Source: an uncultured Actinomycetota bacterium | Lineage (GTDB): Bacteria > Actinomycetota > Geothermincolia > Geothermincolales > RBG-13-55-18 | Reading direction: 5' to 3' | DNA: 33,083 nucleotides | Assembly (NCBI GenBank): GCA_964354675.1 | Contig: CAYHAT010000001.1 | Span: forward strand, 1-33,083 | Part shown: one piece after another, positions 1-33,083 of the stretch | Position numbering within the stretch: the first letter of the stretch is position 1 | Layout of the letters: each line of letters starts with the position of its first letter | Program-made: the position numbers and the translations under genes | The notes under the pieces: generated by a model | What the model saw: only the letters and a program-made list of their open reading frames with translations | Told to the model about the DNA's origin: nothing | The model's database searches: none

Positions 1-1251
1 TCCCTCAAGATATGCGGGATGTACGAAACCCGCACGCGCATACACATCCTGGACCGCATACCCAAGATCGTGGGGGCGGTCAACGTCTACCTGGTAGTTC
101 TGCTCATCATGTCGTTCCTGCTGGTCTCCTCGATATCAATCCGGGGTTACCTCGTCTTCTTCTGGGTTTTTTCCATCGCCTTCCTGTTCGTCGGCCGGTT
201 CGTGCTGCAGCTCTGCCTCAGCCTCGCGGGCATCAGCGACGTGGTGATGCGCAATACCCTCATCGTGGGCTCGGGTAAAGTAGGCAAGGAAGTGGCCCGT
301 AAACTGGTGAGGCACGACACCTTCGGCCTGCGCCCGGTGGGCTTCATCGATGACGATCCCCTGTACACGGAATTCCGCGAACCCGAGCTCCAGGATATGC
401 GTGTACTTGGGGGGCTCGGCGATATCAGCCGCATCGTCGGCGACTTCGATGTGGAGAAGGTGGTCATAGCCTTCACCGGCGCCACCTCGGATCAGCTCCT
501 GGATCTGGCTTCGAGATGCAACAAGACGGGAGTGGAATGTTCCATCGTCCCCCGCCTCTTCGAGGTCATCACCGACGAGATCGTGGTCAGCGAGATCGGC
601 GGTATCCCCCTTATCCAACTACGCGATAAGAAGATCGACGGCTACAGGAAGCTGCTCAAGTCCGCCGAGGACTACGTGCTCGGCGCCATAGCGCTCCTGC
701 TCACCTGGCCGATCATCCTGGTCACCGCCATCGCTATAAAGCTCGACTCCCCCGGACCGGTCTTCTTCCGCCACAAGCGGGTGGGCAAGAACGGGAAGTG
801 TTTCAGCTGCCTGAAGTTCCGCTCCATGGTGGATGGCGCCTGCAAGATGCAGGAGAATATGGTGAATGGCGATACGGATGCCGAACACGGCTGGCTGTGT
901 TGGAAAGTCCAGGACGATCCCCGCATCACGCGGGTGGGCAAATGGATACGCAAGTTCTCCATCGACGAGCTGCCGCAGATATTCAACGTCCTCTCCGGAA
1001 AGATGAGCCTGGTGGGGCCCAGGCCCCATATCAAGGAAGAGGTCCAGCAGTACAAGGACTGGCACAAGCAGAGGCTCAACGTCAAGCCGGGCATCACCGG
1101 TTTGTGGCAGGTAAGCGGCCGCAGCGACCTGCCATTCGACGAGATGATCAAGCTGGACCTCTACTATATCGAGACCTGGTCCTTGTGGACCGACTTCAAG
1201 ATCATACTGAGGACCATTTCGGCTGTCTTCCAATGCAGGGGCGCCTGTTAG
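1..1251 (+). CDS. Initiating polyprenyl-phosphate glycosyl-1-phosphate transferase (bacterial sugar transferase, WbaP/EpsB-like); 5' end probably truncated by the window edge
   Basis: ORF 19..1251 stays open in frame back to position 1. It has N-terminal TM helices and a central nucleotide-binding-like segment (IVGSGKVGKEVARKL). The C-terminal sugar-transferase core carries KFRSM, PRITRVGKWIRKFSIDELPQ, SLVGPRP and KPGITGLWQVSGRSD. Confidence 0.93.
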   Translation, partial: SLKICGMYETRTRIHILDRIPKIVGAVNVYLVVLLIMSFLLVSSISIRGYLVFFWVFSIAFLFVGRFVLQLCLSLAGISDVVMRNTLIVGSGKVGKEVARKLVRHDTFGLRPVGFIDDDPLYTEFREPELQDMRVLGGLGDISRIVGDFDVEKVVIAFTGATSDQLLDLASRCNKTGVECSIVPRLFEVITDEIVVSEIGGIPLIQLRDKKIDGYRKLLKSAEDYVLGAIALLLTWPIILVTAIAIKLDSPGPVFFRHKRVGKNGKCFSCLKFRSMVDGACKMQENMVNGDTDAEHGWLCWKVQDDPRITRVGKWIRKFSIDELPQIFNVLSGKMSLVGPRPHIKEEVQQYKDWHKQRLNVKPGITGLWQVSGRSDLPFDEMIKLDLYYIETWSLWTDFKIILRTISAVFQCRGAC

Positions 1252-1378
1252 GGCACCGAGAGGGAATATATCTCGCCGGGCGGCACGGGCCGCCGGGTAT
1301 GGGGCTGGCATAAACGAAACGACCGGGTGAAGACGATCGCCCGTCGGGCGTGGGGAGCTGCTCGCGGATCGCCACCTT

Positions 1379-2077
1379 CTATTCGCTCCTGGGCGCTAAT
1401 TCGCAGAGAAATATCAGGTGATCCGATACATACGGGCATAGATGCTTGACGAAGATCCCCAGGGGGGCGAAAAGGATGTTCTTGACCCTTCCATCCAGTC
1501 CCGCCAGGTAATAGTAGCTCTCCCTTATGAGTAGGCCGTAAGTGGTGGTGAGTAGCTCTATATTCGCCTGCGAGAAATAATAGGCATGGTCCTTGTTGAT
1601 CAATTCGCTCCCCGCAAGGACCCGTAAAAACCTCTTTATAGCGAATGCATTGGGTACGCTTATGATCAGGATGGTATGTGGAGACATGAGCTGCTTCACG
1701 CCCTCGAAGAACCTGCCGACGTTAAACAGGTGCTCTATCAACTCCCCCGCCAGGATGACGTCAAACGGTCCCTTCATTTCAAGTTCGCCGAGTTCCTCCG
1801 CATTCCCCAATACCAGATCATCGAAGCCGAGCGATCTCAGGGTTTCCAAGCCGTCCAGACTGTTATCGACACCGGTTACGTTCTTCGCCACCTCGTGCAA
1901 CTTCGCGAAGAGCAGTTCACCCTTGCGGTACCGTTCCTCGGTCATCGGGTAGTCTGTGCATCCCAGGTCGAGCACGGTTTTTCCCTCGCATAAACGGAGC
2001 ATCAGGTCGTGCCTGTTCACCGGGATCGATCGTGGCAGTTTCTTGTTCCTCATCTCGCTTTGATTCTCGGCGCTCAT
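1379..2077 (-). CDS. Class I SAM-dependent methyltransferase
   Basis: Motif I region is KTVLDLGCTDYP and the post-I acidic residue is in VTGVDNS. ATG at 2077 is chosen as start; the track ORF extends to a TTG at 2119. Neither start has a strong SD. Confidence 0.8.
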   Translation of the reverse strand: MSAENQSEMRNKKLPRSIPVNRHDLMLRLCEGKTVLDLGCTDYPMTEERYRKGELLFAKLHEVAKNVTGVDNSLDGLETLRSLGFDDLVLGNAEELGELEMKGPFDVILAGELIEHLFNVGRFFEGVKQLMSPHTILIISVPNAFAIKRFLRVLAGSELINKDHAYYFSQANIELLTTTYGLLIRESYYYLAGLDGRVKNILFAPLGIFVKHLCPYVSDHLIFLCELAPRSE

Positions 2078-2406
2078 GGATTCATACAATCCTGTTCCAG
2101 GCGGTCCGTATACGCGCAAACCATAGCTTTAAAGCGTGAAAGCGGAACCCCCTAAGCGGCCCATATATATACAGAAAGATTATATAAAACTATATATTAT
2201 CGGGCAATGCGATACCATAGATGCCCAATCGCCTACTACGAGAGGGATGAATTGGAGGGATATGCCTTGCTCTTTCAGGTCTGATAATACGTAGTTGTCG
2301 ATGCCGGCGACAACAGCTATGACCCCTGGGTGAGCGACGACGAGTTGGTCGGGAAGCGGTCACCATCCCTGCACCACCTGCCCGAGTCCACCGTAACCGG
2401 CTCGGG

Positions 2407-3093
2407 CTACAGCTGCTGGTCGTTCTTGTCGCTATAGCCGGAGGGGTCGGTCCAGGACCTGGTCCGCTTCAGTTTCTCCTCCTCGTCCTCCACTACTGGC
2501 GGACCGTGGTAATCGGCGGGGTCGTACTTGTAGTTCACGTAATCCTTGGGATCCACCTTCTTGTCCCATATCTTGACGACCTTGGCAGGATTTCCTACCA
2601 CCGCAGCGTAAGGGGGGATATCCTGGTTCCATACCACCGCGTTCAGGCCGATCTGCGCATACTCGCCGATGGTGCAACTGCCCCCTACCATGGCTCCGTG
2701 ATAGATCTGTACGTGGTCCCGCACATCCATGAAGGGGTTCTCCTCGGGAAGGCCCACGGCGCCCACCGCCACGTGCGAGTATATGCGCACGCCACTTCCG
2801 ATGCGCGTCCTCCTGCCGATGAGCACCGCCAGTGGATGGTCGAGGTGGAAGTCCGGGCCGATGTCGGCGTCTGGGTGGATCTCCACGCCGCAGAGGAAGT
2901 AGTTCAAGCGATAGCCGAGGAAAGCCAGGTAGACGTGGCCCTTGAGATACAGGATGCGGTACAGCCGGTAGAGGGCGATGGCCTGGTTGCCCGGGTGGAG
3001 GAGGATGTCGCGGACCAACCCCCCCATTCCCTTGCGCTTCAGCGCTATCTTGAGATCAGTTAAGAAATTTCCGGATATTTCCTTTTCGGGCAT
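2407..3093 (-). CDS. Serine-O-acetyltransferase-like hexapeptide (left-handed beta-helix) acyltransferase
   Basis: CysE/EpsC-like layout: N-terminal helical part (LYRLYRILYLKGH..LAFLGYRLNYFLCGVEIHPDADIG), then hexapeptide repeats (IGRRTRIGSGVRIYSHVAVG, MVGGSCTIGEYAQIGLNAVV, VVGNPAKVV). Confidence 0.82.
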   Translation of the reverse strand: MPEKEISGNFLTDLKIALKRKGMGGLVRDILLHPGNQAIALYRLYRILYLKGHVYLAFLGYRLNYFLCGVEIHPDADIGPDFHLDHPLAVLIGRRTRIGSGVRIYSHVAVGAVGLPEENPFMDVRDHVQIYHGAMVGGSCTIGEYAQIGLNAVVWNQDIPPYAAVVGNPAKVVKIWDKKVDPKDYVNYKYDPADYHGPPVVEDEEEKLKRTRSWTDPSGYSDKNDQQL

Positions 3094-3109
3094 CGTATCA
3101 CCTCACTTC

Positions 3110-4087
3110 TCATCGCCGTGTTCCGCCGGATATCCATCTCCTCAATGTATCCCACGATCCATATACTATCATCGACGCCTCGTACGGTTTGCTTTCCAGG
3201 TAATCCACCGTTTCATTGGACACCACATTTCTCTCCATGAGCACCTGGTGAAGGCCAAGGATAGTGTCGAAGATGCCCTTGAAGAAGTCCCTGAAGGTGC
3301 GGTGCTTTACTGAGTAGAGGAAGAAGAAGGCGAGGTAGAGCAGGGACTTGTGCAGGGCCTTGCCGGCGGGATAGAACCTGGCCAGGTACCACCAGCCGCC
3401 GGTCATGTTCACGTAAAGACGGTGTCCCGGGTTGCGCACCTCCTTGGATATTTTATGGCGTATGGTGGACGCGGGATGGTAAACCACCCGGTATCCCCGG
3501 TCGACGATCTTCGCGGTCAGGGCGCGCTCGTAGAGGTGTATCTCCGGCTCCAGGTACCCCACCTCCTCCAGGACGTCCTTGCGCATCATGGCGCCGTTGC
3601 CGTGGAAGGAGGGCACGTCGAAGATACCCTCCGAGTCATGCTCCTCCGGCTTGAACCAGCGCATGGGGTCGAAGACCTCCCCGCTGTCGTAGTAGAGGTT
3701 CCTGCTGTACACCACCGCTATGCGCGCATCGGAGGCGAATACCTCGACCATGCGCTCCACCGCATCCGCCGCCAGCACGCCGTCGTTATCCTGGTGTAAG
3801 ACGATGTCCCCGCCGGCCGTCCTGGCCCCGACGTTCAGGGACTTGATGAAGTAGTTGTGGGGGGAGCGGATGAGGAGCACCTCGGGGAACTCCTCCTGCA
3901 GCATCTCGGGGGCGCCGTCGGTGGAATTGTTATCCATGACGATGATCTCCTCAACCGGATAGGTCTGGGCCTGGATAGCCAGCAGCGCCTCCCGCAGGTC
4001 GTTCTTGCGGTTCCAGTTGGGGATGATCGCGCTCACCCTCGGCCGATATACGTCTCTCTCGTTGCCCCCATCCATCACTCGTCTCAC
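3110..4087 (-). CDS. Family 2 glycosyltransferase
   Basis: VSAIIPNWNRKNDLREALLAIQAQTYPVEEIIVMDNNSTDG and the DxD-like QDNDG. GTG start at 4087 overlaps the upstream stop (GTGA). An alternative ATG at 4075 has AAGGTGAG upstream. Confidence 0.9.
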   Translation of the reverse strand: MRRVMDGGNERDVYRPRVSAIIPNWNRKNDLREALLAIQAQTYPVEEIIVMDNNSTDGAPEMLQEEFPEVLLIRSPHNYFIKSLNVGARTAGGDIVLHQDNDGVLAADAVERMVEVFASDARIAVVYSRNLYYDSGEVFDPMRWFKPEEHDSEGIFDVPSFHGNGAMMRKDVLEEVGYLEPEIHLYERALTAKIVDRGYRVVYHPASTIRHKISKEVRNPGHRLYVNMTGGWWYLARFYPAGKALHKSLLYLAFFFLYSVKHRTFRDFFKGIFDTILGLHQVLMERNVVSNETVDYLESKPYEASMIVYGSWDTLRRWISGGTRR

Positions 4088-5199
4088 CTTCCCGCTTCCT
4101 TAAACACCTCGAGCGTCTGCTGCGCCGCTCGACGCCAGGAGAATAACGAGGCTCTCTCCACACCCGCCCGGGAGAGGCGCTCCCGCAAGGCGTCGTCGCC
4201 GAGCACGCGCGCCACCGCATCCGTCATATCCTCCATGTTGGTGGGGTCAAAATAAACGGGTGCATCGCCTCCCACCTCCGGCAGGGAGGTAGTATTGGAG
4301 CAGACCACCGGCGCGCCGCATGACATGGCCTCGATGACCGGGAGGCCGAAGCCCTCGTAGAGGGACGGGTAAGCGAAGAGGGCGCAGGCATTGTAGAGCA
4401 ACAAAAGTTCCTCCTCGGATACGAACTGCACCTGGACCACGCTCCCCGCCATACCGCAGCGGCGGGCTGTCCCCTCTATATCGACGGGGGGGCTGAAGGG
4501 GGCGGGCGAGCCCACTATCAGGAGCTGCAAATCGCTCCCCAGGCGTTTTCCGGCCCCGGATACCGCCTCGATAAGCCGCTCCAGGTTGCGCCTGGTATGT
4601 ATCGCACCCACGGTAAAAAGGAAGCCCTCGGAGAGCCCGTACCTCTCCCGGACCATTCGCAGCTTTTCCTCGCTGTCCACGGGGCGGAAGAGTTCGTCGG
4701 CCGCCTCCGGGATGACCACCACCTTGGAGGGGTCGACCCCCAGGTAATGAAGGATATCGCCCCTGGAATGCTCGCTCACGGTTATGATGCGCTCCGCCCT
4801 TTTCACCTCGTTCCAGAAGAGGCCGTCGAAGCGGAAGCGGCGGTCTACGCTGAACCACTCGGGATGGACCTTGATGGTGAGGTCATGCACCACGACCACC
4901 GCGGGGCATACCTTGATCAGGGGCAGAAAATAGGAGGGCGAGAAATGCAGATCCACGCCGTCGCGCCTCATGGCGAGGGGCAGGCGGAGATGTCTCCAGA
5001 ACAGGGAGGGGCGTATGCTCAGCACCTCGTACCTCAAGCCGGACAGGGAGTTCTCGGTTGGTGCGATGGGCTGTGAGAGGTAGACGATGTACTCGTTCCC
5101 GCTGTCCAGTTCCGTCATATTGCGCAGCAGGTTATGGAGATAGCGTGCCACCCCGTATCGTTTTCCCTGCAGGGTACGGCCCTCTATTCCGACTCGCAT
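4084..5199 (-). CDS. Family 1 (GT4-type) glycosyltransferase
   Basis: Start set at MRVGIEGRTL (ATG 5199, GGGAGG upstream). The track ORF extension to 5490 is Arg/Trp-rich and overlaps the next gene. C-terminal EX7E region: YEGFGLPVIEAMSCGAPVVCSNTTSLPEV. Confidence 0.9.
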   Translation of the reverse strand: MRVGIEGRTLQGKRYGVARYLHNLLRNMTELDSGNEYIVYLSQPIAPTENSLSGLRYEVLSIRPSLFWRHLRLPLAMRRDGVDLHFSPSYFLPLIKVCPAVVVVHDLTIKVHPEWFSVDRRFRFDGLFWNEVKRAERIITVSEHSRGDILHYLGVDPSKVVVIPEAADELFRPVDSEEKLRMVRERYGLSEGFLFTVGAIHTRRNLERLIEAVSGAGKRLGSDLQLLIVGSPAPFSPPVDIEGTARRCGMAGSVVQVQFVSEEELLLLYNACALFAYPSLYEGFGLPVIEAMSCGAPVVCSNTTSLPEVGGDAPVYFDPTNMEDMTDAVARVLGDDALRERLSRAGVERASLFSWRRAAQQTLEVFKEAGR

Positions 5200-5242
5200 C
5201 GTCTTCTCTCCCCGCCTCCCTTCACAGCCACAGTTACCGACG

Positions 5243-6460
5243 TCAACGCGCGGGCTGCCTTCCATGCCCAGACGCCAGGGCCTCGAGCAGCTCGCCCTCC
5301 AGGATGCGCGCGTTCTTGTCCTTGTCGAACAATCTCCGGGCACGCTCTGCACCCGCCCCGCCCATCCTCGCCGCCCTCTCTTCGTCTCCCAGTATGGAGG
5401 CCATGGCGCTGGCCATGCCCTCGAAGTCCCCGGGAGGCACGACCAATCCGGTGACCCCGTCCTCCACCATGACCGGGATTCCCCCTCCATCGGCCGCCAC
5501 CACCGGGAGCCCCAAGGCCATGGCCTCGATGATCACGTTGGGGAGCGGGTCGGGCATGACCGAGGCATGTACCACCACGTCGACCGAGGCCATGATATCC
5601 GGAATATCCTCGCGGAAGCCGGTGAAGATCACCCGGTCCTCGAAGCCCAGCTCGCGGGGCAGACCCCTCAGCATGTCCTCGAACGCCCGCTCGCCGAACA
5701 TGGCGTCCCCCACCACCAGAAAACGGGCCTCGGGGATCTCTTTCGCGACCGCCGCCGCCGCCCTGAGGAAATAATCCGGGCCTTTCCACTCTACCAGCCG
5801 TCCCACGAATCCGGCCACCGGGGCACTGGCATCGATGCCCAGCTCCGTCCTCACCTCGTCCCTCTTCCTGACCGGGCACACCTTATCGAAGTCGATGCCG
5901 TAATAGACGACCGATAATTTTTCGGCGGGCACCCCCAGCATCATCAGGGCTTCCTTGACCGCCGGGGAGGGGGTTATGACCTTGGCGGCGAGATACTTGG
6001 CACAAGTCGTCAGTAGCCGGATATTGAACCTGCTGAAGGCCTTCTCGTCCACGACGTCGTGAATGCGCCATACCACCGGACGGAGCGCCAGTCGTCCCGC
6101 CAGACTTCCGTAGATATCGGCCTTGGCGCTGTTGGTGAACACCAGGTCGAAGCCCTCCCGCCTTATCAAACGGACCAGCCTGACGACCGTGATCAGCATA
6201 TCCCAGGGGTATGCCAGCATCGCGAGTCGATTGGCGCCGAGAGAACGCCTCTTGATGTTCAGGAGCCTGGGCGTGGGATATCCTTTATAAACCGCCATCC
6301 CCCTCTCCTTCATCTCCTCCGTCAAGGGGCCTTCCTCTGGGCATGCCAATGCAGGCTCGAAGCGCTCGCGGTCTATCTCATCGAGGAAGCGCAGCAGCGC
6401 CTGCTCCGCCCCCGCGATCCTCACCACGTGGTTGATTATCAATATCTTATGTCTATCCAT
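5243..6460 (-). CDS. Family 1 (GT4-type) glycosyltransferase
   Basis: N-terminal ILIINHVVRIAGAEQ. C-terminal nucleotide-sugar binding region: PNVIIEAMALGLPVVAADGGGIPVMVEDGVTG. GAGGAG SD lies upstream of ATG 6460. Confidence 0.9.
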   Translation of the reverse strand: MDRHKILIINHVVRIAGAEQALLRFLDEIDRERFEPALACPEEGPLTEEMKERGMAVYKGYPTPRLLNIKRRSLGANRLAMLAYPWDMLITVVRLVRLIRREGFDLVFTNSAKADIYGSLAGRLALRPVVWRIHDVVDEKAFSRFNIRLLTTCAKYLAAKVITPSPAVKEALMMLGVPAEKLSVVYYGIDFDKVCPVRKRDEVRTELGIDASAPVAGFVGRLVEWKGPDYFLRAAAAVAKEIPEARFLVVGDAMFGERAFEDMLRGLPRELGFEDRVIFTGFREDIPDIMASVDVVVHASVMPDPLPNVIIEAMALGLPVVAADGGGIPVMVEDGVTGLVVPPGDFEGMASAMASILGDEERAARMGGAGAERARRLFDKDKNARILEGELLEALASGHGRQPAR

Positions 6461-6470
6461 CCCGATCTCC

Positions 6471-7109
6471 TCAAGTCACGGACGCGGAGAGCAACAGGCT
6501 GCGCCCCCGCTGGCGGAAGGGGCTCATACGGGAAAAGGGCCTGTAAAGAGGTACCCCTATCCAAACGCTGATCTTACCCTTCCACAGGTGGGGGAAGACG
6601 GTCATGCACTCGTCCACCGCGAGGCCGGCCTCCCGCACCACCTTCTGCAACTCGTCCGGGCTGTAGAGGTGCACGTGACTGGGATCGTAGAAGAGGCTGG
6701 GGCAAGGGTAAAGACGGTTGGGGGTGCACATGGCCATGATCCCGCCCGGCTCCAGCACCCTCTCCCATTCCCTCAAGGCCTCGGGGAGGTCCTCTATATG
6801 CTCCACCAGGTGCTGCGACACGACGCGGTCGTAGGAGCCGTCCGGGAAGGGAAGGCGGTTGGCGGTTGCTTCTATTACCTCGCTGCGGGCCACCGTCTTC
6901 TTCGCAGCGGTTATCGCTTCCTCCAGGATATCCACCCCTGTCGGCCGGTGCCCCATGCCCTCCAGAAATGCGAGGAAAGCGCCTCCCCCGCACCCGACCT
7001 CCAGGATGCGGGAGTCCTCGCGCGGCCTCAGCATGCCGTAGAGCAGCTTCGCCTCGATGAGGAAATCCCGGGTAGCTTCCCGGTGACGGTAGTATCTTTC
7101 GTCGTACAA
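6471..7109 (-). CDS. Class I SAM-dependent methyltransferase
   Basis: ILEVGCGGGAF (motif I), GVDILEE, LPFPDGSYDRVVSQHLVEHI, LEPGGIMAM. TTG start at 7109 with GGGAGA upstream. Confidence 0.85.
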   Translation of the reverse strand: MYDERYYRHREATRDFLIEAKLLYGMLRPREDSRILEVGCGGGAFLAFLEGMGHRPTGVDILEEAITAAKKTVARSEVIEATANRLPFPDGSYDRVVSQHLVEHIEDLPEALREWERVLEPGGIMAMCTPNRLYPCPSLFYDPSHVHLYSPDELQKVVREAGLAVDECMTVFPHLWKGKISVWIGVPLYRPFSRMSPFRQRGRSLLLSASVT

Positions 7110-7206
7110 ATCCCTGTCTCCCGTTCTTTGCCTCGTTACCTCATGTGGCCAACACCCGAACGGTCAATGCCGCGTCCGCAAGCCCGAAAAAGGCTCGAGG
7201 CCGTCT

Positions 7207-7947
7207 TTAAGCCTCGCCCCGCTTCTTTTTCTGCAAGGCCTTATATTCCAGTATATAGTCGAAGGGCGTCCCGGTCCTCAGGTCCGTCCAGGCATGGATC
7301 GGATAGCCCTCCTTGCGCCAGGTGATGTGCTCGTCGAAGGGTGTGACGGGAGGGTGAGTGGGGGAAGGATGATCGTAATAGTACTCGGGGTGGCGCTTCA
7401 TGTCCTCCTGCCAGGCCAACCCAAGCTCCAGCGAGCCTATGAGGTGCTTGGCGGGATTCCCCGCCACCACGGTACGGTCGGGAACGTCGTGGGTCACCAC
7501 GGAATGCGGGGCCACCCCGCAATGCTCGCCCACCCTCACTCCCGGCATGATGATGGAGCCGGTTCCGATGGCACAGTTGTAGCAGAGGCGGGTCTCCTTG
7601 ACGCGCAGGGGTATATCGGCCTGGGCGTTAAGCGAGGCGTCATGGGCGTAGATGGTGGCGCCGTAGCCGATGGACACGTAGTCCTCGATGATCAGCTGCT
7701 GCGGGGTGGTAATCTCGATGAACACGCCCAGGTCCACGAAGACGTTGTTGCCCATCTTGACGCCGCGCCTCTTCAGATACTTGATGCGGTACCGGATGTC
7801 CGGGTGCCACATGGACAGGATGATCAGTATGCGGTAGTCGAGCCAGGCGAAGAGGTCCAGGATGCGGTTGATCACCATCCCAGCCAGCATGTTGCGCGCC
7901 GCGAAGGAATACCCCCTGACGAAGAGGGATATGCTTTTCCAGTCCAT
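7207..7947 (-). CDS. Hexapeptide-repeat O-acyl/acetyltransferase (WcaF/maltose-acetyltransferase-like) with N-terminal membrane-associated segment
   Basis: Hexapeptide repeats: VSIGYGATIYAHDASL, CAIGTGSIIMPGVRVGEHCGVAPHSVVTHDVPDRTVVAGNPAK. AAGGAGGAG SD lies upstream of ATG 7947. This is the first gene of the minus-strand operon. Confidence 0.85.
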   Translation of the reverse strand: MDWKSISLFVRGYSFAARNMLAGMVINRILDLFAWLDYRILIILSMWHPDIRYRIKYLKRRGVKMGNNVFVDLGVFIEITTPQQLIIEDYVSIGYGATIYAHDASLNAQADIPLRVKETRLCYNCAIGTGSIIMPGVRVGEHCGVAPHSVVTHDVPDRTVVAGNPAKHLIGSLELGLAWQEDMKRHPEYYYDHPSPTHPPVTPFDEHITWRKEGYPIHAWTDLRTGTPFDYILEYKALQKKKRGEA

Positions 7948-8023
7948 AAGGCCTCATCTCCTCCTTAATCGTTTCGGATAGAAACCCGGCATCCACTCTA
8001 ATCTATCTCATCGTCATTTCGAA

Positions 8024-8052
8024 AACATAATTAAATCATATCTCGTATTCAA
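8024..8052 (-). promoter_or_regulatory. Candidate sigma-70-type promoter of the minus-strand polysaccharide operon (TTGAAT-17 nt-TATGTT)
   Basis: On the minus strand TTGAAT is at 8052-8047 and TATGTT at 8029-8024, with a 17-nt spacer, inside an AT-rich island about 75 nt upstream of ATG 7947. Confidence 0.4.
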
Positions 8053-8273
8053 GCGGGTTTCTCGACCCCGGTGCACCGACCTGGATCCCCGAGAAAGCGA
8101 ACCGACAATCGAACTTGGGGATATCAAACCGCTCAGGTGCATTAGAGAGCCCCCTTACTCTGTTCCACAACAGAAGATGGATGCATCCACTCTGAAAGCG
8201 CTTCGACATGGCGCGAGAGCTGCTCCATCGATCATAGGCTTGCCGGTCACGAGGGGAAAAGTACATTTCTTGC

Positions 8274-8282
8274 TGCTATAAT
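8274..8282 (+). promoter_or_regulatory. Candidate extended -10 promoter (TGcTATAAT) of the plus-strand polysaccharide operon
   Basis: TGCTATAAT at 8274-8282, about 86 nt upstream of ATG 8368. There is no good -35, which is common for extended -10 promoters. Confidence 0.45.
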
Positions 8283-8367
8283 GTACCCATGCCTGAAAGC
8301 CGTCAGGGCAAGCGAGGGCAGCAAAAACAGCAGGCTTTGGCAAGGAAAGCGCAGGAAAGGCGGAGGT

Positions 8368-10401
8368 ATGAAACCGAAAGATCTGGCAGCTGCAATACGC
8401 AAGCGGGGCTGGATGATAATCGTCATCGTTATCCTTTCGGCCCTCATCGCCGCCATTGTAGCTCGCGTACAAACCCCCATATATAAAGCAGAAATAACCG
8501 TCTCCGGCGTAGCGCCCATCAATCCTGCCACCAAACAACCGGATAGCGCCGCTGCCGGCGTCATGGCCTATAACTTCACGTCGATCGCCAATGCCATGGA
8601 AGGTTTAGATATCGCGCAGGCGGTGAGCGAGAGGCTGGCTGAAAACGACATCAACCTCTCGCCGGAGGAACTCCTGGACAAGGTCAAATCCGAGGCGGAG
8701 ATCCAACAATCGTTCGCGAGGGTGACGGTTACAGACGAAAGCCCTACCCGGGTAGCGGAGATAGCCAATACCTGGGGGACCGTGCTCGAGGAGAAAGCCA
8801 GCAACGACCTGGCGCTGCAAGACCCCAATCTTAAAAGCCTTCTATTGGGTGGGTCCTTGAATGTCACCAACCGGGCGATACCTCCCAGCAAGGCGTCCCA
8901 ACCCAAACCCCTGGTCTACCTGGGACTCGGCGTCTTCGTCGGCCTGGTGCTGGGCTTCGGCCTGGTTTTAGGGATCGAGTTCTTCGATCCCCACTTCCGC
9001 TCCGCTCAGGAGGTAGAGGAAACCCTGGGAATACCGGTTCTGGGGACCATCCCCAAACTGAAGAGATCCGAGGCCATAGCCCTGCTCTCATCCAAATCGG
9101 ATCTCTCGCCCGCGTATAACGCGTATTCACGGTTACGTACTACCCTCATGTTCTCGCTTAAGGAGAAGCCGTTCTCCTCCGCCCTGATCGCATCGACGAT
9201 GGCCACTGAGAACAGCCTGTACATCCCGGCCAACCTGGCTATCAGCATGGCTTTCACCGAGAGGGAAACATTGCTGGTAGATTGCGATATTAATGAGAGG
9301 GCGGTCTCCAAGCTTTTCGGGGCTCAGGACAAGCCCGGCCTGGCCGATTCTCTTGTCCAGGGCGAGGGCTTATTGGAAAGGATCATAAAAACCGCTGTGC
9401 CCAACCTCTATCTCCTGCCGGCGGGAAAGGTCTCCGCGCACTCCGCGGACCTCTTGTCCCTGCCCATCATGGAGGAATTCCTGCGCGAGTTGGAGGACGA
9501 GTTCGATAAGGTGATAATCCATGTTCCTCCCCTGGTAACCGCCATCGATGGCGTGATCGCGGCCTCGCTTGTAGAGCTGAGCCTGGTTGTAATCGATGCC
9601 CAGAAATGCACGCGCAACATCGCCCTCACCGCCATGGATAGCTTCAGCCATCTGCATATAACCCCCACCGGGGTCGTGCTCTCCAACGTAAAGATAAGCA
9701 GGCACGAACGCTCCCTTTATGCCCAGAATATCGCGCCCGAACCGGGTGAAAAGAGGGACCCGGCCTCAACGGCTGCGGCGGCCGTTTCGGCCGTGAAGAC
9801 GAAGAAAAAAGCGCCTGAGGAGCCTGCGGCACCGGAGAAGAGGCCCACGGCACCCGCAGCCATTGAGCCCCCCGCAATGGCGACCACGCAGGAGAGCAAG
9901 CCCGCGAAAACCCGCTGGCAAAGGACGAGAAGCGTCGCCCCGGAGACTCCCCTCTCCGACCTTGTTGCGGCCGGCGCCGGCGAGAAAAGCATTTCCCGGG
10001 TCGATACGCCCTCACCCGCAAAGCCGAGGAGTACCGAGGACGAGCTGCAGCAGATGAAGGATAAGGTGGCCGATGATTTCCACCGCTTGGGAGCGACCGG
10101 AGCGCCCATCCCCAAGCAATGGCTGAGGGCTCTGAACTCGGACAAGCTCGATGTAAGGGATTCAGCGAGGGCCGCGATAAGCGCCTATTACGAGTCCTTC
10201 CTGAAACGCTACCGTATTGACGACGACAGCATCAGGCGCATCACCGAATCGATAATAAAGATGATGTGCAGGGAGGGCGAGTTCGCGACCATGAGCGGGG
10301 AGGATGGGCAGAAACACCTGCAGAAAATGCTGGTTGACGCCGGTGCCATATTCTCGGCCAGACCTGCTGCAGGTGGATCGGGCGATGGGGAACAAGAGTA
10401 G
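8368..10401 (+). CDS. Polysaccharide co-polymerase (Wzz domain) fused to a degenerate BY-kinase-like P-loop domain and a long Pro/Ala-rich linker plus helical C-terminal domain
   Basis: Start set at MKPKDLAAAIRKRGW (ATG 8368, GGCGGAGG SD). There is TM1 after the start and TM2 in PLVYLGLGVFVGLVLGFGLVLGIEFFD. A CpsD/Wze-like region follows, but the Walker A position reads STMATENS and the Walker B position reads VIIHVPP. Confidence 0.85.
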   Translation: MKPKDLAAAIRKRGWMIIVIVILSALIAAIVARVQTPIYKAEITVSGVAPINPATKQPDSAAAGVMAYNFTSIANAMEGLDIAQAVSERLAENDINLSPEELLDKVKSEAEIQQSFARVTVTDESPTRVAEIANTWGTVLEEKASNDLALQDPNLKSLLLGGSLNVTNRAIPPSKASQPKPLVYLGLGVFVGLVLGFGLVLGIEFFDPHFRSAQEVEETLGIPVLGTIPKLKRSEAIALLSSKSDLSPAYNAYSRLRTTLMFSLKEKPFSSALIASTMATENSLYIPANLAISMAFTERETLLVDCDINERAVSKLFGAQDKPGLADSLVQGEGLLERIIKTAVPNLYLLPAGKVSAHSADLLSLPIMEEFLRELEDEFDKVIIHVPPLVTAIDGVIAASLVELSLVVIDAQKCTRNIALTAMDSFSHLHITPTGVVLSNVKISRHERSLYAQNIAPEPGEKRDPASTAAAAVSAVKTKKKAPEEPAAPEKRPTAPAAIEPPAMATTQESKPAKTRWQRTRSVAPETPLSDLVAAGAGEKSISRVDTPSPAKPRSTEDELQQMKDKVADDFHRLGATGAPIPKQWLRALNSDKLDVRDSARAAISAYYESFLKRYRIDDDSIRRITESIIKMMCREGEFATMSGEDGQKHLQKMLVDAGAIFSARPAAGGSGDGEQE

Positions 10402-10732
10402 TGGTAAACCCATCCGTACTGGGCGCTGCAGCCTGGGGGAAAACCGCGGGCACAGAAGACGCAAAAGAGAAGGCGACAAAGAACTGCGGCGATATGGAGG
10501 AGCGAGATGCCGGGCTGGATCCCCGGTAACCGGATACCTGGCAACAGTCTGAGGAAACAGAAGACGTAGAGTGGGAATAGAAGAAGGGGTCAGGCTAAAA
10601 CATCAGGCGCCAGCTGACAAGAACTCGGGCCTCAATTCGCGGGGTGTTCTGGCCTGATCCCTGTTTGCTCAAGCCTTGGTGCGAGGCGGGCCTTGCCGGG
10701 GGCAGGGCCTAGGGATCGAAACGGGACCGGTT

Positions 10733-12511
10733 ATGGAGAGAGTCACGAGGGTTTCCAAGAACGCGATAGCCCTGGTGGCGGCCAAGCTCGTCACCTCCGG
10801 GCTCTCCTTCCTCATGGCCATCATCATCAATCGGGAGCTGGGACCGGTCAAAATCGGTATATACAATTATGCCTTCGTCCTCTATACCATATTCCAGGTC
10901 ATTCCGGATTTCGGTATCGGCAATATATCCGTGCGCGACGTCTCGCAGGACAACTCCAAGCTGCATTATTACTTCCGTAACATCGTCGCCCTGCGCCTCT
11001 TGTTGGGTTTGTTGGCCTTCGCCCTTCTCATGACTACCAACCTTCTCACCACCGCCTTATCGGCCCCGGGGGAGCTTACCGCTCAGAGGTTCTGGGCGGT
11101 CTTCGCCATAGCCTTCTGCCTCTTCATCGAGCAGCCGCTGTCCAACACCTTACTGGAGAACTTCATAGCCCTGGAACGCCTCACCGTGGTAGCCCTCGTC
11201 TACCTCATCCTGGGGACAGTGAGGGTAGCCCTGTCCATCTACGTCGTGCTCGCCGGATTCAACCACATACTGGTCCTGCTCATATTGATCTACATACTCT
11301 GCTATCTCTACTCTATTTTCCATTTTTACATCATCTACCATCGCCTTTTGCGGCGTAATAGCGTCCTTTCCTCCGGTTGCTGGGTAAAGAGCGAGGCCAC
11401 GGTGCATATACCGGAAGTGCCGGGCAAGGCGGCCGAGGAGGTCCTGGCGGAAGTGGTGGCCCACGCCCCGACACCTCCCGGTCAGGCGGCTTACGCATCC
11501 CTGGTGGCGGATATCTCATATGCCGATCTTACCCATGAGGAGTCTCCCGCAACGGCCCCGGAAAACCATCCCGTACGGGTATCGACGGGGGAGAATGCGC
11601 CGCCGGGAAATGAGGCGACGAGCCCTCCCTCGGGCCCGAGCGTCCGCCCGTACAACCGGGAATTCTGGTTCTATCTCCTGCGCAGCGCCTGGCCACTGGC
11701 CGTGGTGTCGAGTGGGGTCATCATCTACGCGGTAGTGGAAATACCTATCCTGGCATGGATGAAGGGAGACAAGGAGGTCGGGCTGTACATGGCGTCGGCG
11801 ATGTTCGCAAAGGCCTTCGTTTTCTTCACCCTGGCCATAAACATGGCCGTATTGCCGGCCATCTCCAAGGTAGGTGGCAAGTTCCCAGAAAGATTGGGAG
11901 TAGTGTGGCAAAGGCTGATGTATTACACGCTGGTGCTGACGGTACCGCTGGTGATACTCACCCCGGTTCTGGCCAGGCCATTCCTCATTTTCCAGGCCCA
12001 CGATTACATGGCCGCATACGACGTGGTATGGCTGACCATGGCCGCGATGAACTTCACCTTCCTGACCGCCATAAGCTTCCCCTTCTTCGTGGTCATCGGC
12101 AAGCAGAAACTGCTTACGGGAGTGATCCTGGCGGGCCTGGCGATCAAGGTGACCTTGGATCTCATCGCCATATCTATATGGGGGTACACGGGAGCGGCCG
12201 TTGTGATGGTGATAAGCGAGTTCCTGGTCTTCGCCATGATATGCGTAACCCTGGCACGGGAGCTTAAGCACCGCGTCAATATCCCCGGGTTCGCAGGCAC
12301 TCAAGCAGTCGCAGCGGCCGTCCTCTACACGGTTGCCTTGGTGCTGAACGCCTTGCTCGTGCGCGGTAAGGATACCTTGGCGAGCTCCGCGGTGTCCGCA
12401 TTGATCCTTGCAGCCATCTTGACCGTCATATACTTGGCATTTGCTTTCGCTTCTGGGATGCTTAAGAAAAGCAGGTTGAAGGAGCTGAACGACTGGTTGA
12501 CGGTGGAGTGA
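10733..12511 (+). CDS. Wzx-type oligosaccharide flippase (MOP superfamily) with a long central hydrophilic insertion
   Basis: Start set at MERVTRVSKNAIALVAAKLVTSGLSFL (ATG 10733). The protein is multi-TM throughout. Both halves look typical for a polysaccharide-biosynthesis flippase and are separated by a roughly 105-aa Pro/Ala/Glu-rich loop. Confidence 0.85.
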   Translation: MERVTRVSKNAIALVAAKLVTSGLSFLMAIIINRELGPVKIGIYNYAFVLYTIFQVIPDFGIGNISVRDVSQDNSKLHYYFRNIVALRLLLGLLAFALLMTTNLLTTALSAPGELTAQRFWAVFAIAFCLFIEQPLSNTLLENFIALERLTVVALVYLILGTVRVALSIYVVLAGFNHILVLLILIYILCYLYSIFHFYIIYHRLLRRNSVLSSGCWVKSEATVHIPEVPGKAAEEVLAEVVAHAPTPPGQAAYASLVADISYADLTHEESPATAPENHPVRVSTGENAPPGNEATSPPSGPSVRPYNREFWFYLLRSAWPLAVVSSGVIIYAVVEIPILAWMKGDKEVGLYMASAMFAKAFVFFTLAINMAVLPAISKVGGKFPERLGVVWQRLMYYTLVLTVPLVILTPVLARPFLIFQAHDYMAAYDVVWLTMAAMNFTFLTAISFPFFVVIGKQKLLTGVILAGLAIKVTLDLIAISIWGYTGAAVVMVISEFLVFAMICVTLARELKHRVNIPGFAGTQAVAAAVLYTVALVLNALLVRGKDTLASSAVSALILAAILTVIYLAFAFASGMLKKSRLKELNDWLTVE

Positions 12512-12543
12512 AGGATCATGCAAAAAACGGGGGCAGGTGAATA

Positions 12544-13608
12544 ATGGGGGCGGTGAGATCGTCCAAGAAGGTAAAAGCCGCTGTCATTATCCTGATAGTC
12601 ATGCTCATCGGCATCCTGGCCGGGGGGTGCGGGTGCGTCCTGAAGAGGATCGTCGACCAGGCGACGGTCACCTTTCGCGGCATCGCCGCCAAGAACGAGT
12701 TGGATACGAAGGCTAACGAGGGATACGACGTGCGGGAGGCCCGCGCCAAATGGTCGCTGGCGCTGCAGGCATATATGGCGGAGGATTACGTAAGGGCGAA
12801 CCAGTTGGTGGACGAGACCTATGGCGCCCTCACCAACCTGGAGAAGGTAGCGGAAAGGATATTCTACGAGAGCAGCGACGGACTCGTCGTCTCGGGGCTT
12901 CTCTTCAAGCCCATCCAGGGGGGAGGACCTTGGCCCACCATCATAGTCAACCATGCCGGCTTCGGTACGGCGGGAGATTTCAGCGACGTAGCCCTGGGTA
13001 TCCGCGACCGGGGATATTTGGTTTTCAACCCGGATTACCGTGGCAGCGGGCAGTCACAGGGCCAACACGAACTAGCCAAGGGAGAGGTGGACGACGTCAT
13101 CAGCGCCATCACCTACCTGAAATCCCAGGGCCTGATCGAGGACGACCGCATAGGGATGTATGGCCAGAGCCACGGCGCGGGCATCTCCCTCCTCGCCGCC
13201 GAGCGCTACCCGGGCATTAAGGCAGTGGTTTCGGAGGCCGGGTTCAGCGACGTGGTGGGCATCTACGAACACGCCTTGTCGAAGTCTGACGATCCCCTTG
13301 CGCAGCAGTACTTGGACGAGATGCTGCCCATGGTGGGCGGAACCCCGGAAGAGGTCCCCGAGGAGTACGAGGTGCGCTCTCCCATCCATCACGCGCAGGA
13401 TATACAGGCCGCCGTACTCATTATCCATGGCGAACAAGACCCCTTGCTTCCCGTCGACCAGGCCTACAGCATGTATGATGCATTGAAGGCAGCGGGTAAG
13501 ACGGTCGAAATCAAGATCTACCCCGATGAAGCCCATACCGTCGTGCTGCCGCAGAACCGCGCAGAGGTCTGGGACCTCATGTTCGACTGGTTCGAGAAGT
13601 ACGTGTAG
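12544..13608 (+). CDS. Secreted or membrane-anchored alpha/beta hydrolase (S9 prolyl-oligopeptidase / dienelactone-hydrolase-like)
   Basis: N-terminal signal anchor with a lipobox-like LAGGCGC. Nucleophile elbow GMYGQSHGAG, acid in HGEQDPLLP, histidine in YPDEAHT. Confidence 0.82.
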   Translation: MGAVRSSKKVKAAVIILIVMLIGILAGGCGCVLKRIVDQATVTFRGIAAKNELDTKANEGYDVREARAKWSLALQAYMAEDYVRANQLVDETYGALTNLEKVAERIFYESSDGLVVSGLLFKPIQGGGPWPTIIVNHAGFGTAGDFSDVALGIRDRGYLVFNPDYRGSGQSQGQHELAKGEVDDVISAITYLKSQGLIEDDRIGMYGQSHGAGISLLAAERYPGIKAVVSEAGFSDVVGIYEHALSKSDDPLAQQYLDEMLPMVGGTPEEVPEEYEVRSPIHHAQDIQAAVLIIHGEQDPLLPVDQAYSMYDALKAAGKTVEIKIYPDEAHTVVLPQNRAEVWDLMFDWFEKYV

Positions 13609-13676
13609 CGCGGGGGTCATCCGCTGAGCCGCATATCCCGTCTAAACGACGTTAGCGAGCGATAAGGGTGCTAACC

Positions 13677-14303
13677 ATGAAGGGTAAAAGCGAGGCGCGG
13701 CTGAGGGTTGACCGCATGCTGCAAATGGTGGACCCGCGCCCGGGGAGCAGGGTATTACTCGCGGGGGACATCGAGGGTATGCTGGCGCGTCGCCTCGCCA
13801 TGCTCGCGGGGGTGGAGGTGGTCTGGCTGGAGCCCGGCGGCGAGGCGGAGGCCGAACCTTCAGCGCTCCCGGCTCAGGGTTATACGCGATTGTGGGGGGA
13901 TCTTCACCATCTTCCCTTCCCGGACGGCGACTTCGACGTCATCGCCTCCCAGTTCGCGCTGGAGCATCTAGAGGACGGGCGACGGGCCCTTTCGGAGTGG
14001 TCCAGGGTGCTGAAGGACGGGGGCGTGCTGGCCCTGGCGGCCGGGAACCGCCGCGTCAAGGGAACTCGAGAGAGGCCCGGACCCAGGCCTATGAGGGACT
14101 TCTGTGCCGCAGAGTTGAGGGGGCTCGTCGAGGGGGCCGGTCTCGCGGTTTTACGGGTATCAACCCTCGTGCCCGACCTGAAGCTCCCCGCCCTCTACCG
14201 GGGCGATTACTCTCTATTCCTTTGCCTGGAGAAGATCCCGTGCCTCCGCTCCCGGGGGCGGATTCTCTTCCTGCGGGCCGAGAAACGGCGGGTGACGCGT
14301 TGA
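13677..14303 (+). CDS. Class I SAM-dependent methyltransferase (Methyltransf_11-like)
   Basis: LPFPDGDFDVIASQFALEHLEDGRRALSEWSRVLKDGGVLAL. ATG 13677 is preferred over GTG 13668. The stop overlaps the next start (TGATG). Confidence 0.78.
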   Translation: MKGKSEARLRVDRMLQMVDPRPGSRVLLAGDIEGMLARRLAMLAGVEVVWLEPGGEAEAEPSALPAQGYTRLWGDLHHLPFPDGDFDVIASQFALEHLEDGRRALSEWSRVLKDGGVLALAAGNRRVKGTRERPGPRPMRDFCAAELRGLVEGAGLAVLRVSTLVPDLKLPALYRGDYSLFLCLEKIPCLRSRGRILFLRAEKRRVTR

Positions 14304-15475
14304 TGGGACGGATAAGAGTAGGTCTGGACGGGCGCGCCCTGGGCAACATCAGCCGCTTACGGGGCATCGGGCGCTACACCGCCCGCCTGGTCGAGGCCCT
14401 GGTGCGCGCGGGAGGAGACAACGACTTCGTCCTCCTCGGCTATGGCGAGGGGCCCGATCCCGACCTGCTCGACCCGGAGCTCATGCGAGGGCTGGAATGG
14501 CGCGAGATCCCGCGCACGAGGGCGAGGGGTATATCCTATCTCACCCTGCTCGGAGAGTACTTGAATCTCGCCCGGGCGGTCAGGGGGGCGCAGGTGGACA
14601 TCTTCCACGGCATCGATCACAATGTAACTCCCTTTCTCGATAGCCCCAGCATCGTAACCGTGCATGACCTCATTCCCCTCGTCCTGCGCGGCCCCTACCT
14701 GGGGCCCACCTCCTGGCTGTGTATGCAGGCTCACCACCGCGCGGCGGTGAAGGCCCGCGCCGTGGTGGCGGTCTCGCGCCACACAGCGCGGGACATCGAG
14801 CGTATCTGGTCCATTCCCGTCGAGCGCATAGCGATAATACCTGAGGGCGTGAGCGATATCTATCGGCCGGTGGAGAACGGGGAAACCGTGAGCGATACGA
14901 TGGCAAAGTACGGCATCGGGAGCCCATATCTCCTCTATCTGGGAGGGTTCGATCCCCGCAAGAACATCCACAACATGCTTCTTTCCTTCAAGCGTTTTTC
15001 GCTCCGGGGCGGTGCGGAGCACCAGTTGGTCCTATGCGGAGAAACCCGCGCTTTCGATGCTTACCTGCAGAACGAGATCGAGGAGCTCGGCTTGAAAGGA
15101 AGTATGGTGCTCACCGGTTTCGCGCAGGAGGAGGACCTACCCGCCCTTTATACCGGCGCCGTGGGGTTCCTGTGCCTCTCCCTGTACGAGGGTTTCGGCC
15201 TACCCCTGCTGGAGGCTATGGCCTGCGGCTGCCCTGTCCTAGCCTCGCGGGCGGCCTCCATCCCCGAGGTGGTGGAAAACGCCGCGATACTGGTGGATCC
15301 GCTCTCTCCCACCGATATCACAGAGGGGTTGGAGCGCCTGGTATACGATGGGGATGCGCGAGCGCGGCTCATTGAGAGTGGGCTGCGCAGGTCGACGCAG
15401 TTCACCTGGGACCGGGCGGCACAGCGTATCCTGATGCTTTATCATGAGGTCCAGGAGGGCGGTGGACGAGATTAA
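14303..15475 (+). CDS. Family 1 (GT4-type) glycosyltransferase
   Basis: Start set at MGRIRVGLDGRALG (ATG 14303), a 1-nt overlap with the upstream stop. EX7E region: YEGFGLPLLEAMACGCPVLASRAASIPEVV. The track ORF extension to 13892 overlaps the methyltransferase in another frame. Confidence 0.9.
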   Translation: MGRIRVGLDGRALGNISRLRGIGRYTARLVEALVRAGGDNDFVLLGYGEGPDPDLLDPELMRGLEWREIPRTRARGISYLTLLGEYLNLARAVRGAQVDIFHGIDHNVTPFLDSPSIVTVHDLIPLVLRGPYLGPTSWLCMQAHHRAAVKARAVVAVSRHTARDIERIWSIPVERIAIIPEGVSDIYRPVENGETVSDTMAKYGIGSPYLLYLGGFDPRKNIHNMLLSFKRFSLRGGAEHQLVLCGETRAFDAYLQNEIEELGLKGSMVLTGFAQEEDLPALYTGAVGFLCLSLYEGFGLPLLEAMACGCPVLASRAASIPEVVENAAILVDPLSPTDITEGLERLVYDGDARARLIESGLRRSTQFTWDRAAQRILMLYHEVQEGGGRD

Positions 15476-16979
15476 AAAACAGCGCCCCGTTACCACCCTT
15501 ATATGGGAGGCCGGCCTCGGCACCAGGCTGTTCCTGGTGCTGGGGATAGTCGTGGCCCTGGCCGCGATCGCAGCGCTGTTCTCGTCCTACCTGCCCGCAA
15601 AGATCGCACTCGGGGTGCTGGCAGGCATCATCCTTTTCGTCATCATCTATCACAACATCCAGATCGGCATCATCCTCTTCCTTGCCCTCAACCTGACCAT
15701 CCCCCAGGCCGGCCCGGGCTTGGACATAGGCATCAGGGCGCCGGTGGTGGGAGAGCGGGGGATACACTTCAACCTGCACGAGATCGTCATGGCCTTGGTG
15801 CTCGTGGCCTGGCTCATCCAGGCCTTCCTCAAGAAGACCCCCTGGAGGGAGAAAAGCCCCCTCATCCTTCCCGTCGTGATCTACGTGGTGGTCTCCATCC
15901 TCGCCTGTTTCGTCGGGCTCATCAACGACGCCAAGCCGGGATTGGTGGCCTTCCGCTGGGTGCGCACAGTTTCCTTCTTCTACATCTTCTTCGTCATCCT
16001 GAACAACGTGCGCACGAGGAAACATTACGATCAACTGGTTATCACCTTCCTGGTATGTACTTTCGCCGTCATGGCGTTCGGGGTGGTGCAGCAGATAATG
16101 GGCCAGGGTTGGTCGGAGATGGTAGCAGAGAAATTATTCGGAAAGATATTGGGCTACCCCGCGGACGTCAACTACGTGGCCGGTGCCGGTGCCGGACAGG
16201 TGTACCGTATCAACTCCTCCTTCCTCCATCCCAACATCTTCGGGGGTTACCTGGTCTTCGCGCTGCCCTTCTACATCAGCCTGCTCTGGTACTTTAAACG
16301 TACGTGGATACGGGTCTTTCTGCTTATAGGTCTGGGTATGAATCTCTTCTGCCTCGTTTTCACCGGCTCCCGCGCCTCCTGGATCGCAGCGGGGTGCATG
16401 GTCCTTCTCTACGGGCTCCTGGGGCTTCTCGACCGTAGGATCGTCCTGGTAGTGGCCATAGCCGTGCTCATAGTCGTTCTGATGGTTGCTATCATCAAGC
16501 CCCCGGACTTCGTCAAGCAGCGTTTTGTGGGCGCGAGCGCCAAGCTGGCCACCTCCGGGAGATTGATGCAATACCAACTGGCCATAGATTTCTTCATGGA
16601 AAACCCCATCTTAGGGCTGGGTATAGGCATGGAGGGGCAGAAGATGGTGGAGAGCAACATCCGAAGAACCTGGGCATCGGTGGAGAATGTCTACCTGACC
16701 TATCTGGTATCCGAGGGGCTGGTCGGGCTGACCTCGTTCCTGTTGTTATTGATCTTCTACTGGATCATTCTCCTCTGGGCTCTCAATCGCTCGGGGGACG
16801 ACCCCTTCGTCCATTTCAACGCCGAGGCCCTGATGCTGGGAATGGTCGGGTTTGCCGTCGCCAACCTCTTCGGGGCATGGCTGCTCTTCGCCGTACCCAT
16901 GATCACCCTCTTCTGGTGCTATCTGGGCATGGCGGGAAGCCTGTATAACATCTTCCGCGAAGGCAGGGAGGATTGGTAG
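15444..16979 (+). CDS. O-antigen ligase/polymerase-family membrane protein (Wzy-like)
   Basis: At least 10 predicted TM helices. The central region FTGSRASWIAAG is typical of the O-antigen-ligase (Wzy_C) domain. ATG 15444 overlaps the upstream gene by 32 nt; an alternative GTG is at 15462. Confidence 0.82.
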   Translation: MRSRRAVDEIKKQRPVTTLIWEAGLGTRLFLVLGIVVALAAIAALFSSYLPAKIALGVLAGIILFVIIYHNIQIGIILFLALNLTIPQAGPGLDIGIRAPVVGERGIHFNLHEIVMALVLVAWLIQAFLKKTPWREKSPLILPVVIYVVVSILACFVGLINDAKPGLVAFRWVRTVSFFYIFFVILNNVRTRKHYDQLVITFLVCTFAVMAFGVVQQIMGQGWSEMVAEKLFGKILGYPADVNYVAGAGAGQVYRINSSFLHPNIFGGYLVFALPFYISLLWYFKRTWIRVFLLIGLGMNLFCLVFTGSRASWIAAGCMVLLYGLLGLLDRRIVLVVAIAVLIVVLMVAIIKPPDFVKQRFVGASAKLATSGRLMQYQLAIDFFMENPILGLGIGMEGQKMVESNIRRTWASVENVYLTYLVSEGLVGLTSFLLLLIFYWIILLWALNRSGDDPFVHFNAEALMLGMVGFAVANLFGAWLLFAVPMITLFWCYLGMAGSLYNIFREGREDW

Positions 16980-17209
16980 CCGTACATCGCAGTGTGGCGT
17001 CTCTCCGAAGCCTTTCCAGGCTTATCCCCCCGCAACACGTTACGTCCATGCAGGAAGCGGATTACCTTATCCCGCGTTTCCGGTAACCAACCACGAAGTG
17101 ATCTTTGCTCGAATTGCTCAAACATATATCGGGATTTGACCTACCACATGATAATGAGAAAATCTCTCGTCGCTTCCCTTTCCTATATACTTTGGAGGTC
17201 TTCATATAA

Positions 17210-17378
17210 GGTTCTTCTCCGAGAAGTGTGGGTAGCGGGAGATGATAACTGGGGCAACACTTTGGGGTCAGACCTCAAAAATCTGCCTCTCCACCCGCCA
17301 CAGCTATGTTAATCGTCGCAAACATGAGAGGCAATTTTTGAGGTCTGACCCCAAAGTGTTGCTTCTCGGAGAAGAACC
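17210..17378. repeat. Nested long hairpin element, family A, copy 1
   Basis: Outer inverted repeat 17210-17226 / 17362-17378. Inner arms 17254-17291 / 17326-17362 (about 37 bp with one bulged C). 34-nt loop at 17292-17325. 27-nt one-sided internal loop at 17227-17253. Confidence 0.75.
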
Positions 17379-17393
17379 CAGCAACATGTAAGC

Positions 17394-17421
17394 TTGATTT
17401 TTCCTGGATTTGGGGTATAAT
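17394..17421 (+). promoter_or_regulatory. Strong sigma-70-type promoter (TTGATT-16 nt-TATAAT)
   Basis: TTGATT at 17394-17399 and TATAAT at 17416-17421, in an AT-rich patch. Confidence 0.6.
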
Positions 17422-17427
17422 TTATAC

Positions 17428-17549
17428 GATTGCAATAGAAACAACCATTCGAAAGGGAAGCGAAGATCCGTAGCGCGTGACGTGGTCACCTGAGTTGCGG
17501 GGAGCTAATGGTGAAACCGGCCCGATCGTTCAACACGGTCGGGCTTTTT
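17428..17549 (+). ncRNA. Candidate riboswitch aptamer or small RNA ending in an intrinsic terminator
   Basis: Nested helices: ACCAUU 17444-17449 / AAUGGU 17507-17512; CCGUAGC 17468-17474 / GUUGCGG 17494-17500; GUGAC 17477-17481 / GUCAC 17485-17489. Terminator stem 17520-17528 / 17536-17544 is followed by UUUUU at 17545-17549. Confidence 0.5.
17520..17549 (+). terminator. Rho-independent terminator
   Basis: 9-bp stem GCCCGAUCG / CGGUCGGGC (one G-U pair), 7-nt loop UUCAACA, then a five-U run. Confidence 0.7.
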
Positions 17550-17815
17550 CATACAAGGTCAAGCAGGCAAAAGAGGTTAGAGACAAAGGAGAGGACGCAA
17601 GAAGGGGTAGAAGGGCTGGAAAAGGGGCAGGCTTTCCGGTCTTGACCAGGACTTACTCGGCGTAGAGATCTGGTTCAGATTCTGGAGACATCACCTCCCC
17701 CTCTTCCCGGGACCGTCAGACGGAGCTCTTTTTCGCCTTACGCCCACAAGATCGAGAGGCGCGCTGTAATTGCGTCCCTACTGACGAGAAGGGCAAAAAA
17801 GCGGAGGTGACATTC

Positions 17816-20800
17816 ATGAGAAAATCGACCAAGTGGCTGGCCCTCGTCTCCATCACGGTATTGGTAGTGTTGACGCTTCTGGGCGGTATCGTTTCTGCAC
17901 TGGCTGGGAACGACAACGTACCGCCCGTCGTTGAACAGACCGTGATGGCCGAGGGAGTGGCGGGTGCTGCGCCGGTGCAGGAAGTGATTCCGCCAGCGGA
18001 GGAACCCGTGGTAGAGGATGGGGCCGAGGCGCTGGCCCCCGCAACGGAGATCCTAGCAGATCCGGCGGGGGGTGGGGATCTCGTCGAGGCTCCCGCCACC
18101 GATACGCCGGTGATCGAGCCGGACGCAGGTACCCAGTGTAAAGGCAAGATCTGCGTCATCAAGTTCCTCGACACGAACGAGAACAGCGAGATAGATGGCG
18201 GCGAGATCGGTATGGCCGGGGTCACCATCACCCTCAACGGAGGGAACGCCAAACAGACCGGCAATGACGGCAAGGTCTGCTATGACGACCTCAATCCCGG
18301 TGAATACACTGTGAGTGAGATCGTCCCTACCGGCTACCATGCCACCACCCAGACCTCCTACTGCATAAAAATCTGCTGGGAAGATTGTGTGACGGTATAC
18401 TTCGGCAATGCCCCGAACATCGTGCTCAAGGGCTCCATCTCCGGCCATAAGTGGCTGGACCCGAACGGCGACGGCTCGTACGAGGACAAGACCCCGCTGG
18501 AGGGAGTGCCCATCGAGCTGTGGAAGGATAACACATTCTTCGACTCAACGACCACCGCATCAGACGGGAGCTACTCATTCACCGACCTCGAGCCGGGTAA
18601 TTATACCGTCAAGGAGATCTCCCCGGCAGGCATGGTCCCCATCCCGCCGGACAGCATAGACGTCACTTTGGCCGAGGGCCAGAACGAAACCGGCAAGGAT
18701 TTCTACAACAAGTACAAAGTGGTACTCAAGGGCTCCATCTCCGGCCACAAGTACGCGGATTACGACTGGGACGGAGAGCATGACCCCGGCGAGCCCGGTA
18801 AGGGCGGCGTGATCATCAAGCTCTTCAAGGATGGAGGCATGGTCGCGGAGACCACTACCGCCTCGGATGGCTCATACTCGTTTGACCAGCTCGCCGACGG
18901 GTCGTATACGGTAGAGGAGACGGTGCCCACCTATTGGAAGAACTCCTCCCCCATCAGCCTGGACGTGACCGTCGCGGATGGATCCCAGGTAACGGGGGTG
19001 GACTTCCACAATTACTGCGACTCCGGCGTGGTGGAGGTGATCTCCTTCTGGGACAAGGACTGCAACGGCAAGGGAGGGGACGACGTACAACTGGCCGGGG
19101 TCACCGTGCAGCTCATCCACAAGAAGGGTGGCGTATGGGTGCCCGCCGACGGGTACGACGGTTCTTCCCAGAAGACCACGGCTCCCGGCTGGTCCTACCC
19201 GCCCATATGGATGCCCATTCCCACCTGGTACGACGCGGTCACCGGATGGAACAACCTGCCGTGTAACGATGGAAGCGGAGTGGCCTGGTACGACGTCAAC
19301 GTCATCAGCATTCCGGACGGATGGACTCTCAGCGAGAAGTGGCCCACGGGTCCGTACGCGCTCAAGTGCGAGTCCATCTATTGCCGGTGGCAGCGGGTGG
19401 AGATCTACCTGACGCCCAAGTTCCACATCAACGGCCACAAGTACGAGGATAAAAACTGCAATGGCGTGATCGACGCCGGGGACACAGGCGTGCCGGGAGT
19501 GGAGGTCAAGCTCTTCAAGTGGAACGAGGGGAGCGACACCTACGAGTACGTGAAGTCGACCACCACCGCTGGCGCCAATGGCTACTACGAGTTCACCGGG
19601 CTTCTGCCGGGTACCTACAAGGTGCAGGAGATCCTCACCGCGGAGCTGCTCGAGGACTGGTTTATCGTCAGCCCCGCCGGGGGCGTGTACGAGGGCGTCG
19701 CGGTCTCGTGCGGCAGCAGCATCGAGAATAAAGACTTCCTCAACGCCCGCTACGGAGCCATCTCCGGCCATAAGTACGAGGATAAGAACTGCAATGGCGT
19801 GATCGACGCCGGGGACACAGGCGTGCCGGGAGTGGAGGTCAAGCTCTTCAAGTGGAACGAGGGGAGCGACACCTACGAGTACGTGAAGTCGACCACCACC
19901 GCTGGCGCCAATGGCTACTACGAGTTCACCGGGCTTCTGCCGGGTACCTACAAGGTGCAGGAGATCCTCACCGCGGAGCTGCTCGAGGACTGGTTTATCG
20001 TCAGCCCCGCCGGGGGCGTGTACGAGGGCGTCGCGGTCTCGTGCGGCAGCAGCATCGAGAATAAAGACTTCCTCAACGCCCGCTACGGAGCCATCGAGGG
20101 CTGGAAGTACTGGGATAAGGACGAGAACGGCATCATGGACGGAGAAGACGAGGGCCTGGCAGGCGTGACTATCATCCTCACGCCCGAGGTAGGTCCATCC
20201 CAGACCGCGGTGACCGACGAGGACGGGTATTTCTTCTTCGATAAACTGCTGCCCGGTAAGTATACGGTCAGCGTGGACGAGTCTACGGCCCCCGATTACT
20301 ATCCCATAAGCGCCACCTCCATCGAGGTGGAGGTGACCTGTGGAAAGACGACAAAAGTCTACTTCTCCGAGGCTCCCTACGGCTCCATCTCCGGCAAGAA
20401 GTGGCTCGACGCCGACTTCGACGGCATATGGGGCGAGGACGAGACGGTGGTCATCGAGGGCATCACCATCAAGCTCTACGCCGGCAACCCGCCGCAGGAG
20501 CTCATCGGCACGCAAGTGACCGGCGAGGATGGGTACTACGAGTTCACCGGCCTCCAGCCCGGGACCTATACCGTCGTGGAGGAGGGCAAGGAGGGTTACT
20601 TCTCCTGCACCCCCGACAGCGTACTGGTCGAGCTCTCGGCGGGAGAGGGCGCCGTGGTAGACTTCGGCAACTGCCCTTACGGGCGCATCGAGGGATTGAA
20701 GTTCCTCGACCTCGACGGTGACGGAGCCCAGGATCCGGGCGAGCCCACCCTGGAGGGCGTGGAGATCACCCTCGTAGGTCTCGGCGACGTCGGTGCCATG

Positions 20801-21430
20801 GCCGTGGCCACCACGGGCAAGGACGGCACCTTCGTCTTCAAGAACCTGCTGCCGGGTGAATATTCTGTGGAGGAAAAGGTGCCCTCCGGCTACTACGCCA
20901 CGCGGCCTATAAAGGTCGAGGTGGTCGTGGGACCGGGTGAGAGCGTGTCGGTGATCTTCGCCAACGCTCTCTACGGCTCCATCCTCGGGAACAAGTGGCT
21001 GGACGACGGCGACAGCCAACTCGACCCGACGAAGGACAAGCCCAAGGCGGGTATGACCGTCAAGCTCACCGGCAAGTCCATCGGCGGCGAAACGGTCAGC
21101 ATGCAGACGACCACTGCGCAGGACGGGAGTTACTCCTTCCTCCTGCTCGAGGCCGGCAGCTATAACGTGACCGAGGTCTACGATCCCCAGAAGATGAAGG
21201 CCATCTCCCCGGACAGCGTCGACGTGACGCTAGCCCCGGGCGGCAAGGCGATCGTGGACTTCCTGAACGTGGAGACCGAGGTGGGAGGCGAAGTAGTGAC
21301 TCCGCCCTCCGGAGAGACGCTTCCCACGACCGGCATGGACCAACTGCCATTGCTCATAGCGGCGGCTATCCTCGTGGTCATCGGCCTGGCTTTCCTGGCC
21401 TTCGGCCTGCGCCGCCGCTACCAGGAATAG
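17816..21430 (+). CDS. LPXTG cell-wall-anchored surface protein with about ten SdrD-B/Cna-B-like (prealbumin-fold) repeat domains; putative Ca-binding adhesin
   Basis: ATG 17816 with GGAGGTGA SD 6 nt upstream. Signal peptide MRKSTKWLALVSITVLVVLTLLGGIVSALA. Repeated W/Y-x-D-x-D/N-x-D/N-G loops and G-x-Y-T/K-V-x-E motifs. C-terminal LPTTG, a hydrophobic helix and an RRRYQE tail. Confidence 0.93.
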   Translation: MRKSTKWLALVSITVLVVLTLLGGIVSALAGNDNVPPVVEQTVMAEGVAGAAPVQEVIPPAEEPVVEDGAEALAPATEILADPAGGGDLVEAPATDTPVIEPDAGTQCKGKICVIKFLDTNENSEIDGGEIGMAGVTITLNGGNAKQTGNDGKVCYDDLNPGEYTVSEIVPTGYHATTQTSYCIKICWEDCVTVYFGNAPNIVLKGSISGHKWLDPNGDGSYEDKTPLEGVPIELWKDNTFFDSTTTASDGSYSFTDLEPGNYTVKEISPAGMVPIPPDSIDVTLAEGQNETGKDFYNKYKVVLKGSISGHKYADYDWDGEHDPGEPGKGGVIIKLFKDGGMVAETTTASDGSYSFDQLADGSYTVEETVPTYWKNSSPISLDVTVADGSQVTGVDFHNYCDSGVVEVISFWDKDCNGKGGDDVQLAGVTVQLIHKKGGVWVPADGYDGSSQKTTAPGWSYPPIWMPIPTWYDAVTGWNNLPCNDGSGVAWYDVNVISIPDGWTLSEKWPTGPYALKCESIYCRWQRVEIYLTPKFHINGHKYEDKNCNGVIDAGDTGVPGVEVKLFKWNEGSDTYEYVKSTTTAGANGYYEFTGLLPGTYKVQEILTAELLEDWFIVSPAGGVYEGVAVSCGSSIENKDFLNARYGAISGHKYEDKNCNGVIDAGDTGVPGVEVKLFKWNEGSDTYEYVKSTTTAGANGYYEFTGLLPGTYKVQEILTAELLEDWFIVSPAGGVYEGVAVSCGSSIENKDFLNARYGAIEGWKYWDKDENGIMDGEDEGLAGVTIILTPEVGPSQTAVTDEDGYFFFDKLLPGKYTVSVDESTAPDYYPISATSIEVEVTCGKTTKVYFSEAPYGSISGKKWLDADFDGIWGEDETVVIEGITIKLYAGNPPQELIGTQVTGEDGYYEFTGLQPGTYTVVEEGKEGYFSCTPDSVLVELSAGEGAVVDFGNCPYGRIEGLKFLDLDGDGAQDPGEPTLEGVEITLVGLGDVGAMAVATTGKDGTFVFKNLLPGEYSVEEKVPSGYYATRPIKVEVVVGPGESVSVIFANALYGSILGNKWLDDGDSQLDPTKDKPKAGMTVKLTGKSIGGETVSMQTTTAQDGSYSFLLLEAGSYNVTEVYDPQKMKAISPDSVDVTLAPGGKAIVDFLNVETEVGGEVVTPPSGETLPTTGMDQLPLLIAAAILVVIGLAFLAFGLRRRYQE
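19432..20095 (+). repeat. Near-perfect in-frame tandem duplication (2 x 333 bp) of one adhesin domain
   Basis: Offset is exactly 333 nt. 19454-19762 is identical to 19787-20095; the only differences are near the 5' edge (19438/19771 and 19453/19786). The encoded 111-aa units are identical after the first residues. Confidence 0.95.
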
Positions 21431-21457
21431 CATAATCCGACAACGTCACACCGCTTA

Positions 21458-21485
21458 GGAAAGGGCCCCTCCGGGGGCCCTTTCC
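21458..21485. terminator. Perfect 12-bp GC-rich hairpin after the adhesin gene (terminator-like, no clear U tract)
   Basis: GGAAAGGGCCCC (21458-21469), loop UCCG, GGGGCCCUUUCC (21474-21485). It starts 28 nt after the stop codon. Confidence 0.55.
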
Positions 21486-21488
21486 AAT

Positions 21489-21701
21489 GGGGCCAAGCCC
21501 GGACAGGGGACATAACGAGAGCCAAACAGAATGGCAGGGGAGAAAGCGGGCAACACTCCGGGGTCAGGCCTCGAAAATCTGCCTCTCAACCCGCCTCAAC
21601 AATATCAATCTTCGCGAACAGGAGAAGCAATTTTCGAGGCCTGACCCCGGAGTGTTGCCCCACCATAGCTCTTGTTATGTCCCCTGTCCGGGCTTGGCCC
21701 C
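21489..21701. repeat. Nested long hairpin element, family A, copy 2
   Basis: Outer 34-bp inverted repeat 21489-21522 / 21668-21701 (a single G:T opposition). Inner arms 21548-21587 / 21622-21660 are homologous to copy 1. 34-nt loop at 21588-21621. Confidence 0.8.
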
Positions 21702-21703
21702 TT

Positions 21704-22165
21704 TTACCACTCGAAAGCGATATCGGGGTCGTCGTAGGGGATGCGTTCCTCGTCAGGGTCAGCGGGATCGTAGCTCTCGGTGGTGTGATAGAAGAGGCCC
21801 ACCGGCCGGTCGCCCAACACCTGGTAGCCGTGGGCCACACCGGGAGGGATGACTATGAGCAGCGGCTTGTGCTCGCCTGTGAATATGACCTGGGTGCGGC
21901 GGTAGGTGGGGGAATCCTCCCTCAGGTCGTGCAGTACGACCCGAGCTTCACCCATGGCCATGTACCACAGGTCATATTGCTTGCGGTGCCAGTGAAAGGC
22001 CTTTATCACGCCGGGGTAGGTGACGGTGTAGGTGGTTTGCCCGAAACGCTCCAGGAGGGCATCGTCGTCGCGCAGCACCTCCAGCAGATACCCACGCTCA
22101 TCGCAGAAACGCGCCAGGGTTTTGACGCGCACACCGTCTATAGCTTCAGCGAACCGTTCATCCAT
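21704..22165 (-). CDS. rmlC: dTDP-4-dehydrorhamnose 3,5-epimerase-like cupin (short RmlC/SpsL type)
   Basis: FCDERGYLLEV, IKAFHWHRKQYDLWYMAMGEARVVLHDLREDSPTY, IPPGVAHGYQVLGD, YDPADPDEERIPYDDPDIAFEW. This matches the RmlC cupin pattern at 153 aa. Confidence 0.82.
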   Translation of the reverse strand: MDERFAEAIDGVRVKTLARFCDERGYLLEVLRDDDALLERFGQTTYTVTYPGVIKAFHWHRKQYDLWYMAMGEARVVLHDLREDSPTYRRTQVIFTGEHKPLLIVIPPGVAHGYQVLGDRPVGLFYHTTESYDPADPDEERIPYDDPDIAFEW

Positions 22166-22256
22166 GACTCATCACCCTAGTAAAGGTTAGCGGAGTGAGC
22201 CCCCCAAGGCAACCAGCGCGACACCCATCCGGATGGTACTCCCCCGCACGATTGTT

Positions 22257-22423
22257 TGCATCGCGTAAGCGACAGCGCCTTTATTTCCCGCGGGTAAGCG
22301 CCTCCACACCGAAGGTGTGGCGGACTGACCCCAGTCAAATATCCTAACGCGACGGTGCCAGTTTTTCCAGCCCGGGGCCTCGGGGTAACGGTGACTCTGG
22401 CGAGGCAAGGCCTGGCACGTGTA
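22257..22423 (+). repeat. Three-block intergenic module, family B, copy 1
   Basis: Block 1 TGCATCGCGTAAGCGACAGCGCC at 22257-22279, block 2 GCGACGGTGCC at 22349-22359, block 3 AGGCCTGGCACGTGTA at 22408-22423. All three are repeated identically at 27306-27424. Confidence 0.7.
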
Positions 22424-22566
22424 TGTCCGAATGTCCATGCATAGCACGCATGCGCGCGTAACGACGTATTGGCGCCGGGGCTCACTTTCATGTTAAGTTT
22501 CTAGTGTATTTATGGGATGGTTCACTTGTGTCGAGCCGCACGGAGGGTTATTAAAAGGGAGCGGGA

Positions 22567-23427
22567 ATGCGCGTTATCATCTGCGGCGCCGCCGGTCAAC
22601 TGGGAACGGATCTGGTGGAGGCCTTCCGGACCAGAGGCGAAGAGGTGCTGGGCTTCGACCTCGACCTGGATATAACGGATTATTCCCTGGTCATGGAGAA
22701 GATACTCCTCTTGAAGCCGGACCTCTTGATCAACGCCGCCGCCCATACCGACCTCGACCGGGCGGAGATAGACCCAGAGCCTTCCTTTAGAATCAACTTC
22801 ACCGGTACCCAGAACCTGGCCCTGGCCTGCCAGGAGGTCGGATGCCCCATGGCTTTTTTTAGCACGGATTATGTCTTCGACGGTAAAAAAGGAACGCCGT
22901 ATAACGAGTTGGACGAGCCCAACCCCCAAGGAGCATACGCAAGATCCAAATTGGCCTCGGAACGTTACCTGGTCTCCGTGCTTCGGCGTTACTTTATCTT
23001 CCGCACCGCCTGGCTCTTTGGGAAAGCCGGGCGTCGTAACTTCGTCAAGAGCATCTTGCGCAATGCCAAGGAGAAGGGTGCCCTACGCGTGGTGACCGAC
23101 GAGGTGGGTACCCCCACCTACGCGGGTGACCTGGCCAATATAGTCTATCAAGTCTGCCTCTCGGGTAAGTACGGGCTATACCACGCAACTAATGAGGGAT
23201 TCTGCTCGCGCTTCGAGTTCGCGCAGCAGATCATCGACATCGCGGGCTGGGAGGACATCCCCATCGAGCCTATCGTCTACGCCGACCTGGACCTCCCCTG
23301 CCCCCGCCCACCTTATTCACCCCTGGACAACATGAACCTGCGACTGCAGGGCTTCCCGCCCGCCCGGCACTATGTGAAGCCCCTGCGGGAATATATAGAG
23401 TGGTTGTTGGAAAACGAAGGCTTCTAG
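22567..23427 (+). CDS. rmlD: dTDP-4-dehydrorhamnose reductase
   Basis: MRVIICGAAGQLGTDL (Rossmann), STDYVFDG, YARSKLASE (YxxxK), RTAWLFG. The length is typical for RmlD. Confidence 0.92.
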   Translation: MRVIICGAAGQLGTDLVEAFRTRGEEVLGFDLDLDITDYSLVMEKILLLKPDLLINAAAHTDLDRAEIDPEPSFRINFTGTQNLALACQEVGCPMAFFSTDYVFDGKKGTPYNELDEPNPQGAYARSKLASERYLVSVLRRYFIFRTAWLFGKAGRRNFVKSILRNAKEKGALRVVTDEVGTPTYAGDLANIVYQVCLSGKYGLYHATNEGFCSRFEFAQQIIDIAGWEDIPIEPIVYADLDLPCPRPPYSPLDNMNLRLQGFPPARHYVKPLREYIEWLLENEGF

Positions 23428-23437
23428 GGGGCGCGGG

Positions 23438-24781
23438 ATGTATGACCTTATCGTAGTGGGGGCAGGGTGCGCCGGGTGCGTGGCCGCGCAGAGGACGGCG
23501 CAGCAAGGCTTCAAAGCGCTCGTGCTCGACCGCCGATCCCCGGATGATCTGGGCCACACCTGGGTGAACGGCGTAGAGCGCACGGTCTTCGACCGCCTGG
23601 GCATCGCGCTACCCTCGGGGGAGGAGACCATGCCCTCGCCCCTGAGCTCCCGCCTCTTCGGACCCGCCGGCACCCATTGCATCGAGACCACCTCAAACCC
23701 CACCATCGAAGTGCGCATGAGCGTCTTTGCCCGCCGCCTCCTGGCCGCCGCCGTGGAGGCCGGCGCGGAGTTCAGGGGGGGCACGCCGGTAGCCCGCCCC
23801 ATCCTGGAAGGGGACCGGGTGGCGGGCGTGGTGACCGCATCCGGGGAGGAGATCCCCGCCAAGGTGGTAGTGGACGCTTCGGGGTGGGAGGCCGTCATCC
23901 GCCACGAGCTCCCCGATAGCTCCCCCATCCCCCACGAGATCGAGGAGGGCTGCCTGGTGACCGCCTGGAGGGAGCAGAGGCGTTTCGGCCCCGACGAGGC
24001 GGCAGAGGTCCCACGCAAGCTGGACATCCCCTCCGATATCAGCGTGAACAGGGTAGGGTGGCGCGGCGGGTACTCCGTGCTCATGCTGCACTGGGATCCG
24101 CGGGAGAACGAGCTTGATATCCTGGTGGGTTTCAACAAGACCGAGTCCAAGGAGTCGGCGGGGCAGTTCGTCGCTGGCTTCTTCAAGGAAAAAGGCCTGG
24201 GCGGAGAACGGTTCTATGGAGGAGGAGGCCTGATACCAGTACGGCGTTCCCTGGATGTACTGGTGGACCACGGTATCCTCCTGGCCGGGGACTCCGCCTG
24301 CATGGTCATCCCCGCCCACGGCTCCGGCGTGGCCTCCTCTCTCATCGCCGGGGATCTGGCCTCCCTCACCATCTCCCGCTGCCTGCGGGAGGAAGACACC
24401 AGCCGCGATAACCTCTGGGAATACGCCGCCTCCTACCAGCGCGGCCGGGGCGCCATGATGGCCTACTTCGACGTCACGCGCGGGCTCACCGACAACTTCG
24501 ACCGGGCCGATATGGAGAAACTGGTGAGCTACGTCATGACCCCAGGCGACGTCGAAGCGGGCCTGCGGGCCGAACCCCTGGGCATCGACCTCAAGGACGC
24601 TTTACGCCGGGTGCGCAGCTTGCGCCATCCCATCTTCACCGCCCGCTTCGCCTGGTTAGCCAGCGCGGCTATAACCTTGAAGAAGGTCTACGAGGACTAC
24701 CCAGAGCGCTACGATCCTGCGCAACTGGAAGAGTGGCGTGATAGGGTCGGGAAGGCAAGGCGTCGTCTGGAGACGGGTTAA
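23438..24781 (+). CDS. FAD-dependent oxidoreductase, geranylgeranyl-reductase family
   Basis: MYDLIVVGAGCAGCVAAQRTAQQGFKALVLDRR (GxGxxG plus an acidic residue), VVDASGWEAV, and LLAGDSACMVIPAHGSGVASSLIAG (the GD motif of GGR-like flavoproteins). Confidence 0.8.
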   Translation: MYDLIVVGAGCAGCVAAQRTAQQGFKALVLDRRSPDDLGHTWVNGVERTVFDRLGIALPSGEETMPSPLSSRLFGPAGTHCIETTSNPTIEVRMSVFARRLLAAAVEAGAEFRGGTPVARPILEGDRVAGVVTASGEEIPAKVVVDASGWEAVIRHELPDSSPIPHEIEEGCLVTAWREQRRFGPDEAAEVPRKLDIPSDISVNRVGWRGGYSVLMLHWDPRENELDILVGFNKTESKESAGQFVAGFFKEKGLGGERFYGGGGLIPVRRSLDVLVDHGILLAGDSACMVIPAHGSGVASSLIAGDLASLTISRCLREEDTSRDNLWEYAASYQRGRGAMMAYFDVTRGLTDNFDRADMEKLVSYVMTPGDVEAGLRAEPLGIDLKDALRRVRSLRHPIFTARFAWLASAAITLKKVYEDYPERYDPAQLEEWRDRVGKARRRLETG

Positions 24782-24913
24782 GTGCTCCGTTCCATAAATA
24801 CGGTCATGCACCGAGAGTGCCGATGCGCCGCGTCCGCAAGGCGCTTGACCCTGCGTACTCGCTGAGTACGTTGCAAGGAGCGGAGCTAGTCGAGTCGCTG
24901 TGCGACGAGACGT

Positions 24914-24946
24914 ATTGCGAGGAGGCGAAGCCGACGCGGCAATCTC
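24914..24946 (+). repeat. GC-rich hairpin repeat of the ATTGCGAG...GCAATCTC type
   Basis: The sequence is ATTGCGAGGAGGCGAAGCCGACGCGGCAATCTC. A related longer copy lies inverted at 33039-33081. Confidence 0.45.
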
Positions 24947-25043
24947 GATCGGGCATGACATTTCTATAGGACATAAAACGAGGGAATGCAGTGGTGATCG
25001 AATGCGAGCGTATTTGTGGAGCGGGGCACTCAGGGCAGGCCGC

Positions 25044-26705
25044 TCAGATCACGTACTCGTCAAACTTCTGACATGCCACGTAGGCGGTGATCGACGCCAC
25101 CAGGGCCAGCCAAAGGCCCCAGCCCACACCTTTTATGGTGGCAGCAAGATCCACGTCCGCCGCTTTTTCATAACCTACGCCGCCAAAGATCCTCAAACCA
25201 AAAAAGAGCAAGACCAGCAGGAGACAAGAGATGGAGAGGACCTTCATCACTATGACCCAGATGCGGGACTTGCCGACGTCGAGGAATATGAGGGCGTCAG
25301 CCCCCCAGACCAAGGCCGTGAAGACCGCTACTGCTATGCCCTCCGGGAAGGTGATCCCGATAAGGGCGCGAGTGGGATTGAGGTCTTCGCCTATCCAGGG
25401 GAGCATAGCGGAGACGATGAGGGCGATCCCGGCCCCCAAGATCACGGCGCTCCAACGTATGGCGCGTTGCGGGTCGAGCAGATTGGGGAATGCCTCGGGA
25501 GCCGCGGGCGCTGCAGGACGGGGAACCGGCCTGGCAAGCCGCGGGGCCGTAATACCGGCTCCCGCTGCGACCGGCCTGGCCGCCCCGGCATAGGCGGATC
25601 CGCCCGCCCCGCCTGCGGCTTTCGCTTCCAGCTCCTCCCAGCGGACGCGCTTGTCCTCGGGGCTCAGCTTGGCCTCCATGGCATCCCCGGCATCCACCGC
25701 CTTCCCCGGCTCCCCGTGATAGATGCGGGCGATGAGCTCCTCCCACTCCCTGTCCCTGCGGAAGTCGTAACCCTCGGAGGAGTCTTCGGGCTCTACCTCT
25801 CCATCCAGCAGGTCCTTGGCCGCCTCTAACTCGCTCTGCAGCGCCTTCTCCTTGTCGAAGGGCTTTTCCTCTTCCTCGGCGGTGGCCATACCCAGGTCGG
25901 CGCGCACCCGCATGAGGTCTTCCTTGAACTCCTTCATGCTCGGATAACGCCGGTCGGGGATCTTTTGCAGAGCGTGGTGTACGGCGCGCACCAGGTTGGG
26001 AGGTAGATCGTCGCGGTACTCGTCCAGGGGCACGGGTTCTTCGGAGGCCACCTTGAAGATGATGGCGTAGTCGTTTTCGGCGTCGAACGGGCGCTTGCTG
26101 GCTAATATCTCATAGAGGGTGACCCCGAGGGAGAAGATGTCCACCCGGTGGTCGTAGGGCAGACCCTTGACCAGCTCCGGTGCTATATAGTTCGGGGTTC
26201 CCATGATCACGTCAGTGTGGGTGTGGTCGCTGACCTTGAGCATCTTTGCGATACCGAAATCGGCCACCTTGATGTTGCCGTTCTCCAGTACGAAGATGTT
26301 GTCGGGCTTGATGTCCCGGTGAATGATCCCATGGGAATGGGCATAGTAGAGGGCTTCACCGATCATGGGGGCGATACTCATGACCTCCTCGACGGAGAAG
26401 GTCCGCTCTTCCAGGATGTCCCGCAGGGTCTTGCCCTCGAGGTACTCCATGACGATGAACTGACGGTCATCCGAGGTCACGATATCGTGCACGGTTAGGA
26501 TATGGGGATGGGTGAGGCTGGCGGCAGCCTTCGCCTCCAGGCGGAAGCGCTCCCTTACCTCTTCCCTCTCCTCGTCGTCGAGATAGTCCGGGACCGCTAG
26601 TTCCTTCAAGGCGACATCCCTGTCGAGGATGTCGTCGTGGGCCAGGTAAACCCGCCCCATGGCCCCGCGGCCGATCTCCTGTATGACGCGGTATCTCACC
26701 GTCAT
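25044..26705 (-). CDS. Hanks-type Ser/Thr protein kinase with multi-pass C-terminal membrane domain
   Basis: GRGAMGRVYLAHD, VALKEL, HRDIKPDNIF, DFGIAK, GTPNYIAPE. A Pro/Ala linker is followed by several TM helices. There are no PASTA repeats. Confidence 0.93.
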   Translation of the reverse strand: MTVRYRVIQEIGRGAMGRVYLAHDDILDRDVALKELAVPDYLDDEEREEVRERFRLEAKAAASLTHPHILTVHDIVTSDDRQFIVMEYLEGKTLRDILEERTFSVEEVMSIAPMIGEALYYAHSHGIIHRDIKPDNIFVLENGNIKVADFGIAKMLKVSDHTHTDVIMGTPNYIAPELVKGLPYDHRVDIFSLGVTLYEILASKRPFDAENDYAIIFKVASEEPVPLDEYRDDLPPNLVRAVHHALQKIPDRRYPSMKEFKEDLMRVRADLGMATAEEEEKPFDKEKALQSELEAAKDLLDGEVEPEDSSEGYDFRRDREWEELIARIYHGEPGKAVDAGDAMEAKLSPEDKRVRWEELEAKAAGGAGGSAYAGAARPVAAGAGITAPRLARPVPRPAAPAAPEAFPNLLDPQRAIRWSAVILGAGIALIVSAMLPWIGEDLNPTRALIGITFPEGIAVAVFTALVWGADALIFLDVGKSRIWVIVMKVLSISCLLLVLLFFGLRIFGGVGYEKAADVDLAATIKGVGWGLWLALVASITAYVACQKFDEYVI

Positions 26706-26905
26706 AACACCGCACCACCTGGCGTCAAGTGAATAATGCCCTGTTCATCATGGGTTATCGGCCGTTAACGGGGGTAACATAAGACGGAATCGGGAACCTC
26801 CGCTGAGCCGGGGCAACATGAGGATAACGGGCTCCGATATCGAGGCTATGACCAGTTGCACCAGGGCAGTAAGAAGCGCAGTCGAAGCCGGGGGGAGCCC
26901 GGCTC

Positions 26906-27226
26906 TCAATGGCGGAATACGAGCTTCAGCGTGCCGAGGAAGATCTCGTCGCCGTCAGCAAGCACCTTGGGCTCGAAGGCTTCGAGCTTCTCGCCGTTGA
27001 CATGAGTGAAGTTCGTGCTCGAGAGGTCCATGACGTAGTAGCGATCCTCCCCCAGGCGCGTTACCTTGGCATGGCGCCTCGATACACCGTCCTCTACTCC
27101 GCCATAAGGAGTCATGTCTACGTCGGGGAAGGAGTGGCTCGCCGGGTCGATCCTGCCCAGGGTATACTCAGCCTTGTCGTCAAGACTGATCTTCTGTCCT
27201 GTGCCCTCAACCTCCAAAGATGCCAT
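26906..27226 (-). CDS. FHA domain protein
   Basis: YTLGR, VSRRHAKV, YYVMDLSSTNFTHVNGEKL, IFLGTLKLVF. The protein is 106 aa. Confidence 0.9.
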   Translation of the reverse strand: MASLEVEGTGQKISLDDKAEYTLGRIDPASHSFPDVDMTPYGGVEDGVSRRHAKVTRLGEDRYYVMDLSSTNFTHVNGEKLEAFEPKVLADGDEIFLGTLKLVFRH

Positions 27227-27305
27227 ACCTTATTATTACCAGGATTTGCCCCTCCGGTAAAGGCAGACCAAGCCATAACTACATAAGAACTGCGCTTCAA
27301 TAGTC

Positions 27306-27424
27306 TGCATCGCGTAAGCGACAGCGCCGTCCTCGGCGCGACGGTGCCCCAGTGCCTGGGCGAGTTCAACCTAATCTACGATCTCTCGCAACCTTTCATA
27401 ACTTGTCCAGGCCTGGCACGTGTA
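27306..27424 (+). repeat. Three-block intergenic module, family B, copy 2
   Basis: Block 1 at 27306-27328, block 2 at 27338-27348, block 3 at 27409-27424. All are identical to copy 1, but the block 1 to block 2 spacing is much shorter. Confidence 0.7.
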
Positions 27425-27468
27425 CATATCGAAAGAACGCTTCTGCTGCGGTCTTTTACCAGGGTGCT

Positions 27469-27876
27469 TCAATAATGGATCTCCATGGCGCGGGGAGGAC
27501 AGACCTTGATGCACAACTCGCAGGCCACGCATTCCTTGTCGTCGAAACCCACCTCCATGGTGTCGCGCTCCACGTAAAGAGCGGTGGTGGGGCAAACGGC
27601 GAGGCACGCCCCACAGTGTGTGCACTTGGCGTCGTTGCGCCGGATGTCCTGGGACAAGGGCTGGATGGTCACGCCGCAGGACTCGATGTAAGCCATGCCG
27701 TGTTCATAATCCTTTTCCTTCCCCGTGATCTCCAGCACCAATAGCCCCTCCTCGCGCGGGGTGATGGAGGCCTTGAGGATGTTGAAATCCAGGCCGAAGT
27801 CCCGTACCAGCTTGCTCACGATCGGCTTGTCCACCTGCTCGTGGGGGAAATGGAGTACGATCTTGTGCCGCACCAT
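27469..27876 (-). CDS. NIL-domain / 2x[4Fe-4S] ferredoxin protein (partner of the COG1900 homocysteine-synthesis protein)
   Basis: N-terminal NIL-like region (PIVSKLVRDFGLDFNILKASI), then CTHCGACLAVCP and CVACELCIKVCP. The start codon directly abuts the upstream stop (TAGATG). Confidence 0.88.
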   Translation of the reverse strand: MVRHKIVLHFPHEQVDKPIVSKLVRDFGLDFNILKASITPREEGLLVLEITGKEKDYEHGMAYIESCGVTIQPLSQDIRRNDAKCTHCGACLAVCPTTALYVERDTMEVGFDDKECVACELCIKVCPPRAMEIHY

Positions 27877-29052
27877 CTACTCCACCCCCTCTTCCCTCGC
27901 CGCGCAGGGCAGGAGTTCCACCGCTTGGGTCAGGAGGAAGCGGCCTTGCTCTATCCACTCTTTGAGGGCCGCGGCTATCTCCCGGGCACGGCTGTAGCTG
28001 GAGAGCGAGGCGGTCGGTATCTCCTTGCCGTCCAGCTTTATACTACCGCTCTTGAGTTGGGCGTATGTGACCTCGCCCAGTATCTTGCCCGTCCCCTGGG
28101 GATAATCGTTGGAGTAGTCCACAACCGGGGCCACCAGGTCTTCATCCCGCACGGCCGCCGCCTTGACCACGTCCTCGTCCAGGACCGGGATGGGTACTCC
28201 TATGCCGATAGCGAGGCTCGCCCCGTACCCGAGGATAGAATAGCCCGTGAGATAGCGGGGGGTCATCTCCCTCAGGTCCCCGATGACCGACAGGGTCCCG
28301 GCCGGCCGGGTAGGAGACCCTCCGGCGCCGCGGGGGACGTCGGTATTGTGCTGGGTGCCGTACCAGGCCACGTAGCCCACGCCGCCCCCCAGGAAGATAC
28401 GTGTTCCGATGCCGATGGTCCGGAAGAGCGGGTCGTTCAAGAGCGGAGAGAGTTGGCCCGCACTGCAATAGTTTGCGTTCCCAAGGTCGGGCCGGAGCAC
28501 TCCCATATATGTATATATGACCCGGTCCGACAGGTTGACGGCTACGTTGTAGTTCTGGTAGGCGTTGCGCGGGTTGAACAGCCACGCCTCCTTGACGTCG
28601 GCCAGGGTGAGGTCCTTTTCCCAAAGGCGGTTGGGGTAGCAGTCCGTGCCGTAAGATTCGGCCCGCAGGTGCAGCGTCCTCCCCGCCACCAGGTCCTCGA
28701 TGACGTGGCCTCCACCGTAGCGGAACTCGCCCGGGAAGACCTCGTTCAAAGGGTCGTGCTCCGCCATCTCCGTAACCCCGATATAGATGTCCACAGCGGC
28801 TACGCCGCAGTAGACGGGCACGTCATTGAGCCAGGCGCGCGCGATCTTCATGCGCGGCTGGGAGTGTCCCACGTTGATGAAGGCCCCCGAGGAGCACATG
28901 GGGCCGAAAGTGCCGGTGGTGATGACGTCCACTTTGCGTGCCGTCTCGCTGGCGCCCTCCTTATCCACCAGGTCTATGACCTCCTCGGCGGTGACCACAA
29001 CCGCCTCACCCTTCCCTATCCTCTCGTTTATCTCCGCTATGGTCTTGCTCAC
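27877..29052 (-). CDS. Homocysteine biosynthesis protein, COG1900/DUF39 family (aspartate-semialdehyde sulfur-transfer route)
   Basis: GTG start with GGGAGG 8 nt upstream. The sequence matches the family as I remember it (VVTAEEV, TTGTFGPMCSSGAFINVGH, YIGVTE) and is paired with the NIL-ferredoxin gene. Confidence 0.8.
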   Translation of the reverse strand: MSKTIAEINERIGKGEAVVVTAEEVIDLVDKEGASETARKVDVITTGTFGPMCSSGAFINVGHSQPRMKIARAWLNDVPVYCGVAAVDIYIGVTEMAEHDPLNEVFPGEFRYGGGHVIEDLVAGRTLHLRAESYGTDCYPNRLWEKDLTLADVKEAWLFNPRNAYQNYNVAVNLSDRVIYTYMGVLRPDLGNANYCSAGQLSPLLNDPLFRTIGIGTRIFLGGGVGYVAWYGTQHNTDVPRGAGGSPTRPAGTLSVIGDLREMTPRYLTGYSILGYGASLAIGIGVPIPVLDEDVVKAAAVRDEDLVAPVVDYSNDYPQGTGKILGEVTYAQLKSGSIKLDGKEIPTASLSSYSRAREIAAALKEWIEQGRFLLTQAVELLPCAAREEGVE

Positions 29053-29560
29053 TTAATTTACCTCCCTTTTCATCCGATCAACATGTGCCGTAGGGGGAGG
29101 CAGGGCATGACCCATAAGGAGGCCACCACCACCTTCAGATATAACGCTTCGATCTTCTCCATCTGCGTTCTCCCTGACCGTTCTCCATCCCTATCGCACG
29201 CCATGCGACTCGCGGGATAGTCCTTCCTTCCGACTTCTCTCCTCCACCACCGCGGCGGCCCCGGGGATAAGAACACCGCCGGCGAAGGTGCACGGCGGTC
29301 ACAGAACCGTCTCTCCCGCACCGGGTACGGCGCCGCTGCGCGATACCCTCGCCTGTGATCACGGAGGCATCCGTCCTCGCCTACTCGCTCGCGCTTTCAG
29401 CGGGAAGCTCGGGGGCCATCTTCAGCCCGCTTCACGCACCGGTTCTCAACTTCAGCCCGGCTCTCTGTGGCGTTACCAGCGGGCTTAATCCTCCCCTTCA
29501 TCGCCTTTCGCGGTGGATATATCGTTGTCAATAATCCCCAGCATACGGGGGATACGAAAC

Positions 29561-29589
29561 ATGATACTTCCGCGCTATTCCCATGTCAA
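29561..29589 (-). promoter_or_regulatory. Candidate promoter of the homocysteine operon (TTGACA-17 nt-TATCAT)
   Basis: On the minus strand TTGACA is at 29589-29584 and TATCAT at 29566-29561. This implies a roughly 500-nt 5' leader before GTG 29052. Confidence 0.5.
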
Positions 29590-29788
29590 ATAAGCGAATT
29601 GACTCATAAAGAATGTGCTCCAAATGGATTCGTTGCCTCAAAATCAATAAGTACTCGAGGAAAGTCCGGACAATACCGTTCCCCTGGGCAGGATGGCGAA
29701 CGTGCGCAACGCGCTGGCGCAGCGCGTATATAGGGGCATAGGATTCACGAAGCTCTGCGATTACCGCATGGCCCACTTCGCGTGAGCC

Positions 29789-30244
29789 TTATTGGCGGAC
29801 GATGAGGACGGGGCACTTAGCGTGGTGGGCCACCCGGTTGCTCACCGAGCCCAGGAGGAACCCCCCCAGGGCTCCGCGCCCGTGGGATCCCATCACGATC
29901 ATGTCGTAGTCTCCCTCCTCGGCCTCCTGCAATACCTCCGCCGCGGAATTGCCGAAGCGGATCTTGGGCTGCACGTCCAGTCCGGCATCCCTCAGGGGTT
30001 TGGCGCTCTCCGAGAGCATCTCCTCCGCCCGCTTATCCAGTTCCTCCCGCAGCTCCTCGGGCGGCGGCATCAACACCTCGGGGGCGATGAGCCCGTCCGA
30101 CCAGAAGGCGGAGTACACCGGCTCCTCTACCACCGAGAGGAGGGTCACCTTGCACGGGGTATTTTCGAAGAGCCTCGCCGCGAAGGCAATGGCCTTCTCG
30201 GCCGTTTCCGAACCGTCCGTGGGAAGCAGCACCTTTTCCAGCAT
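29789..30244 (-). CDS. Universal stress protein (UspA family)
   Basis: KVLLPTDGSETAEKA and DYDMIVMGSHGRGALGGFLLGSVSNRVAHHAKCPVLIV. ATG 30244 with GGGAGGAG upstream is preferred; the track ORF extends to 30283. Confidence 0.92.
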   Translation of the reverse strand: MLEKVLLPTDGSETAEKAIAFAARLFENTPCKVTLLSVVEEPVYSAFWSDGLIAPEVLMPPPEELREELDKRAEEMLSESAKPLRDAGLDVQPKIRFGNSAAEVLQEAEEGDYDMIVMGSHGRGALGGFLLGSVSNRVAHHAKCPVLIVRQ

Positions 30245-30545
30245 ATCGTTCTCTCCTCCCATATCCCCGAGCAACCTCAGCAATAAGTATTTTTACCCTA
30301 AGGCATCTTTGCTTTCTTTTCAAACCCGCATCGCATTCTTGTTCCGCATCCCATAAACAACAATACGATAACATGCGCGGCCGCGTTCGGATGGGGCGGG
30401 TACTCAGAAGGCCGGCTTGATACCGGCCTTCTTCAGCAAAGGATGATCCTCGAGGGCCAGCGCCTATAACCAGCCTCCTGCTCTTGATGTGTATGGTTCC
30501 AGCGAGCGAGAGAAGTCTCAGATTGAGTCCCGGCATGAGTATACC

Positions 30546-30574
30546 TTGCACAGGCACTATTCCTGTTTTAATAT
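30546..30574 (+). promoter_or_regulatory. Candidate sigma-70-type promoter (TTGCAC-17 nt-TAATAT)
   Basis: TTGCAC at 30546-30551 and TAATAT at 30569-30574, about 40 nt upstream of ATG 30613. Confidence 0.45.
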
Positions 30575-30612
30575 GCTTAAAGGCGACATGAAGTCGGAAA
30601 GGGAGAAAAAGC

Positions 30613-31140
30613 ATGAACTGCTGCGCCGATTGCGAGAATGAGAACGTTGCCTGCGAACCCCGGCCGAATCCGCTGATCATGGCCATGCGCTTCGCCGCCT
30701 TTGTCGCAGGCATCCTGGTCACCTTGGGTGGGATGATCAAGGAGAGGAAGTTCAAACACCTGGCCGCCTGGCTGGCTACCTGGGCCCTGTTCATGACCTG
30801 GCCCCGCTACCTCATCTGCGCCCGCTGCGAGGGCTACGGCAACATGTGTTATTCCTACTACCTGGGCAAGTACACCTCCATGGTCTTCCCCCGCGTAGAG
30901 GGAAAAGATGTGGGTCCTCTGGGTTTCAGCCTTGAGGCCATCTGCCTGTCTTCCATGTTCTGGACGCCCGTGCTGGCAATGCGCAACAACCGCCAGTTGC
31001 TCACGCGCTACCTAATGATCATGCAGTTGGTGCTGGCCGGCCAGTTCTTCCATGCCTGCCGTTATTGCGCGGCCAACTCCACGCAGGAATGGAAGAACAC
31101 CTGTCCTAATTACCGGTTCTGGAAGAAGCTGGGATCTTAA
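30613..31140 (+). CDS. Cys-rich integral membrane protein of unknown function
   Basis: About 4 TM helices. Cys clusters: CCADCENENVAC, CARCEGYGNMC, HACRYC...C. I recognise no family. Confidence 0.7.
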   Translation: MNCCADCENENVACEPRPNPLIMAMRFAAFVAGILVTLGGMIKERKFKHLAAWLATWALFMTWPRYLICARCEGYGNMCYSYYLGKYTSMVFPRVEGKDVGPLGFSLEAICLSSMFWTPVLAMRNNRQLLTRYLMIMQLVLAGQFFHACRYCAANSTQEWKNTCPNYRFWKKLGS

Positions 31141-31149
31141 GGGACGGCA

Positions 31150-32055
31150 GTGATAGCCTACCTGGTAAAGGCGCTTAACGGCCTGTTCGTTGCAGGGGGG
31201 CGCACCTGGGTGATGAACCCCAACGACATCCCCGCAAAGCAGGTTCTCAAGAACGTCCCTTACGTCGACGACGCTCACAGGCTGCAGAGGCTGGATATCA
31301 CCATCCCCTACGCGGAGCCGCCCCTTCCCATCCTCGTCTATATCCACGGCGGCGGCTGGATGAACGGTGACAAGAGCACCTACCGCAGGATCTGCGCCTT
31401 GTACGCGCAGGCCGGTTTCCTGGTCTGCAACATCAACTACCGCCTGACCCCACAATACGATTACACGGCACAGATGCAGGACGTGGCGTCCGCCGTTTAC
31501 TGGGCTTATCGCAACTGCTCCAGGTATGGGGGCGACCCTTCCAGAATATTCCTGGTTGGGGACTCCGCCGGCGCGCACCTGGCCTCATGGTACGCCGCGG
31601 CATCGGGAGATGCGGCGTTGCCAGAAGCCACCGGTATCGGCGATATGATCCCAGCGGGATCGCTCAAGGGTCTCCTCCTCTTCTACGGCGCCTTCGATAT
31701 GGACACCATGGTCGGGACGGGATTCCCTTTCATGAAGACCTTCTATAGGGCTTGCTTCGGGAAGGACGCGGACGCTTGCAGGCTGAGGGCTGGTATTGCG
31801 TCTCCGCTGCGCCACCTCACTGCGGAGTACCCTCCGTCCTTCATGACCTGTGGGGGGAATGACCCCCTGCTGCCTGAGTCCCAAGCCCTCTCCAGGGCAC
31901 TTGATGGGCTGGGCGTACCGCACCGGGACCTCTTCCTGTTCAAGCCGGAATATCCTCACGCCCCCCATGGTTTCCTGAACTTCTACTTCTTCAAGTCCTC
32001 GCGCGTGGCCATGCGCGAATCCATCGCTTTCCTGCAGGAACACGCCGCGCTCTGA
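31150..32055 (+). CDS. Alpha/beta hydrolase fold-3 esterase/lipase (HSL family)
   Basis: Oxyanion motif YIHGGGWMNG, nucleophile elbow GDSAGAHL, C-terminal GGNDPL and PHGF. GTG start 9 nt after the upstream stop. Confidence 0.88.
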   Translation: MIAYLVKALNGLFVAGGRTWVMNPNDIPAKQVLKNVPYVDDAHRLQRLDITIPYAEPPLPILVYIHGGGWMNGDKSTYRRICALYAQAGFLVCNINYRLTPQYDYTAQMQDVASAVYWAYRNCSRYGGDPSRIFLVGDSAGAHLASWYAAASGDAALPEATGIGDMIPAGSLKGLLLFYGAFDMDTMVGTGFPFMKTFYRACFGKDADACRLRAGIASPLRHLTAEYPPSFMTCGGNDPLLPESQALSRALDGLGVPHRDLFLFKPEYPHAPHGFLNFYFFKSSRVAMRESIAFLQEHAAL

Positions 32056-32082
32056 CCCTGCCCTCTTGGATAGAGCGCGAGT

Positions 32083-32114
32083 GCAACTTTTGAGGTCTGA
32101 CCCCAAAGTGTTGC
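32083..32114. repeat. Solo half-copy of the family A hairpin arm
   Basis: GCAACTTTTGAGGTCTGACCCCAAAGTGTTGC closely matches the right arm of copy 1 (17331-17362). It lies between convergent genes and is itself an imperfect palindrome. Confidence 0.65.
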
Positions 32115-32968
32115 TAGGGGATCCTTTCCACGCGGAAGCTGGTGCGCCAGGGGGGAGTGCCGTGGCGCATGTATACTACGCCGCTGCCGCGCAATCCCAG
32201 GCTCTTGGCCTCGCGGTAGACGTAGATTACCGCATCCTTTGCGCGAGCCCCCAGCTCGGCCCCGGCGTTGTGCACATGCATCTCCAGGTTGTGGGAGTCG
32301 AGGCCGGCCAGCCGCCCCACTTTGCGGGCGTCCACGTAGCAGCGCTTCGACTTGAGCATGAGCCAGTCGCCCGCCTCCCGCGCCTGCAGCCTCAGCTCCT
32401 CACCCTCCTCGCCGAGGCATTTGCCCGCCATGTCCACCTCAACCTGGCAGCAGTGCGCGCGGCGGAAGCAGTAGTCACCCACAGTCTCGGCGTTGATATC
32501 CAGGTACCTGGCCTTCAGGCCGGCGAAATTTCCGATGCGTTTTGCCCTCAGGGCCAGCCGCCTGTCCAGCGTACCCTCGGCCTGCATGCCCACGTAATCC
32601 AGGCCGTCCGGGATCTCCAGCTCGCCGCCGCCCAGGTGTGAGAGCGCCTCCACCCCCAGGCTGGTGAGGTAGCCCACCGCTTCGCGCTGCCACTGCATGC
32701 GCAGCTGCAGGTAATCGGAGGAGGCCTCGCGCATCAGCCTCCGCGTCAGCTCCACCACCTCCGCGTCGTCGCGGGCCGGAAGGGCCCGGCGCACGCGGAT
32801 CTTGGTGAGCTTGTCGCGCGAGCGCAGGTTGAGGAAGAAGTCGGACAGGGCAAAGTCGCGGAAACGCCGCCTGCGTGCTTCCTCCTCCTGGCGGTTCGTC
32901 TCGAGGATCTCCTGGAGGGATCCGGAGCTGCCCTTGAAGACCGGCTTTGGGAGCTTCATTCGTATCAC
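32114..32968 (-). CDS. Hypothetical protein, no recognisable family
   Basis: 284-aa ORF with coding-like composition and no competing ORF. GTG start at 32968 or ATG at 32959. I recognise no motifs. Confidence 0.6.
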   Translation of the reverse strand: MIRMKLPKPVFKGSSGSLQEILETNRQEEEARRRRFRDFALSDFFLNLRSRDKLTKIRVRRALPARDDAEVVELTRRLMREASSDYLQLRMQWQREAVGYLTSLGVEALSHLGGGELEIPDGLDYVGMQAEGTLDRRLALRAKRIGNFAGLKARYLDINAETVGDYCFRRAHCCQVEVDMAGKCLGEEGEELRLQAREAGDWLMLKSKRCYVDARKVGRLAGLDSHNLEMHVHNAGAELGARAKDAVIYVYREAKSLGLRGSGVVYMRHGTPPWRTSFRVERIP

Positions 32969-33038
32969 TCTCCAGGTGGACCAACGTCATCGCGAGCTAG
33001 CGATGCGATCTCGTTCGCAGCACGATCAACGTCCGGGT

Positions 33039-33081
33039 GAGATTGCCACGCTCCGCTCACTTCGTTCACTCCACTCGCAAT
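33039..33081 (-). repeat. GC-rich hairpin repeat of the ATTGCGAG...GCAATCTC type (inverted copy, at the window edge)
   Basis: The minus strand reads ATTGCGAGTGGAGTGAACGAAGTGAGCGGAGCGTGGCAATCTC. It shares its termini with 24914-24946. Confidence 0.4.
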
Positions 33082-33083
33082 GA

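Follow-up and report, generated by a model that had tools for sequence, protein, structure and literature searches.

The two nested hairpins of the window, by which we mean the whole analysed stretch of 33,083 nucleotides, are very probably copies of a gene-less family of palindromic mobile DNA that is built in two layers. The outer layer would be a classical MITE whose 26-nt terminal inverted repeat, here named TIR-A, is recognised by a transposase acting in trans. The inner layer would be a REPIN-like inverted doublet of a unit of about 30 nt, which also occurs without TIR-A as singlets, tandem arrays and mosaics. Taken as a whole, the family is uncatalogued but of an ordinary bacterial kind, a MITE whose palindromic core is REPIN-like. 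The nested shape of the hairpins would be the result of these two layers and of secondary events. Copy 1 (17210-17378) would have lost one of the subterminal modules. In copy 2 (21489-21701) the TIR-A ends would be gone and the hairpin would be enclosed by a locus-specific outer inverted repeat. Because copy 1 has no intact target-site duplication and copy 2 has neither TIR-A nor a duplication, we infer the mobility of these two copies themselves from the family only.

Architecture of the two copies

Copy 1 is 169 bp long and belongs to the TIR-A family, lacking the right-hand module b (no strand is assigned to either copy as a whole; their parts are described on the + strand). It begins with the left terminal inverted repeat TIR-A GGTTCTTCTCCGAGAAGTGTGGGTAG at 17210-17235, which is common to every family copy. 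It is followed by module a CGGGAGATGATAACTGGG at 17236-17253, which forms a one-sided internal loop with GGGAGA and faces module b in full-length copies (L014 and L024). The inner left arm GCAACACTTTGGGGTCAGACCTCAAAAAT (17254-17282) and the inner right arm ATTTTTGAGGTCTGACCCCAAAGTGTTGC (17334-17362) were identified by an inverted-repeat search; they are 29 nt long and 100% complementary. The 51-nt spacer between them (17283-17333) contains a 1-nt bulge, an 8-bp stem extension TGCCTCTC/GAGAGGCA and a 34-nt apical loop in the orientation denoted F+. The right TIR-A (17363-17378) is cut to TTCTCGGAGAAGAACC and directly abuts the inner arm. The outer stem is formed by pairing of GGTTCTTCTCCGAGAA with TTCTCGGAGAAGAACC.

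The internal loop of copy 1 is one-sided because the opposite module b has been deleted; full-length members of the family keep this module. Similar deletions with slightly different junctions are recurrent, being observed in L012, L011, L020 and L031. The 109-nt inner hairpin of copy 1 is identical to the hairpins of L024 and L031. The predicted folding energy of the copy is -97 kcal/mol (z -10.1), and none of 200 shuffled sequences folds as well. There is no intact target-site duplication (TCATATAA vs CAGCAACA). The sole open reading frame overlapping copy 1 (16992-17312) has no Pfam match.

Copy 2 consists of a diverged inner hairpin and a remnant of module a inside a locus-specific 34-nt repeat, TIR-B. 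Among the sampled loci, the outer left arm GGGGCCAAGCCCGGACAGGGGACATAACGAGAGC (21489-21522, + strand) was seen at this locus only. The outer right arm (21668-21701, + strand) was found by the inverted-repeat search, and the outer pairing extends slightly beyond both arms, 21486-21522 being paired with 21668-21704 (37 nt, 95% complementary). The inner hairpin (21550-21658, + strand) has arms at 21550-21578 and 21630-21658 and a 51-nt spacer, and is 80% identical to copy 1 over 126 nt. Its perfectly complementary arms reach 31 nt when counted from 21548-21578 and 21630-21660. The predicted fold is even more stable, -155 kcal/mol with z -17.2, and again no sequence out of 200 shuffles folds as well. 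Copy 2 occupies the gap from the adhesin terminator hairpin to the rmlC stop codon. It shows no excess depth in the Logan contigs, and its outer repeat is different from TIR-A.

The geometry given in the initial annotation is confirmed by these data. The positions of the two nested hairpins are correct, and the inner arms are perfect over 29-31 bp. The inner stem of about 37 bp with a 34-nt loop is obtained when the stem is continued for 8 bp beyond the 1-nt bulge, which gives 37 pairs. Each of the four differences between the inner arms of the two copies (TT>CC, A>G, A>G) is matched by the complementary change in the other arm, and 24 of 34 loop positions are identical (counted in alignment A6). 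The outer stems are inverted repeats in both copies and are unrelated in sequence. The one-sided loop with GGGAGA, which had been described as a part of the common architecture, is indeed present, but it originates from the deletion of module b. Copies 1 and 2 are 80-84% identical across about 110-126 nt.

The window contains one more trace of the family, a solo right arm GCAACTTTTGAGGTCTGACCCCAAAGTGTTGC at 32083-32115 (+ strand), found as a direct repeat with 97% identity. It is a singlet of the inner module, in the gap that separates a convergent esterase gene from an unknown gene. With up to three mismatches allowed, five matches to the 21-nt arm motif lie in the window, and zero matches are expected from shuffles.

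Family structure, copy number and mobility

A search with the degenerate arm motif yielded 32 metagenome contigs, most of which derive from a single set of sediment samples. TIR-A (26 nt) is present at both ends of copy 1, with the right one shortened, and at both ends of eight complete metagenome copies. The full-length order is TIR-A, module a, inner arm, 51-nt spacer, inner arm, module b, TIR-A, as exemplified by L024 (6033-6239). Complete copies are 127-207 bp long, one partly duplicated copy has 286 bp, and coding capacity is nil. Other forms include loop-less short hairpins (L021, L025, L027), tandem arms (L001, L026, L011), rearranged copies (L020) and a half-duplicated copy (L015). In the latter (L015, 4494-4779, 286 bp), the left half consisting of TIR-A, module a, the inner arm and half of the loop is tandemly duplicated. 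The 8-bp target-site duplication in this locus pairs the outermost ends, so that the unit either inserted in its enlarged form or grew at its present site.

The exact 25-nt arm has zero matches in 185,579 species genomes. The degenerate 21-nt arm has three matches in these genomes, a number near chance, and two of the three (L033 and L034, the latter being the same as L007) are genuine hairpins. Four other loci (L035, L005, L022, L023) look like chance arm matches, and orphan TIR-A-like matches (in L010 and at position 2584 of L021) lie within genes and are ascribed to chance. No match to the element was found in the plasmid collection and the viral contigs, and a literature search found no paper containing the sequence strings of the element.

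In the sediment runs the copy number is high. In four runs, the Logan contigs at copy 1 add up to 27-45 times the depth of the DNA on either side. Contigs end at the borders of copy 1, and the loose ends are discordant among themselves. Excess depth was observed likewise at L024, L027 and L021. The family is the cause of dozens of breaks in metagenome assemblies of this sediment lineage.

An 8-bp AT-rich target-site duplication flanks seven of the eight complete TIR-A copies. The two halves of the duplication are identical at all eight positions in L014, L021, L024 and L027 (the exact duplications are ttatttat, agaaataa, gtttttaa and tcatgtat) and at seven of eight positions in L012, L015 and L025. 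By our own estimate, the chance of at least seven matches out of eight in AT-rich flanks is about 0.002 per copy. In L021, the element (1290-1416, 127 bp) is flanked by the duplication AGAAATAA. Two contigs from other sediment runs, of 492 nt (run X4) and 1233 nt (run X5), join position 1279 of this locus directly to position 1415. The joint skips 135 nt, that is, the 127-bp element and one 8-bp duplication, with ten letters fitting either side. Both runs thus contain the exact empty site.

No empty-site joint was found for L027 in the metagenome contigs. A further candidate empty site, at L024, was rejected. A 4.8-kb contig of run X3 lacks 357 nt of this locus (5974-6330), comprising the whole MITE together with 59 and 91 nt of flanking DNA. 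The missing segment lies between direct repeats CCGAGCCC, so that the loss looks like a microhomology deletion across the palindrome, or a replacement, and is not precise.

The short elements of L021, L025 and L027 have the same internal junction, between GG and GGTCTGACC. All three lack the loop and the distal arms. Since they share this junction and are flanked by three different duplications, the loop and the distal arms are dispensable for transposition.

In these respects the family resembles the bacterial MITEs, such as Correia/NEMIS of Neisseria and the IS-derived ones. The elements are small (here 127-207 bp) and gene-less, have terminal inverted repeats, produce a duplication of fixed length, occupy AT-rich intergenic targets and reach high copy numbers. 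Filled and empty alleles exist, and the whole element can fold as a long hairpin. However, the combination of the 8-bp duplication and the GGTTCTTC... termini matches no family found in the literature, the plasmids or the viral contigs. The centre of the element is also peculiar, being an unusually long perfect palindrome (arms of 29-31 bp) that exists outside the MITE as well.

The outer layer inserts into AT-rich intergenic DNA and duplicates 8 bp, which would be the signature of DDE-type cut-and-paste or copy-in transposition. The 8-bp duplication and the GG termini would fit ISL3, IS6, IS1595 or IS256. An all-against-all blast of 310 kb of loci revealed no IS-sized repeat and only orthologous overlaps, and no autonomous IS with TIR-A termini was found in these loci, the plasmids or the viral contigs. 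No RAYT, transposase or nuclease gene adjoins the examined copies, all neighbours being housekeeping genes. The core resembles Tn3-type ends (GGGGTCTGAC...) over about 10 nt. No 5-bp duplication is seen, and we treat the resemblance as a coincidence.

The inner palindrome and the variation of its arms

The conserved parts of the inner unit (about 30 nt) are the core GGGGTCAGRCCTC and the foot GCAACAC. Without TIR-A, the inner module is found immediately behind stop codons or filling gene spacers (L004/L018, L013/L015/L029, L030 at 652-777, L006, L008). It also occurs as a singlet, the solo arm of the window, and as a tandem array in L001. Hairpins with near-identical cores are also present in two MAGs, one of Pseudomonadota (L033, two hairpins) and one of Gaiellaceae (L007, the same as L034). 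Several hairpin-only copies begin right after A/T-rich triplets, with TTAT or CAAT preceding GGGG and AATA preceding GGG. On reading, no target-site duplications are seen at hairpin-only copies, in contrast to the 8-bp duplications of the TIR-A copies. In L033 (2775-3010, between plsY and a ybaK-like gene), a tandem duplication comprises the hairpin and some 85 nt from the 3' end of the YbaK-like gene.

These observations bring the inner layer close to the REPINs and BIMEs mobilised by RAYT. In that system, too, an inverted doublet with a spacer folds into a hairpin of about 110 nt and is found along with singlets, tandem clusters and mosaics; the elements are extragenic, compensatory changes are common, and deletions between the units lead to shorter palindromes (PMC3116915, Bertels and Rainey, 2011). 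There are several differences, however. The inner unit has no GTAG or GTGG head beside the palindrome, GTAG being present only within TIR-A. No RAYT was found near the examined copies. Single units are barely palindromic. Finally, the abundant copies here have outer terminal repeats and target-site duplications, both absent from REPINs.

It is possible, although we hold it to be the less probable description, that the inner hairpin is the true replicative unit of REPIN type. It would then move as single-stranded hairpin DNA with the help of a single-copy RAYT-like (HUH/Y1) or other hairpin-specific enzyme, and the TIR-A MITE would be merely one of its vehicles. This possibility overlaps with the two-layer explanation and does not exclude it. 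The copies without TIR-A, the singlet and the tandem array, the mosaics of GGGGTCAG(G/C)CCTC units in L036 and L025, and the A/T-rich triplets at the starts of hairpin-only copies all suggest that the inner module may have a mobility of its own. The near-identical cores in the Pseudomonadota and Gaiellaceae MAGs point in the same direction, while the window host encodes an LPTTG-anchored adhesin. On the other hand, there is neither a RAYT or nuclease gene near the examined copies nor a GTAG head. The single arms are weak palindromes when considered alone, with fold z from -3.2 to +0.3. No hairpin-only empty site was seen, and the solo arm is fixed, its site being identical in L039 and L040 (in itself this is uninformative on mobility). 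Moreover, the hairpin-only copies could be eroded MITEs.

A bolder variant, which we regard as rather doubtful, is that the inner GGGGTCAG-core palindrome constitutes a REPIN-like class of its own. The monoderm host, the Gaiellaceae MAG and the Pseudomonadota MAG would then have near-identical cores (21-23 nt) in common across phyla, and the palindrome might belong to the same superfamily as the (A/T)ATGGGGTCAG-footed hairpins of Gammaproteobacteria. Such a palindrome would be moved by a separate putative enzyme and, in this lineage, would have been captured by a DDE-type MITE in which it hitch-hikes, resulting in a two-layer non-autonomous element with two mobilisation systems. In practical terms, the cross-phylum inner core is a lead toward the mobilising enzyme.

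The variation of the 29-bp arms is limited to about five positions and is common to whole subfamilies of independent copies. Uncompensated arm mismatches were observed in L006, L009, L011 and L016, and one such mismatch is shared by L015 and L032. The mismatch types demonstrate neither an excess of G.T nor a strand bias (nine G.T vs seven A.C/C.A, plus others). In the pair-change test, nine loop-oriented copies with 37 pairs were compared with 500 shuffles. Five of the 37 pairs are changed on both sides, a value reached in none of the shuffles. No pair varies on one side only, as in G-U steps, and ten pairs depart from the consensus only by mispairing. The 8-bp stem extension decays with no compensation. 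Thus the arms are kept alike in the all-or-nothing manner expected of DNA inverted repeats.

As the complementarity of the arms exceeds that in all 500 shuffles, some constraint on the palindrome exists; selection on the hairpin and mutational homogenisation are not separable on these data. The compensated differences could arise by two routes. Firstly, subfamilies would inherit both arms as a single unit. Secondly, the arms may be equalised by quasipalindrome template switching or by intramolecular conversion, which would also invert the spacer. Compensatory changes are common in REPIN hairpins, and singlets, tandem clusters and inter-REP deletions are described there as well (PMC3116915). 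Template switching between inverted repeats, or quasipalindrome correction, is reported to make the arms alike and to invert the spacers (PMC8604942; also PMC7202029). It is a mechanism rather than a family. Both of its predicted effects are seen here, and on this pattern of variation it may also operate in the present elements.

Indeed, the spacer and even entire elements are inverted at the DNA level. Relative to modules a and b, the loop has the orientation F+ in copy 1 of the window, L024, L026 and L031, and the orientation F- in L012, L014 and L017. Copy 2 is wholly inverted in place in L003 and L037; the respective strains are 95-97% identical, and the inverted segment is 98.6% identical.

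The initial annotation had interpreted the compensated changes as evidence for a selected RNA or DNA structure, as opposed to decaying MITE ends. This does not agree with the properties of the family, namely the terminal inverted repeats, the 8-bp duplications, the exact empty site, the tens-fold excess depth, the uncompensated arm mismatches, the free inversion of the loop and of the element, and the absence of Rfam matches. Many copies with uncompensated arm mutations and target-site duplications, the pattern which the same annotation associated with an ordinary MITE, are what is observed. Its alternative suggestion, a palindromic mobile element whose arms are homogenised by hairpin-templated processes, essentially matches the evidence, and its observation that the arms are kept complementary holds, given the five pairs changed on both sides. 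The matching stem changes reflect how palindromic mobile DNA evolves, not a selected RNA. More generally, compensatory stem changes between two copies alone do not indicate a selected RNA, as palindromic mobile DNA gives the same pattern.

We therefore consider very unlikely a reading in which the hairpins function as RNA, either as selected structured RNAs or as cis elements at the RNA level (for example, stabilisers of mRNA 3' ends or transcription insulators around the adhesin gene), and in which the compensation results from selection for RNA pairing. In its favour, the predicted folds are very stable, the number of pairs changed on both sides exceeds that in all shuffles, and one copy lies where the polysaccharide operon ends, the other behind the adhesin terminator. 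REP-type repeats can stabilise upstream mRNA. However, the orientation is not fixed: strains differ by an in-place inversion of copy 2, and copies differ in the direction of the loop. A close strain (L036) has different elements at both sites. Copies that lack the loop and half of the stem have nevertheless spread. G-U intermediates are absent, the mismatches have no strand bias, and no T-run follows the stems. The gathering-threshold Rfam search of the window and 14 loci produced only c-di-GMP-II and TPP riboswitches, tRNA and a group II intron domain, none of which overlaps the element. Besides, the promoter and the riboswitch of the adhesin gene are not part of the element, and they are conserved irrespective of the element found there.

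Two specific structures were rejected. The hairpins are not intrinsic terminators: the stems are followed by TTCTCGGAGAAGAACC in copy 1 and CCCACCATAGC in copy 2, with no T-run, and the actual adhesin terminator is a separate hairpin at 21458-21485. On reading, they are not integron attC sites either, the stems being perfect, with no extrahelical bases and no GTTRRRY core.

Genomic setting and differences between strains

The window represents a surface-polysaccharide region with genes for a priming glycosyltransferase, a Wzz/kinase-like protein, GT4 enzymes, Wzy, RmlC and RmlD. Copy 1 has the Wzy gene on one side and, on the other, the promoter of a c-di-GMP-II riboswitch (17447-17531; 57.7 bits vs the Rfam gathering score of 53.5), which is upstream of a gene encoding an LPXTG adhesin. 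The adhesin (1207 aa) has SdrD-B/SpaA repeats and a C-terminal LPTTG with a membrane anchor. Judged by this sortase-anchored adhesin, the host of the window is a monoderm. The promoter of the riboswitch begins some 11 nt beyond copy 1, and it is the same in three strains whose element junctions all differ. Hence the possibility that the promoter is borne by the element was rejected.

The strain of L036 is 99.7% identical to that of the window, and unique DNA is only 0-0.5% diverged right up to both elements (17388-21490 of the window compared). The interval of copy 2, however, is occupied in L036 by another element, which is built as a mosaic from GGGGTCAG(G/C)CCTC units and is related to the one in L025, and the right half of the copy-1 element differs from that of the window. 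Possible causes of such fast local replacement are ectopic conversion, re-insertion at a preferred foot, and template switching. Besides its 8-bp duplications and an empty site caught in the population, the uncatalogued MITE thus shows very fast local remodelling, which distinguishes even strains of 99.7% identity. The two-layer build, this rapid remodelling and the cross-phylum core make the family modestly interesting.

Another explanation of the two copies, to which we likewise give very little credence, is that they bracket the riboswitch and the adhesin gene as a functional cassette, serving as portable sites of homology or recombination for exchange, inversion or deletion. They do flank exactly one transcription unit (the promoter, the c-di-GMP-II riboswitch and the gene of the 1207-aa LPXTG adhesin), and both bracketing sites are polymorphic between strains. 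However, 80-84% identity over about 110-126 nt with unrelated outer repeats makes the copies poor recombination partners, and intergenic gaps simply tolerate insertions. Replacement of the adhesin cassette as a unit was rejected, as the divergence of the adhesin between the window and L036 is limited to the internal tandem SdrD-B domains (19200-20000), with 0-0.5% divergence up to both elements. Consistent with copies of a mobile repeat family, the hairpins around the c-di-GMP-controlled adhesin gene are repeat DNA, to be masked and not modelled as RNA genes or regulators.

The adhesin gene itself is variable. A domain is tandemly duplicated at 19426-20058, the 333-bp repeats being nearly perfect, and a contig of run X1 joins position 18077 to position 20988 inside the adhesin region. 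This suggests variation of the number of adhesin domains in the population.

Other repeats were observed in the same data. A 29-nt repeat at 22248-22279 and 27300-27328 of the window behaves as another dispersed repeat. Loose contig ends occur exactly at 22248 and 22279 in several runs, and the summed depth is raised in the region 22136-22300 (46.7 vs 13.6 in run X1). In L014 (3869-4346), a group II intron D1-D4 domain comes after a tRNA gene and represents another mobile element in this population.

Follow-up and report, generated by a model that had tools for sequence, protein, structure and literature searches.

The RNA encoded upstream of an LPXTG adhesin gene in an uncultured Actinomycetota bacterium is very probably a class II c-di-GMP riboswitch, which lies in the 5′ UTR of this gene and most likely acts as a transcriptional ON switch. 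Its class membership is shown by covariance model: a cmscan of the whole window (the 33,083-nucleotide stretch of DNA analyzed here, with a G+C content of about 60%) against Rfam 15 returned a single match above gathering score, a full-length hit to RF01786 (c-di-GMP-II) at 17447-17531 on the forward strand. The score of 57.7 bits lies only about 4 bits over the curated gathering score of this family. The original prediction had left the RNA in an unassigned class, which the full-length match above gathering score shows to be wrong; of the two c-di-GMP families that it had put forward for comparison, RF01786 is matched with 57.7 against 53.5 bits, and RF01051 (GEMM-I) gave no match in a permissive rescan of 17150-17900 at E ≤ 10. 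The resemblance of ACCAUUCGAAAG to the Vc2 aptamer, to which attention had also been drawn, is coincidental, since RF01051 is unmatched even at this threshold; kinship with GEMM-I/Vc2 was rejected on the same ground, and the common 12-mer sits in the 5′ strand of P1 here, without structural correspondence. The earlier guess that the ligand family is that of c-di-GMP is nevertheless the best-supported one in view of the RF01786 match, and we infer that the ligand is c-di-GMP itself. In clan competition RF01786 is the best-scoring family of clan CL00127 for the window, and every tested feature of the family was found: the score, helices P1, P2 and P3, the k-turn, the pseudoknot, the ligand pocket (with one deviation) and a location in a 5′ UTR with a shared platform. 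The elements of the region are as follows.

17394-17421, forward strand: sigma-70-type promoter, with -35 TTGATT (17394-17399), a 16-nt spacer and -10 TATAAT (17416-17421).
17447-17531, forward strand: full-length c-di-GMP-II aptamer (RF01786; 57.7 bits, E = 1.8e-10, model positions 1-84 of 84).
17450-17457, forward strand: P1 5′ strand; CGA (17450-52) and GGG (17455-57) pair with 17526-28 and 17521-23, respectively, with a 2x2 internal loop between them.
17459-17466, forward strand: P2 and k-turn; AGC (17459-61), GAA bulge (17462-64), G17465 and A17466, with the P2 3′ strand GCU at 17504-06.
17468-17500, forward strand: P3 hairpin; 17468-17474 with 17494-17500 (CCGUAGC/GUUGCGG), the loop carrying a pseudoknot strand.
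17484-17490, forward strand: pseudoknot 5′ strand GGUCACC in the P3 loop, with partners GGUGA (17510-17514) and CC (17517-17518).
17507-17520, forward strand: joining strand AAUGGUGAAACCGG, comprising the pseudoknot 3′ strand and the pocket positions of crystal structure 3Q3Z C68 (A here), A69, A70, C71, C72, G73 and A74 (G here).
17519-17549, forward strand: intrinsic terminator; 11-bp stem (17519-29 with 17535-45), loop UCAAC, T-run at 17545-49.
17550-17815, forward strand: leader of 266 nt from terminator to start codon, with a conserved non-coding core at 17590-17680.
17612-22 with 17633-43, forward strand: candidate hairpin HP1, the loop containing GGGCAG.
17644-50 with 17669-75, forward strand: candidate hairpin HP2, the loop containing ACUCGGCGUAGA.
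17816-21430, forward strand: the regulated gene; its 1204-aa product is a secreted surface protein anchored by sortase, with SdrD_B/SpaA/Cna_B-type repeats and the sorting signal LPTTG.

The arrangement is that of a 5′ UTR, with the promoter about 20 nt upstream of the aptamer and the adhesin downstream on the same strand. The near-consensus promoter of the original prediction, TTGATT-16-TATAAT at 17394-17421, is borne out by a promoter scan, in which it matches 10 of 12 consensus positions, and by the orthologue alignment, in which the -10 TATAAT is invariant. The adhesin ATG at 17816 lies, as had been noted, 267 nt past the end of the terminator at 17549, and is preceded by a Shine-Dalgarno sequence, GGAGGTG (GGAGGUG in the RNA), at 17803-17809. 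The encoded protein carries a signal peptide and nine SdrD_B stretches, and at its C-terminus LPTTG precedes a hydrophobic segment and RRRYQE. Its gene sits inside an exopolysaccharide gene cluster that encodes a Bac_transf priming transferase, GT2 and GT4 enzymes, a Wzz-like protein, a Polysacc_synt flippase, a Wzy_C polymerase and RmlD; neither a GGDEF/EAL gene nor a sortase gene was found within the 33-kb window. The earlier statement that no ORF intervenes before the adhesin is true in substance, because indels of 1 and 4 nt in the orthologues, which are not multiples of three, interrupt the two mechanical ORFs (17477-17665 and 17508-17645) that cross the aptamer and terminator in the ORF list; a small ORF in the leader or aptamer was rejected on this basis. 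The sequence ATGAGAAAATC is repeated at 17154 and 17816.

Inspection of the aptamer at the nucleotide level reveals the features expected of its class, which combines a k-turn and a pseudoknot and holds its ligand in a triple helix (PMC9495366, PMC7583470, PMC4316175). The k-turn, an established component of the class (PMC9495366, PMC4316175), is recognizable at the sequence level as a 3-nt GAA bulge followed by GA (17465-66) facing G17502 and A17503; G17465 and A17466 should form sheared pairs with A17503 and G17502, respectively. The pseudoknot pairs were assigned by complementarity rather than from the crystal structure, and on this assignment U17486-A17514 takes the place of the Rfam consensus pair G39-C67, the change on one side being compensated on the other. 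The ligand pocket of 3Q3Z is made up of A13, A14, U37, G39, U60, A61, C68, A69, A70, C71, C72, G73 and A74 (PMC7288161). When these nucleotides are mapped with an offset of one (crystal position = Rfam model position + 1), the letters of crystal and model agree at 11 of the 13 positions, and the window likewise retains 11 of the 13 nucleotides; one of its two differences, A74 to G, is the family consensus, and the other is C68 to A (17514), whose pseudoknot partner has also changed, from G to U (17486).

A protein-guided scan of one genome per GTDB species recovered four adhesin-orthologue loci (55-75% identity), three of them in records labelled Actinomycetota and one in a record labelled 'uncultured bacterium'. 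All three orthologue loci with upstream DNA carry an RF01786 match at the same place (59.0-63.0 bits), and wherever a related locus extends far enough, aptamer and terminator precede the orthologous adhesin. Conservation in the orthologue alignment covers the aptamer and its terminator as well as the -10 box and the Shine-Dalgarno sequence, and the upstream Wzy_C-type gene is syntenic in these loci. An additional contig (L037) represents essentially the same strain as the window and retains the same sequence. Beyond the orthologues, a metagenome search with the pattern GGAGNNANTGGTGAAACCGGCC matched at least 120 stretches. Among the matches listed at least 115 are aptamer-like; a T-run occurs within 53 nt of the pattern match, which marks the aptamer 3′ joining strand, in 96 of 115 aptamers, and downstream ORFs are homologous to the adhesin in 21 of 97, both counts again being among the matches listed.

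The original prediction had called for homologues with covarying helices, and covariation was assessed in a gapless alignment of 23 sequences (A3) that had been preselected for P2/P3 pairing and retrieved with a pattern that fixed the 3′ pseudoknot strand. Within this preselected set, 8/8 model pairs of P3 change on both sides, with 95% of cells paired, and 2/3 pairs of P2 show changes on both sides. The inner P1 pairing GGG/CCC is nearly invariant in the 23 sequences, and the k-turn GA/GA nucleotides (G19, A20, G56 and A57 of the alignment) are invariant; the seven pseudoknot pairs, whose 3′ side the search pattern had fixed, are compatible in 100% of sequences. Paired cells make up 81% of the total, versus 30-42% with slid partners, and 0/500 shuffles reach the covariation score of the preselected sequences. 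Two further candidates were set aside. An apparent promoter duplication around an N-run in one locus (L002) is an assembly artefact, a 100-N scaffold gap with duplicated edges. A second, inverted aptamer fragment upstream was treated as a chance occurrence; it has no Rfam match, and MAFFT sets the 17167-17182 stretch opposite orthologue sequence in a part of the alignment that is weak. We note that 17167-17182 is 94% complementary to 17451-17466. The other permissive Rfam matches in 17150-17900 were microRNA-like only and were caused by a long upstream inverted repeat.

The minimum free energy (MFE) fold of 17428-17552 contains all three nested helices of the original prediction together with the terminator, at -43.2 kcal/mol (z = -2.2). 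The energy of this segment alone is only mildly unusual, because 6 of 200 shuffles fold equally well. Of the three helices, CCGUAGC/GUUGCGG stands as P3, the only one that is both conserved and covarying. ACCAUU/AAUGGU (17444-17449 with 17507-17512) is strain-specific, and was rejected as a conserved outer helix, both of its sides differing in the orthologues, whose own MFE folds pair UAUUAGCUC with GAGCUAGUG in a different register. GUGAC/GUCAC is not retained across relatives and overlaps a pseudoknot strand; indeed, both of these helices use pseudoknot strands. ACCAUU/AAUGGU may be an OFF-state helix, a role to which conservation lends no support, and the two helices together may describe the ligand-free state in the window strain rather than the aptamer. 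The secondary structure first proposed is the thermodynamic MFE, nearer to the ligand-free (terminator) state than to the aptamer fold; P1, P2, the k-turn and the pseudoknot are absent from it.

The terminator itself fared better: the element predicted earlier is present at 17519-17549, with 11 stem pairs (7 of them G-C) and a 5-nt loop, and its hairpin is conserved in orthologues and relatives, both arms changing together with compensating substitutions. A simple terminator scan is not enriched (2 found versus 1.4 expected from shuffles). The 3′ strand of P1 (17521-28) lies within the terminator 5′ arm (17519-29), and P1 and the terminator are therefore mutually exclusive; it follows that ligand binding should block termination, and the ON direction of the switch is the most likely one. 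The region thus agrees with the transcription-attenuating leader that had been one of the two original proposals, as a cis-acting, terminator-coupled leader in the 5′ UTR of the LPXTG adhesin. The aptamer state was calculated at -14.2 kcal/mol by nearest-neighbour energies that include neither pseudoknot nor ligand, versus -43.2 kcal/mol for the terminator fold, a difference which implies that the decision would have to be co-transcriptional and ligand-dependent. In the mechanism we propose, transcription would start near 17428, as judged from the position of the promoter at 17394-17421, and the nascent RNA at 17447-17531 could fold into the aptamer, with P1, P2, the k-turn, P3 and the pseudoknot that links the P3 loop to the 3′ joining strand. 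Binding of c-di-GMP would lock P1 and the pseudoknot, prevent formation of the terminator and let RNA polymerase continue through the 266-nt leader into the adhesin gene; in the ligand-free RNA the terminator, which is far more stable, would form, and a transcript of about 122 nt would be released as the OFF-state product. High c-di-GMP would thereby lead to more adhesin, beside an exopolysaccharide gene cluster.

It is unlikely, but worth weighing, that this is a genuine c-di-GMP-II relic whose switch is impaired in the window strain, giving mostly constitutive termination or a leaky response, with adhesin expression driven mainly by some other input, for which the conserved leader element and an internal start are candidates. 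The window P1 is weaker than that of the orthologues, which have ACGAU-A-GGG, because two substitutions (AUUCGAAAGGG here versus UCACGAUAGGG there) break P1 pairs; the aptamer states of the orthologues were calculated at -16.8 to -20.3 kcal/mol, and the window has both the lowest aptamer-state stability and the lowest bit score of the four sequences. There is also precedent for such loss, as 5 of 16 c-di-GMP riboswitches of C. difficile are non-functional (PMC6366702). Against impairment, the features of the pocket, the k-turn, the pseudoknot and the terminator are all intact, P1 keeps both its inner GGG/CCC and its CGA/UCG pairing, and the near-identical strain represented by L037 keeps the same sequence; moreover, a short or interrupted P1 is common among family members.

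That the RNA is a subtype sensing a ligand other than c-di-GMP appears very unlikely. The suspicion arises from the triplet at crystal positions 67-69, which is GAA here (17513-17515) rather than GCA. As judged from two consensus lines, the names of the class II variants appear to refer to these positions, with GCA as the standard and GAG and GCG as the variants. The window RNA has the same overall fold as c-di-GMP-II-GAG (RF03169) and c-di-GMP-II-GCG of clan CL00127; C68, a listed pocket nucleotide, is A here, and the RF03169 (GAG) consensus likewise has A in place of C. By analogy, GEMM-I variants that bind cGAMP and the orphan class II GAG and GCG variants could be cited in favor of a different ligand, as could the fact that the GAA subtype is abundant, with at least 120 metagenome matches. 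RF03169 is the best match of several relatives from metagenomes whose P3 contains a long insertion. However, the change of A69 to G that is common to both named variants is absent from the window, which keeps A at this position; the C68-to-A change is matched by the G-to-U change of its partner, giving an isosteric Watson-Crick pair; and RF01786 scores best in the clan, with the association with a surface adhesin being the classic one for c-di-GMP. In view of the compensation of C68-to-A within the pseudoknot and of the classic type of target gene, we regard GAA as a neutral subtype.

The separate sRNA of about 120 nt, offered as the other original proposal, would make the promoter-to-terminator unit an independent trans-acting RNA of about 122 nt that merely happens to lie upstream of the adhesin. 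In favor of this, the unit comes with a promoter of its own and a strong terminator, the adhesin start lies 267 nt further on, and other bacteria have terminated riboswitch transcripts that can act in trans. We consider an independent sRNA highly improbable and not needed to account for the unit, since the riboswitch in its OFF state is expected to yield a terminated RNA of about 122 nt: the unit is a full-length riboswitch aptamer whose P1 has a strand in common with the terminator, it precedes the orthologous adhesin in all related loci that are long enough, and a promoter scan found no second near-consensus sigma-70 promoter in 17550-17815. A new riboswitch or sRNA class, as first envisaged, is scarcely credible given the above-gathering RF01786 match, the orthologue matches and the covarying class-specific features, and nothing is left in its favor after the Rfam test.

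With the riboswitch assigned to the c-di-GMP-II class, the leader that follows its terminator contains the less familiar part of the 5′ UTR. Its core at 17590-17680 is conserved to nearly the same degree as the aptamer, with identities of 77% versus 83% for the aptamer and 49% for the distal leader in the four orthologues, and of 63% versus 73% and 33% when 13 sequences are compared. Indels whose lengths are not divisible by three mark this core as non-coding. A search with its sequence profile recovered the core in 20 loci, 20/20 of which have a match to the aptamer search pattern, and it is located downstream of that pattern in the loci looked at. No Rfam family was matched by the core (17150-17900, E ≤ 10). 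In a two-hairpin model fitted to 18 sequences, 75% of cells are paired, versus 28-58% with slid partners, and 10/18 pairs change on both sides; the stems vary (ACCAGG/UCUGGU, ACCAAAA/UUUUGGU, GCUGGAA/UUCCGGC and GCUAAAAC/GUUUUGGC) around the conserved loops GGGCAG and ACUCGGCGUAGA. A crude stem-search test gave a combined p = 2e-5 for HP1, with sequences that are not independent, and p = 0.09 for HP2, which is thus unsupported by this test. RNAalifold on the leader yielded 8 pairs at -3.5 kcal/mol, and MFE folds of the full leader were no more stable than shuffles (z = +0.8 and +0.9). The two-hairpin structure is suggestive, not proven. We tentatively raise the possibility that the core is an undescribed structured RNA which, in this uncultured Actinomycetota clade, provides a second input on adhesin expression, for example by binding a protein, an sRNA or a ligand.

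Comparison with described systems places the riboswitch close to those of C. difficile, in which all four functional class II switches act in the ON direction, two of them on genes for sortase-dependent adhesins (PMC6366702). Cdi-2-3 (CD2831) and Cdi-2-1 (CD3246) are of the same class, lie upstream of sortase-dependent adhesins and are turned ON by c-di-GMP (PMC6366702, PMC11477304). The present case differs from these in its host, an uncultured Actinomycetota lineage of about 60% G+C; in its target, an SdrD_B/Cna_B repeat protein rather than the collagen-binding CD2831 or the thioester-domain protein CD3246; in the pseudoknot pair G40-C68, which is U-A here; and in the long conserved leader after the terminator. 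Cdi-2-4, upstream of pilA1, is likewise a class II switch with a terminator-based ON logic that terminates without ligand (PMC6366702), while its targets are type IV pilin genes and not an LPXTG adhesin. The same aptamer class is joined to a group I intron in an allosteric ribozyme arrangement (c-di-GMP-II with Intron_gpI) reported only in C. difficile (PMC9481103). Such a partner was rejected here, as no group I intron was matched in Rfam in the whole window, nor in 17150-17900 at E ≤ 10, and the leader is only 266 nt long. Tandem class II switches lie upstream of COG4932 surface-anchor genes in Paraclostridium and relatives (PMC9481103); these have the class and target-gene type in common with the window, in which there is a single aptamer and the second conserved leader element is not c-di-GMP-II. 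Bc2, an ON riboswitch that precedes cap, a collagen adhesion gene of Bacillus thuringiensis, shows c-di-GMP-dependent adhesin read-through (PMC6366702) of the kind that we propose here, and it belongs to a different, unrelated aptamer class, class I (GEMM-I), whose family RF01051 has no match here.

Taken together, these results resolve a previously unannotated intergenic region of 836 nt into a promoter, a c-di-GMP-II riboswitch, a terminator and a leader. The claim of novelty in the original prediction was wrong, because the class, the kind of target and the logic are all known; the riboswitch is a member of an already described class and a useful annotation, not a new kind of RNA. The c-di-GMP-II class has been described as typical for clostridia and Deinococcus (PMC9495176), and its occurrence with a terminator platform in Actinomycetota-labelled MAGs, as well as in numerous contigs from metagenomes of sediment and soil, widens this range modestly. 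For the organism, the assignment predicts that a large sortase-anchored adhesin would be made in greater amounts at high c-di-GMP; the location of its gene within an exopolysaccharide cluster fits the classic motile-to-sessile switch. If any part of the region opens a new question, it would be the conserved leader element alone, which, if it acts as we tentatively suggest, would make the 5′ UTR of this adhesin a two-module control region.

The leader that separates the riboswitch terminator from the adhesin start codon contains a second conserved block, followed by a pyrimidine tract with two potential pairing partners. These elements, and others flanking or within the c-di-GMP-II aptamer, are located in the window as follows.

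17210-17378, near-perfect inverted-repeat element of 169 nt, immediately 5' of the -35 box
17447-17457, 5' strand of aptamer helix P1
17590-17680, leader core, non-coding, conserved in sequence, 3' of the riboswitch terminator
17691-17705, pyrimidine tract UCACCUCCCCCUCUU
17796-17810, Shine-Dalgarno (SD) region GCGGAGGUGA, complementary to the pyrimidine tract
32086-32114, minus strand, solo third copy of the 29-nt arm of the inverted repeat, with 1 mismatch

Comparison of loci revealed that conservation of the leader core almost reaches that of the aptamer, with counterparts in the three Actinomycetota-type MAG loci that encode an adhesin orthologue (L002 2775-2867; L005 2778-2869; L003 2793-2880), in the compared locus L065 (10855-10947), and in 15 further loci. 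An Rfam search of the core gave no family matches; it may fold as two hairpins, with the conserved loops GGGCAG and ACUCGGCGUAGA. The purine-rich core is also a second complement of the pyrimidine tract, the first being the SD region about 90 nt downstream. The tract is identical in L002 and present in a weaker form in L005 and L065. As read from the sequence, these complementarities could provide an anti-SD/anti-anti-SD logic. In the MFE folds of the leader, however, the SD is not sequestered.

Within the aptamer, the 5' strand of P1 reads AUUCGAAAGGG in the window versus UCACGAUAGGG in all three orthologues (L002 2632-2642, L005 2636-2646, L003 2655-2665). Two substitutions in the window disrupt base pairs that each orthologue retains, and because these pairs are broken the sequence suggests that the riboswitch may be weaker in the window's strain.

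The arms of the 169-nt element, of 29 nt and 17 nt, are 100% complementary, and its fold has an energy of -97 kcal/mol (z = -10). Upstream of the promoter, the window has about 260 nt more intergenic DNA than L005, and the arm motif was absent from all comparison loci retrieved; the near-identical metagenomic contig L037 begins within the element. The inverted repeat resembles a small insertion of mobile or MITE-like type. An apparent promoter duplication in L002, where an identical 55-nt promoter sequence flanks 100 N on either side (2477-2576), was rejected as a MAG scaffold-gap artefact.

A group of G+C-rich metagenomic aptamers shares the GAA triplet of the window and carries a P3-loop insertion of 76-84 nt (L016 3264-3423; L053 574-724; L061, L054, L007, L100, L080 and L098). 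These match the orphan variant family RF03169 (c-di-GMP-II-GAG) at 37-47 bits, around its cut-off of 40 bits, and not RF01786, despite lacking the G at position 69 typical of the GAG variant. Among the matches listed, many GAA-type aptamers (in L010, L027, L036, L068, L071, L093, L097 and others) are followed, about 78 nt downstream, by a gene for a protein of ~374 aa with no relation to the adhesin; this gene is apparently a second frequent target of the GAA subtype.

Follow-up and report, generated by a model that had tools for sequence, protein, structure and literature searches.

Results

The leader ahead of the homocysteine genes

The window, by which we mean the whole 33,083-nucleotide stretch analysed here, comes from an uncultured actinobacterium of the class Ca. 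Geothermincolia. On its minus strand, GTG 29052 starts a 391 amino acid HcyBio protein (COG1900), and the gene for a protein with NIL and 4Fe-4S domains follows. A sequence-only reading of this DNA had proposed that a leader of about 500 nucleotides precedes these homocysteine genes; such a leader does exist, and the class as a whole has kept its promoter. The features discussed below are as follows.

29561–29589, minus strand: sigma-70-type promoter (−35 TTGACA at 29589–29584, −10 TATCAT at 29566–29561)
29524–29553, minus strand: small 5' hairpin and UAUUGACAAC box, conserved in the class alignment
29265–29510, minus strand: T-box half of the leader, with Stem I, Stem II, IIA/B pseudoknot and intrinsic terminator
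29343–29510, minus strand: T-box decoding domain (RF00230, 76.4 bits, E 1.2e-16, model positions 1–164 aligned)
29323–29350, minus strand: extra hairpin GGGUAU..GUACCC between pseudoknot and expression platform
29287–29322, minus strand: predicted antiterminator-like fold (helix A1', purine bulge, hairpin A2'), lacking UGGN
29265–29299, minus strand: intrinsic terminator (hairpin ACCGCCG/CGGCGGU at 29299–29275, U-rich tract GUUCUUAUCC at 29274–29265)
29137–29264, minus strand: unconserved purine-rich spacer, about 22 to 310 nt long in relatives
29070–29136, minus strand: leader mini-ORF with its ribosome-binding site, from translation and cross-genome conservation
29059–29102, minus strand: predicted sequestering helix, in which the anti-Shine-Dalgarno arm UGCCUCCC (29102–29095) pairs with the HcyBio ribosome-binding site GGGAGGUA (29066–29059)
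27469–29052, minus strand: the putatively regulated genes, HcyBio and NIL/4Fe-4S ferredoxin, from Pfam matches
27877–29052, minus strand: HcyBio (COG1900), GTG start (PF01837, E 1.4e-152)
27469–27876, minus strand: NIL and 4Fe-4S ferredoxin protein (PF09383 and Fer4 families)

The promoter had been recognized from the letters (TTGACA-17-TATCAT, 11/12 matches) and is the sole promoter-like site within 28800–30000. In the alignment, TTGACA followed after 17–18 nt by TAnnnT is retained in nearly all genomes of the class, and its position would put the transcription start near 29554 on the minus strand. Immediately downstream is a hairpin (AUCCCC..GGGGAU, 29553–29534) whose arms vary among genera with their complementarity retained, and next to it the conserved box (29533–29524), of which UUGA(C/A)AA persists in the sister order as well. 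As described earlier, the sense strand is rich in G+C and in G (GC 0.53–0.68; plus-strand GC skew −0.15 to −0.38 over 29000–29599). The purine runs that had drawn attention are also present, but they lie inside the spacer (29264–29137), which is the least conserved part of the leader and is not conserved even within the genus: DNA conservation ends at query position 339 and restarts at 466, and the spacer folds no better than its shuffled versions (z −0.57). In RNA libraries, only contigs of relatives overlap 29262–29571 and parts of the gene; those over 29262–29571 stop at the point of sequence divergence and are uninformative about starts, ends and termination.

A T-box decoding domain with a methionine specifier

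Does the leader contain a known regulatory RNA? A scan against Rfam at gathering thresholds leaves it empty. When cmscan is run in E-value mode, a sub-threshold match to the T-box family (RF00230) emerges, covering a full decoding domain where only isolated T-box fragments had been reported from the sequence; that report was wrong. The curated gathering threshold of RF00230 is 93 bits, which is reached by none of the 35 matches in the class, this one included. The remaining sub-threshold matches, to Guanidine-III (18 bits, E 0.28), a TMV pseudoknot and a snoRNA, were rejected as chance; the first two overlap T-box helices.

The decoding domain consists of Stem I (K-turn GAUGA from 29504, AGAGA bulge and distal loop), the specifier loop GAA-G-AUG-G, Stem II and the IIA/B pseudoknot. 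From K-turn to specifier loop the alignment to RF00230 reads GCGAUGAAGGGGA ... GAA-G-AUG-G-CCCC, with the AUG (Met) specifier at 29419–29417 on the minus strand, followed by a purine beside the closing helix. The specifier sequence GAA-N-AUG-N-CCC is invariant in 30/30 genomes. The AG bulge ACAGAGAG and the distal loop GUUGAGAA also align to the model and are invariant at the sequence level in 25 genomes; the S-turn is AUUA, not AGUA, in the window and two congeners. RNAalifold, applied to 22 genomes, gives 50 consensus pairs, 15 of them with compensatory changes; pairs of Stem I covary, and the IIA/B pseudoknot (GCCU/AGGC) shows nine double changes between UA and CG. Across a family in which the spacer cannot be aligned, the decoding domain is 82–90% identical. 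The genome encodes the cognate tRNA, an elongator tRNA-Met whose anticodon is CAU and whose discriminator base is A73. HcyBio makes homocysteine, a precursor of methionine, and the downstream gene fits a Met specifier.

A stem of the form GGGTA...TACCC had been pointed out in the leader. It is real and corresponds to a conserved hairpin at 29350–29323, with conserved stems and a variable apex. In the f4 genomes this hairpin is an insertion relative to the Rfam model, and it occurs in the sister order too.

The match in the leader is the only T-box match in its genome. Within the class, 35 of 51 genomes have a single T-box, and in all 30 genomes examined it lies upstream of the HcyBio gene. The T-box has been deleted in one congener (G003), which, like genus g4, keeps HcyBio without it. 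True leaders made up 17 of the 120 matches of a metagenome pattern scan. In the literature searched, we found no paper linking a T-box with COG1900 or DUF39.

A predicted terminator switch without the UGGN bulge

A GC-rich hairpin followed by a U tract is present in 25/25 genomes of the order, and its basal pair shows eight compensatory changes (RNAalifold, 22 genomes). A simple terminator scan found none in the leader, probably because the stem-loop falls outside the pattern of the scan; the terminator was identified by comparison instead. Upstream sequence is predicted to form a competing fold, in which helix A1' pairs GGUGCGGG (29322–29315) with CCGUGCACC (29295–29287) and hairpin A2' pairs CGGU (29309–29306) with ACCG (29299–29296), with the purine bulge AGAGA (29314–29310) between them. 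The antiterminator-like fold is predicted in every f1 genome when the 3' strand of the terminator is omitted (−11 to −19 kcal/mol), and helix A1', which in f1 is no better than shuffled controls (z about −0.3), is a prediction only. In 19/19 f1 genomes, the 5' strand of A2' is a copy of the tail of the terminator 3' strand. The upstream strand and the 5' and 3' strands of the terminator covary in a three-way manner (T/A/T 12 times, C/G/C three times, and wobble variants). In the window, the terminator has a fold energy of −16.7 kcal/mol and its competitor −11.3 kcal/mol. These energies, the conserved pair of folds, predicted throughout f1, and the three-way covariation point to a mutually exclusive antiterminator and terminator; the weak U tract of the window (GUUCUUAUCC) counts against a switch.

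The T-box sequence is a 7-nt antiterminator bulge that starts with UGGN and pairs with the NCCA end of the tRNA, and T-boxes are held to sense aminoacylation universally through this pairing (PMC7778990). In the window UGG is absent throughout 29322–29282, as it is from the antiterminator region of most f1 genomes, and RF00230 model positions 165–215 remain unaligned; the charge-sensing step of a T-box is therefore not visible. The canonical bulge, which no described T-box is known to lack, is missing in the order to which the window belongs and retained as GGGGUGGUACC in the sister order; for the f2 genome G024, a fold with a UGGUUUC bulge remains drawable. In most genomes the first U of the former bulge is lost, and the GGU homologous to it is paired in cis with ACC.

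A conserved mini-ORF and a predicted sequestering helix

The sequence-only reading saw no credible ORF in the leader. This is true of the larger ORFs, none of which has a Pfam match, but not of the last 85 nt, where a conserved mini-ORF of 18–20 codons is located (29132/29126–29070). It has three possible GUG starts (29132, 29129 and 29126), a UGA stop (29072–29070) and a strong ribosome-binding site, GAAGGUGG (29136–29129). The window has Trp-Val-Met (..L-W-V-M..) at 29114–29106, the Met codon being 29108–29106. The conserved core is M-(L/V)-(W/C)-(I/V/L)-M, and comparison across genomes shows conservation of this core as well as of the ribosome-binding site that goes with it. A hydrophobic-W/C-hydrophobic-M core is found in 39 sequences, where the codon before Met is AUC, AUA, AUU, CUC or CUA; the Ile and Leu codon variants in the core are synonymous across phyla. 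The first codon before the core alternates between AUG, GUG and UUG, or an in-frame GUG or AUG lies upstream. The 39 valid sequences share one invariant internal Met codon, and Met codons do not occur in series within the core; a second Met codon, in the tail of the mini-ORF of the window, is not conserved.

Is the core conserved as a peptide? The share of synonymous changes between sister pairs is 14/32 in the mini-ORF frame and 9/32 and 6/32 in the other two; the third-position excess in the mini-ORF frame is not significant (P 0.14), and within the core codon position 1 is more variable than position 3. An out-of-frame AUG at 29115–29113 is almost invariant, and a constraint at the nucleotide level or a second frame may lie behind it. 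The frame that begins at this AUG is less conservative, with D/G/A/Y and H/N/Y at the positions that read I/L/V in the mini-ORF frame, and we set it aside, if not completely. RNAalifold gives no consensus structure for the last block (−0.25 kcal/mol), and the core is not explained by structure; the z-score of the single-sequence fold of this block is unremarkable.

The anti-Shine-Dalgarno arm of the sequestering helix (29102–29095) lies inside the mini-ORF, and the helix is present in the minimum-free-energy fold. An equivalent helix is predicted in 22/23 genomes (median z −2.4), with pairs that are specific to the lineage (CUUUUC:GGAAAG, CCUUCC:GGAAGG, GUGCCUCC:GGAGGUGC). The predicted helix begins 3–6 nt past the Met codon and takes in the ribosome-binding site of HcyBio, which links the mini-ORF to the gene by pairing.

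Mini-ORFs of the M-L-W-I-M type also precede HcyBio at loci of Chloroflexota and Omnitrophota, where both a T-box and a SAM riboswitch are absent, and G003 retains the mini-ORF despite its T-box deletion. The motif has a single occurrence in the genome. Judged by its distribution, the mini-ORF is a module independent of the T-box, and it is a candidate ribosome-based methionine sensor. No description of such a sensor turned up in the literature searched.

Discussion

We consider it likely that the leader controls the homocysteine operon according to methionine status and does so in two parts, in which a divergent T-box with a terminator is followed by a conserved mini-ORF. The suspicion that a regulatory RNA tied to methionine status had escaped standard recognition thus proved sound, the T-box lying below the Rfam gathering score; the suggested new sulfur-metabolite aptamer did not hold up.

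The elements described above, with their conservation, covariation and modular independence, are observed; from them we infer that the leader depends on tRNA, which way it regulates and that ribosomes stall at the Met codon. In a first stage (about 29554–29265), the T-box-type RNA would bind tRNA-Met through the AUG specifier in Stem I, and the antiterminator-like fold (29322–29287) would compete with the intrinsic terminator (29299–29265). Because the terminator is the stronger of the two, read-through should need a stabilised antiterminator, presumably by way of bound uncharged tRNA-Met. In a second stage (29136–29053), on transcripts that have been read through, the strongly initiated mini-ORF would span the 5' arm of the sequestering helix. 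A ribosome on the mini-ORF would open the helix, chiefly when waiting at Met codon 29108–29106 for scarce Met-tRNA, and the open helix would allow HcyBio to be translated from GUG 29052. It is tempting to go further, into what we regard as possible and rather doubtful: that the T-box of Geothermincolales kept its decoding domain and lost UGGN, that its antiterminator is stabilised without pairing to the tRNA end, and that charge sensing was delegated to the M-L-W-I-M leader peptide, which this lineage also acquired. In that case the leader would combine a T-box discriminator of a new type with a methionine leader peptide that is not known to have been described and that occurs in several phyla.

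Sherwood et al., cited in PMC7778990, are said to have described, in 2015, actinobacterial ileS T-boxes that regulate translation. Could the last block likewise be a displaced T-box discriminator acting on translation, and not a mini-ORF? AAGG would then form helix A1, followed by a UGGUGGU bulge that binds the ACCA end of the tRNA; the pyrimidine tract would pair with AAGG or with the ribosome-binding site, and the upstream hairpin and U tract would be an elaborated Stem III. In genome G026 Infernal indeed ran the T-box alignment across the terminator, placing model AAaUaGGGUGGU on AAGGAAGGUGGU and helix A1 on AAGG/CCUU, but such an alignment arose in only one of 25 genomes, and RNAalifold does not find helix A2. 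UGGU matches the A73 discriminator of tRNA-Met; yet G019 and G015 read GGUGAUGGC, with no UGGU in register, and GGUGGUG fits the extended complement of the anti-Shine-Dalgarno sequence at the 16S 3' end, which counts against a discriminator. The block occurs in the very order whose terminator is not preceded by UGGN, and is absent from the sister order, with its canonical GGGGUGGUACC. Against this, the spacer between decoding domain and block ranges from about 22 to 310 nt and is not conserved, the block, with ribosome-binding sites of the GGUGAUG or GGAGG type, precedes HcyBio in phyla without the T-box, and it persists in T-box-less G003. We considered this reading seriously, rejected it as the main one and judge it unlikely.

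The T-box part might instead be a remnant that no longer senses tRNA, terminating some transcripts constitutively or stabilising the 5' end by its structure, and leaving regulation to the mini-ORF alone. The missing UGGN bulge, the AUUA S-turn of the window and two congeners, and the existence of HcyBio without any T-box in G003 and genus g4 are what one would expect of a remnant. However, the decoding domain stays 82–90% identical where the spacer of the family is unalignable, neither the AUG specifier nor any of the tRNA-contacting motifs varies, helices stay paired through compensatory changes, and the three-way covariation of terminator and competitor is expected only under selection for switching; a remnant is improbable. 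Still less probable is a new riboswitch, in which the leader (e.g., the GGGUAU hairpin with the UGGN-less platform) binds SAM, SAH, methionine or homocysteine. The conserved hairpin at 29350–29323 and the purine bulge have no assigned role, and neither SAM-I nor SAM-IV was found in the genome, which is 86% complete. Yet the hairpin also adjoins a fully canonical T-box in the sister order, and each strongly conserved segment can be assigned to the T-box, the terminator switch or the mini-ORF. Apart from the T-box no Rfam family is significant, the best other match being Guanidine-III; the absence of SAM-I and SAM-IV, noted from the sequence, extends to the other riboswitch models, and SAM and SAH aptamers (RF00162, RF00634, RF01057 and relatives) give no match in the leader even at E ≤ 10. 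A decayed protein-coding gene, which had also been suggested, would account for the Arg-rich minus-strand ORFs of 75–83 amino acids, but Pfam gives no match for these shadow ORFs, congeners do not share the central part of the gap, and conservation tracks RNA helices with compensatory changes, i.e., RNA-type covariation. We give this idea almost no credence.

How does the two-part leader compare with known systems? It would share with translational attenuators (ermC, cat) and amino-acid leader peptides (trpL, hisL) a short ORF that has a ribosome-binding site to itself and on which ribosome position decides whether a downstream site is sequestered; classical amino-acid attenuators carry runs of regulatory codons. 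The mini-ORF described here differs in that no antibiotic is involved, the core, M-(L/V)-(W/C)-(I/V/L)-M, has a single internal Met codon and no run, and the proposed control acts on translation, not termination. In Bacillota, SAM-I (S-box) riboswitches occupy the same position before COG1900 genes and control the same gene family (matches of 64–88 bits upstream of HcyBio in loci L058, L079 and L118), whereas the present leader has no SAM-family aptamer.

The Met T-boxes of Bacillota, e.g., the Staphylococcus aureus metICFE-mdh leader, share the AUG specifier and the terminator/antiterminator platform and, as is proposed here, control methionine-pathway genes by tRNA-Met (PMC3771891, PMC7913692). 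The leader studied here differs in its host, a deep-branching actinobacterium, and in its target, HcyBio and the NIL-ferredoxin protein, a sulfide-dependent pair; both Stem II and a IIA/B pseudoknot are present, while it lacks the UGGN bulge, scores below the Rfam cut-off and has a mini-ORF module downstream. Actinobacterial ileS T-boxes (PMC7778990; Mycobacterium tuberculosis ileS, PMC11297988) share with it the phylum, one T-box per genome, Stem II with the IIA/B pseudoknot, and sequestration of a ribosome-binding site. In the ileS T-boxes, however, Stem I is truncated, UGGN is kept and the discriminator itself sequesters the ribosome-binding site, whereas here Stem I is full-length, the T-box ends in an intrinsic terminator and a separate mini-ORF module would do the sequestering. 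The "stem Sa" of the staphylococcal glyS T-box is, as here, a lineage-specific hairpin inserted in the discriminator/terminator domain; glyS keeps its 7-nt bulge with UGGA (PMC4574755, PMC9177973), while here the inserted loop lies between GGU and ACC of the former bulge, which makes the two pair together. Finally, the metE and ppe2 leaders of M. tuberculosis are also actinobacterial and combine a riboswitch with a short uORF, translated there, that modulates the downstream gene, one being a methionine gene, but their riboswitch senses B12 and their uORFs are unrelated in sequence (PMC11260477); here a T-box is combined with a uORF family tied to HcyBio across phyla.

A whole bacterial order that conserves a decoding domain and a covarying terminator switch but has no UGGN offers a natural test of alternative tRNA-driven antitermination. 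The mini-ORF is tied to an anaerobic homocysteine gene in Actinomycetota, Chloroflexota and Omnitrophota. Because the Rfam gathering threshold misses 35/35 T-boxes of the class, annotation pipelines will leave such leaders blank. In these uncultured sediment actinobacteria, the sulfide-dependent formation of homocysteine appears to be the point at which methionine supply is governed.

Anatomy of the Leader

The minus-strand gap upstream of the HcyBio (COG1900) gene is a real leader, as the sequence-only reading had proposed, although its interpretation there as a new metabolite aptamer or a pseudogene does not stand. The promoter claimed at its head is borne out and is kept across the class in the leader alignment, and the sense strand is indeed G+C-rich, and also G-rich. 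The gap likewise holds ORFs of 44–88 amino acids, none with a Pfam match, and the pseudogene reading was rejected. The next gene after HcyBio encodes a NIL and 4Fe-4S protein (Pfam match). The nearest named relatives of the HcyBio product are from Ca. Solincola (83%) and Ca. Geothermincola (73%), both of class Ca. Geothermincolia, Actinomycetota. Within the family, leader DNA is 82–90% identical over window positions 29600–29262 and 29135–29040, while the stretch between is unalignable. A new metabolite aptamer was also rejected, the leader consisting of a T-box-type part and a mini-ORF.

Features of the HcyBio leader (coordinates, strand, description)
29589–29561, minus: promoter-like site TTGACA-17-TATCAT, 11/12 consensus matches, the sole site found in 28800–30000
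29350–29323, minus: extra hairpin GGGUAU..GUACCC (RNAalifold, 22 genomes)
29322–29315 with 29295–29287, minus: predicted helix A1' of the competing fold
29314–29310, minus: purine bulge of the competing fold, a variable purine run
29309–29306 (CGGU) with 29299–29296 (ACCG), minus: hairpin A2' of the competing fold
29299–29275, minus: terminator hairpin (comparison of 25 genomes of the order)
29274–29265, minus: U tract of the terminator, adjoining the hairpin
29102–29095 (UGCCUCCC) with 29066–29059 (GGGAGGUA), minus: sequestering helix in the window fold
29052, minus: GTG start of the HcyBio gene (product 391 amino acids; Pfam PF01837, E-value 1.4e-152)

Between the promoter and Stem I lies a small hairpin (AUCCCC..GGGGAU) with a UAUUGACAAC box (29524–29553, minus). 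The UUGA(C/A)AA of this box is conserved class-wide, the sister order included; the box resembles a second -35 box and has no -10 partner. Elsewhere in the window, a cyclic di-GMP-II riboswitch (RF01786; 17447–17531, plus; 57.7 bits, above the gathering score) is the sole Rfam match at curated thresholds.

A T-Box Decoding Domain with a Methionine Specifier

At Rfam gathering thresholds nothing matches in the leader. In E-value mode, cmscan places the T-box family RF00230 at 29343–29510 (minus) with 76.4 bits (E-value 1.2e-16), below the gathering score of 93; the earlier claim that only T-box fragments are present is therefore wrong. The alignment includes the K-turn, Stem I with its AGAGA bulge and distal loop, the specifier loop, Stem II, and the IIA/B pseudoknot, and leaves model positions 165–215 (T-box sequence and antiterminator) unaligned. 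Using RNAalifold on 22 genomes, Stem I, Stem II, the pseudoknot pair, the extra hairpin, and the terminator were all recovered, with compensatory double changes at 15 of 50 consensus pairs. In the specifier loop, GAA-G-AUG-G precedes the closing CCCC helix. Since the codon adjoins the conserved purine, we assign AUG (29419–29417), i.e., methionine, as the specifier; it is invariant in 30 genomes, preceded by G or C. Among the tRNAs encoded in the genome is an elongator tRNA-Met carrying a CAU anticodon and A73 as its discriminator base. The S-turn of the specifier loop (29486–29489, minus) is AUUA in the window and in two congeners (G001, G005) and the usual AGUA in the remaining genomes.

This leader is the single T-box match in the window's genome (86% complete), where we found no SAM-I or SAM-IV riboswitch. 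Exactly one match occurs in 35 of the 51 species genomes of the class, none reaching the Rfam cut-off, and it lies upstream of an HcyBio gene in all 30 genomes examined. Each Ca. Geothermincolia genome has at most one T-box match, the HcyBio one, and no ileS-type T-box was detected in these genomes, though that type is typical of other Actinomycetota. DNA runs of sediment metagenomes contain this stretch of DNA. In four RNA-type libraries, 29262–29571 and parts of the gene are covered solely by contigs of relatives; these contigs stop where the spacers diverge, so their ends are uninformative on termination.

An Expression Platform without UGGN

Downstream of the extra hairpin, a GC-rich hairpin and U tract are found in 25/25 genomes of the order. 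The 5' strand of this terminator is shared with a competing fold (A1'/A2'), which is weaker (-11.3 versus -16.7 kcal/mol) and is the predicted structure for all genomes in the family when the terminator 3' strand is withheld. The 5' strand of A2' is always a copy of the tail of the terminator 3' strand, giving three-strand sets such as CGGTA / TACCG / CGGTA, CGGCC / GGCCG / CGGCC, and AGGCC / GGCCG / CGGCC. Among 19 genomes the combination is T/A/T in 12 and C/G/C in three, with wobble variants in the remainder. Such three-way covariation is the signature of a fold-to-fold switch under selection. Helix A1' alone does no better than shuffled controls, and we therefore keep it as a prediction only.

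The platform topology (helix, 5' bulge, hairpin, terminator overlap) is that of a T-box antiterminator. The regulatory logic of T-boxes has been described as stemming from UGGN:NCCA pairing (PMC7778990). We looked for this defining feature, and UGG is absent from the antiterminator region of the window. The sister order (family f4) has the canonical AAGUGGGGUGGUACCGCGG followed by a terminator, and a single genome of another family (f2) can still be drawn with the antiterminator GAG / UGGUUUC bulge / CACG..CGUG / CUC. A likely history is that the ancestral bulge gained a loop between its UGGN and its ACC, creating a GGU:ACC pairing in cis, and that the first U was probably lost afterwards in most lineages. 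In staphylococcal glyS T-boxes, a lineage-specific insertion (stem Sa) in the same domain keeps UGGA (PMC4574755), whereas the antiterminator region here has no UGG. This part is T-box-like in layout and, because it lacks UGGN, a new variant; we do not file it as a regular T-box member.

A Conserved Mini-ORF before the HcyBio Gene

The second conserved block (29136–29053, minus) consists of AAGGUGGUGGUG, UAUGG(G/A)UCAUG, and a pyrimidine tract, and RNAalifold finds no conserved structure in its core. Contrary to the statement that the gap holds no credible ORF, a conserved mini-ORF at 29132–29070 (minus) would translate as VVVASLWVMPCLPLRHMLIG followed by a stop. Several comparisons speak for this frame as the coding one. 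In 39 sequences its core is (M/L/V)-(L/V/T/I)-(W/C)-(I/V/L/A/G)-M. The codon before the core Met (AUC, AUA, AUU, CUC, CUA, CUG, GUC) varies synonymously or conservatively in this frame; in an alternative frame the same variants give D/G/A/Y and H/N/Y. In most lineages the core opens with AUG, GUG, or UUG, and elsewhere there is an in-frame GUG or AUG upstream. Over 13 sister pairs, synonymous changes make up a modestly higher share of the differences in the mini-ORF frame (14/32 versus 9/32 and 6/32), and an excess at third positions, taken by itself, does not reach significance (P 0.14); within the core, position 1 is more variable than position 3.

An A almost always occupies the third position of the codon before Trp and gives rise to an AUG in another frame (29115–29113, minus). 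This AUG is almost invariant and opens a second frame, MGHALPPPTAHVDRMKREVN, whose UAA stop (29055–29053) adjoins the HcyBio GUG. In relatives, this second frame has varied end points and poorly conserved residues, which favors the mini-ORF frame. One locus (L011, genome G013) carries a tandem duplication of approximately 140 nt about 140 nt upstream of the HcyBio start, comprising two whole mini-ORF blocks (ribosome-binding site, WVM core, pyrimidine tract).

The HcyBio ribosome-binding site pairs with mini-ORF RNA starting 3–6 nt past the invariant Met codon (29108–29106). A helix equivalent to the sequestering helix of the window occurs in the minimum-free-energy fold of 22/23 genomes (median z -2.4 versus shuffles). 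Its lineage versions (CUUUUC:GGAAAG, CCUUCC:GGAAGG, UCCUACCUUCC:GGAGGUAGGA, GUGCCUCC:GGAGGUGC) differ by compensatory changes. With the mini-ORF Met codon in its A site, a ribosome would sit over the 5' arm of the helix, and we therefore propose that the mini-ORF may act by translational attenuation.

Independence of the T-Box and the Mini-ORF

Might the second block instead be a displaced T-box discriminator? Infernal suggested this for one genome, yet we consider it improbable, given how freely the two modules part company. The spacer from T-box to mini-ORF varies in length between about 22 and 310 nt. Congener G003 (98% complete), whose HcyBio protein is 84% identical, has no T-box and keeps the mini-ORF; the locus is a natural deletion separating the two. 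The mini-ORF motif is unique in the window's genome. Among 79 HcyBio loci of other phyla, three have a strict M-(L)-W-(I/L)-M mini-ORF 60–85 nt before the start and a further five have close variants (TLWLM, LLWLM, TLCIM, MICIM, MLCIM, etc.). The eight derive from Dehalococcoidia, Ca. Omnitrophota, and unclassified bacteria, and at gathering score neither a T-box nor a SAM riboswitch is present in any of them, while SAM-I occurs in three of eight comparison loci without the mini-ORF (two labelled Bacillota, one Ammonifex). A mini-ORF module independent of the T-box thus remains our reading; several of the eight fold with the bases downstream of the Met codon paired to the main start region.

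At the G003 locus (L251) the T-box, terminator, and spacer are all absent, and only approximately 110 nt lie between the stop of the upstream Usp gene and the retained mini-ORF, MAVMLPVWGMPGSSW and a stop (..PVWGMPG..). In genus g4 the T-box has been lost, and the mini-ORF core is unrecognizable in the two leaders read. Six loci from Chloroflexota and others (L068, L077, L080, L096, L098, L112) have a conserved short GC hairpin directly after the Met codon (e.g., GCCC-GAAA-GGGC, read C-P-x-G), not seen in such form in the window's clade.

Relation to Known Systems

Our literature search found no paper that treats COG1900 or DUF39 together with a T-box. Among described systems, the nearest are the Met T-boxes of Bacillota (PMC3771891), the translational ileS T-boxes of Actinobacteria (PMC11297988), the stem Sa insertion in glyS (PMC4574755), and the riboswitch and uORF leaders of M. 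tuberculosis (PMC11260477). The mini-ORF represents a family that has apparently gone undescribed. With a regulatory logic that we infer solely from anatomy and covariation, the leader is a composite methionine control region.
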